Positions 1 to 64,000 are shown, counted from the first letter of the stretch. The stretch: DNA of 64,000 bases from Bacteroidales bacterium (GCA_024409235.1 JAKSUA010000003.1:9309-73308); one strand, 5' to 3'. Translations and numbers: made by a program. Notes: a model not told the origin generated them from the sequence alone.

Positions 1-2390
1 GAAAAAGTCAACAGATTCTCAAGTATCTGACGAAGATTAGCCATATCCTCCATATTCTGCTGTGCCATTTGTTCCTGCATCATTCCCTGCATATCTTCCG
101 AAAGTTCCTTGGTTTGTTCAGCAGCCTTTTTCATTGATTTTGAAGACTTTGACTGCTGTCCATTTTGCTGTTCAGATTTGGATTGCTGCATTGAATTCCT
201 TATTTCTTCAAACTGTTGTTTAAAATCTTTTAGATCAAACTTTTGCTGAAGCTCTTCATTTTTCATTTGAGTATCCTGGTATTTTTTCTCAATTGATTCT
301 AATTCTTTCTGTAAATCATCTAACCTCTGCTGAAGTTCTTCGTTGTTTTTTGAATTTTTCAACTCTTCCGACAATTTCTCCTGTTCTTCTGCTAGTTCCT
401 GCAGACGTTCTCCCGTATTATTTACAGACTCTTCAACATCCATTCGTTTTAAAAGCTCCAAGTCTCTGTCCAACTGTTTTGAAAGCTCTTCAAACGACAT
501 TTTCATTTCTTCAGATTTTTTGATGAATTCATCTTTGTTGTAATTTTCCATCATTTGATTAAACTCATCCATCATTTTCTTTAATTCATCATCCATTAAT
601 GAATTTAGCAAATCATTGATTTCCTGCTGTTTTTTTAGAATTTCCTCGTCTTTTTCCGACAGTTTATTCTTCAAATCCTGTTTTTGTTCCAAAGACTGCG
701 AAAGTTGTTCAACCTGTTGCTTTATCTGTTCCTGTTTTTCGTGCATCTCATTCAGAATTTGTTTTCTTTCCCATTCTGAAAGATTCTCATTCAAAAGTTT
801 TTGCTTCAGTTTGTCAAAATCTTTTACTAATTCCTGCGCAATGGATGACGATTGTTCAAACGACGATTCTATTTGTTTTGAATATTGTTCCTGCATTTTT
901 TCTAGTTCGTCCTGCGTTGGAATAGTAAAATCATACATAGAGGAACGAGCAGACTTTTTACCATTAACAGCATCATTATCAAATACTTCAAAATAATAGT
1001 TTACAACATCACCTTTCGAAAATTGTGAAAAATCAAACATGTAAAAGAACTGCTGATGAACAACAGCTGGAGAAAACTCTATTGGAACACGGGTTGATTC
1101 ATTTTCCTTATCCTTCAAAAAGTAAACAAATTCAAGCGATGAAAATCCATAATCATCCTGTATTTCCCCCTTAAAGTAATACGTGAAATACTCTGAACTA
1201 TCTTGCTTTTGTTCAACTTGAATTGAAGGCCTCAAATCTGGAATAACAGTATAAGCATAATGAATAATCTGAACTGAATCTAAATATGTATTTTTTCCTA
1301 TTATTTCATAGGAAGTGTTTTTTGTAACACGTTGATTCAGAATAAATTTTGATCCATTTTTTTGAAATGCAACTGATATAGTATCATCTGACTTAAAAAA
1401 CAAAGAATCAGTATCGGCAACATCAACATTCCAAGAAAGTTTCGTGCCAACAGGAATAGTTAAATCTCCTGTATTTTCAAAAACGGAGTTTTCCAATCCA
1501 GTATAAGAAGGCACCGTTGCCGCAATTGAAAATTTTAACAACTGTGGCAAAGGAATTACTGTCAAATTGTAATTTTTCGAAGAATATTCTTCAGCAGAAA
1601 AATTAAACGACAATGAATTATTGCATCCATGAATAACGTATTCAAAAGAAGATACCGTTTTTTTCGTCATTAAGAAGTTATTTCCGCCTATAGATATATT
1701 TACATATTCTGGAACATATTTTCCTTCTATATGCATTAAAATCGCAAAATCAGAGCCTTTTACTACAGACAAAGAATCATTGTCGATAATAAAACTAAAT
1801 GGAGCTGGCTTTTCGAAGTATTCATCATACTTTACAATTCTTTTTGCACCATCAGCAAATGCACGTGGATAAAATATTGATACAGAAACAATTATTAAAA
1901 TTAATACGACTAAATACTTTAGATATGAAATTAACTTTTTAAAATCTACCGCTGATTCAAAAGGAATAGGACGTAAGTTCGCAACTTTCTGATTAATTGC
2001 AGCAATTGCTAACTTATTATCATTCAACGATTCATCGCTCGCTAACTCAAGTGTGTTCAGTAATGTATCCTTTATTTCCGGGAAAAATTTTGAAATAATT
2101 TTTGCAGCATCTACATAAGAAATTACTTTTCCAATCTTACATACATGAAATAAAGGAATGACAATAAATTTTATTAAAGCGTAAAGACCAAAAAATAAAG
2201 ATAAATAAAATACTATTGTTCTGACTTGCGTAGGGAAAAAAGCAAAATATTCAGCACAACTTATGGTAAAAACATAGAAAGCAACTATTAAAACAAACAA
2301 AATGAGTCCTTTGATAAACTCATTTAAATAGAATTTGCGAATAAATCCGTCTAATTCCTTAATTATGATGTGAATATCGGATTTTCCCAT
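1..2390 (-). CDS. DUF4175-like membrane-anchored coiled-coil protein (partial, 3' end lies outside the window)
   Basis: ATG at 2390-2388. Hand translation gives MGKSDIHIIIKELDGFIRKFYLNEFIKGLILFVLIVAFYVF..., with two N-terminal hydrophobic helices. The same frame is still open at base 1 (...QNMEDMANLRQILENLLTF). It is absent from the ORF track because it runs off the window. The Q/E/K-rich coiled coil explains the spurious + strand ORFs at 293-996. Confidence 0.7.
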   Translation of the reverse strand, partial: MGKSDIHIIIKELDGFIRKFYLNEFIKGLILFVLIVAFYVFTISCAEYFAFFPTQVRTIVFYLSLFFGLYALIKFIVIPLFHVCKIGKVISYVDAAKIISKFFPEIKDTLLNTLELASDESLNDNKLAIAAINQKVANLRPIPFESAVDFKKLISYLKYLVVLILIIVSVSIFYPRAFADGAKRIVKYDEYFEKPAPFSFIIDNDSLSVVKGSDFAILMHIEGKYVPEYVNISIGGNNFLMTKKTVSSFEYVIHGCNNSLSFNFSAEEYSSKNYNLTVIPLPQLLKFSIAATVPSYTGLENSVFENTGDLTIPVGTKLSWNVDVADTDSLFFKSDDTISVAFQKNGSKFILNQRVTKNTSYEIIGKNTYLDSVQIIHYAYTVIPDLRPSIQVEQKQDSSEYFTYYFKGEIQDDYGFSSLEFVYFLKDKENESTRVPIEFSPAVVHQQFFYMFDFSQFSKGDVVNYYFEVFDNDAVNGKKSARSSMYDFTIPTQDELEKMQEQYSKQIESSFEQSSSIAQELVKDFDKLKQKLLNENLSEWERKQILNEMHEKQEQIKQQVEQLSQSLEQKQDLKNKLSEKDEEILKKQQEINDLLNSLMDDELKKMMDEFNQMMENYNKDEFIKKSEEMKMSFEELSKQLDRDLELLKRMDVEESVNNTGERLQELAEEQEKLSEELKNSKNNEELQQRLDDLQKELESIEKKYQDTQMKNEELQQKFDLKDFKQQFEEIRNSMQQSKSEQQNGQQSKSSKSMKKAAEQTKELSEDMQGMMQEQMAQQNMEDMANLRQILENLLTF

Positions 2391-2398
2391 AGGCACTT

Positions 2399-3637
2399 CT
2401 ATTTAGAAAGCCATTGTTCAGGATCCATTTTTTCAAGTTCCTTCCAAATCTGTAACTGCAGAACTGTAGAATTAGTTTCAGGATCAGTATAAATTGTTCC
2501 AATTTCCTGTTTTGCCTTAACCTGTTGTCCTGCTTTTACAGTAACTGAAGTTAAATTATCGTAAACTGTATAATAATTTCCATGTTTAATAAGAACTGCA
2601 GTATTTCTACCAGGAATCAACACAATTTTTGAAACTGTTCCATCGAAAATTGCACGGGCTTTTGAACCTTTAGTAGTAGCAATTGAAACACCATTACTTT
2701 CAACTTCTACATATTCCAAAGTTGGATGTTTGTGACGACCAAAATGTTCAGTGATTTTACCCGTTGCTGTTGGCCAAGGAAGTCGTCCCTTATTTTCAGC
2801 AAAGTTTTGAGACACTAACTTTTCCTCAGGCGTCAGGGTATTGACAGTTGTTGAAGATTTTGTCGTAGTTGTTGTAGTTTTTTTAGCGGCAGCAGCCTTT
2901 TTAGCAGCAATTTCAGCCTTGATTAAATCTTCAATCTGTTTATCAAGTTTTTTTGCAAGTGCTTGTTTTTCAGCAAGTTTTTTCTTTAAATCTTGTTGTT
3001 TTTCATTTAACTTTTTAATTGTTGCTTCTTCCATATACTTATCCTGAGCCAACTTGCGTGCTTCGGATTGTTTTTCGCCAACAAGATTTTTCTTTTTTGT
3101 CAGTAATTTCTCTAAATCGTATTTTCTAACATTCAGACTATCCTGCAGTGTTTTTATTCTTTCTGACTGCTGAATCATATAATCTGAATAATATTGAAGA
3201 TATTTTAACCTATTGTATGCCTGATTAAAATCGTCTGATGACAAAATAAAGATTAACTGTTCATATTGAGAATTAATCTTATAAAGAACAAAAAGTGTTT
3301 GATTATAATCTTTTTGAAGTTCTTCCAACTTTGCAGTCATAGTATGAATTTGAGCATTCGTTGTAAAAACTTCTTGTTCAATTAATTCTATTTCTTGTTG
3401 AAGAGAATTTACATAACTATTTCTTTCATCAATCTGCTGACTCAAAAGCGTTGCACGTTCTATTGAAATTGACTTACTTTTTTCCGTTTCTTTCAACAAC
3501 TTGCTAGTTCTCTCTATTTCCTTTTTTGCCTTAGCTGCTTCTGCCTGAACCTGTTTTACAGTTTTTTTAGGTTTCTGACAATAAGATTCAGTAGAAACAC
3601 ACAAAATAGCTAACAATATGAACAAAAACTTCTTCAT
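2399..3637 (-). CDS. M23 family metallopeptidase / EnvC-like murein hydrolase activator
   Basis: Signal peptide, a long K/E/Q coiled coil, a T-rich linker, and a C-terminal LytM-type domain (GVSIATTKGSKARAIFDGTV...IKHGNYYTVYDNL...GQQVKAKQEIG). Confidence 0.85.
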   Translation of the reverse strand: MKKFLFILLAILCVSTESYCQKPKKTVKQVQAEAAKAKKEIERTSKLLKETEKSKSISIERATLLSQQIDERNSYVNSLQQEIELIEQEVFTTNAQIHTMTAKLEELQKDYNQTLFVLYKINSQYEQLIFILSSDDFNQAYNRLKYLQYYSDYMIQQSERIKTLQDSLNVRKYDLEKLLTKKKNLVGEKQSEARKLAQDKYMEEATIKKLNEKQQDLKKKLAEKQALAKKLDKQIEDLIKAEIAAKKAAAAKKTTTTTTKSSTTVNTLTPEEKLVSQNFAENKGRLPWPTATGKITEHFGRHKHPTLEYVEVESNGVSIATTKGSKARAIFDGTVSKIVLIPGRNTAVLIKHGNYYTVYDNLTSVTVKAGQQVKAKQEIGTIYTDPETNSTVLQLQIWKELEKMDPEQWLSK

Positions 3638-4480
3638 CTACTTTTTAAAATCAAGCTTTTGGTATTTGTCATTTAAATTAAAAGGAAAAGATAATTCATC
3701 ATTGAAATTTACTTTAGAATAACTCATATCTGCAGTTATCTTAGTACTGTTCTTTTTAGCCTTTACACTCACTTGTGTAGGGAAATTTATGTTATCAATA
3801 GTTTCAAAATTTCCATAATGAACTTTCAAGTTTAACTCATCTTTTTCTTCAACATTGATATTAGTAAGTTCCACATCGGAAATTCTAAATACGTCATTAT
3901 TTATTGTCCAAACTTGCTGTAACGAAAGCGTATCGTTTTTCTTGAACTCTTTTTTAGAATAGGTTTTCATTACAGAAATGTTATTCTTAATGTTGACTTC
4001 AAAATTCTTTAACATACCGATAGTATCGGTAATATGCTGGTCAACAAAGAATAATTCATTCAAGAAAATTGACTGAATCGTTTTGAAATCAATTGAATTT
4101 CCGTTTCGATTCAATGAGTCTATTGAGCCGTCGTAATAGACTTTTTGAATCTTCGAATAAAACTTCACACTATCCTGCGTAAGCACACAACGAACCATTT
4201 CAATGTTCATTGTTGGTGCTATAGAAATCCAGATTATACTGTCTTTTTTAATACGGACAGTTCCTTTTACCTGAATTGGTAATGATTTTAACAACTCTTT
4301 TGAATCAATCGAAAACTTAAAAGAGACAGAAGAAAAATCTCCGTAATGTTTTGTTATTGAATCATATAACGAAATTGCTTCGTATTGTTTATAGTCGTTT
4401 GAACTCACAATTTTTTTAGAAGAGTGACACGACGAAAACAACACTATACTCAATACTATGTAAAGGACTACTTTACGCAT
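3638..4480 (-). CDS. DUF4292-like lipoprotein
   Basis: Lipoprotein-type signal (LFSSCHS). It abuts the M23 peptidase gene and follows a TPR gene, an arrangement I recall as conserved in Bacteroidota. Confidence 0.6.
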   Translation of the reverse strand: MRKVVLYIVLSIVLFSSCHSSKKIVSSNDYKQYEAISLYDSITKHYGDFSSVSFKFSIDSKELLKSLPIQVKGTVRIKKDSIIWISIAPTMNIEMVRCVLTQDSVKFYSKIQKVYYDGSIDSLNRNGNSIDFKTIQSIFLNELFFVDQHITDTIGMLKNFEVNIKNNISVMKTYSKKEFKKNDTLSLQQVWTINNDVFRISDVELTNINVEEKDELNLKVHYGNFETIDNINFPTQVSVKAKKNSTKITADMSYSKVNFNDELSFPFNLNDKYQKLDFKK

Positions 4481-4498
4481 ACACAGTTTTTTGCAAAA

Positions 4499-4873
4499 TT
4501 ATCTTTTTTTGCCCATTTTTATGTATAAATCGTCTAAAAAGCGTTTATACTCTCTATTGCTGCCTTTTGAAAGCTTTATAGCCTTATTTATAGCGATTTC
4601 TGCATCGGAAAATTTTCCTTGTGATAGATAAATTTGAGCTATTTCGTAATAAACAGCATTATTTTCCCCTAATATTTTGTTACAATCATAGTACATAGAA
4701 AGTGCTTGATCGTAATTACGACGATTTTTTTCAAGATTTGCCTGAACGAACATTTTTTCAAATTCCACTTTCTTTCTGTCGTACTTCACAGAATCTTCGT
4801 ATGTTTTTAATTTTTGGGAATATGCGAATACAGATAAAAAAAATGATATAAAAAGTAAAGATAAGTATCTCAT
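4499..4873 (-). CDS. Small tetratricopeptide-repeat protein with signal peptide
   Basis: N-terminal hydrophobic signal and TPR-like helices (YDQALSMYYDC..., YYEIAQIYLSQGKFSDAEIAINKAIKL). Confidence 0.7.
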   Translation of the reverse strand: MRYLSLLFISFFLSVFAYSQKLKTYEDSVKYDRKKVEFEKMFVQANLEKNRRNYDQALSMYYDCNKILGENNAVYYEIAQIYLSQGKFSDAEIAINKAIKLSKGSNREYKRFLDDLYIKMGKKR

Positions 4874-4916
4874 ATTCTATAAATTGAAATTAAAAACGAA
4901 ATATTTTTGATAAATT

Positions 4917-5852
4917 TTATTCTTCAATTTCAATTCCTTTTTCCTTACAATATGCTTCTATTTCACTATCATTTTCAAAATAAGAATCACATATTTTTTC
5001 TAATACTTCCATTTGAGCATCTGAATATCTTTCTTCTGCCGAAATATATTTCTCTACGCATTCTATAAATGAAGAAAAGTCTTTATTTGCCCTACATAAT
5101 TTATCAATTGTTTTGAAATCAAGTTTATGATATACAGCAGGATAAAGTATTTTTGATTCAAAAGGATTGGGCTTTAAATGAATGATACCTATACCAAATG
5201 ACTGGTTTAATCTTTCCATTTCATCTTTTAACTCATCGTTAAATTCAAATGTTACAAGATAACCATAATTTGCCCAACTTGAATTAGAAACCGCCTGAAA
5301 AAAATATTGCTTTAAATCATAATCATTATTTATTGAACATTTTAATTCATACGATAGCAACTTGAAAGAATCCATTTTATTAGCAGTTTCCAAAAGATGT
5401 TTTGCTTCTTTTGAATGTAAATTTGAAAAACTAACACCAACAATATCAGGATGAACCCACTTTAAATTCCTATCTTTTCCGTGTTCACTTTTTTCGTGAA
5501 AAATTGTTTTAGCACTAATTTTTTGATTATGAAGATACGTAGTAAACAGTTTATGTAAATCTCTTTCCTTAAAATTAACTTTTATCTCAGAATTTTGACT
5601 ATCACTTTGTATATTATCTTGATTTTCAGTAAGAAAATATACCATAGTTCCCTTAGAATTTTTTTTACGCATTACGCGTTCATCACCTTTTTTGACAAAA
5701 TTAGCTAAAAAGACATTAACTGTTTTCATAGGTGTTTTTGCTTCTCCAAAATCGTGAAGATTATGTTCTATAATATAGTTATAAACCTCCATATAATTAG
5801 AAGGTTTACCTATTTTACCTAATGCATATAAAACGGATTCTTTAATAGTCAT
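4917..5852 (-). CDS. HARE-HTH (Mrr_N-like winged helix) fused to a predicted PD-(D/E)xK nuclease domain
   Basis: The N-terminus YALGKIGKPSNYMEVYNYIIEH...KTPMKTVNVFLANFVKKGDERVMR...MVYFL fits the HARE-HTH pattern. The C-terminal half has WVHPDIVGV ... SYELK ... QAVSNSSW, a D...E-x-K...Q arrangement typical of restriction-endonuclease folds. Confidence 0.55.
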   Translation of the reverse strand: MTIKESVLYALGKIGKPSNYMEVYNYIIEHNLHDFGEAKTPMKTVNVFLANFVKKGDERVMRKKNSKGTMVYFLTENQDNIQSDSQNSEIKVNFKERDLHKLFTTYLHNQKISAKTIFHEKSEHGKDRNLKWVHPDIVGVSFSNLHSKEAKHLLETANKMDSFKLLSYELKCSINNDYDLKQYFFQAVSNSSWANYGYLVTFEFNDELKDEMERLNQSFGIGIIHLKPNPFESKILYPAVYHKLDFKTIDKLCRANKDFSSFIECVEKYISAEERYSDAQMEVLEKICDSYFENDSEIEAYCKEKGIEIEE

Positions 5853-5854
5853 TT

Positions 5855-6850
5855 TTATAACTCATTATAATCTCCAACACTCAATTCGTCCGCGGATTTT
5901 TTCATTGTAACTGAATTTCCTATCATAGAATTGGTAATGTTTGTGTTTTCTAAAATGCTATTCGTCTGAATAATAGTATTTGAAACTACTGAATTGGTAA
6001 TTGTAGAACCTTTTCCTACAGAAACAAATGGTCCAACAACTGAATTTTCAATTTTTGCTCCATCGGCAATACAACAAGGTTCTATAATTTGTGAATTTGT
6101 GATTGTAGCTTTTTCTGAAATTTCACTACCATAATTTGCTAATACTCTTTGATTTGTATTAACTGTAGCGTTTTTATTTCCACAATCTAACCATTCATTT
6201 ACTTGACCAGTATAGAACTTTTTGCCTTTGTTTTTCATATTTTCCAATGCATCGGTCAACTGATATTCTGTACCTCTAATTACATTATTATCAATTAGAT
6301 ATTGAAGTTCAGAACGAAGGTTTCTACCATCTTTAAAGTAATAAATACCAATAATTGCTAAATCAGAAATAAAGTCTTTTGGTTTTTCAACAAAGTCGGT
6401 AATCATACCGTCTGAATCTAATTTAACTACACCAAAAGCAGATGGATCAGCAACTTTTTGTACCCAAATAATCGAATCTTTTGAAGTATCTAAATTGAAA
6501 TCTGCAACAAATAATGTGTCAGCAAAAGCAACAATTACATTACCAGAAAGAGATGTAGAAGCACATAAAATAGCATGTGCAGTTCCTTTTGGTTCTTCCT
6601 GATAGCAGATTTTTCCTATTGCACCAAGTTGAGATGCTATGTCTAACAACATTTTTTCTACATCTTTACCAAAACTTGGATGAATAATAAACGCTATTTC
6701 TTCTATATGTTGCATACAAACACGAGAAATATCTTCTACAAGTCTTTGTACGATTGGCTTACCAGCAACAGGAATTAATGGCTTTGGAATTGAAAGTGTA
6801 TGGGGACGCATTCTTTTTCCCATACCAGCCATAGGGATAATTAATTTCAT
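5855..6850 (-). CDS. Sugar-phosphate nucleotidyltransferase with C-terminal left-handed beta-helix
   Basis: N-terminal IPMAGMGKRMRP...KPLIPVAGKPI signature of NTP-transferases. The C-terminus has hexapeptide-like repeats (IENSVVGPFVSVGKGSTITNSVVSNTIIQTNS...). Confidence 0.8.
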   Translation of the reverse strand: MKLIIPMAGMGKRMRPHTLSIPKPLIPVAGKPIVQRLVEDISRVCMQHIEEIAFIIHPSFGKDVEKMLLDIASQLGAIGKICYQEEPKGTAHAILCASTSLSGNVIVAFADTLFVADFNLDTSKDSIIWVQKVADPSAFGVVKLDSDGMITDFVEKPKDFISDLAIIGIYYFKDGRNLRSELQYLIDNNVIRGTEYQLTDALENMKNKGKKFYTGQVNEWLDCGNKNATVNTNQRVLANYGSEISEKATITNSQIIEPCCIADGAKIENSVVGPFVSVGKGSTITNSVVSNTIIQTNSILENTNITNSMIGNSVTMKKSADELSVGDYNEL

Positions 6851-6886
6851 TCTATTTTATTATAAATAAGTATATATAATCTTAAT

Positions 6887-7321
6887 TTATTTCACTCCTG
6901 TATGTCCAAAACCACCTTCACCACGAACAGTTTCCGATAGTTCTGTAACTTCAACAATTTCTGCTTTTGTATATTTAGCAATCACCATTTGACAAATTCT
7001 TTCACCATCGTTAATAACAAATGGTTCATTCGAAAGGTTTACCAAAATTGCCTTTATTTCTCCACGATAATCTGCATCAATAGTACCAGGAGAGTTTAAT
7101 ACAGTGATACCAAATTTTGCTGCCAAACCACTTCTTGGACGAATTTGTGCTTCATAACCTTCAGGTAGTTCTATAAATAAACCTGTTGGTACTATTGTTC
7201 TCTCCATTGGTTGTAATGTAATAGGAGAGTCTATGTTTGCTCGCAAATCCATTCCTGCAGAATATTCTGTTGAATAAGCAGGCAATTGATGTTTAGACTT
7301 ATTTACTATTCGTAATTCCAT
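6887..7321 (-). CDS. dut: dUTP diphosphatase
   Basis: 144 aa with classic motifs [24 protein letters not shown] and [10 protein letters not shown]. Confidence 0.95.
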
Positions 7322-7823
7322 TTTTTTATTTTTTCGTGAAAGTAGTATTATTTTTCAAATTGTCAAAGCTTGAATTTTTCAAAACGCATGATTCAGCAAT
7401 CATATCAGTATTATATTATTTTTTTTTATTAAAAATTTATTTCTGATGCTTATTATAAGCCTGTTAATTGGTTGCTAAAATTTTCGCGATTTTCTTGTAT
7501 TGAACAGAATTTTAAAGTTAAAAACAGATATAAACAAGTTATCAATCTTCTAATTTACTGTTTATCAATAAGAAATATTGGTTATTAACAAAATGCTAAA
7601 ATCCTAGTTTAACACTGCTTTGTTTATTTCTTTTATAGACAAAAACTGTTTGTTTCTATGTTTAAAAACGCTCATTCGAATCAAAAACTTTTTTTGCATA
7701 ATTAATATTCTTGTATAACAAACCAGTTTTTGAAAATTCCAAATAACAGAAACTAAAATTATGAAATTAAATATGCACCGTTTTTTTACTGTTATTAACA
7801 GATATTAACATATGTGTGAACAA

Positions 7824-8243
7824 CTAGACAAATCTTTGTTCGAATTCGCGAACTTCTTTTCTTTCTGCTTCTACAGCCATACGCAAATCATCCCACACTT
7901 GTTTTCCATTATGAATTGCATCTACAAACAGCTCTCCGCGTGTTTTGTCTGTTGAGTATATTGTTAGATTTGATAAACCTACAAGACGTAATAGAAAAGG
8001 CTCGAACAATTTAGTGTCGGTAACACGTTTTAAAAGAATTTCATCTGTGCGTTTAGAAAATAAACCTCGTTCAACAATAATGCGTTTTGTAGTAATGGTT
8101 GTCTTTGTGCATTTTAATAAAAAATAATGGTAAAGTGCTACAAAGACAGGTATTATTAACCAACAAAACAAGCCACATAAAACAAAAACTTTTGTATTTG
8201 TCCATTGTGACGGTGTTCCTTCATAGATTTTCTTTTCTTCCAT
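7824..8243 (-). CDS. Membrane protein with bacterial PH (bPH_2/YdbS-like) domain
   Basis: Two N-terminal TM helices followed by TTITTKRIIVERGLFSKRTDEILLKRVTDTKL...LSNLTIYSTD, typical of bPH_2. Confidence 0.7.
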   Translation of the reverse strand: MEEKKIYEGTPSQWTNTKVFVLCGLFCWLIIPVFVALYHYFLLKCTKTTITTKRIIVERGLFSKRTDEILLKRVTDTKLFEPFLLRLVGLSNLTIYSTDKTRGELFVDAIHNGKQVWDDLRMAVEAERKEVREFEQRFV

Positions 8244-8248
8244 ATTAT

Positions 8249-9730
8249 TTACTTTTCTAATTTCATCATTCTCAATTCATTTCCTACTGACATTAAAATG
8301 AATACAACAAGTAGCATAGTTTTAAATACGTAGGATACAATCAGATTATCGAAAATAATGTACTTGTTAACTACGAAAATAATTCCGGTTAGTATAAAAT
8401 AAAAAGCTAAAGCGCCAAGTTTATAAGGAATTCCATAGTGTTTCTGACAAAGATTATATGATAAAACCGCCATCAAAACATAGCAGGCGAGTGTTGCCCA
8501 TGCACAGGCAACGTAACCATACATAGGAACAAATATCATATTAATTCCTAAAGTAATAAGTGCTCCAAATCCAGTGATTCCAATACCAAATTTTGTTTGA
8601 TTTGTAACTTTATACCAAATGGAAAGGTTAAATACAATTCCTAAGAAGATGTTAGCCATAAGTAGAATAGGGATGATATTTAAACCGTCATGGAAGTTGG
8701 TTCCGATAAATAATTTAAATACATCAATATAGAGAATTATTCCAAGGAATATAAACAAAGTGAATATTGTGAAGTAGTTCATAATTTTAGCGTATGTCTG
8801 CCGTGAATCATTTTCTTTCATTCTTGAGAAGAAAAATGGTTCAGCTGCGAAGCGAAATGCCTGGTTAAATAGTGAGATTATCATAGCCAATTTATAGTTA
8901 GCTCCATATATACCGACTTGAGAAAGTATATATTGCGAGGCATCAGCACCGTCAGGTATTGTTAAGAAATAACGGAGAGAAACTCTGTCGTAAACTTCGT
9001 TAATACTTCCAGCAAGACCAGAAATAAGCAGCGGCCATGAATAACTCAAAATTCGTTTTAATAAACTGTAGTCGAATCCATTGCGAGATTTAAAAATATC
9101 TGGTAACAGGAGAAGTAATGTAACAATGCTTGCAATTAGATTCGAAATAAAAATCCAAAGAACATTTGGTGTAGCGAAATGTTCTGTTAACCAGGCATTT
9201 GAACTAGTTTTTGCAATTTGTGGAAGTACAATTATCAATAATAGATTAAGCCCAATATTTATGGCAATATTTGTAAGCTTAATTCCAGCAAATTTCACTG
9301 CTTTGTTTTCGTGACGTAGTTTTGCAAATGGAACGCTTGTAAAGGCATCAATACCTATAATAACTGCCATAATCATTATAAAATCCTGATGATTAGCGTA
9401 TCCTAAAATATTTGAGATAGGACCGAGGAAAATAAGAACTAGTCCAATGAAAATGAATGACGAAGAAAATAAACTTGTCATTATTGTTGAAAAAACCTTT
9501 GGCTGATCTTCTTTATTTTGTACAAAGCGGAAAAATCCAGTTTCCATACCATATGTAAGGAAAATCATTAAGAAAACAGTATAGCTGTAAAGTTCTGTAA
9601 CAACTCCGTATTCCGATTGTGAAAAGCAGCGCGTGTAGAGCGGAACAAGCATAAAATTAAGGAAACGACCTATAATTGTACTCATTCCGTAAATTGCTGT
9701 TTGTCCGATAAGTTTTTTGATTACTCCCAT
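8249..9730 (-). CDS. Oligosaccharide/polysaccharide flippase (MOP superfamily, Wzx-like)
   Basis: About 490 aa and polytopic (12-14 TM), with a MOP-type N-terminus (IGQTAIYGMSTIIGRFLNFMLVPLYTR). I prefer the ATG at 9730 (MGVIKK...), which sits 1 nt after the hemW stop. The track ORF extends to 9754. Confidence 0.8.
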   Translation of the reverse strand: MGVIKKLIGQTAIYGMSTIIGRFLNFMLVPLYTRCFSQSEYGVVTELYSYTVFLMIFLTYGMETGFFRFVQNKEDQPKVFSTIMTSLFSSSFIFIGLVLIFLGPISNILGYANHQDFIMIMAVIIGIDAFTSVPFAKLRHENKAVKFAGIKLTNIAINIGLNLLLIIVLPQIAKTSSNAWLTEHFATPNVLWIFISNLIASIVTLLLLLPDIFKSRNGFDYSLLKRILSYSWPLLISGLAGSINEVYDRVSLRYFLTIPDGADASQYILSQVGIYGANYKLAMIISLFNQAFRFAAEPFFFSRMKENDSRQTYAKIMNYFTIFTLFIFLGIILYIDVFKLFIGTNFHDGLNIIPILLMANIFLGIVFNLSIWYKVTNQTKFGIGITGFGALITLGINMIFVPMYGYVACAWATLACYVLMAVLSYNLCQKHYGIPYKLGALAFYFILTGIIFVVNKYIIFDNLIVSYVFKTMLLVVFILMSVGNELRMMKLEK

Positions 9731-9731
9731 G

Positions 9732-10865
9732 TTATTCTGTAATAAAGAAATCACTCATAATTGAATCGGAAAGCATAATTCCTTTCCTTGTGAGTGAAAT
9801 TGTATTTTGATTTTCTATTATAAGTTCCCTTTGAATAAACTTTTCTTTTTGTTCGACAAAATTACGATAATATTCATCGGGGAATAGCTTTTTAATTAAT
9901 CCGATATCAACACCTTTTTTAGTCCGTAATCCAATCATAATTAATTCATTATACTTGTCGCGTGTTGATAAAATTTCTTTCTCGTGAGGAATGTTTCCTT
10001 TGGTAATTGCTTCAATATATTTTGCATTGTGTGCTATATTCCAGTAGCGGTTATTACCGTCGAAGGAATGTGCTGAAGGTCCGATTCCTATATATGGTTC
10101 ACCTGTCCAATATGAAGAATTGTGCTTGGAATACATTTGATTTTTTGCAAAATTTGATATTTCATATTGCTCAAAACCAGACTTTTGCGACCAATCAATT
10201 AAATAATTAAATTGTTCTAAAACTGAATCTTCATTGGGAAGTATAAATTTACCAGTTCTCACAAATTTGTGAAGAGCAGTATGTTCTTCAACCATGAGAG
10301 AATAAGCTGATAAATGTTGTACATTTAGTTTTTCTACTTCGTTGAGGTTTTGTTGCCAACGCTGTAGAGTCATATTGGGTAGTCCGTAAATCAAATCGAC
10401 AGTAATGTTTTTAAAACCAGCATTTTGTGCAATTTTTACGGCACTTCGTGCCGATTCAGCAGAATGACGACGATTCAAAAGTTGTAAATCATCGTCGAAA
10501 AAAGATTGAATTCCAATGCTGAGGCGATTAATTCCAAGACTTAAAAGCGATTTGCAATAATCTTCTGTTATATCATCGGGGTTACATTCAAAAGAAATCT
10601 CAGCTTTTTCTGTAATGTTCGTTACAGAATGAATAGTGGAAAAAATTTCCTCTAACTCAGTTTTATTTAGAAGAGAAGGAGTTCCTCCTCCAAAGTAAAG
10701 AGTTTCAATCGGTTGCGTAAATAATTCTTTCTGTAGTAAAATTTCTTTGCAAAGGCTTGCAATTAATTCAGTACGTGTTTTAAGATTTAAACTAAAGTGA
10801 AAATCGCAATAGTAGCATAGTTTCGAACAATAGGGGATATGAATATATAAATGACTTATATTCAA
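9732..10865 (-). CDS. hemW: Radical SAM heme chaperone HemW (HemN-like, oxygen-independent coproporphyrinogen oxidase family)
   Basis: IHIPYCSKLCYYCDF gives the CxxxCxxC motif. GGGTPS is present, and the HemN_C-like tail fits the 377 aa length. Confidence 0.9.
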   Translation of the reverse strand: MNISHLYIHIPYCSKLCYYCDFHFSLNLKTRTELIASLCKEILLQKELFTQPIETLYFGGGTPSLLNKTELEEIFSTIHSVTNITEKAEISFECNPDDITEDYCKSLLSLGINRLSIGIQSFFDDDLQLLNRRHSAESARSAVKIAQNAGFKNITVDLIYGLPNMTLQRWQQNLNEVEKLNVQHLSAYSLMVEEHTALHKFVRTGKFILPNEDSVLEQFNYLIDWSQKSGFEQYEISNFAKNQMYSKHNSSYWTGEPYIGIGPSAHSFDGNNRYWNIAHNAKYIEAITKGNIPHEKEILSTRDKYNELIMIGLRTKKGVDIGLIKKLFPDEYYRNFVEQKEKFIQRELIIENQNTISLTRKGIMLSDSIMSDFFITE

Positions 10866-10888
10866 TATTTTACTTTTATTTGAATAGA

Positions 10889-11776
10889 CTATGTTAAAAT
10901 TTCATATCCAGTTTCTGTTACTACTAATGTGTGTTCCCATTGTGCAGACAATTTTTTATCAGCAGTAATAACAGTCCATCCATCTTTTAGAAATTTACAT
11001 TTCCATGTGCCTTCATTCACCATTGGTTCTATAGTAAACACCATTCCTGGCATCATTAAAACACCACGTTGGCGAGGTTGTGCATAATGAACAACTTCTG
11101 GTTCATCATGGAATTTTTTCCCGATTCCGTGGCCGCATAAATCACGTACAATGCTGAATCCGTTTTCATTAGCGTATGGTTCAATGGCGTCGCCAATGTC
11201 ATTTAAACGTCCGTATGGTTTCACCTGTTTTAATCCAATTTCCAAACATTCTTTTGCTACATCAACCAATTTCTGAGCTTCTGGAGAAACTTCGCCAATA
11301 CAGAACATACGGCTGCTGTCACCGTAATATCCATCAACGATTGTTGTGCAGTCAACGTTTACAATATCACCATTTTTTATAATCTTATCAGGTGAAGGAA
11401 TTCCATGACATACAACTTCATTGATTGAAATACAGCTGCTTTTTGGAAAACCTTCGTAGTTCAAACAAGCAGGAATTCCGTGGTTATCGTATGTAAATTC
11501 ACGGATTAAGTTATCCAAATGTTCTGTTGAAACGCCATCTTTTATTTCCGATTGAACTAAATCAAGAACAGCGTGGTTTAAAGCTCCGGCTTTGCGGATT
11601 TTCTCGATTTCTTCTGCTGAATATAAAATATTGCGTGGAAGAATCTTAAATCCTTCTTTACGGTATTTGTCTAGTTCGCAGTCTTGCAACCAGTGGCATT
11701 TTTTATATTTTTTTCCACTGCCGCACCAGCATGGTTCGTTTGGTTCAATTTTCATTGTATTAAAAAAAGGTAACAT
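10889..11776 (-). CDS. map: Type I methionine aminopeptidase with N-terminal SEC-C zinc motif
   Basis: NEPCWCGSGKKYKKCH is the SEC-C motif. The MAP core shows VCHGIP, DCTTIVDGYYGDSSR, CGHGIG, FTIEP and QWEHT. An alternative ATG lies at 11755. Confidence 0.9.
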   Translation of the reverse strand: MLPFFNTMKIEPNEPCWCGSGKKYKKCHWLQDCELDKYRKEGFKILPRNILYSAEEIEKIRKAGALNHAVLDLVQSEIKDGVSTEHLDNLIREFTYDNHGIPACLNYEGFPKSSCISINEVVCHGIPSPDKIIKNGDIVNVDCTTIVDGYYGDSSRMFCIGEVSPEAQKLVDVAKECLEIGLKQVKPYGRLNDIGDAIEPYANENGFSIVRDLCGHGIGKKFHDEPEVVHYAQPRQRGVLMMPGMVFTIEPMVNEGTWKCKFLKDGWTVITADKKLSAQWEHTLVVTETGYEILT

Positions 11777-11780
11777 TATT

Positions 11781-12797
11781 CTAAAATAAACTAGCTTGTT
11801 TTTCTAATGGTAATCTTCCTAAATGTTTGTATGCCAACGGAGTAACTTCACGTCCCCGAGGCGTTCTTTGCAAAAATCCTTCTTTGATTAAAAATGGTTC
11901 ATACACTTCTTCTATTGTACCAGCTTCTTCGCCAACAGCTGTCGCAATCGTGTTTAATCCTACAGGACCGCCACCAAATTTGTCGATAATAGTGCATAGA
12001 ATCCTATTATCCATTTCGTCAAGTCCGTATCTGTCAATATTTAAGGCCTCAAGTGCAAATTGTGTTATTTCTGGAGTAATTTTCCCCGAGCCTTTAACCT
12101 GGGCGAAATCTCGAACACGACGGAGCAAAGCATTAGCAATACGTGGCGTACCTCGGCTACGTGATGCAATTTCTTTTGCTGCCTGGGTAACAATATCAAC
12201 ACCGATAATTGATGCAGAACGTTCAATAATCTTTGTTAATAATTCAATATCATAGTATTCGAATAAACATTTGATACCAAAACGTGCACGCAATGGACTG
12301 GTCAACGAACCCGAGCGTGTAGTTGCTCCAACTAAAGTAAAAGGAGCAAGAGAAAGCTGAACGGAACGGGCACTCGGACCTTTGTCAATCATAATATCGA
12401 TACGAAAATCTTCCATTGCAGAATAGAGATATTCTTCAACAACAGGAGAAAGACGATGGATTTCATCAATAAACAAAACATCGTTTTCTTCTAAGCTTGT
12501 AAGTAATCCGGCTAAATCGCCTGGTTTATCTAGCACTGGACCTGATGTAATCTTAAAATTAACACCAAGTTCGTTTGCGATAATGTTTGCCAATGTAGTT
12601 TTTCCTAATCCGGGAGGACCGTGAAGCAAAACATGGTCTAACGATTCACCGCGCATTTTCGCCGCGGCAACAAATATTTTCAGATTCTCAACGACTTTCT
12701 GCTGACCAGTAAAATCGTCAAATTCCAGTGGCCGGAGTTGTTTTTCAAACTCAGTATCTTTATTTGAAATATGTTCCGGATCAAGATTTGTATTCAT
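11781..12797 (-). CDS. ruvB: Holliday junction branch migration helicase RuvB
   Basis: [13 protein letters not shown] (Walker A), [10 protein letters not shown] (Walker B), GATTRSG and [16 protein letters not shown]. Confidence 0.97.
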
Positions 12798-12857
12798 AGA
12801 ATCTGTTTTTTACAAAAGTAAAAAATATTGCCGATATTTTTTTAAATGCTTCAGCCG

Positions 12858-14363
12858 TTATTTTTTAGGAGTGACGATTCTGCTTTCATTACCATCCTTA
12901 TAATAAACTGAATATTTAAGTTTACCGCTTTCGTTGTAGTAATTCCAGTTTTTTACTGCTTTCCCATGACGCCATTGTTCATCATGTTCAATTTGTCCGT
13001 TTTGATAATAATAAACGTGATGACCATTAGGGTTTCCACTTACGTAATCACCTCGAAATGCTTTTCCACCTTTAATATAATTACTTTCCCAAAGGCCGTT
13101 TTTTTCTCCGAATTCGTAAGAACCTTTCGTTTTTAAATCACCAATTTGGATACTCCAAAATCCTTGGCGTAGATCGTTGTTGTACATTCCTTCAAGGATT
13201 TTTTCCCCTTCATCATCGTATTCAATGCTGAGTCCTTGTCTATTACCGCCAGAATATTCTTCTTCTTTTTGCAAGTCGCCAACTTCATTGTAAAAATACC
13301 ATGGTCCGTCGTATTTCCCGTTGCGGAAATTGCCTTTTTGCTTAATTGTTTCATCGGGATAAAAGAATGTCCATGAACCTGACTGTAATCCGTTTTCATA
13401 AAAACCTTCCGACTCTTTTTTCCCTGAGGGGTAGAAAAAAATCCATTTACCATATTTATCTCCGTTTTCCTGAGTAATACCCTGACCGATGAGTGTGCCA
13501 TGAATATCGTACAATGCTCCGTCGGTAATATTTCCTTTTTTGTCATAAATTCTATGGATTCCTATAGGCGTTTTGTCGCGGAAAGCGCCCTTGGATTTAA
13601 GAGTTGAGTCAGAATAATATTCTTTTTTTTCAAATGGATCTTCAAAATCGGCTAGAGTCGTGCTTGAATAAATTAAGGAATCATTCTCATAATTACCGAC
13701 TTGCATGAGTTGTTCGTGTTGATTATATAATTTATAAAGTCCATGAAGTTTACCATTGTTATAAACAGCGTCGGTTTTCATGGCGCCATTGGGGTAAAAA
13801 CTAATATGTTGGCCAGTTTTTTGTCCTTTTGAATCGGTACGGTTTATTGGTTGGTTGGAGATTAAATTATCATTTTCGTAAATTAAGATTGAGATAATCG
13901 TAGTATCCTGATATTCAAAACTTTTACCTTCCTTTTTGTTATTCACATAATGGATTTCTTTTATTAAGTTACCTTGAAAGTCAAAGTATTGCTCCGCGCC
14001 TTGCTTTTGGTCATTTACGTATAAAACAGTCATAGAAAGATATGCCAGCGAATCGTGGAGCGAGTATTCTTTTAAGAAACCATTTTTCTTGTTTTCAAAA
14101 TATGAGATTTCTTTTTGCAACTGCTTGTTTTCATCGTAAAAACACCAAATGCTGTCTAATTGAAAATTAGTTCGTTTTCCAATTGATTTCAAGCTGCCGT
14201 CAGGGTAATATGATTTCCAATATCCGTCAGGTTTTCCATTTGTTAAATACCCTTCGGAAGAAATGGCGCCATTAGGATAAAAGAATTGTTTAAATTCCTG
14301 TGATACTGCATGATGCGATATGCAAATACAGGCAAATAATATTACATACCGCAGTTTTCTCAT
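12858..14363 (-). CDS. Exported MORN-variant repeat protein (YwqK-like repeats)
   Basis: Signal peptide plus many repeats of the form G(K/L)xxGxW/Y..YYPNG...E..Y.NGK..G throughout the 501 aa. Confidence 0.75.
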   Translation of the reverse strand: MRKLRYVILFACICISHHAVSQEFKQFFYPNGAISSEGYLTNGKPDGYWKSYYPDGSLKSIGKRTNFQLDSIWCFYDENKQLQKEISYFENKKNGFLKEYSLHDSLAYLSMTVLYVNDQKQGAEQYFDFQGNLIKEIHYVNNKKEGKSFEYQDTTIISILIYENDNLISNQPINRTDSKGQKTGQHISFYPNGAMKTDAVYNNGKLHGLYKLYNQHEQLMQVGNYENDSLIYSSTTLADFEDPFEKKEYYSDSTLKSKGAFRDKTPIGIHRIYDKKGNITDGALYDIHGTLIGQGITQENGDKYGKWIFFYPSGKKESEGFYENGLQSGSWTFFYPDETIKQKGNFRNGKYDGPWYFYNEVGDLQKEEEYSGGNRQGLSIEYDDEGEKILEGMYNNDLRQGFWSIQIGDLKTKGSYEFGEKNGLWESNYIKGGKAFRGDYVSGNPNGHHVYYYQNGQIEHDEQWRHGKAVKNWNYYNESGKLKYSVYYKDGNESRIVTPKK

Positions 14364-14368
14364 AGAAA

Positions 14369-15286
14369 TTACTTAGACAATTCTAACATTGTATCCAACG
14401 ATTTAACGGCATTAATGCGTACATTTTCGTCTACAAAAACCTCGTTAGTTTCATGTAGAAGGCAGTTATATACATCTTCGAGGCGAGTTTTCTTCATGTT
14501 GTGACAGTTCAATGTTGGGCTGCCAACGAAGAATTTTTTGTCAGGATTTTGCATTTGCATTGGATGTAGAACGCCTTTTTCTGTACAAACAATAAATTCT
14601 TTAGCATCAGATTTCTTCACAAAAGAAATTAATTGAGCAGTCGAACCAACGTAATCAGAAATTTCCAAAATATCGAGTTGACATTCAGGGTGTGCGATTA
14701 TCAAAGCATCTGGATGAATCTCTTTTTGTTTAAGGATATCTTGTTTTCTAAGATAATGATGAATAGGGCAGCAACCATCCCATACTTCGAATTCTTTGCC
14801 CAAAAGTTTCATGGCGTATTTACCAAGATTTTGGTCTGGTGTGTAAAGAATTTTATCACCGTTATCAAGATAATGCTTAATGATTTTTATTCCGTTTGTC
14901 GAGGTGCAGATGCAGTCGCTTAAAGCTTTTACGTCCGCTGTTGTATTTACGTATGTAATAATTTTTGTATCAGGATGTTCTGATTTATATTTCTGTAAAT
15001 CGGCGGGTTTTATCATGTCAGCCATTGCACATCCGGCGTTCATTACTGGAAGCAGAACTTTTTTCTGTGGAGAAAGGATCTTAGCAGTTTCTGCCATAAA
15101 ATGTACGCCACAAAAAACTATAATATCAGCGTCTGTATCTTTCGCTGTTTGACTTAAATTTAGGCTGTCTCCTAAAAAATCAGCAATGTCCTGGATGTCA
15201 TCTTCCTGATAATAGTGCGCCAGAATAATAGCATTCTTTTCTTTTTTAAGACGAAGAATCTCTATTTTGTAGTCAATCTGTTCCAT
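14369..15286 (-). CDS. nadA: Quinolinate synthase
   Basis: AIILAHYYQ, FCGVHFMAETAKIL, VNTTADVKA, HPEC and CHNMK motifs. I use the first ATG (MEQIDYK...); the track start at 15304 is a TTG. Confidence 0.92.
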   Translation of the reverse strand: MEQIDYKIEILRLKKEKNAIILAHYYQEDDIQDIADFLGDSLNLSQTAKDTDADIIVFCGVHFMAETAKILSPQKKVLLPVMNAGCAMADMIKPADLQKYKSEHPDTKIITYVNTTADVKALSDCICTSTNGIKIIKHYLDNGDKILYTPDQNLGKYAMKLLGKEFEVWDGCCPIHHYLRKQDILKQKEIHPDALIIAHPECQLDILEISDYVGSTAQLISFVKKSDAKEFIVCTEKGVLHPMQMQNPDKKFFVGSPTLNCHNMKKTRLEDVYNCLLHETNEVFVDENVRINAVKSLDTMLELSK

Positions 15287-15380
15287 TTCGTGAAATTTTA
15301 GCAAAAATAGTAAATTCTAGACATCTTGAGAATTATCGTATGTCAGGAAAGTATGGTATGTGAAATAAAGAGGAATAGAT

Positions 15381-15415
15381 AAAATAAAAAAGCTTGTAAT
15401 TTCTTACAAGCTTTT
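15381..15415 (-). terminator. Rho-independent terminator downstream of tRNA-Ser
   Basis: On the minus strand, AAAGCTTGTAA-GAAA-TTACAAGCTTT is a perfect 9-12 bp stem followed by TTTTTATTTT. Confidence 0.6.
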
Positions 15416-15429
15416 GTTCTCCGCATCGA

Positions 15430-15515
<86 letters not shown>

Positions 15516-15519
15516 GCTG

Positions 15520-15548
15520 CAAATGTACACTTTTTTTTTCTTGTGCAA
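15520..15548 (-). promoter_or_regulatory. Bacteroidota-type promoter for tRNA-Ser
   Basis: On the minus strand, TACATTTG (a perfect TAnnTTTG) ends 4 nt before the tRNA 5' end. A TTG lies 18 nt upstream. Confidence 0.4.
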
Positions 15549-15613
15549 CACTAGGCGTGATTTTTTTTCAAAAAAAAATAGAAATCTTTTCTAGAAACCT
15601 TATAACATGCTTA

Positions 15614-15645
15614 TTTGCAACGAAATAAAAAAATAGTTACTTTTG
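15614..15645 (+). promoter_or_regulatory. Bacteroidota-type promoter of the NSS transporter operon
   Basis: TTTG (15614-15617), a 20-nt spacer, then TACTTTTG (15638-15645), a perfect TAnnTTTG. The box overlaps the TTG start used by the ORF track, which argues for the ATG at 15661. Confidence 0.55.
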
Positions 15646-15660
15646 AGCAATTTTAGATTT

Positions 15661-17454
15661 ATGGCACAAACAGAACAAGAATGGGGCTCTCGCCTCGGTT
15701 TGATTTTAGCAATGGCAGGAAGTGCTGTTGGTTTAGGAAATTTCTTACGGTTCCCTATACAGGCCGTACAGAACGGCGGTGGCGCCTTTATTATTCCTTA
15801 TTTAGTATCTTTTTTCTTATTGGGAATTCCGTTGGCTATGATAGAATGGTCAACTGGTAAATTTGCAGGTCAGTTCGAACGTCATTCCCCTCCAACAATA
15901 ATGCAGGCATTAAATAAAAGCCATTTTTGGAGATATTCCGGGGCATTATGTTTGTTTTCAAGTATAGTTATCTGTGCGTATTATTGTTACATAGAAAGTT
16001 GGATTCTTTCATATACCATTCACTCTGTAATAGGAACATTTAACGGCCTTACAGAATACGAGGTTTCTCAATTTTTTGATGTGTATATGGACTTAGGAAC
16101 TTCTACGTTTGGATTTCCTTTCGACACAATGATAATATTCATTCTTTGTCTGTTTGTTAATATCTTTATTTTAAGTCATGGAATAGCTAAAGGTATTGAG
16201 CGTGCTGCGAAATTCTGCATGCCGTTATTGCTTATTTTTGGTTTATTCCTGGTGTATAAGGCTTATACTATGAAAGCAGGTGTTGCCGGAGCAAAATTCG
16301 ACAGCGTTGTGGCTCTTGACTTTTTATGGACTCCTGATTTTGATTCGCTTTCGAATCCTAAGGTTTGGTTGTCGGCTGCTGGTCAGATATTCTTTACATT
16401 ATCTCTTGGTATGGGAGCTATTCAAACCTATGCGTCGTATATGAAAAAGAATGATGATATAGCTCTTAATTCTATGACTTCGGCATTTACTAATGAATTT
16501 GCAGAGATTGTTCTTGGTAGTGCTTTGATAATTCCAATTTCCATTGGTTATTTTGGTGTTGACAAGGTTATTGAATTAACAAAAACAGGAGGATTTGGAT
16601 TAGGATTCAGAACAATGCCGTATTTATTTGAACAATGGGGCGATTTGTTTTCAGCGGTTGCGGGCTTATCCTTTTTTGGAATATTATTTATTGCCTCGAT
16701 TACTTCATCTATTTCGATTAGTCAGCCGTTCATAGCGTTCTTGTCTAGAAATTATAATTGGTCACAAAAGAAAAGCTCTTATACGTATGGTATAATCATT
16801 CTCTTGTTAGCGTTACCATGTGTACTGTTCTTTGAGAAAGGTGTATTTGACCAATATGATTTTTGGGGAGGAACGGTGTCATTATTTTTGTTCGCCATGC
16901 TCGAAGCTATTGCTTTTTCATGGGTTCTTGGAATTGAAAAAGGTTGGAAATTAATCAATGACAATGCTGATTTAAAAATGCCTGGTTTTTACAAGTATGT
17001 TTTGCGTTATGTAACTCCAACAATGTTGATTCTCATTTTTGTCTGTTCACTTATAAAACCGAAGGATGATGATTGGTCTTTGTTGAGTTTTAAAGGTTGG
17101 GAATTGGACGATTCAAGTATTATCGGTGAACTTCGCCATCAAAATGTTGGTCCAAATAAAAGCTGGTTTGCAACTGAATTCTATGCAGAAAATGATGGTG
17201 TAGTTAATGAGATAACCGAAAAAAGTATTGTTATCGATTCAAGAACATATAGTTTGCCGAGAAACGCGAAAGTTCTTGTTTCAGAGGATGAAATAGTCTC
17301 GCTAGGTACTGTGCTTTATGAGGCAAAAATAATTAACAATGTTTTTTATGTTGACATGAGTCGGATAGGATTATTATTGTTTTTATTAGTCTTGTGTGTG
17401 TTTATTCGCCTGGCGCGTCAACATAATTTTGAAGAAATTAAATTAGAAGAGTAG
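15661..17454 (+). CDS. Sodium-dependent transporter, neurotransmitter:sodium symporter (NSS/SNF) family
   Basis: WGSRLGLILAMAGSAVGLGNFLRFP...GGGAFIIPY is the NSS signature, and the protein has 11-12 TM helices. Confidence 0.9.
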   Translation: MAQTEQEWGSRLGLILAMAGSAVGLGNFLRFPIQAVQNGGGAFIIPYLVSFFLLGIPLAMIEWSTGKFAGQFERHSPPTIMQALNKSHFWRYSGALCLFSSIVICAYYCYIESWILSYTIHSVIGTFNGLTEYEVSQFFDVYMDLGTSTFGFPFDTMIIFILCLFVNIFILSHGIAKGIERAAKFCMPLLLIFGLFLVYKAYTMKAGVAGAKFDSVVALDFLWTPDFDSLSNPKVWLSAAGQIFFTLSLGMGAIQTYASYMKKNDDIALNSMTSAFTNEFAEIVLGSALIIPISIGYFGVDKVIELTKTGGFGLGFRTMPYLFEQWGDLFSAVAGLSFFGILFIASITSSISISQPFIAFLSRNYNWSQKKSSYTYGIIILLLALPCVLFFEKGVFDQYDFWGGTVSLFLFAMLEAIAFSWVLGIEKGWKLINDNADLKMPGFYKYVLRYVTPTMLILIFVCSLIKPKDDDWSLLSFKGWELDDSSIIGELRHQNVGPNKSWFATEFYAENDGVVNEITEKSIVIDSRTYSLPRNAKVLVSEDEIVSLGTVLYEAKIINNVFYVDMSRIGLLLFLLVLCVFIRLARQHNFEEIKLEE

Positions 17455-17455
17455 T

Positions 17456-17551
17456 ATGTCAACAGCAGCTTTAGTTATAATGCTTACTGTTCAATTGTCG
17501 ATAACGGCAGTGACAGTTTACTTGTTTTATAGAGTTTTACATAAAAAATAG
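17456..17551 (+). CDS. 31-aa hydrophobic small subunit of the NSS transporter (MetS-like)
   Basis: Hand-translated: ATG 2 nt after the transporter stop, MSTAALVIMLTVQLSITAVTVYLFYRVLHKK, then TAG 2 nt before the next gene. It has a single TM helix and a basic tail. It falls below the ORF-track length cutoff. Confidence 0.6.
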   Translation: MSTAALVIMLTVQLSITAVTVYLFYRVLHKK

Positions 17552-17553
17552 TT

Positions 17554-18081
17554 ATGAAATCGTTTTTAGAATTAGCACAAGCTCGTCGTAGTCATCGAAA
17601 ATTTACCGATGAGAAAATTCCACAAGAAATACAGGAAGAGTTAAAGAAAATTGTTTTAATGAGCCCTTCAGGTCATCGTGCGAATCCATGGGAATTCATT
17701 TTTGTTGAAGATAAAGCATCTCTCGAAGCAATTTCAACGTGTAAGGCTGCAGGAGCAGCTTTTGTTAAAGATGCCGTTTTAGCTGTTGTTGTAATTGCTG
17801 ATACAAAAAAGACAGATGTATGGATTGAAGATTGTTCAGTGGCAACCACTTTCTTAAATCTGGCTGCAGAAGACCTTGGATTAGGAAGTTGTTGGGTACA
17901 GATGCGTCTTCGAAGCAAAGAAAGTGGAGAAATGGCCTCTGATGTTTTGAAAAAATACTTCAATATACCAGAAAACTATGAGGTTCTTTCTGTCGTAGCT
18001 ATGGGATACAAGGCAGAGGAAAAGAAAGTTTTTGATATGTCTCGTCTTCAGCTAGAGAAAATTCACACAGAGAAATTTTAA
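17554..18081 (+). CDS. Nitroreductase family protein
   Basis: RRSHRKF near the N-terminus, then NPWEFIFV and GLGSCWV; the 175 aa size is typical. Confidence 0.85.
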   Translation: MKSFLELAQARRSHRKFTDEKIPQEIQEELKKIVLMSPSGHRANPWEFIFVEDKASLEAISTCKAAGAAFVKDAVLAVVVIADTKKTDVWIEDCSVATTFLNLAAEDLGLGSCWVQMRLRSKESGEMASDVLKKYFNIPENYEVLSVVAMGYKAEEKKVFDMSRLQLEKIHTEKF

Positions 18082-18106
18082 GAAAAATCAATATTTTCTT
18101 GTAGTG

Positions 18107-18138
18107 AAAGCTGAGAAACATTTTCTCAGCTTTTTTAT
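18107..18138 (+). terminator. Rho-independent terminator after the nitroreductase gene (between convergent genes)
   Basis: AAAGCTGAGAAA-cat-TTTCTCAGCTTT is a 12-bp stem followed by TTTATTG. Confidence 0.6.
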
Positions 18139-18140
18139 TG

Positions 18141-18914
18141 TTAATCAACTCTTAAAAACGTTGTAGGAATTTTAAATGCTTTTTCAAAAGCATTTATTTG
18201 TAGAAGTTCTTTTGCAGTACCACTTACTATAGCATCATTTTTTTGCATTAGCCAGACTTTGTCTGAGAATCGTAATGCTAAATCAAGTTCATGAGTTGAT
18301 AGTAATATAGATTTCCCTGTGGTATGTGCAAGTTCCTGTAATAATTGCATTATTTCTATTCTGTTGGGTAAGTCTAGGTGCGCTGTTGGTTCATCCAATA
18401 GAATAAATGGAGTATTTTGAGCAAGTGCTTTTGCTATCATTACACGCTGCTTCTCTCCGTCACTTAGTTCTTGCAAGTATTTTTTTTTATATTCTTGCAA
18501 ATTGACTTTTAAGAGAGAGTCATCAATTATTCTTTTGTCTTCTTCTGTAAGTGCTCCAAACCAATTTGTATAGGGAAAGCGTCCTAATGAGACAATATCG
18601 TAAACAGTCAGGTGTATTGCGTCAATATTGTCAGTAAGAACAACGCTTAACTTATGAGCGAAGTCTTTGGGTTTTAATCTAGAAATGCATGTTTTCTCAA
18701 TGAATATATTTCCTTGCAGTACAGGTTGCATGCCGGCAATAGTGCGAATCAACGTGGACTTTCCGCAACCATTGGGGCCTAACAAACAAATCATCTCACT
18801 AGGAAATATTTGTAGGTTGAGGTGTTGATTGATAATTATAGAGTCTTTCTTATTCCGATATCCAATAGTAACATCTGAAATTTCTATAAGTGGCTGATAT
18901 TGAATACCGTTCAT
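18141..18914 (-). CDS. ABC transporter ATP-binding protein (FepC/FecE/BtuD-like), no permease gene nearby
   Basis: Walker A GPNGCGKST, signature LSDGEKQR, Walker B FILLDEPTAHLD and an H-loop STHEL. Confidence 0.85.
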   Translation of the reverse strand: MNGIQYQPLIEISDVTIGYRNKKDSIIINQHLNLQIFPSEMICLLGPNGCGKSTLIRTIAGMQPVLQGNIFIEKTCISRLKPKDFAHKLSVVLTDNIDAIHLTVYDIVSLGRFPYTNWFGALTEEDKRIIDDSLLKVNLQEYKKKYLQELSDGEKQRVMIAKALAQNTPFILLDEPTAHLDLPNRIEIMQLLQELAHTTGKSILLSTHELDLALRFSDKVWLMQKNDAIVSGTAKELLQINAFEKAFKIPTTFLRVD

Positions 18915-18922
18915 AGGAGGTC

Positions 18923-19510
18923 TTATTCTTTGTGACGAGCCTTCAGTTCTCGGGCTAAATCTTCAATTCTCAGATTTTTCTCTGTAAGAAGTACGATAAG
19001 ATGGTAAATTAAGTCGGAACTTTCGTAAAGTAACTGTTCTTTTGTTCCATTTGTTGCTTCAATAATCGTTTCTATTGCTTCTTCTCCAACTTTCTGGGAA
19101 ATTTTATTGATTCCTTTTGTAAAAAGTTTGGTGGTGTAGGAACCTTCTGGCATTTCTTTTTTTCTTTTTTCAATAAAATCTTGTAAGTAGGATAGGAATG
19201 CAAGATCTTCAAAGTTCTTCTCGCCTAAGAAAGAATCTGCTCCAGTTGTTGAGCCTTCTGGTAAAGCTCTAACAACAATGGCTGAGCCATCTTCATTAGG
19301 AATAATTGTGTCAACAGAAATTGGTTTGAAATATTCTCCACCGGTAAGTAATTCAGGTTTATTGTTTTTCAAAAGATATACTTGCTTTGTTTCGTTCATT
19401 TGATTGAATGTTGCTTCATCTGCATATCCAACCTGAAGAATTTTATTGGTTCTTCTATCTTGTACTACAACTTGAATTTTACCGTTGTTTTGAGAAAAAT
19501 TACATTCCAT
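18923..19510 (-). CDS. hisIE: HisIE-like protein with an intact phosphoribosyl-ATP pyrophosphatase (HisE) half and a degenerate HisI-like N-terminal half
   Basis: The C-terminal half is canonical HisE (SYTTKLF..GINKISQKVGEEAIETIIEA...SDLIYHLIVLL). The N-terminal half aligns to HisI (QVVVQDRRTNKILQVGY) but lacks the FSRS..LW.KGE.SG and DCD...CH.G..SC motifs. Confidence 0.7.
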   Translation of the reverse strand: MECNFSQNNGKIQVVVQDRRTNKILQVGYADEATFNQMNETKQVYLLKNNKPELLTGGEYFKPISVDTIIPNEDGSAIVVRALPEGSTTGADSFLGEKNFEDLAFLSYLQDFIEKRKKEMPEGSYTTKLFTKGINKISQKVGEEAIETIIEATNGTKEQLLYESSDLIYHLIVLLTEKNLRIEDLARELKARHKE

Positions 19511-19580
19511 AATATGTCACATTTTGTTCTACAAAGATAGAAATAATTAGGCACTTTTATGTTTATACAATAGTTTCGAA

Positions 19581-19616
19581 ACAAAAAAGCAATCTCAATT
19601 ACTCAAGATTGCTTTT
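19581..19616 (-). terminator. Rho-independent terminator of the atp operon
   Basis: On the minus strand, AAGCAATCT-TGAGTAATTG-AGATTGCTT is followed by TTTTGTTT, 25 nt after the atpG stop. Confidence 0.65.
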
Positions 19617-19641
19617 AATTTTATGAAGAAATACTCCAATT

Positions 19642-20523
19642 TTAGCCTTGTAATGCGTTAGCACCACTTACGATTTCGTTCAATTCATTCGTAATCGCAG
19701 CCTGACGTGCCTTATTGTACTCAATTTTAAGATCTTTCAAAAGCGTACCTGCGTTATCTGTTGCCTTATGCATTGCTGTCATTCGAGCGCCGTGTTCCGA
19801 AGCATACGAATCCAACAAAATGCTGAAAAATTGTGTCTTCAACGACTTTGGAATCAATTCATTTACAATATATTCCTTATTAGGTTCAAATATATAATCG
19901 TAATTAAATGAAGCCGTATTTCCTGATTCTTCTTGAACGATTGGCAAATATTGAGTAGTTGTAATAATCTGCGTTGCCGCATTTTTGAATTTATTATATA
20001 CAACCACAACTTTATCGTATGTGCCCGCAACAAAATCATTCATAATTTCCGTAGAAATTTTTGAAGCTTCTGCGTACGTCAATGTATCGAATATTTCCGA
20101 AAATGATTTCGATGCAACGATACCTTTACTCTTCAAAGAATCGCATACCTTTTTACCAATTGCATACACGGTAACATTACCAGCAGTATTTTGTTTTGCG
20201 TAATCAGTCTTTACCAAAGTAGCAACTGCTTTTCCGATATTTGTGTTAAAACCACCGCACAAACCACTATTTGAAGCGACAGCTACAACCAAAATCTTAT
20301 TTTCCGGACGAGCAACGGCATAAGCATTTCCTTCGCTCGATTCCAATCCGCTACTTACATTACGCAAGATTTCTTGCAATTTTTCAGAATAAGGTCGCAT
20401 TTGCAATACTGCTTGTTGTGCCTTACGCAATTTCGCAGCAGACACCATTTTCATAGCGCTGGTGATTTTTTGCGTACTGCTTACCGAAGCGATTCTATTG
20501 CGTATTTCCTTAATACCTGCCAT
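19642..20523 (-). CDS. atpG: F0F1 ATP synthase subunit gamma
   Basis: MAGIKEIRNRIASVSSTQKITSAMKMVSAAKLRKAQ at the N-terminus and ITNELNEIVSGANAL at the C-terminus. Confidence 0.95.
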   Translation of the reverse strand: MAGIKEIRNRIASVSSTQKITSAMKMVSAAKLRKAQQAVLQMRPYSEKLQEILRNVSSGLESSEGNAYAVARPENKILVVAVASNSGLCGGFNTNIGKAVATLVKTDYAKQNTAGNVTVYAIGKKVCDSLKSKGIVASKSFSEIFDTLTYAEASKISTEIMNDFVAGTYDKVVVVYNKFKNAATQIITTTQYLPIVQEESGNTASFNYDYIFEPNKEYIVNELIPKSLKTQFFSILLDSYASEHGARMTAMHKATDNAGTLLKDLKIEYNKARQAAITNELNEIVSGANALQG

Positions 20524-20533
20524 TTTTTCAGTG

Positions 20534-20587
20534 TTTAGTGATTAGTGATTAGTGATTGAAGCCCAATCACCAATCTATCACTAATCG
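20534..20587 (-). promoter_or_regulatory. Intercistronic stem-loop between atpA and atpG, built from a TAGTGAT heptamer repeat
   Basis: The plus strand reads tttagtgattagtgattagtgattg-aagccc-aatcaccaatctatcactaatcg. The arms pair as roughly 10 bp plus 7 bp with an internal bulge. The structure ends about 10 nt before the atpG ATG. Confidence 0.4.
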
Positions 20588-20594
20588 TTAATTA

Positions 20595-22175
20595 CTAGTT
20601 TTTATATTTTGCTGAAACTTCTTTTGCTGCTGCAGCCAAAATTGCCTTAATGTCATCGTCGATTGCACCACCAGCAATTTTATCTAGCGTATCTTTATGT
20701 TTCAAGTCAAGATATTCCAAATATTCTTTTTCGAAATCAAGAACTTTGTCGATTGGAACATCGCCCAACAAACCTTGTGTACCACAATAAATGATTGCAA
20801 CTTGATGTTGAACCTTCATTGGAGAATATTGTCCTTGTTTCAAAATTTGAACATTTCTACGACCTTTAGCTAACACAGCCATTGTTGCAGCATCCAAATC
20901 AGAACCGAATTTAGAGAATGCTTCCAATTCACGGAATTGAGCTTGATCCACACGCAATGTACCGGCAACTTTCTTCATAGCCTTGATTTGAGCGTTACCA
21001 CCTACACGAGACACCGAAATACCCACATTGATTGCAGGACGGATACCAGCGTGGAACAAACTTGATTCAAGGTAGATCTGACCATCTGTAATAGAGATCA
21101 CATTTGTTGGGATATATGCAGAAACGTCACCTTCTTGAGTTTCAATAATTGGAAGAGCAGTCAAAGAACCGCCACCTTTAATTTTGCCTTTCAACGAAGC
21201 AGGTACGTCGTTCATATTTTGAGCAACTTCATCATTTGCAATAATCTTAGCTGCACGTTCTAGCAAACGAGAGTGCAAATAGAACACATCACCTGGATAA
21301 GCTTCACGTCCTGGTGGACGACGAAGAAGCAAAGACACTTCACGATAAGCTACAGCTTGTTTTGACAAATCATCATAGATAATCAAAGCTGGACGACCAG
21401 TATCACGGAAGTACTCACCGATAGCACAACCTGCGAAAGGAGCGTAATATTGTAATGCTGCTGGATCAGAAGCAGTTGACGACACAATAGTTGTATAAGC
21501 CATTGCTCCGTGAGCTTCCAAAGTTTTAGCGATACTTGCTACAGTAGAACCTTTTTGACCAACTGCTACATAGATACAGTAAACAGGTTCACCTTTTTCA
21601 TAGAATTCTTTTTGGTTGATGATAGTATCGATAGCGATAGCTGTCTTACCAGTTTGACGGTCACCAATAATCAACTCACGTTGACCACGACCAACAGGAA
21701 TCATCGCATCGATAGGTTTAATACCTGTTTGCAATGGTTCTGTTACTGGTTGACGATAAAGGATACCTGGAGCTTTGCGTTCAAGTGGCATTTCAACTAA
21801 TTCGCCTGTAATGTCACCTTTACCATCAATAGCTTCACCCAATGTATTTACAACACGGCCAAGAAGACCTTCGCCCACCATAATAGAAGCGATTTTCTGT
21901 GTTCTTTTTACCGTATCACCTTCACTAATACCATTTGATTCACCAAGAAGAACGGCACCAACATTGTCTTCTTCAAGGTTTAGCACAATACCTTTTGTTC
22001 CATTCGAGAACTCAATCATTTCATTGGCTTGTACATTTGTCAAACCGTGAATACGAGCAATACTATCACCTACAGACAGTACTGTTCCTACTTCTTCTAG
22101 TTCTGTTTCGGTTTTATAGCCTTCAAGCTGTTTTTTTAAGATTTCCGAAACCTCTGCTGGTTTTATATCTGCCAT
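20595..22175 (-). CDS. atpA: F0F1 ATP synthase subunit alpha
   Basis: [15 protein letters not shown] (P-loop); 526 aa and alpha-type throughout. Confidence 0.97.
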
Positions 22176-22186
22176 AATAACTTATT

Positions 22187-22729
22187 TTACTTATTTGTCA
22201 TCAATTCATTTTTAACTTGTTTCAATCGTGTCTTGATACTTGCGTCATACTGCATATCCTCGATTCGAAGCACAAAGCCACCCAATAAAGAAGAATCCAC
22301 ATTTGTTTGTAATTCCACTTCGGTGTTTTTGCCTTTTTTCACAAGATCAACAATGGACGATTGTTGTTCTGCCGACAATGGAGCCGCCGACGTGATTGTC
22401 ACTGCTGTAATGCCTGCTTTTTTTCTATAAATATCAAGTACATTTCGTAAAATGTCTTGTATATAGATTTCACGATTGTTTGAAATAACAAGATTGAGAA
22501 AATCTATCATTTCCTTGCTTACTTTTCCAGTCAACAAGGCAGACACGAAAGATTTCTTATTGCTTGGTTTCACAACTGGATTTTGGAAAACCTCTGCAAG
22601 TTCAGCAATCTCGCCCAAACTTTTCGAAAGTAACTTCACATCAGCAATGATAGCATCAAGCACACCTCTTTCCGAAGCGAACTCAAACAATGCTTTTGCG
22701 TAGCGTACCGAGATTTTACTTTGATTCAT
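22187..22729 (-). CDS. atpH: F0F1 ATP synthase subunit delta (OSCP)
   Basis: SVRYAKALFEFA at the N-terminus and GGFVLRIEDMQYDASI at the C-terminus. It sits between atpF and atpA. Confidence 0.9.
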   Translation of the reverse strand: MNQSKISVRYAKALFEFASERGVLDAIIADVKLLSKSLGEIAELAEVFQNPVVKPSNKKSFVSALLTGKVSKEMIDFLNLVISNNREIYIQDILRNVLDIYRKKAGITAVTITSAAPLSAEQQSSIVDLVKKGKNTEVELQTNVDSSLLGGFVLRIEDMQYDASIKTRLKQVKNELMTNK

Positions 22730-22747
22730 ATGTATTGTTTTTGAATC

Positions 22748-23242
22748 CTAATTTAATTTCAAATTATTGATAGATTCAGAAATAATAGTATCTGAAGCTG
22801 CTTTATTTTCCAATTCCTTACCAATAACTTTTTCTGCGATTTCGAAAGAAAGTGCTGCCACTTGAGTTTTCAACTCTTGCATAGCCTGATTCTTTTCGTT
22901 TTCTATTGCTTGTTTTGCCGCAGCCATAATTTTGTTTGCTTCTTCTGAAGCGTCAGCTTTAGCTTGAGCAATCATTTGTTCACGAAGTTCGCGAGCTTCT
23001 TTCAATAAAGTGTCGCGTTCTTTGCGAGCTTCAGCAACGATTTTTTCGTTATCGGCTTGAAGAGCTTTCATTTCTGCTTTTGTTGTTTCAGCAAGTTTCA
23101 AAGCATCTTCAATAGATTTGTTACGCTCGTTTATCATTCCCAACACTGGTTTCCAAGCGAACTTAATCAAAAGGAACACAACAAGTAAGAATGTAATCGT
23201 TGTCCAAAAAACTAAACCTATACCGGGAGTTACTAAATCCAT
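22748..23242 (-). CDS. atpF: F0F1 ATP synthase subunit b
   Basis: One N-terminal TM helix followed by a long charged helix (FAWKPVLGMINERNKSIEDAL...). Confidence 0.9.
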   Translation of the reverse strand: MDLVTPGIGLVFWTTITFLLVVFLLIKFAWKPVLGMINERNKSIEDALKLAETTKAEMKALQADNEKIVAEARKERDTLLKEARELREQMIAQAKADASEEANKIMAAAKQAIENEKNQAMQELKTQVAALSFEIAEKVIGKELENKAASDTIISESINNLKLN

Positions 23243-23269
23243 ATTATATTGTTTGTTAAATTTTCTGTT

Positions 23270-23312
23270 TCAAAAAGGGAACTTTCGGAGCCAACCGCTC
23301 CAAAAGAATCCC
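23270..23312 (-). terminator. Hairpin plus T-tract after atpE (candidate attenuator or mRNA stabiliser inside the operon)
   Basis: On the minus strand, GGGATTCTTTTGGAGC-GGTTG-GCTCCGAAAGTTCCC is followed by TTTTTG, about 14 nt after the atpE stop. Confidence 0.4.
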
Positions 23313-23325
23313 TCGTTTGTTTTTG

Positions 23326-23544
<219 letters not shown>

Positions 23545-23572
23545 TTAAGTTAAACAATAAATAATTTCAATT

Positions 23573-24661
23573 TTAGTGTCCGTGACCTTCTGGCATTGCA
23601 AGTCCAATAAACAAAGCCGACAACATTGTAAATATGTAAGCCTGCAAAGCGGCAACGAACAATTCAAGAACATCCATGAACATCACGAAGAACACAGAAA
23701 CAGGAGCAATCGCCAATGTTCCGAATATGAAAATCAATGATGTAAGACTCAATACAATAATGTGACCCGCAGTAATGTTTGCGAACAAACGGATCATCAA
23801 CGCGAATGGTTTTGTGAAGATACCGATTACTTCCACAACAGCCATAATTGGCAACAATGGCCAAGGCAAACCTGGCATAGCAAAGATATCTTTCCAATAT
23901 TCTTTATTACCACTCACATTTGTAATTATTAATGTAAACACAGCCAACACAAATGTAAAAGCAATATTACCAGAAACGTTCGCACTACCTGGGAAGAATG
24001 GAATCAAACCCATCATATTTGTAATCCAAATAAAGAAGAACACTGTCAATAAATATGGTAAATATTTATCAGTATGTTTTCCCAAGTTTGGTTCAACAAC
24101 ATCTTCTTTAATGAACAAAATCACTGGTTCCAACCAAGCTTGCAATCCCTTTGGTGCTTGTCCAGGACGGCGTTTGTAAGCATTTGCCAAGCTGATAAAC
24201 AACACCAACATAATTATTGAAACCAAGAACAAAGTGAATACATTCTTCGTAATAGAGAAATCAAGTGGTCCATCTTCTGTAACATTACCATTAGCATCCA
24301 CATATAAAATATCTTGACCACCCATATCTTTCGCAACCATCTTATAGGTATGGTCACCTCTTGTCACTGTTTTGTGTCCGTGTTCAAACTCACTTGACAT
24401 AAAACAATCGATAGAAAAAGGATTGGTATTTACCAAAATAACAGGCAATGGAAAGCCTACTGCATGTTCAGTTCCATCTTCCTTAGTAATGTCGAACATG
24501 TGCCAATCGTGATTATCACCAATATGACCAAAAATTGTTGAGTTTATATCAAAGCTTGATTCAGCCTTAGCAGAATCGCTTTCTTGAGCAAACGATATAC
24601 AAGAAAAAAGAAAAGAGAAACAAATTGTTAAAATTTTCCTTTTTGACATTTTTAAAAACAT
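23573..24661 (-). CDS. atpB: F0F1 ATP synthase subunit a, with a long Bacteroidota-type N-terminal extension
   Basis: The C-terminal core has LMIRLFANITAGHI (essential Arg). The start could also be the ATG at 24649 (MSKRK...). Confidence 0.92.
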   Translation of the reverse strand: MFLKMSKRKILTICFSFLFSCISFAQESDSAKAESSFDINSTIFGHIGDNHDWHMFDITKEDGTEHAVGFPLPVILVNTNPFSIDCFMSSEFEHGHKTVTRGDHTYKMVAKDMGGQDILYVDANGNVTEDGPLDFSITKNVFTLFLVSIIMLVLFISLANAYKRRPGQAPKGLQAWLEPVILFIKEDVVEPNLGKHTDKYLPYLLTVFFFIWITNMMGLIPFFPGSANVSGNIAFTFVLAVFTLIITNVSGNKEYWKDIFAMPGLPWPLLPIMAVVEVIGIFTKPFALMIRLFANITAGHIIVLSLTSLIFIFGTLAIAPVSVFFVMFMDVLELFVAALQAYIFTMLSALFIGLAMPEGHGH

Positions 24662-24684
24662 AATTCAAAATTTTATACTACGTA

Positions 24685-24730
24685 CAAATTTACATCTTAC
24701 AAATGTAGAATTTTTTTTGAAACGCGGCAA
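24685..24730 (-). promoter_or_regulatory. Candidate atp operon promoter(s)
   Basis: On the minus strand, TTG (24730-24728), a 20-nt spacer, then TACATTTG (24707-24700). A second perfect box, TAAATTTG, lies at 24692-24685. Confidence 0.45.
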
Positions 24731-24902
24731 TATTTTGATTTTATTTTTTCGAATGTCGTGAAAAGAATTGGTGCAGTGTCTTTTTTGCTTGTAATAATGG
24801 TGTTCATTTTACCTACAAAGAGGCTACATATTAATGTTAAAGTGGGTGGGAGTGTTCTCTGCTTCAGTGTAAGAATTGAAATTTTAACGTTCCAAATAGG
24901 CA

Positions 24903-24939
24903 ATAAAAAAGTTAGGATAACAAGTTATGTTACCCTAAC
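24903..24939 (-). terminator. Rho-independent terminator after rpmF
   Basis: On the minus strand, GTTAGGGTAAC-ATAACTT-GTTATCCTAAC is an 11-bp stem with 1 mismatch, followed by TTTTTTATTG. Confidence 0.6.
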
Positions 24940-24962
24940 AAATTATTTTAATAAGTAGAAAA

Positions 24963-25154
24963 TTAAGCTTCTACAGCTTTTTCTACAAGTAATTTTCCGT
25001 TGTAGTATAAGTTACCTTCTACTTCGTATGCTGTATGTCTGCGGTGAACTGTTCCTGTTGTAGGACATTTGCTCAATGTTGGAGCTACAGCGTTGTCGTG
25101 TGTACGTCTTTTGTCTCTTCTTGTCTTAGAGACTTTTCGTTTAGGATGTGCCAT
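24963..25154 (-). CDS. rpmF: 50S ribosomal protein L32
   Basis: MAHPKRKVSKTRRDKRRTH..., 63 aa. Confidence 0.95.
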   Translation of the reverse strand: MAHPKRKVSKTRRDKRRTHDNAVAPTLSKCPTTGTVHRRHTAYEVEGNLYYNGKLLVEKAVEA

Positions 25155-25166
25155 CTTATTATTATT

Positions 25167-25688
25167 TTATTTTTTAAACATATCTTTTAATGAATCCCAT
25201 CGAGGATCCGTTTTTTCTTCGTTTTTCTTTTTTTTCTGTTTCAAATATGAAACAACGTTTGAATTGCAGTCTTTCTCATTTTTATGAACTTTCTTCAATG
25301 GGATTGAAAGCATAATCATTTCGTAAATGATTGGAGACAGTCCGATTTCAGTTTCGTCTGGTGCAATAACAATAACGTTTTCAGCATCGGCTAATTCGTC
25401 ATCTTTTTCCCCCACTTTTACTACCATGTCTTGGTCCATTTGAATCGGCAGTTGGAAAATGTCTAAACATCTGTCGCATGCAACCGAAATGGTTCCTTTC
25501 ATTTTCAAGGAGAGTGTATGCAAATCCTTTTGTTTAACGAAATGGACATTGACATTTAAGTCAGCGTCATATACTCCATCCATTTGTTGTTTCTCAATGA
25601 ACTCTTTTGTAATTCTCAGTATTTCATCGTATTTCCCCTCTTTCAAGGTTTGTAGTGGAATCGTATATAAATCCTTCAATCGACTCAT
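25167..25688 (-). CDS. YceD/DUF177 family protein
   Basis: It is immediately upstream of rpmF, the conserved pairing, and has CDRCLD plus an acidic C-terminal half. Confidence 0.85.
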   Translation of the reverse strand: MSRLKDLYTIPLQTLKEGKYDEILRITKEFIEKQQMDGVYDADLNVNVHFVKQKDLHTLSLKMKGTISVACDRCLDIFQLPIQMDQDMVVKVGEKDDELADAENVIVIAPDETEIGLSPIIYEMIMLSIPLKKVHKNEKDCNSNVVSYLKQKKKKNEEKTDPRWDSLKDMFKK

Positions 25689-25796
25689 ACAAGAAAATTA
25701 GCACGCAAAAATAGAAAAAACTTTACAAATCACAAACATTTCACAATTTATTAACAATGAATATTTTTTTGTTGGTGATTTCGGGTTATTTAAACA

Positions 25797-26669
25797 CTAT
25801 TTCTTTAGGTTTGTGAATCTCGCGATAACGCCTAGAGGTAGTTTCTTTTTAAAATCATCTTCTAGGTATAATTCTCCAAATTCTTTCTCAGCGGTGTGAT
25901 TTTTAAAGATTTCGTTTACGAGATTTTCAAGAATAAAGGCTGAAAAGCCTAATGAATATGTATTTAGAATAAAGAAGAAACGATTTTTGTCAAGGATTTT
26001 CTCTACATCTTTGAGTAGGGCGTTAAGATCTCGTTCAAGTTTCCAGTCTTCTCCGTTTGTTCCTCGTCCAAAGGCAGGCGGATCCATTATAATACCATTA
26101 TATAGATTACCTCTTTTAATTTCTTTGGCAACGAATTTTCTCGCATCCTCAACAATCCAGCGTATGTTTTCCTGTCCGGAGCTTTCCATGTTCTGTTTAG
26201 TCCAGGAAACAACTTGCTTTACGGAATCAAGGTGTGTAACATCTGCGCCAGCGGAACGGGCTGCAATTGATGCAATTCCTGTATAACCAAATAAGTTCAA
26301 TACTTTTAGCCCTTGATTTGCTTTGCATACAGAGTGTATGTAGTCCCAATTTACTGCTTGTTCTGGAAATATTCCGACGTGTTTGAATGCCGTGAATTTG
26401 AGATTGCAAGTAAGATTCAAATGGTCATATTTTATCTGCCACGAATCAGGTATATTTTTGTGTTTAATCCAGTCTCCGCTGTTGCTGGAACGTGCTACAA
26501 AGTCAATGGTTGAATATTTCTGCCATTCTGCTTCAGAAAGGGATTTGTCCCATACTGCCTGAGGTTCAGGACGACGGGTAATGACAGAACCAAACTTTTC
26601 AAGTTTCTCGAAATTTCCTGAATCTATCAGACGATAGTCATTCCAGTGAGTTGGAGTAAGATAAATCAT
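25797..26669 (-). CDS. Class I SAM-dependent methyltransferase (COG1092, RlmI/RlmK-like)
   Basis: VLNLFGYTGIASIAA (motif I), VTHLDS and IIMDPPAFGRG (motif IV). I place the start at the internal ATG 26669 (MIYLTPTHWNDYRL...). The upstream 153 codons of the track ORF are Rhs-derived. Confidence 0.85.
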   Translation of the reverse strand: MIYLTPTHWNDYRLIDSGNFEKLEKFGSVITRRPEPQAVWDKSLSEAEWQKYSTIDFVARSSNSGDWIKHKNIPDSWQIKYDHLNLTCNLKFTAFKHVGIFPEQAVNWDYIHSVCKANQGLKVLNLFGYTGIASIAARSAGADVTHLDSVKQVVSWTKQNMESSGQENIRWIVEDARKFVAKEIKRGNLYNGIIMDPPAFGRGTNGEDWKLERDLNALLKDVEKILDKNRFFFILNTYSLGFSAFILENLVNEIFKNHTAEKEFGELYLEDDFKKKLPLGVIARFTNLKK

Positions 26670-26719
26670 AGTTTGTAAATTACTTGGCAAAGATAACATA
26701 AATGCACAATAACAATGTT

Positions 26720-27128
26720 TAATTTCTAATTCATAATCACCTTGGATAACAGTATGAACTTTGTTAAAAGGAGTGTAGGTAACATATTGTGAAATTGTGG
26801 AAACAATGCTGTCGGTATTATCAACCATAGTTACCGCATGAGGTCGGCTTGATTCGTAGTAATATGAGCCAACGCCTGTCTTACTTGCAATGTTGCCATT
26901 TGTTGTATATTCGACCAGGCTGGTCTGTCTATTATGCGGGGTGTATGTTCTTACTAATCGTCCTAAAGAATCGTAGCTGAAATTTTCAGTATTTCTGCCT
27001 GTAAGCATACTATTGCGGCTCATCAACAGATTCCTCTGTTTATCAAAATTATAGCTTATGATATTTAACGTATTTGACTTATGACTAAGATTTACATAAT
27101 GCAGATATATAGAATTCGAGAAAATCAT
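26720..27128 (-). pseudogene. Internal Rhs/YD core remnant, truncated at both ends and in frame with the methyltransferase gene
   Basis: YNFDKQRNLL, FSYDSLGRLVRTYTP, and GVGSYYYESSRPHAVTMVDNTDSIVSTISQYVTYTPFNKVHTVIQGDYELEI. The last segment aligns to residues 11-64 of the 32713-31130 fragment (GIGSYSYDSDRPHAVDWVDNTGGLVSEVPQYVTYTPFNKVATVNQGTYNLTI). Homology stops about 50 nt before the methyltransferase ATG. Confidence 0.75.
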
Positions 27129-27203
27129 ACCCTAACAATCTTTATTTGCTGTCTAAATTTACTGGAGTATTATAAAGCACGCACAAATTGAACGATTAGT
27201 TAT

Positions 27204-27716
27204 TCACTTTAATCTCTCCACTACTTTATCTGGTGGTAAAATAAATTTACACCAATACACAATCGCCGCGTCATAACCTCCAGATTCTTTTTTTTGTTTT
27301 TCATTGAAAATATACAATGTTCCCACATCAAAAGGAAAATTTTCATCAGCGAGGCTTTTTTTGTACATATTGAAATATTCAGCTTTTCCCTTTATACCGT
27401 TGTTAAGAAACCCTATTTTTTTATTTGTAAAATCAAATCCACATAACGAGTCTTTGAATACTATATTCAGAAGATCATTCTCGTATTGATTCAGTATCAA
27501 AGAATCATTGGTACCCATAGCATCCAAATGGTTCAATATTTCCCCTGATATTGCATTTATTTTTTTTATATGTGATACAATATAGTAACTACTATCAGGA
27601 CAACTATGGTGCTGAATTTGTTGATTTTTTATCGTATCTTTTGTCATAGCAGATATGTTTTGCTTAAATGTATTGTTTGCACATAGAAACAATATGAGTA
27701 ATATAGAACAGTTCAT
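27204..27716 (-). CDS. Exported 170-aa protein, orphan immunity candidate sharing a C-terminal module with the 331- and 337-aa proteins
   Basis: N-terminal signal-like segment. LNQYENDLLNIVFKDSLCGFDFTNKKIGF...YDAAIVYW matches LNDYEAEYLNHTFKSCRGDFDFKGKRVQF...YDAIIEL (30125-31120) and LNSYEAAYLNLILKDIRGDFDFEGKKIHF...YDAIIDL (35533-36546). Confidence 0.55.
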   Translation of the reverse strand: MNCSILLILFLCANNTFKQNISAMTKDTIKNQQIQHHSCPDSSYYIVSHIKKINAISGEILNHLDAMGTNDSLILNQYENDLLNIVFKDSLCGFDFTNKKIGFLNNGIKGKAEYFNMYKKSLADENFPFDVGTLYIFNEKQKKESGGYDAAIVYWCKFILPPDKVVERLK

Positions 27717-27776
27717 TGCCTTAGTTGTTTAATTGATAGATATAAGGACTTGAATATATGCCAATTTGTCTAATTG

Positions 27777-27836
27777 TAAACTTCCTTTCTCCAAAACTGC
27801 CTAAAGTTAGGCAAATGTAACAAGTTTAGTTTAATT
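27777..27836 (-). repeat. Inter-cassette junction motif, copy A (contains a TAnnTTTG box)
   Basis: taaacttcctttctccaaaactgcctaaagttaggcaaatgtaacaagtttagtttaatt is nearly identical to 34624-34683. On the minus strand it contains TACATTTG. Confidence 0.75.
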
Positions 27837-27867
27837 ACAGAGTTACGATTTTTTGGGGAGTAGTGGG

Positions 27868-28956
27868 TTATTGTTCATCTTGATTGCATTCCACAATTTC
27901 TAACAATCCATATTTAGTTTTGACATTAAACGCTTCTTGTGCTTCCTTGATTGTATATACCTTAAACACACAAATTGAGTCATTGTTGAGAGCAGACAAA
28001 ACTTTATTTCGATGAAATCTTTTAAGATAATTACCATTTATAAGAAAAAGAAGTTTACTTTTTATAAAAAATTTATTTTCATCTTCTCGTTTTATCTTAT
28101 ACGCAGCTATTGGATTTGTTATATTTAATATTTCTGTACATTCCTTTTCTGATAAAACAAATCCATCCAATATCACCACGGTCGAGCTATCCTTTTTATA
28201 TTGATTTAGCATAGCAGATATATCACTTTTGTAATCAGGATTACCAAAAATCACCTCTTCTTTGCCGCAATTTGAATATCCATTTATTAAAAGTTGAAAA
28301 CAATCTTCTCCTTTTTCCAGTAAATATTGTTCAAATTCAGTTTGACCATTTGTATAAATAAATTCTCCATTATTTTCCGTAACATGAATAAGTTCTTTAT
28401 TATCGAAAAACCAAAATCCTTGTATATCGTAAATGAAAAATATTGAGTGTGTTTCCGTTGACTGCAATAATTTTTCATAACTAGATATGCCAAACAAATT
28501 TAATTTTTCGGTCATAAACACATCTTGCTTACACATTTTGCTTGGTAAATCCTGATTAACAAACCAAAGTTCCTTATTGTATCGTTCACGGTACGATTCT
28601 ATTCCTTTAACAAGATAACCACAATATCTATGATTTCCTTTCTTTAGAATAAATGCTTGATTTTCCGGATTTGGAATAAAATCAATGTAATGGAACAGAG
28701 AATCGTTTTTTATATTTTCTTTCAAAGAATATATCGGAATGTTTTTTTCAACATATAACGACTCATAAAATATAAGAGTATCTATTTTTTGTGATTTCTT
28801 TCCACATTTATTACAACCATATTTATAGGTCTTTTCTTGATAATCAACAAAACATTTAATTGCTTGTCTTTCGAACGCAACCGTATCAAATTGCGCAAAT
28901 AGAAATTGACATTGAAATAGAATAATCGTTATGATAATTATTTTCTTCATAAGCAT
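27868..28956 (-). CDS. Exported protein, predicted immunity partner of toxin tip 3
   Basis: It starts 5-11 nt after the tip-3 stop (ATG at 28956 or 28950) and has the signal peptide MKKIIIITIILFQCQFLFAQ. I recognise no domain. Confidence 0.55.
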   Translation of the reverse strand: MLMKKIIIITIILFQCQFLFAQFDTVAFERQAIKCFVDYQEKTYKYGCNKCGKKSQKIDTLIFYESLYVEKNIPIYSLKENIKNDSLFHYIDFIPNPENQAFILKKGNHRYCGYLVKGIESYRERYNKELWFVNQDLPSKMCKQDVFMTEKLNLFGISSYEKLLQSTETHSIFFIYDIQGFWFFDNKELIHVTENNGEFIYTNGQTEFEQYLLEKGEDCFQLLINGYSNCGKEEVIFGNPDYKSDISAMLNQYKKDSSTVVILDGFVLSEKECTEILNITNPIAAYKIKREDENKFFIKSKLLFLINGNYLKRFHRNKVLSALNNDSICVFKVYTIKEAQEAFNVKTKYGLLEIVECNQDEQ

Positions 28957-28960
28957 CTGT

Positions 28961-30042
28961 CTAATAATGTGTAATTTGCCAGGCATTTATAAGATTGTCA
29001 AAATTATATAATTTTTTGTAACCACTCACCTCTGGATTCATTACTCGGATAACCCACTTGTTTGGATAAACCTTAATACTTTTAACTCCAACCGCATGAC
29101 CATTTGTCCCATCCACCAGAGTTTCCAAAGAGATTCCTTTTCCTTGTTTCATTATCGCAACCAAGTCTTGTATATCATCGGCACTGATTTTTTTCAAATT
29201 GAATCTTCTTGCGGCATACATATCTCTCATCATATTCTGGTCAACTTCAACATGAGGATATGTCATTCTTAAAGAACCTGTACTTTTTGTTGATCCATTA
29301 AAACACTTATCAAAACTTTTAAAAACTTCATATCTACAGTCATACGGACCATATTGATTAAACTGAGGTATTTTCATTTTTGATTTACAAATTGTTCCAT
29401 CCCAAAAATTTCTTTTATCCCTAATAGCATCTATACCACCAATAATCCCCCCTATCAACGCTCCCGAAGTTCCAGAAACAAAACCATCCTTTAATCCTGC
29501 AACTAGGGAATTCCCGAATCCTTTACTTTCAACAAAACCATTCCCTAAGCCAGTGCCCCAATAACTAAGTTCCAAAATTCTCCACTTGGGTCATTGTATT
29601 TCAGCGGATTATTCAGACAGTAACTATATCGGTTGTAGTTCTGCAAATCCTCGGGAGCCTGAACAAACGGGTCGGGGCTAAGGAAGCGTGCAATCACGGG
29701 GTCGTACATTCGGCCGTTCATGTCAATCAAACCAAACTCCTGCCAATGTTCGTGGCCGCAATAGCCTCGCTGGAAACGAGCTAAACTGTCGGTAACCACA
29801 TTTTGCTTGCCCCACGCATCGTATTCGGCACGGAATACCTTTTGCCCGTTTCTGTTGTATAAAGATGCAATGCTACCCAAATAATCGGTCTCTGCCGAAT
29901 AAACCGTAATTGTAGAATTTTTCTTCTCCGCCACGTTCGTTAGCCCGTCTGGAGTATGTATGTAGTAGTAACGATACACGTCGTCACCTGAATGCACCTC
30001 CTCGTAGGTGTCGGCATAGTATCGGGTGTTGTAACCTAACAT
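28961..30042 (-). pseudogene. Orphan Rhs C-terminal fragment plus toxin tip 3 (papain-like Cys peptidase fold predicted), split by a frameshift just after DPSGE
   Basis: ORF 30042-29545 gives MLGYNTRYYAD...NNPLKYNDPSGEFWNLVIGALA-stop. ORF 29575-28961, in another frame and TTG-initiated, continues with a Gly-rich linker and Q74-x5-C80 ... H160 ... N180. One extra T in the TTTT run (plus-strand AAAA 29574-29577) would fuse the two frames. Confidence 0.7.
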
Positions 30043-30060
30043 TTAATTTTATATAAACTT
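29582..30060 (-). repeat. Rhs core-end repeat, copy A (near-identical to 34152-34630)
   Basis: By eye, a long central stretch of several hundred bp is identical between the copies (atatcggttgtagttctgcaaatcctcgggagcc ... ggagtatgtatgtagta). Scattered mismatches occur at both ends. Both copies end in gtaacctaacatttaatttt. Confidence 0.85.
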
Positions 30061-30124
30061 CCTCTCTCCAACAGTCTATAGATAGCCTTCTAGAATAGAA
30101 AGTGTACACTCCTTTGTGCGATAT

Positions 30125-31120
30125 TCACTTTCTCCTTTTGGTCGATTTCTTATCGTATAGTTTCCAAGCACGTAATTCTATTATAGCATCATAATTCTTT
30201 TCTTGTTTTATTTCAAGAAAAATAAACTCCATCGTGTTCGTGTTACAAGTTGCAGGTCTTGCATTTTCATGATAACGATTCCGTTCGCCTTTAAAAAAAG
30301 GCATTTTTTGATTTAAAGATGATTTAAGACCAAATTGAACTCGTTTTCCTTTAAAGTCGAAATCACCCCGACACGATTTAAATGTATGATTCAAATATTC
30401 AGCTTCATAATCATTGAGAATCAGTTTGTTGTCAACACCCATTTTGTCAAAATTAGTAAGTAGTTCCATGGGTATATCTTCAAATGTTACCTTTGAAGTG
30501 TCTTTTAGTATAGTGTCTTTAATTACAGAATGATGCTTCATTCTTTGGACATCCCTGTGGTTATGCACGACTTGAATATCATCCTTCGTAACACAATAAA
30601 AAACATCACCATACATACCATAATAACGGAAGATATGGATTGGTTGTAATTGAATGATATAATTGAGAACATTGTTGTAAATCAACGGCATTTTGTCCCA
30701 TTTTTGTCCACCGTATTTTGTAACTAAAACAGTAGGTTCTTTTTTTGAACAATCATAAATCGAAACATTATATATATTTTTAGAGTCCATAACGACTATC
30801 CTGTCGTAAAAATCATCTTTTGATTTAAAAAACAATTGTTCCACATCTTGAGACATTTCGTTATCGATATAGATTTCAGACCAATATAAACAACATAACG
30901 TTTCGAAAGGGTTATTTAACTGACATTTCTTTACTGCTGCTCGAATGTTCTTTTTATTTTTTTTCTTGTTTTCAAAACTTGAATAATCTTCAAGCATGAC
31001 TATTGATGCAGCATTTTTGTTGGTGCCACAATAGGTAATGGGATGTTCTACCTTTACTTGCTGAGCAAATATAAATTCAGTAAAAAGCAAAAATGTACTA
31101 AAAGTTATGAACTTAAGCAT
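30125..31120 (-). CDS. Exported 331-aa protein, predicted immunity partner of toxin tip 2 and paralog of 35533-36546
   Basis: Signal peptide MLKFITFSTFLLFTEFIFAQ. It starts 9 nt after the tip-2 stop. It shares DVEQLFFKSKDDFYDRI, FDKMGVDN and GDFDFKGK blocks with the 35533-36546 protein. Confidence 0.6.
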   Translation of the reverse strand: MLKFITFSTFLLFTEFIFAQQVKVEHPITYCGTNKNAASIVMLEDYSSFENKKKNKKNIRAAVKKCQLNNPFETLCCLYWSEIYIDNEMSQDVEQLFFKSKDDFYDRIVVMDSKNIYNVSIYDCSKKEPTVLVTKYGGQKWDKMPLIYNNVLNYIIQLQPIHIFRYYGMYGDVFYCVTKDDIQVVHNHRDVQRMKHHSVIKDTILKDTSKVTFEDIPMELLTNFDKMGVDNKLILNDYEAEYLNHTFKSCRGDFDFKGKRVQFGLKSSLNQKMPFFKGERNRYHENARPATCNTNTMEFIFLEIKQEKNYDAIIELRAWKLYDKKSTKRRK

Positions 31121-31129
31121 GACAAATTT

Positions 31130-32713
31130 CTATTTCAAATGAGTTAATAAATATTGACCTTGTATTCTTTTTGAGGAAATTCTATAAAAGTTACCATCTA
31201 CTGGATCCATAATGGTATAATAGTATCTCGGATGTAGTTGTCTCCCTGTACAACTTATTATATTCCGTTGTATAACATTTTTTAACGCTAAACCATGACC
31301 ATAAGATTTGCCAAATTCATCGTAAACAATCGTTGTCAAGAGTACCTTTTTATCCGTATTCTTTAATGCATTCGCTAAATATTCTGATTTAACTTTTATT
31401 TTATTTAAACTCCAAGTTGAGTTTGACACGGCATCAAGCGTTTCTGCTAAATCATCCATAGGAACCAATCCATGTGGACCACAACTATAGTAATTAGAGA
31501 GAGATTCCTGGCTAATGCCTGTCGTTGATTCAACTGCAGCGAATCCGCAATCGTATGGTCCTTTTTGAATAATGCTGGTTACGTCTGTTTCGACTAATGT
31601 TTTTTCATAGATAGTTCTTCCTGTCCAAATTGAGCAATCAGCCTTTTTTGCATTTTTTAATCCTGCAACACATCCTCCTAATGCTCCTGTAATAGCACCT
31701 TCAGCCAATCCGTACCAAAGTGCATCCGTCAATCCCGTATTCCAATTAGTTCCAGAAATGCAATTATTTAGAATTGTAGTTGAAGCACTTGTTGCCACAC
31801 CTGAAGCAGCACCGAGTGCGGCACCTGTGGCACATCCGGAAATGATTCCCGCCACGTTGGTTGCTCCGCCACAAAGACCAGAAACAGCACCAACAGCTGC
31901 TCCTGCAAGGAAATATGCACCTCCACCCGAGTCAGATGTTTTTGAAGCAACACAAACATTTGTAATACCTCCCACGATTGCACCTATAACAATTGCTTCC
32001 CATGCAAGCTCTCCACTTGGGTCGGTATATTTCAGTGGATTATTCAGACAATACGAATAGCGGTTGTAGTTCTGTAAATCCTCTGGAGCCTGAACAAACG
32101 GGTCGGGCGAGAGGAATCGCGAGATTACGGGGTCGTACATTCGGCCGTTCATATCAATGAGGTCGAATTCATGCCAATGCTCGTGGCCACAGTAGCCCCG
32201 TTGGAAGTGGGCGAGGTTGTTGGTAACCACATTCTGCCTTCCCCACGCATCGTATTCCGCACGGAATTCGGTTTGCCCTTTATAGTTATACATCGCCACT
32301 ATACTTCCCAAGTAATCGGTTTCAACGGAATACAATTTCAGGTTCATAGTGTTGCCTATCCTCTCAGCAACCATCGAAAGCCCATCGGAAGTGTAAACAT
32401 AATAGTAACGGTAAACGGTGTCGCCTGCGTGTACTTCCTCGTAGTTGTCGGCGTAGTAGCGGGTGTAGAGCAGGGTGTCGTTTCGGCTCAGTGCCGTTTT
32501 GCACCGTTGGCGGTCGGGGCCGTATGTTATGGTAAGGTTGTAGGTACCTTGGTTCACAGTCGCCACCTTGTTGAACGGCGTGTAGGTAACGTATTGCGGA
32601 ACTTCCGAAACCAAGCCTCCAGTGTTATCCACCCAATCAACGGCATGGGGGCGGTCGGAGTCGTATGAATACGAACCTATGCCTGTTTTCTCCGTTCCGT
32701 TAGTTGCATTCAT
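31130..32713 (-). CDS. Orphan Rhs C-terminal fragment (230 core residues) plus toxin tip 2 (papain-like Cys peptidase fold predicted)
   Basis: Core ...YDAWGRQN...GRMYDPVISRFLSPDPF...NNPLKYTDPSGE (DPSGE at 32023-32009). A Gly/Ala/Ser-rich hydrophobic linker follows, then IIQKGPYDCGF (Q383, C389), GHGLAL (H473) and MDPVDG (D503). There is no N-terminal delivery domain. The ATG overlaps the upstream stop (ATGA). Confidence 0.75.
   Translation of the reverse strand: MNATNGTEKTGIGSYSYDSDRPHAVDWVDNTGGLVSEVPQYVTYTPFNKVATVNQGTYNLTITYGPDRQRCKTALSRNDTLLYTRYYADNYEEVHAGDTVYRYYYVYTSDGLSMVAERIGNTMNLKLYSVETDYLGSIVAMYNYKGQTEFRAEYDAWGRQNVVTNNLAHFQRGYCGHEHWHEFDLIDMNGRMYDPVISRFLSPDPFVQAPEDLQNYNRYSYCLNNPLKYTDPSGELAWEAIVIGAIVGGITNVCVASKTSDSGGGAYFLAGAAVGAVSGLCGGATNVAGIISGCATGAALGAASGVATSASTTILNNCISGTNWNTGLTDALWYGLAEGAITGALGGCVAGLKNAKKADCSIWTGRTIYEKTLVETDVTSIIQKGPYDCGFAAVESTTGISQESLSNYYSCGPHGLVPMDDLAETLDAVSNSTWSLNKIKVKSEYLANALKNTDKKVLLTTIVYDEFGKSYGHGLALKNVIQRNIISCTGRQLHPRYYYTIMDPVDGNFYRISSKRIQGQYLLTHLK
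32009..32473 (-). repeat. Rhs core-end repeat, divergent third copy
   Basis: It covers the same coding segment as 29582-30060 and 34152-34630 but has many substitutions, for example tctgtaaatcctctggagcc versus tctgcaaatcctcgggagcc. Confidence 0.7.
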
Positions 32714-33207
32714 AGAAAACTAAAAAGAATTACAAACAAACAAATAATTAAAATTATACTCAAAGAAAAATTTTTTACAATTGATTTCCTTAAATATTTG
32801 TTTTCTTTTTTTATAATAACCTTTCCTTTCTCCTTGTATATCCAAACATCTCCATTAATGACTGGTAAAAGATATTGTTTTACAAAATTAGATTGTGATT
32901 TTAAACTATATGTTTTGTCTTTTGACATGCATGCACCGAAATAGTCATAAAAATCACTAATATCGAAAGAATATTGTTTTTGACAAATATAGAAATAATC
33001 CGTACGAATTATTTCTATAGACCAAGTTTGTTCATCTCCGATAATATGGAATTCTCTTGCATTTTGATAATTTTCATATATAACTGAGGGCAGACTTCGA
33101 CCATTGTTAATAGAACATTTTTTTATCGAAAAACCAAATTCATTCAAGAAATCAAAAATTTTTAAGATTTCAACAAACAGTTTTTCGTTATAGGTTAAAT
33201 CATCCAT
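32710..33207 (-). CDS. 165-aa tail-anchored protein, predicted immunity partner of toxin tip 1
   Basis: It starts 1 nt after the tip-1 stop. It has no N-terminal signal and a single C-terminal TM helix (NFSLSIILIICLFVILFSFL). Confidence 0.55.
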   Translation of the reverse strand: MDDLTYNEKLFVEILKIFDFLNEFGFSIKKCSINNGRSLPSVIYENYQNAREFHIIGDEQTWSIEIIRTDYFYICQKQYSFDISDFYDYFGACMSKDKTYSLKSQSNFVKQYLLPVINGDVWIYKEKGKVIIKKENKYLRKSIVKNFSLSIILIICLFVILFSFL

Positions 33208-33208
33208 T

Positions 33209-34612
33209 TTAATTTTTATTTATGATAAGAATTCTAATTGTCTGCGTTTTATTGTAAATAGCTTTGACGTTATAAACATTGTTGTAGTTCATGGTACGCC
33301 CTTGTTCCATATTATAGTATGGACTACCATTACCAACAGGACCTCTATCATATATTATTATATTTTCTTGCATTTGAATTTCAATTTGTACAGCGTTATC
33401 ATACATTAATTCAGGGGACGTTCCATAACCTTTGACTTCTTTAGGTATACTATTGTCTGGACGATAATAATCGCTACCCAAATCTTTTGAGATTTGATCA
33501 ACTCCCATCCATCCTTTTTGAGGATCCGTAGTCATTCCTTCTCCTATGGTAAAACTTTTTTTCGGTTTCCCATTCCAAGGATTAATACTATTTTTTCTTG
33601 CACTTACAATTGCTCCAGCACTACCAGATATTGTTCCTGTTATTGCACCTGAAGCTATACTTTGTAATCCTATATGATTTGCTGTAGCAAAATCTCCCGT
33701 CATTATCAAACCTGCCGTTGTCCCTCCAACATAGCCACCAACTGCACCTCCAATGAAGCCTGCAACCGCTCCTTTCAATGTTGGACTCGTTATTTGAAAT
33801 CCATTTATGACAACTCCTCCCAAACCATTTCCTGCCCATTGTCCAGCAGTACCACCAACGAAACCAGATACAGCCCCAATACCTGCATTTCTCAATAAGT
33901 CACTTGCCGAACTTGCTCCACCAAGCCAAGCGTTTGTGGCTCCCATAATTGCTCCTCCTATCAATGAACCTCCAAATTGTGGATACATTGATGCGACGCT
34001 ACTAGCGGCTCCTGCAGCAAATGCTGCAGCTCCTCGTCCAATAGAATTCCAAATATTAGACCCTCCCAAATTTCCTTGAAGTGCGTTTGAAACCAAATTG
34101 ATCGTGCCACCTATCGCACCAACAATCAAATCATCAAATAACCAGTATTCCCCACTTGGGTCGGTATATTTCAGCGGATTATTCAGACAGTAGGAATATC
34201 GGTTGTAGTTCTGCAAATCCTCGGGAGCCTGAACAAACGGGTCGGGGCTAAGGAAGCGTGCAATCACGGGGTCGTACATTCGGCCGTTCATGTCAATCAA
34301 ACCAAACTCCTGCCAATGTTCGTGGCCGCAATAGCCTCGCTGGAAACGAGCTAAACTGTCGGTAACCACATTTTGCTTGCCCCACGCATCGTATTCGGCA
34401 CGGAATACCTTTTGCCCGTTTCTGTTGTATAAAGATGCAATGCTACCCAAATAATCGGTCTCTGCCGAATAAACCGTAATTGTAGAATTTTTCTTCTCCG
34501 CCACGTTCGTTAGCCCGTCTGGAGTATGTATGTAGTAATAGTAATATACGTTATTCCCAGAATGTACTTCTTCGTAGTTGTCGGCATAGTATCGGGTGTT
34601 GTAACCTAACAT
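33209..34612 (-). CDS. Orphan Rhs C-terminal fragment (150 core residues) plus toxin tip 1 (about 200-aa glycine-zipper-like region and an unknown C-terminal domain)
   Basis: MLGYNTRYYADNYEE...NNPLKYTDPSGE (DPSGE at 34162-34148). A region rich in G/A/S with GxxxG-type spacing follows, then about 130 aa with no motif I recognise. Confidence 0.75.
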   Translation of the reverse strand: MLGYNTRYYADNYEEVHSGNNVYYYYYIHTPDGLTNVAEKKNSTITVYSAETDYLGSIASLYNRNGQKVFRAEYDAWGKQNVVTDSLARFQRGYCGHEHWQEFGLIDMNGRMYDPVIARFLSPDPFVQAPEDLQNYNRYSYCLNNPLKYTDPSGEYWLFDDLIVGAIGGTINLVSNALQGNLGGSNIWNSIGRGAAAFAAGAASSVASMYPQFGGSLIGGAIMGATNAWLGGASSASDLLRNAGIGAVSGFVGGTAGQWAGNGLGGVVINGFQITSPTLKGAVAGFIGGAVGGYVGGTTAGLIMTGDFATANHIGLQSIASGAITGTISGSAGAIVSARKNSINPWNGKPKKSFTIGEGMTTDPQKGWMGVDQISKDLGSDYYRPDNSIPKEVKGYGTSPELMYDNAVQIEIQMQENIIIYDRGPVGNGSPYYNMEQGRTMNYNNVYNVKAIYNKTQTIRILIINKN

Positions 34613-34630
34613 TTAATTTTATTATAAACT
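34152..34630 (-). repeat. Rhs core-end repeat, copy B (near-identical to 29582-30060)
   Basis: See copy A. Direct comparison by eye shows the two are in direct orientation, 4.57 kb apart. Confidence 0.85.
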
Positions 34631-34683
34631 TACTTTCTCCAAAACTGCCAAATCTCTACAAATGTAACAAGTTTAGTTTAATT
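34624..34683 (-). repeat. Inter-cassette junction motif, copy B (contains a TAnnTTTG box)
   Basis: taaacttactttctccaaaactgccaaatctctacaaatgtaacaagtttagtttaatt. On the minus strand, TACATTTG lies about 55 nt upstream of the orphan fragment ATG. Confidence 0.75.
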
Positions 34684-34732
34684 GCTAACTTTCAATTTTT
34701 AGGAATGTTATAGCGGTTATTGTTCTGATTAT

Positions 34733-35449
34733 TTAATTGTTTGAATTTATTACATTTTCAAGTGGTGTAAATATATACTCGTTCAACTCTTTTATTTGGG
34801 AATAATAATAATCGTACACATACAATTTATTCTCTTTCAAGAAAAGAAAGCAGTCTCCCTTTAGGAAAAGAAAGGAATCTTCGGTATCCTCATAATGTAA
34901 ATACATAATATATTCCGGATCTTGTTTTTTAATTTCTTTTATGATTTTCTTATCTTCACGAAGTGCCTTTGAACACCTACCACCACACACCCATCGATAC
35001 CAATAATCACAACATATTACACCATTTGCTTTGTTATTTACCTCCACGCCACTACTATTCCTGTTTTTTGTATTACGAAACAATAAACTCCAATTCCCCC
35101 ATAGGTTAAAACAATTTGTGACAACAATTGCGGAATCTATTATCTTTATATTTAACAGATACAATGGTCTTAAACGTTTTAAATCCTTGGAAAATCTTTC
35201 CGTCATTCTGTTAATATCATTTATATCAAGCGTAAAAAAACGTTCGGAACGTGAGTCTTTAACATGATATCCATTCTTAAGCGTCTCTCTATAGGTATCA
35301 ACCAAAAAATTGTTATATTCCACCTTATCCAAACGTTTGTAACAATCTCTTATCTGCGAGATTGTTTCTGAATAAACAAAATCCTGTGCACATAAATTCA
35401 TAGCACACAAGAAAAGTATATTTATAATTAAGAACACTCTATTCTTCAT
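34733..35449 (-). CDS. Exported 238-aa Cys-rich protein, orphan immunity candidate
   Basis: Signal peptide MKNRVFLIINILFLCAMNLCAQ. It sits in the array with no cognate toxin upstream, and I recognise no domain. Confidence 0.5.
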   Translation of the reverse strand: MKNRVFLIINILFLCAMNLCAQDFVYSETISQIRDCYKRLDKVEYNNFLVDTYRETLKNGYHVKDSRSERFFTLDINDINRMTERFSKDLKRLRPLYLLNIKIIDSAIVVTNCFNLWGNWSLLFRNTKNRNSSGVEVNNKANGVICCDYWYRWVCGGRCSKALREDKKIIKEIKKQDPEYIMYLHYEDTEDSFLFLKGDCFLFLKENKLYVYDYYYSQIKELNEYIFTPLENVINSNN

Positions 35450-35532
35450 AATTTCACACCATTAATTTTATAAAAAGTCCAATTTTTCATTTCTGAAACA
35501 CTACACTTTCCCTCTCCATATTTAACTACTCC

Positions 35533-36546
35533 TTATTTCTTGTATGAATTTGTATCATATAACTTCCAAATTAACCATTCCAAGTCAATGATTGCATCAT
35601 ATTCCTTGTATGGTCCGTCATTATAGAATTTTAGATATACGCTTCCTTGTTGACTCGAACTAGGTGGAGCCCCTTCTGCATATCTATTTTTCTCTCCTTC
35701 AAAAAATAGTTTTTTACCTCCATTTAGGAAGAAATGAATTTTTTTACCTTCAAAATCAAAATCACCCCGTATATCCTTTAAAATCAGATTCAAATACGCA
35801 GCTTCGTAACTATTTAACAGTGGATAATTATCAACACCCATTTTATCAAAGTTTTCCAATAGTTCTTTGGGTATATTGTCGAATGTTAATGACAAAATAT
35901 CCTTTTTAAGAGTGTCTTTTATTACAGACCAATGTTTTACACTATCAATGTTACAATCATACTTAACAATTTGGACATCATTACCTACAACACAATAAAA
36001 ACAATCTCCTTTTTTATCTAAATAGCGAAAAACAGCATCAGGCTTTAATTGCAATATGTGAGACAGCATTTTATTTCCAAACACCATTACATCACACCAG
36101 TGATGGGCGTATTGTTCAGATAATATATTAATTACTCCGCTGTTGTAATCAAATATGTCATAGTGATATATAGAAAAAAAATCTTTTTCCCTACTATCGG
36201 CACTGATTATAATTCTGTCATAAAAATCCTCTTTTGATTTAAAAAATAAATCTTCAACATCTCGACAACATTCATCATCTATATTAGAAATTTCTGACCA
36301 AAAAAGACACGACAAATCTTTCTTATCCCCTGCAATATTACACGTCCTTGTAGAGATTCGAATTGCACGTCGTTTTTGTTTTTGTAAATTATAACCAGAA
36401 TAATCATCCAATATAGTTACTCTTGACGGCCCTATGTACGAGCCAGTAGCAGTCATTATAGAAGGGACATTAAGTTTTACACGTTGTGCAAACAAAAAGT
36501 GTCCCGATAATAATAGAATAATAACTAAATAAAATCGTTTCGACAT
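35533..36546 (-). CDS. Exported 337-aa protein, paralog of the tip-2 immunity candidate and first gene of the array
   Basis: I prefer the ATG at 36546 (MSKRFYLVIILLLSGHFLFAQ); the track start at 36585 is a TTG. Similarity to 30125-31120 runs the full length. Confidence 0.6.
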   Translation of the reverse strand: MSKRFYLVIILLLSGHFLFAQRVKLNVPSIMTATGSYIGPSRVTILDDYSGYNLQKQKRRAIRISTRTCNIAGDKKDLSCLFWSEISNIDDECCRDVEDLFFKSKEDFYDRIIISADSREKDFFSIYHYDIFDYNSGVINILSEQYAHHWCDVMVFGNKMLSHILQLKPDAVFRYLDKKGDCFYCVVGNDVQIVKYDCNIDSVKHWSVIKDTLKKDILSLTFDNIPKELLENFDKMGVDNYPLLNSYEAAYLNLILKDIRGDFDFEGKKIHFFLNGGKKLFFEGEKNRYAEGAPPSSSQQGSVYLKFYNDGPYKEYDAIIDLEWLIWKLYDTNSYKK

Positions 36547-37045
36547 ATTTTTTAAAAAAATGTAATAGAGAAAACGCATGCTCAATAGATTTTTACAAAT
36601 TTAACAGTTTTGTCCAGCTTTTGGGGTTCACATCATTTTTAGGGAAGTGTACATGGGTAGAAGTAGCTTTAAATACATAAGTGAGATTTGTATTTACAAT
36701 AAATATTGATAGCTTTAACCCGTTGTGCGTGGATATAATAAAAACCAAAATAATTAATATTGTGAATTACTTTTACTTCAAAGTACGAGAAAATTCTTGA
36801 AATAATCAAGCAGAAAAAGAAAATCTTCTAAATCAAAAAAGGAAGCCATAGATGAGAGACTCTTTTTTGTTTAGTAAATAGTTGGTTATTCTTTGTTTTT
36901 TGACTGTTAACAGAATATTGGTAAAAAGTTGGTGTTTTTATTAGTAAAAAGATTGTATATAGTTGATATACAATAAAATAATTTTAATTTTAAATTAATT
37001 CATAATTAATTTGTATATTTGCCCACATTTAAAATTTGTAAGGTT

Positions 37046-37411
37046 ATGGCAAAAATCGAAAATGGTGCTTTTTCAACAAACTTGATTACTTCGGGAACAG
37101 TTATTACAGGTGATATTACATGTGATAGCGATATGAGAATCGATGGCGTTTTAGCAGGAAATTTGACGGCAAAGGGAAAGATTGTTATTGGGAAAACAGG
37201 CAATGTAAAAGGTGAAATTAACTGCCAAAACTGTGATATAGAAGGTAAAGTGGAAGGAAAACTTTCCATCAAAGATTTATTGTCATTGCGAGCTACTGCA
37301 AAATTTATTGGTGATATAGTTGCAACGAAATTGGCTATTGAACCAGGAGCAATTTTTACAGGTACTTGTAAAATGAACGGCGAAAAAGACGCGTCTGTTG
37401 AAAAAAAATAA
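37046..37411 (+). CDS. Bactofilin (polymer-forming cytoskeletal protein)
   Basis: Repetitive beta-helix pattern ITGDITCDSDMRIDGVLAGNLTAKGKIVIGKTGNVKGEINCQNCDIEGKVEGKL. ATG at 37046; the track uses an upstream TTG. Confidence 0.85.
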   Translation: MAKIENGAFSTNLITSGTVITGDITCDSDMRIDGVLAGNLTAKGKIVIGKTGNVKGEINCQNCDIEGKVEGKLSIKDLLSLRATAKFIGDIVATKLAIEPGAIFTGTCKMNGEKDASVEKK

Positions 37412-37607
37412 CATCAACGGTTTTATAAAGTATTCAAACATCGCCATTCAAATGCTTGCAGTAATACTTTTAGGAGTATTCGGCGGGTTGAAGTTGGATG
37501 AATTTTTTGAAAACGAGGCTCCGGTTTGTCTCATTGTTTTATCGTTGTTTTCGGTATTTGCCGCCATTTATTTGGCAATTAAAGATTTCATAAATATGGA
37601 CAAATGA
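37398..37607 (+). CDS. AtpZ/AtpI family small membrane protein
   Basis: 69 aa with two TM helices and KYSNIAIQMLAVILLGVFGGLKLD, typical of Bacteroidota AtpZ. The start is a TTG overlapping the bactofilin end. Confidence 0.7.
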   Translation: MKKNNINGFIKYSNIAIQMLAVILLGVFGGLKLDEFFENEAPVCLIVLSLFSVFAAIYLAIKDFINMDK

Positions 37608-37999
37608 AACTCTTTATTTCCCGACTTAGCATACACATCTGTGCATTTTTGATAATAACCATTGTATTTATGTTGCTGACAAAGAATCTGTTCGGAGCAA
37701 GTGACAGATTTTGGTCAGTTTTTTCGGGTTTAATATATTTCATAATTCCAATTTGCGCGGTAATTAATATTTGTGGAGAAATTGCGTTTGTAGTATTCGT
37801 AAATAAGAACAATAAAGAAAGTACATTCAAAGTCTTAACAATTCGTTCTGTAAAATTTCTATGCTACCTTATCCTCGTGCTTGTTTCTATGCTAGTTTTT
37901 AAGGATTTTGAAGAGAAGTCTTTTATTGGAGTCAGTATTGTCATACTGTATTTTATTTATGCCATTATTGAATTCTTTTATTTTAGAAATAAAAATTAA
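37604..37999 (+). CDS. 4-TM membrane protein of unknown function (position of the DUF6168-like gene that usually follows AtpZ)
   Basis: ATGA start/stop overlap with the AtpZ gene and four hydrophobic helices. Confidence 0.55.
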   Translation: MKLFISRLSIHICAFLIITIVFMLLTKNLFGASDRFWSVFSGLIYFIIPICAVINICGEIAFVVFVNKNNKESTFKVLTIRSVKFLCYLILVLVSMLVFKDFEEKSFIGVSIVILYFIYAIIEFFYFRNKN

Positions 38000-38008
38000 C
38001 AAAACGAT

Positions 38009-39910
38009 ATGCGTGTTTTTATTTCAAATATCTCCCTTTTGTCTAAAAGATTGATTTTCTTGATGTTATTATACATGATATGTCGTGTATATTTTTTTCT
38101 TTGTAACATTGAGAGTTTTTCTCCCATTGATGTGGAAAACATAGCATTGTCATTTCTTATCGGTCTTCGTTATGATTTTTCCGCAATTTTTTTTGTGAAT
38201 AGTGCTTTCTATATTTTTCATTTTCTTCCATTCAAATTTGTGGAGAATAAGGTATATCAGTCTATTACAACACAGATAGCGATACTTGTAAATGTGTTTG
38301 CAATGTCGTTGAATATTGTTGACACAGGATATTTTAGCTTTCAAAATGGACGAAGTGGTGCTGATTTAATTGAAACAATCCTTTTTTCGGAGGATACAGC
38401 GAATCTTTTACCGCAGTATATTCGAGATTATTGGTATCATTTTCTCACATTAATTGTCATTTTTGTGTTTTCGGAGAGATATTTTCCTCGGTATAAGTCA
38501 ATGGAATGCAAGCCGTTTCGCTTTTCTTTTATAATTTGTTCTTTGATAGCAATAGTGTATTCAGCGGTAAGTTTTTTTATATATCGGGGATTTGGTGTAA
38601 AACCATTAAATGTGGTTGACGCGATGCGTTTTACCGAGGCAAAGTATGTTCCGATAACTTTAAACACTCCTTTTACAGTTATAAGAACAACTGGAAAAAT
38701 AGGAATACCGATACGTACATATTTTTCAGAAGAAGAGGCTAAAGAAGTCTATTCTGCGTACAAAAAATATGGTTTCAAAGACAAAGATTTTACAAATAAA
38801 AATGTTGTGATTTTTATTTTAGAGGGTTTTTCTCAAAGAAGTGTTGGTGCTCTACATACAACCGAAAAAGGATATACGCCTTTTTTAGATAGCATTATAA
38901 ATCATGGTGTTGCGTTTGTTAATGCGTATGCAAATGGAACAAAATCAATTCAGGCTGTACCTGCAATTCTTTCGTCTATACCTCAGTTGACGGATGCAAC
39001 TATCATTGGTTCAAAATATGCAGCAAATAAAGTTGACGCTTTACCGATTCTGTTAAGAGATGAAGGATACAAGACGGCTTTTTTCCATGGTGCTTTTAAT
39101 GGTTCCATGGGATTTGATAAATATTGCGAAGCTATTGGTTTTGATAATTATTACGGCATGAATGAATTTTTAGAAGTGAATTCCATGGATGGTAATTATG
39201 ATAGTGACTGGGGAATTTTTGATGATAAATTTCTTGAATATGCAAAAGAGCAGCTCGATGACTTTCGTCAACCATTTTTCTCAACAATTTTCACTATATC
39301 ATCCCACCATCCTTATGTTGTTCCAGAGGAATACAGTGGTATGTTCAATGAGAAAAAGGTTGAGTTAAATGCTCTTCGTTATGCAGATTTTTCATTGCAG
39401 AAATTCTTTGAATCAGCAAGTAGGAGCAGTTGGTATAAAAATACATTGTTTGTTTTTGTTGCAGACCATACTGTTCCATATTCTTTTGATACAGATGTAA
39501 CTACAGAATTTATTTCGCCTGTTGACCGCCATAGAATTCCAATAGTATTCTATAATCCTTCGGATTCAAATTTCTGTATGAGAAACCCTCACGTTGTTCA
39601 GCAAATAGACATTCTACCAAGTATTTTGTTTCAATTGCGTTACTATAAACCGTTTGTGGCTTTTGGGAAGAATGTGTTTGATGAAAAGTTGAAGGATTTT
39701 GCTACATATTACAATGCTGGAACTTATACGTTTATAGATTCTCTTTCAGTGATTGATTTTGATGGCGACAACATTTCAAGATGTTTTAAAATAGAGGAAG
39801 ATTCAGTGATTGATACGGTGGCAACTGATTCTCAGTTACAATATATAAAAGCGTTCTTACAGGATTATTCGCATAGAATGGTGCTTAATAAAACGAGTTG
39901 TAAAGAATAA
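38009..39910 (+). CDS. LTA synthase / sulfatase-like (alkaline phosphatase superfamily) membrane enzyme
   Basis: Five N-terminal TM helices and an extracytoplasmic sulfatase-type domain (NVVIFILEGFS..., SHHPY, VFVADH). Confidence 0.8.
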   Translation: MRVFISNISLLSKRLIFLMLLYMICRVYFFLCNIESFSPIDVENIALSFLIGLRYDFSAIFFVNSAFYIFHFLPFKFVENKVYQSITTQIAILVNVFAMSLNIVDTGYFSFQNGRSGADLIETILFSEDTANLLPQYIRDYWYHFLTLIVIFVFSERYFPRYKSMECKPFRFSFIICSLIAIVYSAVSFFIYRGFGVKPLNVVDAMRFTEAKYVPITLNTPFTVIRTTGKIGIPIRTYFSEEEAKEVYSAYKKYGFKDKDFTNKNVVIFILEGFSQRSVGALHTTEKGYTPFLDSIINHGVAFVNAYANGTKSIQAVPAILSSIPQLTDATIIGSKYAANKVDALPILLRDEGYKTAFFHGAFNGSMGFDKYCEAIGFDNYYGMNEFLEVNSMDGNYDSDWGIFDDKFLEYAKEQLDDFRQPFFSTIFTISSHHPYVVPEEYSGMFNEKKVELNALRYADFSLQKFFESASRSSWYKNTLFVFVADHTVPYSFDTDVTTEFISPVDRHRIPIVFYNPSDSNFCMRNPHVVQQIDILPSILFQLRYYKPFVAFGKNVFDEKLKDFATYYNAGTYTFIDSLSVIDFDGDNISRCFKIEEDSVIDTVATDSQLQYIKAFLQDYSHRMVLNKTSCKE

Positions 39911-39913
39911 TCA

Positions 39914-39942
39914 TTGATTATTTTCCGAAAAATGTAACTTTG
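39914..39942 (+). promoter_or_regulatory. Candidate promoter of mltG
   Basis: TTG (39914-39916), an 18-nt spacer, then TAACTTTG (39935-39942), a perfect TAnnTTTG. Confidence 0.4.
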
Positions 39943-40019
39943 TTTAGTTAATATGAAACGATGAATTCTATAATGGAAAGAAGCTTACATGAAGTCATCG
40001 TTGCTTTATAAAATGAAAA

Positions 40020-41066
40020 ATGACAAAAAAGAAGAATTCTTCAATACGTACAGTTGTTCTTAGTTCATTCGCACTAATTATTGTGCTTGGTTTATTTTTG
40101 GGTGTAAATATTTTTGGTCAGAGTATCTCGTCTCAGAAGAATGTAGATTTTGCTATAGAAACTGGTTCAACAAGTCAGGATGTTATAGGAAAATTAGAAA
40201 AAGATTTACAGGTAAATCATGTTCTGGGATTAAAGATTGTATCTAAAGTCCTTGATTTTGAAAATCATATTCATCCAGGATTGTATGAGTTGTCGGACGG
40301 AATGTCGAGTTTCGATGTAATTAGATTATTTCGCTCGGGAAAGCGGAAAACAGTGAAATTCACTATAAAATTTGCCCGTCATTATGAGGAAATACTAAAT
40401 ATGGCTTCTCAAAAACTTGAGGCTAAATATGATGATTTGCTTGCATTGACAAATAACCGTGAATTTATGGATTCTATAGGTTTCAAAAAGGAAACGCTTA
40501 TATGTATGTTCCTGCCGGACACATATGAATTTTATTGGAATACATCTGCCCGCCAATTTATGGATAGAATGTCAAAGGAATATAAAAAATTCTGGGATGA
40601 AGGGCGCCAGAAGAAAGCGAAAAACATTGGTTTGACACCGCAAAAGGTAATGACATTAGCGTCTATTGTTGATCAGGAAACCCGCCATAACGATGAAAAG
40701 CCTAAAATAGCAGGAGTTTATATGAACCGCCTGAAAGGAAAGGCGACGGCAGGTAAACTTCAGGCTGATCCAACAATAAAGTTTGCGTTAAATGATTTCG
40801 AGATAAAGCGCGTACGCAAAGGTCATATTGAAAAGGCAAAAGTTTCGCCGTACAGTACTTATGAAAATGCAGGATTGCCTCCTGGTCCAATATGTACGCC
40901 TTCGAAAGCTGGTATTGATGCGGTATTAAAATACACTAATCATAATTATTATTACTTTTGTGCCCAGCCGAATTATTCTGGATACAGTGATTTCTCGGAA
41001 ACATTCAGTCAGCATTTGCAAAAGGCCCAGGTTTACCAGAAATGGTTGACGAAAGAGGGTTTTTAG
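40020..41066 (+). CDS. mltG: Endolytic murein transglycosylase MltG (YceG-like)
   Basis: N-terminal TM anchor, LASIVDQET (catalytic Glu region), AGVYMNRL, LQADPT, and YSTYENAGLPPGPICTPS. Confidence 0.9.
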   Translation: MTKKKNSSIRTVVLSSFALIIVLGLFLGVNIFGQSISSQKNVDFAIETGSTSQDVIGKLEKDLQVNHVLGLKIVSKVLDFENHIHPGLYELSDGMSSFDVIRLFRSGKRKTVKFTIKFARHYEEILNMASQKLEAKYDDLLALTNNREFMDSIGFKKETLICMFLPDTYEFYWNTSARQFMDRMSKEYKKFWDEGRQKKAKNIGLTPQKVMTLASIVDQETRHNDEKPKIAGVYMNRLKGKATAGKLQADPTIKFALNDFEIKRVRKGHIEKAKVSPYSTYENAGLPPGPICTPSKAGIDAVLKYTNHNYYYFCAQPNYSGYSDFSETFSQHLQKAQVYQKWLTKEGF

Positions 41067-41128
41067 TCAAACAAAATTTTTATAGTAGCTATTAAAATTA
41101 ATTTTACACTTTTGTAAAAAATAAAGAA

Positions 41129-41950
41129 ATGTCAACAGCAAATTCAGTATCAAAGAAAGTTATTACAACACGGGTTTTGAGTGAAATGAAGGCTCGTGGT
41201 GAGAAGATAGCCATGTTAACAGCGTATGATTATTCCACAGCAAGAATCCTTGATGCGGCAGGAATGGACGTGATTCTTGTAGGTGATTCTGCTTCGAATG
41301 TAATGGCGGGAAACGTGACAACGCTGCCTATAACTTTGGACCAGATGATTTATCATGCCTCATCGGTGCAAAAAGCTGTTAGCCGCAGTCTTGTTGTAGT
41401 AGATATGCCATTCGGAACGTATCAGGGTGATTCTCAGGAAGCTTTGCATTCTGCAGTTAGAATTATGAAGGAAACGGGTTGTGGGGCAGTGAAACTTGAG
41501 GGTGGTGAAGAAATTGCTGGTTCAATCAGAAGGATCATTTCTGCAGGTATTCCTGTAATGGGACATCTTGGATTGACTCCACAGTCTATCAATAAGTTTG
41601 GAACTTACGAAGTTCGAGCTAAAGAAGAAGCTGAGGCAAAAAAATTAATGTCCGATGCGAAGAAATTAGAAGAAGCCGGTTGTTTTGCCATTGTAATAGA
41701 AAAGGTTCCGGCAAAGTTAGCGGGACAAATCGCAAAGGAAGTTAGTATTCCTATTATTGGTATTGGTGCTGGAGGAGAAGTTGATGGACAAGTTCTTGTT
41801 TTCCATGACGTTATGGGAATTAATAATGAATTTTCTCCTCGTTTTCTTCGTCGTTATGCAGATTTGTTTACTATAGTAACAGATGCTGCCAAGCAATATA
41901 TCTGTGATGTTAAATCAAGTGATTTTCCTAATCAAAACGAGCAGTATTAA
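41129..41950 (+). CDS. panB: 3-methyl-2-oxobutanoate hydroxymethyltransferase
   Basis: [28 protein letters not shown], and [10 protein letters not shown]. Confidence 0.95.
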
Positions 41951-42630
41951 TGGATTTTGATGTTTTATATGAAGACAATCATATACTGATTGCCAACAAA
42001 CCAAACAATATGCTTGTTCAGGCTGATACAACAGGCGATTTAGCATTGGAAGATTATGCAAAGCAGTATATAAAAATCAAATATAATAAGCCTGGAGCAG
42101 TTTTTTTGAATGCTGTTCACCGAATCGACCGACCTGTGAGCGGAGTTGTTGTTTTTGCAAAAACAAGCAAAGCTTTAACGCGTTTAAACGAGCAGTTCCG
42201 TTCAAAAGAAATAAAGAAAACATATTGGGCAATAGTTAAAAATCGTCCTAAACTGGAAGCTGCAACGTTAACTGATTTTATTAGACGTGATGCAAAGAAA
42301 AACAAATCGTTTGTTTGTCAAAAAGGAACGAAGGATGCGAAGGAAGCAAAATTAAGTTTTAAGATACTTGCATCTTCTGATAACTATCATTTGCTTGAGG
42401 TTGATTTACACACAGGACGCCATCACCAAATACGTTGTCAGCTTTCGAATATGGGCTGTCCGATAAAAGGAGATTTAAAATATGGTGCGGAGCGTAGTAA
42501 CAAGGATGGCGGAATTTCTCTCCATGCCCGTTCTGTGGAGTTTACGCATCCTGTAACAAAAGAAACTATAAAGATTAGCGCTCCTGTTCCAAAAGATTCT
42601 TTGTGGCAGGCTTTTGAAGCTATGATTTAA
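41950..42630 (+). CDS. RluA family pseudouridine synthase (no S4 domain)
   Basis: HRIDRPVSGVVVFAKT (catalytic Asp motif) and TGRHHQIRCQL. Confidence 0.88.
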   Translation: MDFDVLYEDNHILIANKPNNMLVQADTTGDLALEDYAKQYIKIKYNKPGAVFLNAVHRIDRPVSGVVVFAKTSKALTRLNEQFRSKEIKKTYWAIVKNRPKLEAATLTDFIRRDAKKNKSFVCQKGTKDAKEAKLSFKILASSDNYHLLEVDLHTGRHHQIRCQLSNMGCPIKGDLKYGAERSNKDGGISLHARSVEFTHPVTKETIKISAPVPKDSLWQAFEAMI

Positions 42631-43664
42631 TCTTTAAAAACAATTTTCGCTTCTTTTGAGTCAATATTTAGGGAGATGTTCCTTCCTAAATAAGTGGCAT
42701 GATTTTTTGTTTCATGGCCGATATTAACTCCGTAAAGAATTGGAATATTCAGGTCGCCAAAGTAATTATGTATAATTTCATTAATTGGACGGTCGTTGCC
42801 TTGTGAGGTATTTGTGAATTCTCCAACAACAACACCTTTTATTCCGTCTAATTTTCCACTTAATTTCAAGTTTGCCAGCATTCTGTCGATTGCGTAGTTT
42901 GCTTCGCCTGTATCTTCAATTAATAAGATGGAATTTTTAACATTTAGATCGAAAAGAGTTCCTCCTAAGCTATAGATTAAAGACAAATTTCCGCCAACTA
43001 AACGGCCTTCGGCAGTTCCTTCTATGCAATTTTTATTTGTGGCAACAGTGATTGTGCTTAATTCCCCGAAAAGTGCTTTACGGAGACTTTCAACACTTTC
43101 TGCATCAGAAAAGTCTTTTGCCATTGGTCCATGAATTGTTTCAATTCCTCTGTTGTTCAAGGCAATATGCAGACCTGTAACATCGCTGTAGCCAATAATC
43201 CATTTCGGATTTTTTTCCAATGCAGAGAAATCAATAAAAGAAAGAACTTGAGCGATTCCGTAGCCTCCACGTGCCGAAATAAGAGCTTTTATATTAGGAT
43301 TGTCAAGTAATTTTTGAAAGCCTTCAATGCGTTCGCTTTGAGTTCCTGCGTAGCGACCGTCTTGTTTGTACAGGTTGTCTGCTTCAACAACCACTAGTCC
43401 CCAACTTTTTAATGTATTTATTCCGTTGGCTAATTCGCTTTGTGTTACAGAATTCGAAAGTGCAAAAACGCCAATAGTATCACCTTTTTTTAGATATGAT
43501 GGACGAATGTCGTCGGTTATTTCCTGTTGTTCCAATAAAACTGTTTGATAATAATAGCTTGTGTAAACACTATCAACGTTTGTTACGTAAGTATAATAGT
43601 TGTACTGTTTTGTACAACTTGATAGTAGAACAAGCCCTACAATTATTGCATATATTTTTTTCAT
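42627..43664 (-). CDS. LD-carboxypeptidase (peptidase S66) lipoprotein
   Basis: Lipobox LLSSC, GYSDVTGLH (nucleophile Ser) and NIGHE (His). The family is of the MccF/LdcA type. Confidence 0.85.
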   Translation of the reverse strand: MKKIYAIIVGLVLLSSCTKQYNYYTYVTNVDSVYTSYYYQTVLLEQQEITDDIRPSYLKKGDTIGVFALSNSVTQSELANGINTLKSWGLVVVEADNLYKQDGRYAGTQSERIEGFQKLLDNPNIKALISARGGYGIAQVLSFIDFSALEKNPKWIIGYSDVTGLHIALNNRGIETIHGPMAKDFSDAESVESLRKALFGELSTITVATNKNCIEGTAEGRLVGGNLSLIYSLGGTLFDLNVKNSILLIEDTGEANYAIDRMLANLKLSGKLDGIKGVVVGEFTNTSQGNDRPINEIIHNYFGDLNIPILYGVNIGHETKNHATYLGRNISLNIDSKEAKIVFKD

Positions 43665-43675
43665 ATCAACAGATT

Positions 43676-44893
43676 TTATTCAAACATCAAGGCTATTTTA
43701 GAAAGAATCTTTGCAAAATAGTCTATTTCTTCTTTAGTATTGTATAGTGCGAATGACATTCGTGCGGTTCCTGGTATGCCATAGTATGTCATAATAGGTT
43801 CGGTACAATGTGTACCTGTACGAATAGCAATTCCCTGTTTGTCTAGAATCATACCGACATCGGCACAATGCGCTCCTTTTACTAAGAAGGAAATTGCGCC
43901 GGCTTTTTCTTCAGCATTTCCGATTATTGTTACTTGTGGAATTTCCCGTAATTTTTGGGTTGCATAAGCCATTAATTCCGCTTCGTGTTTCTGAATATTT
44001 TCTATGCCGATGTTCATCAGATAGCGAAGCGCCGTTCCTAATGCATGTGCGCCGACGTAATTTGTTGTTCCTGCTTCGAACTTAAAAGGCAATTCGTTGT
44101 AAATTGTTTTTTCAAGAGACACAGTTTTTATCATATCTCCTCCGCCTTGGTATGGAGGTAGTTTTTCCAACCATTCTTCTTTTCCCCAAAGCACGCCAGT
44201 TCCTGTAGGAGCATAGATTTTATGTCCTGAGAAAGCAAAAAAGTCACATCCTAGTGCCTGCACATCGATAGGGCAATGTTGAATTGATTGAGCACCGTCA
44301 ATCATAATCGGAACATTGTGTTCGTGGGCAATGTCTATTAGTAATTTTATAGGATTTACTGTTCCAAGAGTATTTGATACATGTACAACCGAAACAAACT
44401 TTGTTTTCGTTGTAAAAAGTTTTTTATATGCTTCAATATCTAAAACCCCGTCATGGTTGAATGGAATGAATTTTAGAGTAGCTTTTTTTCGTTCGCAAAC
44501 CATTTGCCAAGGAACTAAGTTGGAGTGATGTTCCATAGCAGAAACAATAATTTCGTCACCCTCTTTTAAAAAAGCTTCCGAAAAGGTCTGTGCAACAAGG
44601 TTTAAAGATTCGGTAACACCTTTTGTGAAAATAATTTCCTTGTCGCTTGGAGCATGGATAAAAGTCTGTACGGTACGTCGAGCTTGCTCGTAAAGATTTG
44701 TGGAAGTTTGACTCAACGTGTGGATTCCCCGGTGGATATTGCTGTTGGTTTTTGTATAAGCATCAACAATAGTATCAATAACAACCTGAGGTTTTTGGGT
44801 TGTTGCCCCATTGTCAAAATAGATTAAGTCGTGATTGTTAACCTTTTGACTAAGGATAGGGAAATCGTTTCGTATGGACTGAACGTCAAACAT
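43676..44893 (-). CDS. sufS: Cysteine desulfurase, SufS type
   Basis: YFDNGATTQKP, SGHKIYAPTGTGVLWG (PLP Lys), and RTGTHCTEP (catalytic Cys). Confidence 0.9.
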   Translation of the reverse strand: MFDVQSIRNDFPILSQKVNNHDLIYFDNGATTQKPQVVIDTIVDAYTKTNSNIHRGIHTLSQTSTNLYEQARRTVQTFIHAPSDKEIIFTKGVTESLNLVAQTFSEAFLKEGDEIIVSAMEHHSNLVPWQMVCERKKATLKFIPFNHDGVLDIEAYKKLFTTKTKFVSVVHVSNTLGTVNPIKLLIDIAHEHNVPIMIDGAQSIQHCPIDVQALGCDFFAFSGHKIYAPTGTGVLWGKEEWLEKLPPYQGGGDMIKTVSLEKTIYNELPFKFEAGTTNYVGAHALGTALRYLMNIGIENIQKHEAELMAYATQKLREIPQVTIIGNAEEKAGAISFLVKGAHCADVGMILDKQGIAIRTGTHCTEPIMTYYGIPGTARMSFALYNTKEEIDYFAKILSKIALMFE

Positions 44894-44917
44894 TGTTAGT
44901 TTTTTGCAAATATATAT

Positions 44918-44950
44918 AAAAAAAGAACCCCCGCCGATTGGCGAGGGTTC
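44918..44950 (-). terminator. Strong Rho-independent terminator after the T9SS cargo gene
   Basis: On the minus strand, GAACCCTCGCC-AATC-GGCGGGGGTTC is a GC-rich 10-11 bp stem followed by TTTTTTT. Confidence 0.75.
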
Positions 44951-44976
44951 ATATAATTGAATTTATGTTATTTCAA

Positions 44977-46143
44977 TTATTTTACGATTTTAGCTGTACC
45001 TTCAGCAGTTGCTACGAAGTAAACACCAGCATTCAAAGAATTGATTGAGAATTCTTGAGAAGCTGTTGCAACAACTTGACCAGCTACGTTGTAAACTACG
45101 ATTTCACCAGCTGAGTAAACAACACCGTTTTCGATAGCTACGTTAGAAACTTCTTCTACAGCATCAAGAACTGGACCACCATATAAAGCAGCGTCAGTTA
45201 CAGAAACTTCGATAGAAGCGTTTGAGAAATCAACAGACATACCTTTTGATTCAGCATTTGCTAACAATACATCTTTGAAAACAGGTGAAGAAGATGGAGT
45301 TTCGCCAGTAATTTCGAATGAGAATTGAACAGAAACTTTGTCACCTTTTTTGATGTTAGCTTTGAAAGAAACCATTTCGTCAGTCATTTGTTTCCACCAA
45401 CCAGCTTGTTCAGAGTTGTCCACTAAAGCATACATAAGAGTTGTAATGTCGTTTTGAGCAACACCTTCGAATTTTACGTTTGCAAATTGACCTGCTTTAG
45501 CAGCTGTTACTTTGCTGTTAAGAATTCCTTGGAATTGGAAAGCATCACCATCTTGTTTGCTGTAAGACAATGTGATAGGATCTACTATATTAGCAGCTTC
45601 AGCATAAAGAATTTCAAGGCTTGCACCTTCAATAACGAAATCTTCTGTCGCATCGAAACCTTCGTCTTCAGAAGTTCCAGGGTATTCGTATGCAAGAATT
45701 AAGCCAGGAAGTGTTAATGGAGTTTCTTCATCGAATGCAACTTTGTCAACTGTGAAAACTGTTTCCAATGTGAAAGCTTCACCAGCAACAACTTCAACTT
45801 CACCGTATGTTGCACAAAGTGGAGTCCAGTAGCTAACTTCTTCACGTTCGTCAGCCATGAACATTTGCATTTTACCTGTCATGTTTGCAGTACCTTTCAA
45901 TGTTACCATGAATTTTTCACCAAGTGCAGGAGTCCATAAAGTGTTACCTGAAGCTTCTTCAACTGCATCTGGGAATGCTGCAGCGTTACCAGCTTGCCAT
46001 TGGATAGAAGTTCCTGATTCGTCTGCTTTACCAAACGAATTGTACTTAACTGTGATTGTTCCGTCTTCAAGGGACCATTCGTTTCCTGCAAAAGCAGCAA
46101 CACCCATGAAAGCAGATGCTAATAGTAAAAATACTTTTTTCAT
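44977..46143 (-). CDS. Secreted protein of unknown function with T9SS type A C-terminal sorting domain
   Basis: Signal peptide MKKVFLLLASAFMGVAAFA. The C-terminus VYNVAGQVVATASQEFSINSLNAGVYFVATAEGTAKIVK is typical of a T9SS CTD. Confidence 0.75.
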   Translation of the reverse strand: MKKVFLLLASAFMGVAAFAGNEWSLEDGTITVKYNSFGKADESGTSIQWQAGNAAAFPDAVEEASGNTLWTPALGEKFMVTLKGTANMTGKMQMFMADEREEVSYWTPLCATYGEVEVVAGEAFTLETVFTVDKVAFDEETPLTLPGLILAYEYPGTSEDEGFDATEDFVIEGASLEILYAEAANIVDPITLSYSKQDGDAFQFQGILNSKVTAAKAGQFANVKFEGVAQNDITTLMYALVDNSEQAGWWKQMTDEMVSFKANIKKGDKVSVQFSFEITGETPSSSPVFKDVLLANAESKGMSVDFSNASIEVSVTDAALYGGPVLDAVEEVSNVAIENGVVYSAGEIVVYNVAGQVVATASQEFSINSLNAGVYFVATAEGTAKIVK

Positions 46144-46187
46144 AATTTTTTGTTTTTAATTAAACTTTAAATAAATTTTTATCTATG

Positions 46188-46219
46188 CAAAGATAGGGTG
46201 GTTTTTTATAGAAAGCAAA
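46188..46219 (-). promoter_or_regulatory. Consensus Bacteroidota promoter of the T9SS cargo gene
   Basis: On the minus strand, TTTG (46219-46216), a 20-nt spacer, then TATCTTTG (46195-46188). Confidence 0.5.
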
Positions 46220-46281
46220 TATTTTTTGTATTTATCTGCGGTAGTTTTGTATATAGATATTTTTCTTTTTTCTACAGCGAT

Positions 46282-47139
46282 TTATTCCTTAATTTCCCCT
46301 TTCATCACAGAAGGATCAAAAAAACGCAAAACTGTGCTGATTAGTAGGCAGACAACTATTCCTGTGAATCCACATGGACCAGTCAGCAAATCGTTTGTGT
46401 TTTCCAAATATATTACAGAAATACCCGCAATTGCATTAAGAGTTCCGTGAACAATTGCTGCAGCAATTACTGATTTTGCTTTTATTCGGATATACATAAT
46501 AATAGGCGTGAATGATATGCAGAACAAAATCATCATACCAACCCCAGCTATTGGATGTTCTGGGTAGTTGTGTCCCATAAGAATTAGTGGGAAATGCCAC
46601 AATCCCCAAATTGCTCCAATAATTGCAGATGTTTTAAAAAAGGGCTGTCCCTCGAATTGTTTTAACAACCAGCCACGCCAGCAAATTTCCTCACCAAATG
46701 CAAACAAAGCATTAATTGTTATTCCGGCAGAAAGTCCAGAAACAAGAGTTATTGCCAACAATGACCATGCATTAATATCAGGTATTTGTTCGGACATTTT
46801 TTCTAATGCCTCTAGAATTAGCGGTGTTTCTGTGGAAAAAGAAACTCCAGGAATTAAGGTTGAACAAGCTAAAGCCGATAAAGAAAAAAGAGGCATTAAC
46901 AACCATCCTACAAAAAACCAACGGTTTATTTTAAAAGAAACATTCAAACCTTGTAATACAGGTTCCTTATATAATAATTGTAGAATTATCACAGAAACCA
47001 TAGGAATAAACATGTAAAGCGAGGCGAAAATTGTTCCACCTACTGTTTGGTAAGAACCTCCTAATAACTTAAAAAGACTAACCGATACAATACTAATGCT
47101 AAACAGAACAGTTGTAAAAAGGAATAATTTGTTTTTCAT
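46282..47139 (-). CDS. CPBP family intramembrane glutamic endopeptidase (CAAX/Abi-like)
   Basis: FGEEICWRGW (EExxxR), WGLWHFP and AAIVHGTLN, with a polytopic membrane topology. Confidence 0.85.
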   Translation of the reverse strand: MKNKLFLFTTVLFSISIVSVSLFKLLGGSYQTVGGTIFASLYMFIPMVSVIILQLLYKEPVLQGLNVSFKINRWFFVGWLLMPLFSLSALACSTLIPGVSFSTETPLILEALEKMSEQIPDINAWSLLAITLVSGLSAGITINALFAFGEEICWRGWLLKQFEGQPFFKTSAIIGAIWGLWHFPLILMGHNYPEHPIAGVGMMILFCISFTPIIMYIRIKAKSVIAAAIVHGTLNAIAGISVIYLENTNDLLTGPCGFTGIVVCLLISTVLRFFDPSVMKGEIKE

Positions 47140-47240
47140 AGTTAATTTTTTTACAAAAAAAATAAAAATAATAAAATGTACAAGGTTGTAAAGTAGTTAT
47201 TTTGTTAAGATGTGCAGTTAGATTCGTGGTATAAATCTAC

Positions 47241-47843
47241 TTAAAATTCCAGGGACAGTTGTTTTGAAAGTTCTGAATTAAAGGTGACGCGGTGATATTC
47301 GGTTAAACCAAAATCCCGTATTGCAATTTTGTGTTTTAGGGTTGGATATCCTTTGTTAGAAATCCAATTATAAACAGGAAATTTCTGATGAAGTTCATCC
47401 ATGTAGTCGTCGCGGTAGGTTTTTGCAAGGATTGATGCGGCAGCAATTGAGAGATATTTCCCATCACCTTTAACAACACAGTCATAAGGAATGTTCTTGT
47501 ATTTTTTAAATCTATTGCCATCAACAATAATATGTTCTGGAGTAACAGAAAGTTGGTCAATAGCCCGATGCATTGCTAAAAACGAAGCATTTAAAATGTT
47601 AATCTTATCAATCTCGTGATTGTCAACAATACCAACGGCCCAGGAAATGGCATCTTTTTCTATTTGCGAACGCAGCTCTTTCCTTTTTTTGTCGGTCAGT
47701 TGCTTAGAGTCGTTAAGTAAATCATTTTTATAGTCATTAGGGAAAATAACAGCTGCAGCATATACGGGACCAGCCAAGCATCCCCGTCCAGCTTCATCGC
47801 ATCCGACTTCAACGCAATTTTCTGTGAAATACGATTGTAACAT
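47241..47843 (-). CDS. rnhB: Ribonuclease HII
   Basis: [25 protein letters not shown], and ASILAK. Confidence 0.95.
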
Positions 47844-49375
47844 TATTGTTTCTTCTTTTCACGAACTAAAATATCGTATTTTGTAATTGCCCAAAAAACC
47901 CATTTATCTCCGTACATTCCTAAAGCCATGTGGGTTACATCGGGAGTCATAACTTTCATACAATTTTGAGAAAGTCGTTCTTGTATCCAGTGTGTTACAA
48001 CAGTATCTATCACATTTTTCATTCCTTCGTCACCATGAACGCCGTTTAAAGAATAACCATAACCAACACAGAAAGCCATCTTCATAGCTTGTACGAAATT
48101 CAAGCCATTTTCGTTTTCGTAGGTTGTACCTTTATATTGTGTTTTATTTATTTGATCCCACGGAGTTTCACCTTTCAGATTAACGTCTTCGCTATGATTT
48201 TCAAAAAACATTTCCCGTGCATGCTCGTTGGCAAGCCGTTCCAAGGTTGTGTCCCATTCAATTGCAGGAACAGGGGCAACATACACAACTTCGCTTGTGT
48301 CGCATTCGCAACCTTTTAAGCGCCAATTGTTTACTGCCTGTAATGCATATTTGCGGAAACTTTCACGCTCCGAAGAAAATGGAATAGTGTGGAACTCTGT
48401 GTTAAGTCTAGACTCAATGTCTAAGAATTTTCTGTCTCCAGGGAAAATTTCTTTTGCCATCGACAGATATCGATATGCGTTTCGTAAAAGTACGCTGTCT
48501 TTCCATGTGCGTTCGTAGCTTGCTGTTGCTCTATATGCTGTTGCTTGGGAATTGATGAGCTCTATCCAGCGATTTTCTATGTGGCTTGTTATGCCTTTGT
48601 CTTCAGGATATAATTCCAGTCCTTTTTTAGAAAAATCATAAAATAATGTTTTGTCGTCGTCGGTTCGGGCTGTGTCAACACTAAGAATTAACGCTTTTTT
48701 GAATCCTTCGCTTATGCCATAATTGTTTTGAAACTTGATTTTATAATTCCGTATCAGAGTAAACAAATCACTGAACATCCAGTTTTCTGCCAATAAAATA
48801 GCACCTTGTGTAAGAGCTACATAATTATCGTTAGAGCTGTTGATTTCTGCGGGTGATTTTGCATAAAGCCGTTCTACTTTTGAATAGCATTTATCGTATC
48901 GTCCGGCATCTGCATCAAGCTGTGCATATTCCAGTCCGTTTGATTTTTTTGTTCTGAATATACTTGCAAGTTTTTGATTAATAGCTTGAGCTTCAGATGT
49001 GTTGGCTGTTTTAATTTTTCTTGCACGATTCTCTGCGAAATCTTTGATAATCAAGAGGGTATCATTATGTTCATCAAGAATCTCCCTGTCTTCGTCCTTG
49101 GCACTTAGAATACTTAAATTAGATAGGCAGTCAAGAAGAGGATTTTTAGAGATTTCTTTGTATTCCGATGGAGATTGAGCCATTTCGTAATATGCGATTG
49201 CTTTCACGTAATACACTTCAATCATGGCTGGTTTCTTTTTCAAAGCAGCGTCACATTGTTGAAGACATTTGGCATAATCCTGTTTATTGTAGAGAGAATA
49301 TAATTTGCTCATTTTCTGCGAATAACCAGAAAAAAACAAAAGGATAAAAGACAGTACAAATACAATTTTCCGCAT
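47843..49375 (-). CDS. Exported protein with an N-terminal helical (TPR-like) region and a possible C-terminal CAP/SCP-like domain
   Basis: Signal peptide. The C-terminus [13 protein letters not shown]...[34 protein letters not shown] loosely fits the bacterial CAP pattern. The domain call is weak. Confidence 0.45.
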
Positions 49376-49522
49376 TATAAAAAGCTTAAAATCTTGTTAC
49401 ATAAAAGAACAGTTACGTTCAATTGAAATAAAATTTTGTTCAAAGATAGGTTTTATTTTGATAGTAAGGAGTTTTCGTGGGTGAATAAAAATTCATATAC
49501 TTGCAACACAAACAAAAATGCT

Positions 49523-50881
49523 ATGCTGGATTGGAATAAATTATTGTCACCTAAACGTTTAGGACTTGAAGACGAAGAAACACGGGCACAAGATATTCGT
49601 TCGCAATTTCAAAGAGATTATGACAGAATAATTTTTTCGTCACCATTCCGACGACTGCAAAATAAGACACAAGTATTCCCATTGCCTGGGAGCATTTTTG
49701 TTCATAACCGGCTGACACACAGTCTTGAAGTTGCATCTGTTGGACGTTCATTGGGAAATATGATTGCGTCGGGATTAGCAGATCGAAAAATAGATATTGC
49801 GCCGCATTTACTTGACAGCATCGGTACGATTGTATCTTCCGCGTGTTTAGCACACGATTTAGGAAATCCACCATTCGGTCATTCCGGAGAAAAGGCAATA
49901 TCCCGTTATTTTGAGGAAATAGATTCAAACAACATTTCGTCCCTTTTGACTCAGGATCAATTACTTGACCTTACAAATTTTGAGGGAAATGCGAATACAC
50001 TCCGTTTGCTGACACATCATTTTACAGGACGAAGAAAAGGTGGATTTGCATTGACGTATGCAACTATTGGAACCTTGTTAAAATATCCGTGTTCTTCAAA
50101 GGATATAAAAATGGGGAAGACGCCATATCATAAATATGGAGTTTTTCAGTCTGAAATACCTGTTTTACAAACAGTTGCAAAGGAATTAGGATTAATTCAG
50201 TATGAGAAGAGTGACACAGTATTCGGACGCCATCCATTAGTTTTTTTAATGGAAGCAGCCGATGACATTTGTTATCAGATAGTTGATTTGGAAGATGCTC
50301 ACCGGTTAGGAATAATTTCCACAAAAGATGCAAAAGATTTGATGATGGCGTTTTTTGATCCGCAGATAGATAAAGCAGCATTGAACGATTTAGAAAATGC
50401 ATTGAACGATATTTCCGACGAAAACGAACAGATGGTGATACTTCGTTCACGTACAATCAATAAACTTATAACTGACTGTGCAAATGTATTTTGGGAGAAT
50501 TACGATGACATTATGAATTGTCGTTTTTTTCATTCCCTTGCTGATTCAATGCATGGTACGCCTAAAAAAGCGTTATTGACATTGTCATCTTTAGCAACAG
50601 AAAAAATTTATAATGCCCGTGAAGTTATTGAGATTCAAATAGCTGGACATAGAATTCTAAGCGAACTTCTGCAAGAGTTTGTGACGGCAACCTTGCGAAA
50701 AGGGGAAACGCTTTATACATCACAGTTACTTAGATTACTTCCTTCCCAATTAATTACCGATGAAAAAGATATTTATTCGCAGATTTTCTCGGTGGTTGAC
50801 TTTATTTCGGGAATGACAGACGTATATTCTTTGGAGATGTATAGAAAAATCAAAGGAATATCATTTTCTGTTATACGATAA
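49523..50881 (+). CDS. dgt: dGTP triphosphohydrolase (HD domain)
   Basis: FQRDYDRIIFSSPFRRLQNKTQVF, NRLTHSLEVASVGRSLG, and AHDLGNPPFGHSGE. ATG at 49523; the track start is an upstream TTG. Confidence 0.9.
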   Translation: MLDWNKLLSPKRLGLEDEETRAQDIRSQFQRDYDRIIFSSPFRRLQNKTQVFPLPGSIFVHNRLTHSLEVASVGRSLGNMIASGLADRKIDIAPHLLDSIGTIVSSACLAHDLGNPPFGHSGEKAISRYFEEIDSNNISSLLTQDQLLDLTNFEGNANTLRLLTHHFTGRRKGGFALTYATIGTLLKYPCSSKDIKMGKTPYHKYGVFQSEIPVLQTVAKELGLIQYEKSDTVFGRHPLVFLMEAADDICYQIVDLEDAHRLGIISTKDAKDLMMAFFDPQIDKAALNDLENALNDISDENEQMVILRSRTINKLITDCANVFWENYDDIMNCRFFHSLADSMHGTPKKALLTLSSLATEKIYNAREVIEIQIAGHRILSELLQEFVTATLRKGETLYTSQLLRLLPSQLITDEKDIYSQIFSVVDFISGMTDVYSLEMYRKIKGISFSVIR

Positions 50882-50967
50882 TCGATAGAAATTCGTTTGT
50901 TTATTTGTTTAATAATCAATACATTTGCATTATTGAAAGAATAATGTTCCTAAAAGACTCTATCTAA

Positions 50968-53388
50968 ATGAAAATCAAAAAATTATTAGTTCTTTTGCTG
51001 GGAATAATCCTTGCGGCACAATCGTTTTCTCAGACTGAAAATTTCAGGGAACCAGCACGAGTTGAATCATATTTGACTGAACTATATCCCGAGGCATTCA
51101 ATTTGACATTAATGCGTGATGCGATTTTGTATTACATTGATAGAGAATTGAAAAACGAAGGTTGTAGAATTTTGCAGCCAAATCAGATTTTGCAGGGTGC
51201 TTCTCAGGAGTTTGCCGATTATATGGGAAAAACTGATGAAATCAGAGTTTCGTATGCTCCTTCAAAATATGTGTTGCAACAACGTTTAATGAATCAAGGT
51301 GGTGGTGTTCATCAGGCAGACGAAATCACGATGAAAACATCTATTCAACGCGCAAAAATTTCCTTGACATACGATGAGGTTGCGCAAGATATTGTTTTCC
51401 AAATCTTTAAGAGAAAATCTGTCGAAATTCTTCAAAATCCTGGATATGTGTTTGCGGGAATTGGTTGTGCGATAGACAAAACAGGAAAGAAGTTATATAT
51501 TTCGATAAGTGTTGGTAACTATAATCTGTTAACTGCTTCAAAGAAAGAAATCAAAGAGTCTGGATTGAAACTAACAACGTCTAATCAAGGAATTGGCTGG
51601 TACGATGCAAAAGCATGTAAGGCTTGTGCAAAATATAAGGAAATGGAGTCTATCCGTTCCATGGTTTCAATTGATAGAGGAAAAATCTATTTTGAAACAT
51701 CTGATTATAAATCTTTCAAGAAATTAATGAAAGATCCAACCGATGCAATTGCTGTTGATATTGTAAACATAAAACAATATCCTTGCAACGGAAGCAACAT
51801 TGTGAATAATCAGTTGCCAAGCCGTGGTTTTATGACAAAACCGGTGTATGTTAAAGATTTTGATAAATTAAATATTTACGCTGGAAGAAATTCATCATCG
51901 AAACTTCGTCTTTTATTGGGAGAATTGCCAGAAGGTGTTACTGATTACGAATACAATGTTTTGATTATTAAAGATAAACATCTTTGTAAGACACTTACTC
52001 CAAGTTATGAAAAGAAGATTGAAGGTTTCAACATGCCGGAATTGCTTCCTTTCCCAGATACAGTAACTCGTTACAACACATTTGTTTATACTCCAAAAGT
52101 GGAACGCGACACAATCAGTTTCATTATTCCTTTTGAAATTGGACGTTCGCAATATCGCCCGGAAGATATCATTGCTTTTGTTGACTCAATGAAACAACCG
52201 GATTTTCAACCGCTCGCATTCATAGTGTCTGCGTATACTTCGGTTGATGGAAATCCTGAGAAAAACATGCAGCTTCGTGGAGAGAGAATTAATACCATTG
52301 TTAGTTCAATAGCATCATATTCAGGAAATAAAGTTCCTATTTCTACTCAAAGTAAAGATTCATGGGATTTATTCTATACAGACATTGTTGCTACAGAATG
52401 GCAGTTTTTGAAGACAAAATCTCACGAAGAGGTACTTGCTTATATTTCCAAAGGCGACAATTTGAAAAAAATGGACGGACTGCTTTCTAAGCATCGTTTT
52501 GCAGAAGTTCAGATTGTGGTTGAGTACGATATTTCAACAAAACATAAAGAACAATCTTATTCTGTGTATGCTTTCCACAAAGCATTAAAAGAATACAACG
52601 AGGACCGTGCTTTAGCAGTTCAAAAATATATCATGCAGCAGGTTCTTTCTGGAAGATATCCAAAAACAGTTATCGACAAGATGCAGATTCCTGACAAACC
52701 AGCATATGTTGGATTGCAGGTAAATAAAATGTGGTTAGATTACACTGCGAATAATAAACCAATTGATGAGAAATTTTTGAAGGAAATGCAACGTCTAAAA
52801 ACATTGAATCCAACTCATCCATATGTACGCCGCAATCTTGTTTTTGCACGTTTAAAATTGGAAACAATCGACAATGAATATTATGTAACCGAAATGCAGA
52901 AAGATATTGATGAACAATTGATTTCGAAATTACCTAAATATGCTATTGATCCATTAAATCTTGAATTACAAGTTAAATCATTACAAAACTTAAATAAAAC
53001 ATATAAAGTTTCTAATGAAGAGGAATTTGTAAATGCAGCATTTGAAAGAATCAAGGAAATAATAGAAATTGACGACAATGATTGGAAAGGAGCTTTAAAT
53101 ATTGCTTCAATATTCGCGGGAATGAATGACTACGATTATCCAGTAAGCGTTATGGCTCCAATGATAAAATTGCCTAATGTAAGTGAGGAATTTGTGTTTG
53201 CATTTATCTCGATGTGTACACATACTGATTATATGTATCATAACCAAGCATTTATTGATGCTTTAGTTAAGGCTGCAGAGATGAACAAACCACGTTTGTG
53301 CGAATTGGTTGACACTGGTAAACTTTCGTTCCAAATGTTCGAGAATCCAGAAGTTAAAAAAGCATTCTGTCCAATCTGCAATCAGTAA
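50968..53388 (+). CDS. Large exported protein of unknown function (possible N-terminal CAP-like domain and an OmpA-like motif)
   Basis: Signal peptide. ILQNPGYVFAGIGCAIDKTGKKLYISISVG is CAP-like, and AYTSVDGNPEKNMQLRGERINTIV resembles the OmpA-family peptidoglycan-binding motif. Both calls are weak. Confidence 0.45.
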   Translation: MKIKKLLVLLLGIILAAQSFSQTENFREPARVESYLTELYPEAFNLTLMRDAILYYIDRELKNEGCRILQPNQILQGASQEFADYMGKTDEIRVSYAPSKYVLQQRLMNQGGGVHQADEITMKTSIQRAKISLTYDEVAQDIVFQIFKRKSVEILQNPGYVFAGIGCAIDKTGKKLYISISVGNYNLLTASKKEIKESGLKLTTSNQGIGWYDAKACKACAKYKEMESIRSMVSIDRGKIYFETSDYKSFKKLMKDPTDAIAVDIVNIKQYPCNGSNIVNNQLPSRGFMTKPVYVKDFDKLNIYAGRNSSSKLRLLLGELPEGVTDYEYNVLIIKDKHLCKTLTPSYEKKIEGFNMPELLPFPDTVTRYNTFVYTPKVERDTISFIIPFEIGRSQYRPEDIIAFVDSMKQPDFQPLAFIVSAYTSVDGNPEKNMQLRGERINTIVSSIASYSGNKVPISTQSKDSWDLFYTDIVATEWQFLKTKSHEEVLAYISKGDNLKKMDGLLSKHRFAEVQIVVEYDISTKHKEQSYSVYAFHKALKEYNEDRALAVQKYIMQQVLSGRYPKTVIDKMQIPDKPAYVGLQVNKMWLDYTANNKPIDEKFLKEMQRLKTLNPTHPYVRRNLVFARLKLETIDNEYYVTEMQKDIDEQLISKLPKYAIDPLNLELQVKSLQNLNKTYKVSNEEEFVNAAFERIKEIIEIDDNDWKGALNIASIFAGMNDYDYPVSVMAPMIKLPNVSEEFVFAFISMCTHTDYMYHNQAFIDALVKAAEMNKPRLCELVDTGKLSFQMFENPEVKKAFCPICNQ

Positions 53389-53457
53389 AATAAGGCGCTA
53401 CAAGGAATTTGTGGTACTTTGGTAAACTGCTATTTTAAAGAAATTAATTCTAAGAAT

Positions 53458-54525
53458 ATGAAATTGAAATTCAGAGTTCTCTCACATAGAATCATATCAT
53501 TTGAAATAGCGTTTGTCGCTGCATTGGCAGCAATTGCTTCATTGCTTGTTTTTTATGTAATGGATTGCACTAATATCTTTCTTGTTGTAGGTATTATAGC
53601 AGTTCTAGTATTCTTTTCAGTTTTTTTTATTACACGTCATCTTGTAAAGCTTTTTGTTATTGAAAAAGTTAGGCCAATTTATAAGGTAATCCGTTCGGAA
53701 CAGATGCCACGATTTAGGGAAATAGCAAAGAACGATAATGATCTTATAGAAACAGCAACAAAAGATGCGGAAGAGTGGGCGACAAGAATCAGTGACAAAG
53801 AGCTAGAAATGTTGAAAAAACAGGAGATTTTCAGAAAAGAATATATAGGAAATGTTGCTCATGAACTGAAGACGCCAATCTTTACCATTCAAGGTTATGT
53901 TTCAACCTTGCTTGACGGTGGATTATATGACGAATCAATTAATCGTCTTTATTTAGAAAGAACAGATAAGGTTATTCAGCGAATGACATCAATTGTTCAC
54001 GATTTAGATTCAATAAATCGTTTGGAATCGGGAGTTTTAAAGATGGAATATACAACATTTAATATTGTTGACCTTGTAAATGAAGTATATGAAGCTCAAG
54101 AATATTTGGCGAAAGAACGTAATATTACCTTGTCTGTTGAAACAGCTTTGCCAAAAAATCTATTAATGGTTTATGCTGACAAGATGAGAATAAATATGGC
54201 ATTGTCAAATCTTATTATTAATGCTATAAAATATAACAAGACTGAAGGTGGTTCTGTAACCGTTCGTTTTTTCGACATGGAAAGTCGATTTTTGGTTGAG
54301 GTATCAGATACAGGTATTGGAATTCCTCAGGAATGTCAGGAACGTATATTTGAACGATTTTTCCGTGTTGATAAAAGTCGTTCGCGTGAGCAGGGAGGCA
54401 CTGGTTTAGGATTGGCCATTGTTAAGCATATTATTGAAGCACACGGAGAAAAAATCACGGTGAAAAGTACTGTAAACCAAGGCTCTTCATTCTCTTTCAC
54501 AATTAAAAAAGGTACGATTCGATAA
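53458..54525 (+). CDS. Sensor histidine kinase (PhoR-like)
   Basis: Two TM helices, H-box NVAHELKTP, N-box NLIINAIKYN, and G-boxes DTGIGI and GGTGLGLAIV. ATG at 53458. Confidence 0.9.
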   Translation: MKLKFRVLSHRIISFEIAFVAALAAIASLLVFYVMDCTNIFLVVGIIAVLVFFSVFFITRHLVKLFVIEKVRPIYKVIRSEQMPRFREIAKNDNDLIETATKDAEEWATRISDKELEMLKKQEIFRKEYIGNVAHELKTPIFTIQGYVSTLLDGGLYDESINRLYLERTDKVIQRMTSIVHDLDSINRLESGVLKMEYTTFNIVDLVNEVYEAQEYLAKERNITLSVETALPKNLLMVYADKMRINMALSNLIINAIKYNKTEGGSVTVRFFDMESRFLVEVSDTGIGIPQECQERIFERFFRVDKSRSREQGGTGLGLAIVKHIIEAHGEKITVKSTVNQGSSFSFTIKKGTIR

Positions 54526-54528
54526 AAT

Positions 54529-55215
54529 ATGGCAAATTCAAAGACAATATTACTTGTTGACGACGAACCAGATATAATAGAAATACTTCGATATAATTTG
54601 GAGAAGGAAGGCTATAAAACATATTCAGCAATGAATGGTCTTGATGCAGTGTCGATGGCACAAAAGGTAAATCCAGATTTGATTTTACTTGATGTTATGC
54701 TTCCTGACATGGATGGAATTCAGACTTGCGAAACGATTCGGCAAATACCTGAGTTGAAAAATACGATAATAGCATTTTTAACTGCCCGAAGCGAGGATTA
54801 TTCGGAAATAGCTGGTTTTCAGGCAGGTGCAGATGATTACATAACGAAGCCGATTCGTCCCAAAGTTCTTATCACAAGAATTCAGTCTTTGTTAAAAAGG
54901 AATTTACAAAACGATCAGGATGAATCTCAAATTATTAAATATGAAGATATTATACTAGACAAAGAAAAATTTCTTGTCAGTGTTAATAATCATTCATTCA
55001 GTCTTCCTAATAAAGAATTCAAACTATTGGAATTGTTGATTTCTAAACCGGAGCGTGTTTTCACACGTGAGGAAATTTATTCATTGATTTGGGGAAGTGA
55101 AATTGTTGTTGGCGACCGTACGATTGACGTGCATATTAGAAGATTGAGAGAAAAAATCGGAGAAAAATACATTCATACAATAAAAGGAATCGGGTACGTA
55201 TTTGCCCGTAGATAA
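54529..55215 (+). CDS. OmpR/PhoB family response regulator
   Basis: Receiver domain LLVDDEPDI...LLDVMLPDMDG...KP and a winged-helix output domain (RTIDVHIRRLREKI...IKGIGY). Confidence 0.92.
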   Translation: MANSKTILLVDDEPDIIEILRYNLEKEGYKTYSAMNGLDAVSMAQKVNPDLILLDVMLPDMDGIQTCETIRQIPELKNTIIAFLTARSEDYSEIAGFQAGADDYITKPIRPKVLITRIQSLLKRNLQNDQDESQIIKYEDIILDKEKFLVSVNNHSFSLPNKEFKLLELLISKPERVFTREEIYSLIWGSEIVVGDRTIDVHIRRLREKIGEKYIHTIKGIGYVFARR

Positions 55216-55217
55216 TT

Positions 55218-55874
55218 ATGGCAGAGATAAAAGCGTGTATATTTGATATGGACGGAGTGCTTGTAAGCACCGAAATTTATCATTTTAAGGCATGGAAACG
55301 TTTGACGGAAACTTTGGGATTTTCTATTGATGAAAAATTTAATGAGAATCTAAAAGGTGTCAGCCGTTCTGTATGTATAGATCTAATTCTAAAACATGGC
55401 GGTTTAGAGAAAACACAAGAGGAAAAAGATGTTTTAGCAGCACAGAAAAACGAATGGTTCCTTGAATATGTAAACACAGAAATTACTCCAAGTAACGTAT
55501 ATCCTGGAGTAATAAATTTTTTGGAAACGTTAAAGCAAAAAGGATATAAAACAGCTATTGGTTCTGCAAGTAAAAATGCTCCTTTGCTTGTGGAGAAATT
55601 AGGAATAAAAAAATATTTTGATGCAATAGTTGACGGTAACATGATTACAAAAGCAAAGCCAAATCCTGAGGTTTTTCTGAAAGGAGCTGAATTAATCGGT
55701 GTTAATCCTCAAAATTGTGTGGTTTTTGAAGATGCAATCAGTGGTGTTGAAGCTGCAAAGAATGGGGGAATGTTTTGTATTGGAGTTGGTTCTGCGGAAA
55801 TCTTGAAGAAAGCAGATTTTTGCATTAATAGTTTTACGCAGATGAGTTTGGAACGCCTTAATGAGCTTGCTTAA
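55218..55874 (+). CDS. pgmB: Beta-phosphoglucomutase (HAD superfamily)
   Basis: CIFDMDGVL (DxDG), SASKNA, KAKPNPEVF, and VFEDAISGVEAA. Confidence 0.8.
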   Translation: MAEIKACIFDMDGVLVSTEIYHFKAWKRLTETLGFSIDEKFNENLKGVSRSVCIDLILKHGGLEKTQEEKDVLAAQKNEWFLEYVNTEITPSNVYPGVINFLETLKQKGYKTAIGSASKNAPLLVEKLGIKKYFDAIVDGNMITKAKPNPEVFLKGAELIGVNPQNCVVFEDAISGVEAAKNGGMFCIGVGSAEILKKADFCINSFTQMSLERLNELA

Positions 55875-55904
55875 AGGACAAAACAAAATAGCAAGTTCGA
55901 ATTC

Positions 55905-57053
55905 ATGAAAATCCGTTTAACGATAATATTTATTTTGCTCTCGATTATTGGTTATAGTCAGGAGGACAGCCTTTCTACTATTTCAAAGGAGGAAATTCCT
56001 CAGAAAAATATAGTTGATCGGGTAATGAGTTTGTTTGAGACAAATTTCGGAAGAACTTCAATAAAGTATTATCCATCTGCGGGTATTGATCCTGCCAGCG
56101 GAATTTCGATTGGAGCATTGTCGTTGATTTCAATTGTTCCGAAGGAAACAGATAGAAAGAAAATAAGATTTTTCCGTCCAACGTCAATTTCAAACATGGT
56201 TACATATTCAACAAAAAAATGGTTAAATATGAAATCAGATGTGATTTTATATGCAAGTCATGGATTTGTTGTGAATACATTTGTACAGTACCAAGTTTCA
56301 CCGGATCATTTTTATGGTATTGGTAATGACACACTTAATACAAATCCTGTGAAATTTGACATGAAAGACCTCCGTATAGATGGAAATATTTCAAAGGAAC
56401 TTTCACAAACATGGTTTTTAGGATTTAATTTTGATATCTCGCATAGAAATTATACAGCATTAGATTCTGGAGAAAGTATTTTGCCAGAACAGAAAAATAA
56501 ATGGTTGATTGGTTTTGGGCCATACTTAACATATGATAGCAGAGATCATATAAACTATCCTTCACACGGAGAATATGTAACAATAGGAATTAAATATTTC
56601 GCACCGCATAGTTCCAATGCTTATTCATTTTATTCGTTGGAAATAAATGCACGAAAATATATCACACTTTATAAAGACATCATTCTTGCAATGAGCTTGT
56701 TTAATGGTTTAAGCGAAGGCGACATACCTTTTTATTGCTTATATCAACTTGGAGGGCAGACTCGTCTCCGTGGTATTTCCAACAAGTATATGTATATTGA
56801 CAAGAATGCATATTATGCGCAATGCGAACTTAGAAAGCACATTTGGAATCGTTTCGGGTTAGTTGTGTTTGGAGGACTTGGTAATACATATCCAAAGATT
56901 TCCGAGATAAATTCTAATCATATTAAGTATGTTTATGGGGCTGGAATTCGATTTCAAAGCGATACAAGAAGTAACATTAATCTAAGAATGGATTACGGCA
57001 GGGGTAGTTTTGGAGATTCGGGAATATATATGACAATGCGTGAAGCATTCTAA
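55905..57053 (+). CDS. Outer-membrane beta-barrel of the BamA/Omp85 surface-antigen family (barrel only)
   Basis: Signal peptide, alternating beta-strand pattern, LGGQTRLRG, YGAGIRF, and a C-terminal aromatic residue (...MREAF). Confidence 0.7.
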   Translation: MKIRLTIIFILLSIIGYSQEDSLSTISKEEIPQKNIVDRVMSLFETNFGRTSIKYYPSAGIDPASGISIGALSLISIVPKETDRKKIRFFRPTSISNMVTYSTKKWLNMKSDVILYASHGFVVNTFVQYQVSPDHFYGIGNDTLNTNPVKFDMKDLRIDGNISKELSQTWFLGFNFDISHRNYTALDSGESILPEQKNKWLIGFGPYLTYDSRDHINYPSHGEYVTIGIKYFAPHSSNAYSFYSLEINARKYITLYKDIILAMSLFNGLSEGDIPFYCLYQLGGQTRLRGISNKYMYIDKNAYYAQCELRKHIWNRFGLVVFGGLGNTYPKISEINSNHIKYVYGAGIRFQSDTRSNINLRMDYGRGSFGDSGIYMTMREAF

Positions 57054-57097
57054 TAAAATAAAAAATATAATTTTGCGGAACTTTTATATTGTTGATT

Positions 57098-59524
57098 ATG
57101 AGCATAAATTTTAAATCATTTAACTATAGACCAATTCTTGTCAGTTTAGCAATAATTGCATGTTTTACAACTTTAGTACTTGTATATTTTAGCCCTGTTT
57201 TCGAGGGAAAAGAATTACGTCAGCATGATGTGCTGCAATATTTAGGAACGGCGGAAGAATCTTTCCAATATGAAAAATCAACGGGAGAAACACCATTATG
57301 GACAAACTCCTTGTTTTCTGGAATGCCGACATACCTGATTCACATTTCAACAAAAAATCTTGTAGGAACGATTTACAATATGTTTCATACAACGGTTCAA
57401 CATCCGGAAATGATTGTGTTGATGTACTTTATATGGGCATTTTTAGCATTGCTTTTGGTAAATATTCCAATGGGACTTGCTGCATTAGGAGGATTGTTTT
57501 ATGGACTTTCCACTTATTTTTATATTATTATTGAAGCTGGTCATATTACCAAGGCGATTTCCTTGGGATATATGCCGTTAATCATTGCATCAACGTACGC
57601 CGCTTTTTGGCAGAAAAGAAAAATTTTTGCATCTGCGATATTTACAATGGCTCTTGCTTTACAATTGATAGCAAACCATTTACAGATAACTTATTATACT
57701 GCATTAATATGTCTTGTTCTTGTATGTTTTGCTTTGTATAAAGCAATTAAAGAAAAGACAATAAAGGAAAATTTTGTAAAACCATCTCTTTATCTATTGG
57801 TAGGTCTTATTCTTGCAGTTGGCGCTGATTTTAGTAGAATATATGCGGCGTACGACTATGGAATGGATTCAATCCGTGGAAAATCGGAATTGACTGACCA
57901 TAGTAATATTCAAACACAAGGTCTTGATAAAGATTATGCAACTGCATGGAGCTACGGAATAGACGAAACGCTAGATTTATTTATTCCTAATTTTATGGGA
58001 GGAGCTTCCAGTGGAGAGTTGGATACTGATTCAGAAGTTTATAAAACTTTAAAACAAAATGGTGTTCCTAATACAAATAAAATCATTAAAAATATGCCAA
58101 CGTATTGGGGAGATCAGCCAATAACATCTGGACCTGTATATATTGGTGCAATTGTAATTTTCCTTTTCATTTTTGGGCTTTTATATGTTACTGGACCTGT
58201 AAAATGGTGGCTAGTTATTGTGACAATTTTGTCGATTACATTGGCATGGGGACATAATTTTATGCCATTAACCGACTTATTCCTTGATTATTTCCCAGGA
58301 TACAACAAGTTCCGAACAGTATCAATGATTTTAATTATTGCTGAATTTGCAATGCCGTTATTAGGAATACTTGCATTAAAGAGATTCTTTGAAGCGGAAG
58401 ATAAAACTATTGCTTTCAAAAAATTGGGAATCGCATTGGGAATCTCCGGTGGATTGTTGCTGTTTTTGATTTTCACTTCAGGAATTTGGTCTTTCCAAGG
58501 ACCACATGATGCGGAACTTCTTCCAGACTGGCTTCTTCCTGCCTTACAGGCGGATAGAAAGGCAATGATGTTAAGTGACTCATGGAGATCGCTTCTTATT
58601 GTAATTGTATCGTTTGTTATTTTAACATTGTTTCATTTTGGGAAAATGAAACAAAATGTAGCTATTGTTTTATTGGCAGCTGTAGTAGTAGTTGATATGT
58701 ATCCAGTTAATAAGCGTTATTTGAATGCAGAAGATTTCAAAAAACCAACAAAATTACTTTTCCAACCTACTAGGGCAGATAAGATGATTTTAAAAGACTC
58801 TGATCCTAACTTCAGGGTTATGAACCTGACAGTCAGCCCATTTAACGATGCATCAACTTCGTATTTCCATAAATCGATAGGCGGTTATCATGGTGCGAAA
58901 TTAAAACGTTATCAGGAGCTGATAGATTCATGTTTAGCAAGACAAAATTGGGATGTTTACAATATGCTTAATACAAAGTATTTCATTGTAAATGGAAAAG
59001 ACAATTATCCAATTGCACAACCAAATCCGGAAGCATTAGGTAATGCATGGTTTGTTAAGAATATTCACAAAGTTCCAAACGCTGATGCGGAAATTGTAGC
59101 ATTAAAAGATTTCAATCCTTCCGTGGAAGCATTTGTAGATCAGAGATTTGAGATTTCAGACACAGAATATTCTGTTGATTCTGCAGCAACTATAAAACTC
59201 GAATCATATTCTCCAATAGAGTTGACTTACACTTCGACGAATTCTCAGAAAGGTGCGGCAATATTTTCAGAAATATATTATGCAAAAGGTTGGAACGCAT
59301 ATATTGATGGAGAACCTACACCACATTTCCGTGCGAATTATGTTCTTCGTGGTTTGGAAATTCCTGCAGGAACTCATACGATAAGTTTCAAATTTGAACC
59401 AACACTGTTCCAAAAGACAGATCAGGTTTCACTTGTATTTTCAATACTATTACTAATCGGATTTTTTGGAATTTGTGGTTTCGAAATCTATAGAAATGTT
59501 AAAAGTTCACCTGAAATAGCATAA
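57098..59524 (+). CDS. YfhO family membrane protein (putative glycosyltransferase)
   Basis: About 808 aa with many TM helices in the first 550 aa and a soluble C-terminal domain plus a terminal TM helix; the architecture is YfhO-like. ATG at 57098. Confidence 0.7.
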   Translation: MSINFKSFNYRPILVSLAIIACFTTLVLVYFSPVFEGKELRQHDVLQYLGTAEESFQYEKSTGETPLWTNSLFSGMPTYLIHISTKNLVGTIYNMFHTTVQHPEMIVLMYFIWAFLALLLVNIPMGLAALGGLFYGLSTYFYIIIEAGHITKAISLGYMPLIIASTYAAFWQKRKIFASAIFTMALALQLIANHLQITYYTALICLVLVCFALYKAIKEKTIKENFVKPSLYLLVGLILAVGADFSRIYAAYDYGMDSIRGKSELTDHSNIQTQGLDKDYATAWSYGIDETLDLFIPNFMGGASSGELDTDSEVYKTLKQNGVPNTNKIIKNMPTYWGDQPITSGPVYIGAIVIFLFIFGLLYVTGPVKWWLVIVTILSITLAWGHNFMPLTDLFLDYFPGYNKFRTVSMILIIAEFAMPLLGILALKRFFEAEDKTIAFKKLGIALGISGGLLLFLIFTSGIWSFQGPHDAELLPDWLLPALQADRKAMMLSDSWRSLLIVIVSFVILTLFHFGKMKQNVAIVLLAAVVVVDMYPVNKRYLNAEDFKKPTKLLFQPTRADKMILKDSDPNFRVMNLTVSPFNDASTSYFHKSIGGYHGAKLKRYQELIDSCLARQNWDVYNMLNTKYFIVNGKDNYPIAQPNPEALGNAWFVKNIHKVPNADAEIVALKDFNPSVEAFVDQRFEISDTEYSVDSAATIKLESYSPIELTYTSTNSQKGAAIFSEIYYAKGWNAYIDGEPTPHFRANYVLRGLEIPAGTHTISFKFEPTLFQKTDQVSLVFSILLLIGFFGICGFEIYRNVKSSPEIA

Positions 59525-61014
59525 TGGGGATTGTCCGTACTCAGTCGATAATTGGTTCGTTTTGGATTTATGTTGGAGCAGCGTTAGGCTTTGTTACCAG
59601 TGCATTAATTTTTCCATATTATCTTGATGCTGAGCAAATTGGACTTTTGAATCTGTTGGTAACTTACGGAACTTTATTTGCTCAGTTCGGTTCTGCGGGA
59701 TTTGTGAATACAATCACACGAATGTTTCCTTACTTCCGCAACAATGAAAAGAAACATAATGGATTTTTATGTCTCACTGTAATTGTAGTTAGCCTTGCAA
59801 GTATTGTTACAATTGGACTGTTTTTTCTACTTTATCCATATATTATTCAAAATAGCAGCAAAGGCGGAAATCTTATGCAAGATTATGCTATCTGCATAAT
59901 TCCGATGTTTATTTTCATAACCTTTTTCAATATTTTCGATAGTTATACAAAGGCTTTGTTAAATGCAACACGGGGGATTTTTCAAAAGGAAGTAATGCTA
60001 AGAATTCTAACATTTGTTCTTATTCTTTGCTATATCTTCCAAATAGTTAATTTCCAATCATTTGTATATTGGTATGTAGTCTGTTATGCAGTTATTTTTC
60101 TGTATATGCTTGTAGCATTAATTGGTGACGGTCAGTTTTTTCTGAAACCAGATTTCTCTCTGATTGACAAAAATATGGCGGGAGAATTGGCAAAAGTTAG
60201 TCTATATGGCGTTATTATTACTTCGGCAAATATCATTGTTGTTAATCTCGATCGAATAATGATTGAGAAATTGGTAGTGGAGAATCCGCTTGCGCAAGTT
60301 GGGATATATACTACTTGCACCTATTTTGCCACAATGGTAATTCTTCCAAACCGTGCTCTACAGAAAATTTCCTCTACTTTAGTTGCAGAAGCCTGGAAAC
60401 GAAATGATATGAATCAATTACAGGTATTGTATCAAAAAAGTACGATAACACAGTTAATTGTAGGAACTTTAGTATTCTTTGGTATTTGTATCAATCTTGA
60501 TTACATTTTCCAGATAATTCCCGAGGAATATAGTGCTGGTCGTTGGGTTGTGGTTTTCATTGGTATTTTTTATTTAAGCGATATGGCAACCGGAGTAAAT
60601 AAGGATATTGTTAGTAACTCCACAAAATACAGCAAACTTTCACACTGGACGTTTTCGTTGATTTTAGTGATTATTGCTCTGAACTTTCTTTTTATCCCAT
60701 ATTATGGAATTGTTGGTGCTGCAGCATCGTCGTGTATTGCAAGAATTTTATACAATACGGTAGCTTTTTGTTATGTGAATAAGGAATTCAAATTACAGCC
60801 ATATTCTTTCAAACACATATTAATAGTAGGAATTGGCATAATTGCTTATGCTTCAGCGTATTTTATTCCAGAAACTAGCAATCTTATTGCCAATATTTTA
60901 ATCAAGAGCAGTGTTATTTCAATAATATTCTGTGTGCTTATATATGTCTTCAAAATATCAGAAGACGTAAACGATTTAGCAGACTCTTTCTTAAAGAGAA
61001 TAAGAATAAAATAA
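59524..61014 (+). CDS. Oligosaccharide flippase (MOP/Wzx-like)
   Basis: 496 aa with about 14 TM helices. The start overlaps the YfhO stop (ATAATG). Confidence 0.8.
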   Translation: MGIVRTQSIIGSFWIYVGAALGFVTSALIFPYYLDAEQIGLLNLLVTYGTLFAQFGSAGFVNTITRMFPYFRNNEKKHNGFLCLTVIVVSLASIVTIGLFFLLYPYIIQNSSKGGNLMQDYAICIIPMFIFITFFNIFDSYTKALLNATRGIFQKEVMLRILTFVLILCYIFQIVNFQSFVYWYVVCYAVIFLYMLVALIGDGQFFLKPDFSLIDKNMAGELAKVSLYGVIITSANIIVVNLDRIMIEKLVVENPLAQVGIYTTCTYFATMVILPNRALQKISSTLVAEAWKRNDMNQLQVLYQKSTITQLIVGTLVFFGICINLDYIFQIIPEEYSAGRWVVVFIGIFYLSDMATGVNKDIVSNSTKYSKLSHWTFSLILVIIALNFLFIPYYGIVGAAASSCIARILYNTVAFCYVNKEFKLQPYSFKHILIVGIGIIAYASAYFIPETSNLIANILIKSSVISIIFCVLIYVFKISEDVNDLADSFLKRIRIK

Positions 61015-61018
61015 TCGA

Positions 61019-61348
61019 TTAATATTTTTTAAATTCATTGGTTCCTTCAACGCGTTCAAATTCGGAACCTTTCTTCCATTTTAAATATGGAATGATTGCC
61101 TGGTCAAGATTAGCAATATAATTAACATCGAACATCATGAAATGTTGTTGGTCGTCGAGATATTCGTCAGTTTCGTCTCCTGCAAGAAAACGCCATCCGC
61201 TATCCTCGTCATCTTCTTTTTCTTCACGATACATAAAGCCAACTTTTTCACCGTCAACAGTTATTCTATCCGATGCGATACAATATCCCATTGGTTTCAC
61301 TAAATCCTGAATATCAGCAACTTGAAGTATATATTTATTGTCTGCCAT
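61019..61348 (-). CDS. DUF2185 (Imm33-like) domain protein
   Basis: MGYCIASDRITVDGEKVGFMYREE...DSGWRFLAGDETDEYLDD is typical of DUF2185. Confidence 0.6.
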   Translation of the reverse strand: MADNKYILQVADIQDLVKPMGYCIASDRITVDGEKVGFMYREEKEDDEDSGWRFLAGDETDEYLDDQQHFMMFDVNYIANLDQAIIPYLKWKKGSEFERVEGTNEFKKY

Positions 61349-61446
61349 ATAAAAATATTTTGGACAAAAATACAGAATAAATTCTTACTATCCTTAAATG
61401 AGAATTTCTCAATTAAAAACACTACTTTTGGCACAACTTGAAATAT

Positions 61447-63939
61447 ATGGGCAAAGGGTATTCAAAATCATTTATAAAATTATTGTTTCCGCTATTTTTA
61501 GCGTTGCCTTTTCCATTTACATTGATGAACTGTGCAAGGGAATCTGCTCCAATTGGAGGACCGGTAGATACTATTGTTCCCTATGCTGTTTTTGAAAAAC
61601 CGGAGAATAACTCACAGAACATAAATCCGCAGAAAATCGTTGTAAAATTCAATGAATTTATAGCTCTTGACAATGTTGACGATAATTGTATGATTTCTCC
61701 TGTATTGGATGAAAAACCTACAATTTCGGTTAAGAAGAAGAAAATGACAATTGATTTATCAAAGCAGAAACTTCAACCGAATACTACGTACAGTTTCAAT
61801 TTCAACAATGCTATAAAAGATTTGACGGAAGGTAATGTTACAGAACAATATTTGTATGCATTCTCTACAGGAAGTGGAATTGATTCGATGAAAATAGCAG
61901 GAAAGGTTTCGCTTGCAAAAGATGAAAAAATTTCTGAGCACATGTATGTGTTGTTATATGACAATCTGAGTGATACGGCTTTTCAAACTCAGAAACCACG
62001 ATATATAACTCAAGTATCAAAGAAAGGAGACTTTTCATTTTCTAACATAGAGGCGAAACAGTATAGAATCTATGCATTGGAGGATTCCGACAAGGATTTT
62101 ATGTTTAATCAGGTTTCTGAAAAGATTGCATTTCTTGACACAATTTTCAATCCGACAGCAGAACGATACATCGATAGTATCTGGTATTCTCATAATGACA
62201 CAATCCGTTTCGAGGAATTTGAGGACAGCATACAAATAGTTCAAGTAAAGGATTCTTTTAATCTTGTAGAGAAAACACGCTGGTCCGACCAAAATATCAA
62301 ACTGACATTATTTGAAAATGAGGTTTGGAATCAAGCAATTTTAACACAGAAAAGAATTTCGAAATATGCTGTTGCATATAAATTCGCTGCAAAAGATAAC
62401 TTTCCGACAAATATTGAGATTACTCCAAAAGGTGAATTTAAACAGGAAATCTTAAATTCCGACAGCCTAATTGTTTGGTTGACAGACACAAGTTTGCAAA
62501 GTTGTGATTCTTTACAAGTGATTCTTACGTATCAGAAAAACTTGGAAGATAAACAGTCTATTGTAGATACAACATCAATAGAATTAGCAAAGGATTTGCC
62601 TGACCGTTTGTCAGTAAAGACGAATCTTGAAAAAAGCGATAAGGTTTATTCTGGCGACAGTATCACTATCGTACTTTCCCGTCCGTTAAAAGATGCGGAT
62701 TTGAGTAAAATCAGTTTGTATGAATCTTGTGATACTTCGAAAAACAATTGCGAGGAAATCATTCCATTTTCTGATAATGAGTATAGACCTAAAAAGCATT
62801 ATAACGAACAAACTATTCTGAAATATAAGGAAGCAAACGATAGATTTGCATTGTATTTTAGTAAGAAAATTCAACCTGAAGATGTTACTGTTGTGCTTGA
62901 TGGACTTCCAAATCTGCAGGATTGGTATTACTGCGAATTAGATAAGAAAAGTAACGCGCTGCTGTTTTGGATTAAGCCTGATTCGGATGCATTAAAACTT
63001 AAAAATCAGGCAATTACGGTTAAATATAAAACTCTAAGTGAAAAAGATACTGTTCAGAACTTTAATCAAAAGAAAGACGTGGATGTACAGAAGATGTACA
63101 AAGTGCCGTTCACAAATAAAAAATTAATATTGCAGCTGGCAGAAGAACAGAAAACTCTGTTGAAACCTTCGGAGCCATTGTTGATTTATTGCAATAATCC
63201 AATAAAATCAGTAACAGACAGTTTATTTTCTCTTGTAAACAACGAAGATTCGTTGGAAACATCTGTTATTACTCGTGTTGCATTGAGTAAAGCTTCTTCA
63301 AGAATTATAGAGGTTTACCATGACACAAAACCTGGAGAAAGCTATAGCTTAACAGTGCAGAAAAATGCTATTGTTGATACGTTTGGATCGCAAAACCGTG
63401 AGTTTATAAAAGACATTCAAACTGCGTCTTCCGAAACCCTGTATGTGCAGAAGATTCCGTATTCAATTGTTGCATCAAATAATGAAAGAACATATTCTCT
63501 TATAGCTGACTGGAAAACGAACTTCACTTATAAATTAATCATTTCAGACAGCACATTTACTGACATTTTCGGTGATGCGAATGATTCTATAGTATTTTCA
63601 TTTCAATGTCCGAAAAAAGATGATGTAGGAAGTTTCTTGGTGAAAAATACTCAGGGTTTCCCTTCCGAAAATCTAATATTCATTCTTGAGGCACAAGACA
63701 ATAAAAAAGAAGAAACGTATATTGGTTCAAAAACATCGGAAGGCATACGTTTTGAAAATATTCCTGCGGGTTCGTATAATCTTAGCTGTGTAGATGACGA
63801 AAATGCTAATAACCGATGGGATTCAGGTTGTTTTGAAATCAAACGTCAGCCGGAAAAGATATATAATTACAAGGAAGCAATTATTATAAAACCGGAATGG
63901 GAGAATAGTGTTTTCTGGGAAGAGTTTTTGGAGAAATAA
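61447..63939 (+). CDS. Large lipoprotein with N-terminal Ig-like (SbsA/Big_5-type) domain
   Basis: Lipobox-like LMNCARE followed by APIGGPVDTIVPYAV...ENNSQNINPQKIVVKFNEFI. ATG at 61447; the track start is a TTG. Confidence 0.6.
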   Translation: MGKGYSKSFIKLLFPLFLALPFPFTLMNCARESAPIGGPVDTIVPYAVFEKPENNSQNINPQKIVVKFNEFIALDNVDDNCMISPVLDEKPTISVKKKKMTIDLSKQKLQPNTTYSFNFNNAIKDLTEGNVTEQYLYAFSTGSGIDSMKIAGKVSLAKDEKISEHMYVLLYDNLSDTAFQTQKPRYITQVSKKGDFSFSNIEAKQYRIYALEDSDKDFMFNQVSEKIAFLDTIFNPTAERYIDSIWYSHNDTIRFEEFEDSIQIVQVKDSFNLVEKTRWSDQNIKLTLFENEVWNQAILTQKRISKYAVAYKFAAKDNFPTNIEITPKGEFKQEILNSDSLIVWLTDTSLQSCDSLQVILTYQKNLEDKQSIVDTTSIELAKDLPDRLSVKTNLEKSDKVYSGDSITIVLSRPLKDADLSKISLYESCDTSKNNCEEIIPFSDNEYRPKKHYNEQTILKYKEANDRFALYFSKKIQPEDVTVVLDGLPNLQDWYYCELDKKSNALLFWIKPDSDALKLKNQAITVKYKTLSEKDTVQNFNQKKDVDVQKMYKVPFTNKKLILQLAEEQKTLLKPSEPLLIYCNNPIKSVTDSLFSLVNNEDSLETSVITRVALSKASSRIIEVYHDTKPGESYSLTVQKNAIVDTFGSQNREFIKDIQTASSETLYVQKIPYSIVASNNERTYSLIADWKTNFTYKLIISDSTFTDIFGDANDSIVFSFQCPKKDDVGSFLVKNTQGFPSENLIFILEAQDNKKEETYIGSKTSEGIRFENIPAGSYNLSCVDDENANNRWDSGCFEIKRQPEKIYNYKEAIIIKPEWENSVFWEEFLEK

Positions 63940-64000
63940 AGTGAGTTCTCGTTCAGCAAATTATTTGGTCTTCGTTAGTTGAATGTACAGGTTGCATCCG

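Follow-up and report, generated by a model that had tools for sequence, protein, structure and literature searches.

We found that a Rhs toxin/immunity block of about 10 kb, on the minus strand at 26715-36717 of the window (the whole 64,000-nt stretch of Bacteroidales DNA analyzed here), is probably what decay has left of a second copy of the polymorphic-toxin locus that is canonical in this Bacteroidales lineage. According to the sequence comparisons, the canonical locus comprises a small T9SS-sorting-domain gene, a SpvB/FG-GAP/YD-shell Rhs of ~2000 aa and then tip/immunity cassettes, and the block sits between the bactofilin and methyltransferase genes. The block holds three Rhs core-end fragments with distinct tips (one broken), six small proteins that are exported or anchored in the membrane, and a remnant of an Rhs core; all are designated A to J in the following list, which also gives the two edges.

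36658-36717, minus strand: footprint of a sorting-domain gene, 39 nt upstream plus the first seven codons (MYLKLLL); the island's upstream edge
35533-36546, minus strand: A, exported 337-aa DUF8192 protein
34733-35449, minus strand: B, exported 238-aa protein outside known families
33209-34612, minus strand: C, orphan Rhs fragment; core end 34148-34612, tip 1 33209-34147
32710-33207, minus strand: D, 165-aa protein without a signal peptide, anchored in the membrane by its C terminus
31130-32713, minus strand: E, orphan Rhs fragment; core 32009-32713, tip 2 31130-32008
30125-31120, minus strand: F, exported 331-aa DUF8192 protein
28961-30042 (two frames), minus strand: G, pseudogenised orphan Rhs fragment; core 29578-30042, then the tip 3 remnant
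27868-28986, minus strand: H, exported 372-aa protein
27204-27716, minus strand: I, exported 170-aa DUF8192-domain protein
26715-27107, minus strand: J, internal Rhs core remnant
25797-26697, minus strand: methyltransferase flank including its own -7 box, TATCTTTG at 26688-26695
25797-26669, minus strand: methyltransferase, native flank outside the island; class I SAM, 290 aa, as is the annotated product

An earlier note on this DNA described ten co-directional minus-strand units, and we recovered the same ten (26715-36546); the array also opens as it said, with two toxin-less immunity-like genes, A and B being of the immunity type and unpaired. The Pfam scan of all window ORFs of at least 150 aa returned housekeeping genes only; T6SS and T9SS machinery, integrases and transposases were all missing, as was a Rhs shell. 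The 64 kb contain no full-length Rhs, recombinase or secretion gene and the sole tRNA is 11 kb from the array, in line with the claim that the window lacks a parent Rhs, a delivery gene, a recombinase and a bordering tRNA. The claim that no T9SS delivery gene is present stands for the machinery but needs correction for the 60-nt remnant of a T9SS-sorting-domain gene at 36658-36717.

The three fragments are clearly Rhs related, since profile search matched C, E and G to TIGR03696 (Rhs_assc_core) at 8e-20, 6e-19 and 3e-20, respectively, all above the cut-off of 32.5 bits; these matches, with the core-end/tip architecture, uphold their description as Rhs orphan tip/immunity cassettes. C and G have DPSGE at aa 151-155 and E has it at aa 231-235, in agreement with fragments said to start 150 or 230 residues ahead of it, and the alignment to the 2019-residue parent described below begins at residue ~1484 or ~1566. 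The domain scan gave no SpvB, FG-GAP or RHS_repeat match in the fragments; as the note had proposed, they carry no delivery domain or YD shell, the N-terminal region and most of the YD shell being missing. As DNA repeats, the cores of C and G are 97% identical, and E is 78% identical to either. C and G are 92% identical as far as the core end and divergent beyond it, and the tips of C, E and G part ways after DPSGE.

The three tips had been called unrelated, which is true of tip 1 against the other two, but tips 2 and 3 proved in the alignment to be distant members of one papain-like superfamily. Tip 1 has a hydrophobic, Gly-rich region ahead of a 130-aa toxin domain, which belongs to no Pfam family and also stands C-terminally on SpvB-FG-GAP-RHS proteins elsewhere. 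C is 100% identical over 462 aa to an orphan in locus L003 and shares 98.8% nucleotide identity with the tip of the full-length Rhs of L094; tip 1 is, by these predictions, a bona fide toxin module of full-length Rhs proteins. Tip 2 combines a Gly-rich region with a domain of papain-like Cys peptidase fold, the alignment containing it has an invariant Q..C..H..M(D/N)P pattern, and a low-confidence model of it suggested CdiA-CT 8ssm and staphopains as the best Foldseek matches. In G, the frameshift reported earlier is caused by a 250-nt out-of-frame deletion near 29554, relative to the parent tip of MAG UBA1715, and G is a pseudogene. J is 95% identical to aa 1416-1546 of the 2019-aa parent in L003 (UBA1715) and its reading frame continues into the methyltransferase ORF; it is the 5' part of a further orphan fragment, cut at the island's downstream edge.

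Among the six small proteins, A, F and I are related to one another as DUF8192 paralogs. A and F are 42% identical, I is homologous to the C-terminal domain of both, and the 97% ortholog of A in L091 has a precomputed PF26612 match. A, with a signal-peptide-like N terminus, is an immunity-like gene without an adjoining toxin. B, whose exact sequence occurs besides the window's own contig only as a single-gene record in a gene catalogue, and I, which is 42% identical to a 294-aa gene downstream of the L004 parent, are orphan immunity candidates. D is the candidate cognate immunity protein for tip 1; it is found behind tip 1 in the window and also, 100% identical, in L003 and L006, and in L094 a 165-aa gene comes after tip 1 inside a stretch of 98.8% DNA identity. 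F is the corresponding candidate for tip 2, and the E-F adjacency is kept in L006 (99.7%) and L091; tip-immunity adjacency is seen in four loci for C-D and in three for E-F. H, a homolog of which (44% identical) stands alone beside the orthologous methyltransferase in L010, is the immunity candidate for tip 3. The probable place of action is the cytoplasm for tip 1, as D has no signal peptide, and the periplasm for tips 2 and 3, as both F and H are exported.

By comparing the bactofilin-methyltransferase interval across relatives, we found the pair adjacent without the array in L013 (790 nt apart) and in L015 and L016 (~95 nt). Homology of the relatives to the window ends at 26670 and 37010, that of L013 resumes at 26670, and the methyltransferase -7 box TATCTTTG is conserved in L013. 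These comparisons show the block to be an insertion between two ancestrally adjacent genes. The footprint at its upstream edge is 55/60 identical (92%) to L090 9515-9574 and L094 482-541; the gene itself has its start at 9554 in L090 and at 521 in L094, and it belongs to Por_Secre_tail (T9SS C-terminal sorting domain, 5.9e-15). In this Bacteroidales clade, all full-length SpvB/FG-GAP/Rhs genes that were found have a small Por_Secre_tail gene ahead of them (L001/L002, L003, L004, L005, L090, L094, L095 and, twice, L096). Since the footprint of this locus-head gene lies at the array's 5' end, a canonical locus would have lost its delivery genes here. No source was found for the 292 nt at 36718-37009, which counts against the decay account.

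The parents (P0121-P0125 and those of L090, L094, L095 and L096) possess an N-terminal SpvB domain, an FG-GAP/integrin-like propeller, TcdB_toxin_midN and RHS repeats; these TcdB/TcaC-type domains are absent from the window itself. In UBA1715, window cassettes (95-100% identical) lie downstream of the 2019-aa Rhs, and the order in L003 is 2019-aa parent, 309-aa gene, tip-1 orphan (100%), D (100%), E-like fragment and A (97%). L094 has the sequence of L003 except for what separates the parent core from the orphan core, which is missing; tip 1 is thereby fused to a 2027-aa Rhs, and the two loci show a natural tip switch by core-to-core recombination. L006 keeps the order C-D-E-F-G'-A at 98.9% nucleotide identity to the window, and its PGK terminator runs straight into a truncated C; this arrangement shows a second parent-deleted array, at the original (PGK) site, and a recurrent loss of the parent. 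Compared with the parent core, C and G are 93-94% identical over ~450 nt, including perfectly matching stretches of 105-134 nt.

A full-length rhs with the shared core stands ahead of the array in L003 and L094, and none does in the 64-kb window. A genome search for such a parent, as the note had suggested, was successful in part, because the parent's N-terminal 880 aa (P0121) were located at a contig end of GCA_024402315.1 and not in the window. The E-F-G'-A half (L091) lies at another contig end of this genome (JAKSTY01 contigs 23 and 1). Truncated products identical to those of GCA_024402315.1 are recorded in GCA_024500545.1, a gene catalogue and not a genome, which holds several window genes, and composition is compatible with one genome. 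GCA_024402315.1 is probably the source genome of the window, so the parent would persist elsewhere in the genome, at the PGK locus; the contig may end at P0121 because the assembly broke in repeated Rhs sequence.

A conserved inter-cassette element of ~120-170 nt, composed of boxC, boxA and boxB, was found upstream of A, C, G and I.

36590-36657, minus strand: partial element upstream of A; boxC 36611-36640, -7-like TAAATTTG at 36596-36603
34613-34732, minus strand: element upstream of C; boxA TAAACTAAACTTGTTACATTTG and boxB
30043-30124, minus strand: partial element (boxB) upstream of G; the same sequence precedes G' in L006 and L091
27717-27867, minus strand: full element upstream of I; boxA exact, boxB exact

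BoxA TAAACTAAACTTGTTACATTTG includes TACATTTG, which matches the Bacteroidetes -7 consensus TAnnTTTG, and the element with this box may drive cassette transcription. In the motif scan, 11 TAnnTTTG boxes were observed versus ~7 expected, so overall enrichment is not clear. Parts of the element recur in L007, an unrelated MAG locus: the boxC upstream of A matches L007 1587-1616 with 2 mismatches, and the element upstream of I is 93.6% identical to L007 1667-1744.

Taken together, a deletion that began at codon 8 of the sorting-domain gene and reached as far as an inter-cassette element would have removed the delivery genes. Left over would be the three core-end/tip fragments (one pseudogenised), the downstream immunity genes D, F and H, the unpaired immunity-type genes A, B and I and the truncated fourth fragment J. 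However, A closes the array in L003, L006 and L091 but opens it in the window, and because of this altered position a simple one-step deletion from a known arrangement fails to give the order. The retained immunity genes would protect the cell from sister strains deploying these tips, and the fragments could use the conserved core end to rejoin a full-length Rhs at another place in the genome; the most likely role of the array would be that of an immunity bank and a reserve of toxin tips.

The earlier note had proposed a stand-alone reservoir or a new flavour of island, a view that gives way to the sorting-domain footprint and to the same cassettes trailing a 2019- or 2027-aa Rhs in relatives. 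We consider it unlikely that the island was assembled cassette by cassette, never with a parent, by some capture process acting through the inter-cassette element. The 64 kb without parent, recombinase or secretion gene, the immunity-type genes at the array head, the cassette order unlike any relative and the exact 22-nt boxA, present twice in the array and once in L007, would all fit such an origin. However, the 60-nt footprint testifies to a locus that was once complete, the array stops downstream in a core cut at random (J) and not at a defined site, and the one ancestral truncation junction shared by C, G and G' points to duplication and core recombination, not to site-specific capture; moreover, the orphans of the sampled relatives sit behind a full-length gene, the L006 array being parent-deleted. 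It is just as improbable that the orphan fragments work inside the producer in the manner of toxin-antitoxin modules, expressed from inter-cassette promoters and a conserved ATG (MLGYN...), as proposed for Salmonella orphan Rhs in PMC7043789. C, G and G' keep this start codon and the upstream boxB in three genomes, and D without a signal peptide and a probably cytoplasmic tip 1 would suit the proposal, but tips 2 and 3 are probably periplasmic (F and H exported) and beyond the reach of an unsecreted fragment, G is pseudogenised, and in L007 the element stands at the array end with no gene downstream. That the element is a dedicated cassette-boundary module beyond a promoter, giving autonomous expression and integron-like shuffling between unlinked loci with any recombinase lying elsewhere, is very doubtful.

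Very unlikely, too, is an assembly artefact, in which a MAG chimera joined a Rhs array of the PGK locus or of a co-resident strain at this site or shuffled it across core repeats: the 221,740-bp contig of the window is metagenome derived, contigs of the related MAG stop inside Rhs genes, the C-to-G segment is nearer L006 (98.9%, another MAG) than L091 (95.2%), and an exact repeat of 342 nt in both C and G means that assembly could have affected the internal cassette order, but both flanks rejoin the same syntenic neighbourhood and two coincident mis-joins would be needed, the 3-5% difference of the window copy from the PGK-locus copy rules out a collapsed duplicate, none of the related loci compared has B, H, I, tip 3 or the footprint junction, and the C-D-E-F-G order is independently present in L006 and L091.

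The array resembles classical orphan rhs-CT/rhsI arrays (Poole et al. 2011, PMC3150448; Koskiniemi et al. 2014, PMC3967940) in that its fragments begin within the core and retain DPxGx, each tip is distinct and followed by a candidate immunity gene, all are co-directional, and tips can be re-attached through core recombination (compare L003 with L094). It differs from them in having no full-length gene in cis, the probable parent being at the PGK locus, and in its parent class, which is SpvB/FG-GAP/YD-shell with a T9SS-sorting-domain partner instead of a PAAR/VgrG-linked T6SS Rhs. With rAID-1 (Ross et al. 2019, bioRxiv 10.1101/471110), it shares a Bacteroidales host, co-directional genes, orphan immunity genes, repetitive intergenic sequence (here the inter-cassette element) and plausible protection against neighbours' toxins. 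Unlike rAID-1, it has toxin fragments among the immunity genes and no XerD-like recombinase, no recombinase domain being found in window ORFs of at least 150 aa, so the note was right to set it apart from the tyrosine-recombinase type. As for the rAID-1 GC feature, the GC of this co-directional array, 0.35, is under 41% yet equal to the genome background (array 0.350 versus flanks 0.341-0.350), and there is hence no GC skew. By definition, no toxin gene or cassette breaks up a polyimmunity locus (Zhang et al. 2012, PMC3482391), whereas the immunity genes here are interspersed with three toxin cassettes and one core remnant. The parent is like TcdB/TcaC-type toxins (PMC3482391) in joining SpvB, a beta-propeller and RHS with C-terminal cassettes that can be exchanged and that pair a toxin with an immunity protein.

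Neither Rhs sets made up of orphans alone nor SpvB-Rhs next to T9SS-type genes are new (PMC8125069): Gilliamella apicola carries orphan-only Rhs toxin domains with linked immunity genes, for which a defensive role was proposed (Steele & Moran 2021), and Apibacter (Bacteroidota) has Rhs with SpvB/TcdB N termini next to type A sorting-domain genes. Our case differs from these in its host lineage, gut/rumen-type Bacteroidales MAGs, in a parent loss visible as a footprint and in a likely parent elsewhere in the genome. The locus is an instance of ordinary, well-documented polymorphic-toxin turnover and no novel kind of island, and current models stand. Meanwhile, the complete L003, the tip switch in L094, the delivery-gene loss at the original site in L006 and the decayed second-site array of the window form a natural series that illustrates the turnover of polymorphic-toxin loci in uncultured gut/rumen-type Bacteroidales. 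It extends the association of SpvB/FG-GAP/Rhs with a small T9SS-sorting-domain gene beyond Apibacter, and it provides a further case of immunity and tip cassettes outliving the delivery gene, which fits a defensive immunity bank.

An ORF listing bore out the ten co-directional minus-strand units that the earlier note had described between the methyltransferase and bactofilin genes, here called A to J in transcription order. C, E and G are Rhs core-end fragments with tips 1, 2 and 3, J is an internal core remnant, and the other six encode small exported or membrane-anchored proteins, with D, F and H as the immunity candidates for tips 1, 2 and 3. The core-bearing units are as follows.

Core-bearing units of the array
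33209-34612, minus strand: C, TIGR03696 Rhs-associated core domain, 8e-20
31130-32713, minus strand: E, TIGR03696 Rhs-associated core domain, 6e-19
29545-30042, minus strand: G, first frame, TIGR03696 Rhs-associated core domain, 3e-20
26715-27107, minus strand: J, 95% identical to residues 1416-1546 of the parent (full-length Rhs) of the MAG UBA1715

Profile searches, on which the note had let the Rhs identity of the fragments depend, thus matched C, E and G to TIGR03696. All three share the core end ...NRYSYCLNNPLKY(T/N)DPSGE, finishing at residue 155 (C and G) or 235 (E); the core DNA is present three times, with C and G 97% identical and E 78% identical to both. Past DPSGE the sequences diverge as claimed, but the tips are not all unrelated, as tips 2 and 3 can be aligned and have invariant positions in common. 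G is indeed frameshifted, by a 250-nt deletion in the glycine-rich region when the UBA1715 parent tip is taken as the reference. Pfam scans of all ORFs of >=150 aa across the 64 kb detected no full-length Rhs, secretion machinery, integrase or transposase; the matches were housekeeping only, including ATP synthase, rpmF/yceD, RuvB, NadA, YceG, PanB and a two-component system, and the sole tRNA of the window lies 11 kb from the array rather than at its border. Because of the ORF listing, the TIGR03696 matches, the divergence after the core end and these scans, we consider the original observation correct.

A, F and I form a paralogous set (42% identity between A and F; I corresponds to their C-terminal domain), and their assignment to DUF8192 (PF26612) derives entirely from precomputed matches on orthologs, 95-99% identical counterparts found elsewhere. 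In Pfam and NCBIfam, neither the tips nor any of the six small proteins had a family match that rose above noise. The longest ORF here, 25797-27128 (443 aa), joins J to the methyltransferase in frame by chance; the methyltransferase has an annotated product of 290 aa and its true start at the ATG at 26669, with its own conserved TATCTTTG box ahead (26688-26695).

Close relatives were obtained by a genome scan with the core of E. In UBA1715 (locus L003), a 145-aa Por_Secre_tail (sorting-domain) gene and a 2019-aa Rhs gene head the following cassettes.

Genes after the full-length Rhs in L003, in order
1: 309-aa gene
2: 689-aa orphan with tip 1, 100% identical to C across 462 aa
3: D, 100% identical
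4: E-like fragment
5: A, 97% identical

The parents in L004 and L005 have 2034 and 2012 aa and a related core. Two E homologs picked at random on long contigs (L095, L096), as well as L001/L002, lie behind Por_Secre_tail and SpvB/FG-GAP/YD-shell Rhs genes. Because these and other relatives show that layout, the canonical locus of the clade is a sorting-domain gene, then a full-length Rhs, then cassettes. A gene of 145-161 aa directly precedes every full-length SpvB/FG-GAP/Rhs examined (nine genes, seven with a Por_Secre_tail match; those of L004 and L005 were recognised by size, position and N-terminal similarity alone), which suggests that it is a candidate dedicated export or adaptor partner of the Rhs.

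Small gene preceding the full-length Rhs
L001: 5426-5911
L003: 20-457
L004: 5077-5529
L005: 5073-5525
L090: 9554-9991
L094: 521-958
L095: 2500-2976
L096: 1442-1906 and 19650-20132

In the window, 36717-36658, upstream of A, is identical at 55 of 60 positions to the sorting-domain gene's first seven codons and the 39 nt before them, and past this footprint the sequence changes to an inter-cassette element. The footprint is a remnant of the canonical locus head. The delivery genes were apparently deleted there, which explains why the array appears to open with immunity genes; its downstream edge is the arbitrarily truncated core of J. Separately, in L001 (9850-10060) and at the equivalent place in L002, two independent assemblies, a frame change beside an A-run breaks the full-length Rhs into ORFs of 1330 and 655 aa, and YD-repeat sequence goes on past it in the second frame; slippage, a sequencing error or pseudogenisation could account for this.

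The interval was also compared across relatives, as the earlier note had proposed, and scanning metagenomes with the methyltransferase protein yielded loci in which bactofilin and methyltransferase are neighbours. They stand 790 nt apart in L013, with one small gene between them (PAP2-like, judged by eye), and ~95 nt apart in L015/L016. Because the two genes adjoin in relatives, and homology with the window breaks off at 26670 and 37010, the block is a ~10-kb insertion into an ancestrally contiguous gene pair. Its GC content and tetranucleotide usage are like those of the flanks, and the island had no Megablast match in collections of plasmids and phages. The 292 nt from the footprint to the bactofilin promoter region (36718-37009) had no match among the loci fetched, and 36937-37009 and on to 38214 is 99.9% identical in the independent Logan run SRR17543910. 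An 11-nt direct repeat, TAATTCATAAT, occurs at both outer junctions (26727-26737 and 36996-37006); it was rejected as a target-site duplication, having a chance expectation of 2-4% and misfitting a simple crossover model.

The parent itself may reside elsewhere in the same genome. Its N-terminal 880 residues (P0121), 100% identical to those of L003, are encoded where contig 23 of the MAG GCA_024402315.1 ends, behind Pkinase, PGK and sorting-domain genes. Contig 1 of this MAG opens within an E-like gene, at its tip, and continues with F', G', a 139-aa gene and A' (primes mark relatives' counterparts) and then with the same downstream flank as in L003 and L006, the latter from the MAG SGB_4336. 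These copies are only 95-97% identical to the window's, and are therefore distinct loci. The gene catalogue GCA_024500545.1 holds exactly these truncated products together with the window's E, yceD, rpmF and bactofilin; every record returned from it and from GCA_024500515.1 is one gene long, with record numbers to ~16.9 million, so that co-occurrence there is weak evidence for a common genome. Composition fits a single genome. Taken together, the window and the parent contigs quite probably belong to one genome, short of proof because the GCA_0245005xx records are single-gene catalogue entries.

Relatives also illustrate how such loci turn over. The array of L006 (C-D-E-F-G'-(139 aa)-A, 98.9% nucleotide identity across 4.8 kb) sits at the PGK locus, the original site, and begins 70 nt past the PGK terminator, with C truncated 10 aa further than in the window (L006 8017-8147); this locus has neither a sorting-domain gene nor a full-length Rhs. 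It is thus a second parent-less array, showing an independent loss at the original site. L094, from another sample, corresponds to L003 minus the segment from parent core to orphan core, and therefore its 2027-aa Rhs bears tip 1, which matches the window's C at 98.8% nucleotide identity and has D and E after it. This is a natural case of orphan activation through core-to-core recombination, which has been selected experimentally in Salmonella (PMC3967940). The cores of C and G are 93-94% identical to the parent core across ~450 nt, including stretches of 105-134 nt without a mismatch, and that of E only ~73%. Because C, G and G' have one truncation junction and one upstream sequence in common, they arose through duplication of one truncated fragment and replacement of its tip. 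A 342-nt exact repeat in the cores of G (29626-29967) and C (34196-34537) is an obvious substrate to delete or duplicate the C-tip-to-F segment, and is long enough to confuse short-read assembly of this metagenome-derived contig. L006 and L091 corroborate the C-D-E-F-G order, which does not extend to the join of the G core to tip 3-H-I-J. Exact-protein look-ups with E, YceD, rpmF, H, B and bactofilin found only single-gene catalogue entries and two short Logan contigs, the latter ending before the island junctions.

The inter-cassette element is modular. Exact copies of the 22-nt boxA (TAAACTAAACTTGTTACATTTG) precede C and I and occur in L007. Ahead of C and I it is followed by boxB, which also precedes G and is present in L006, L091 and L007, whereas boxC precedes A and recurs in L007. 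Within boxA, TACATTTG (34659-34666 and 27812-27819; 47 and 96 nt ahead of start codons) matches the Bacteroidetes -7 consensus TAnnTTTG. Taken alone, this -7 box shows no clear enrichment in the region, the full -33/-7 pattern had no match, and the L007 copy of the element is not followed by a gene, so a promoter role is only inferred. Rfam gave no match in 25000-38000.

An alignment of tips 2 and 3 with six further Rhs tips shows invariant Q, C, H and M-(D/N)-P. For tip 2, AlphaFold gave a model with a pLDDT of only 50, and Foldseek still retrieved a CdiA-CT toxin, staphopains and falcipains; read as support jointly with the invariant Q/C/H motif, these matches indicate that both tips are probably papain-fold peptidases. 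Tips 1 and 2 had no significant sequence match in the PDB. F and H carry signal peptides, which suggests the periplasm as the target of tips 2 and 3. The last 130 residues of tip 1 form a small family outside Pfam (33 representative clusters), found C-terminally on full-length SpvB/FG-GAP/TcdB/RHS proteins, and its partner D has a C-terminal anchor and no signal peptide. The E-like fragment of L003 (10001-11596) and the 655-aa protein of L001 (10001-11968) share the core and glycine-rich region of E and end in another toxin domain (...PYDGMC...NHYFG...), which apparently shows modules swapped within the tip itself. A was dropped as the immunity gene for this L003 tip, since the homologous L001 tip is followed by an unrelated 210-aa protein. 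A 256-aa exported H homolog (44% identical) occurs by itself in the metagenome contig L010 (10884-11654), with the orthologous methyltransferase on one side and yceD on the other; the near-identical contig L025 (10870-11007) lacks it. It is a solitary immunity-type gene, present as an indel beside that housekeeping gene.

Among known systems, the window array has most defining features of orphan Rhs cassette arrays, except that it does not trail a full-length gene. It is not a rAID-1, because it has no XerD-like recombinase, nor a polyimmunity locus, because toxin cassettes interrupt it. In bee-gut bacteria, orphan-only Rhs sets with a proposed defensive role have been described, as well as SpvB/TcdB-Rhs genes adjoining T9SS sorting-domain genes (PMC8125069). 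The earlier note's interpretation is supported in part: these are orphan Rhs cassettes, and the window lacks a parent gene, recombinase and secretion gene, but a stand-alone or new flavour of island is unsupported, with the footprint marking a canonical locus, and the mechanism is ordinary. The feature is real, and it reads as a decayed, unlinked orphan Rhs array. Its most likely role, still putative, would be to bank immunity genes and keep toxin tips in reserve.
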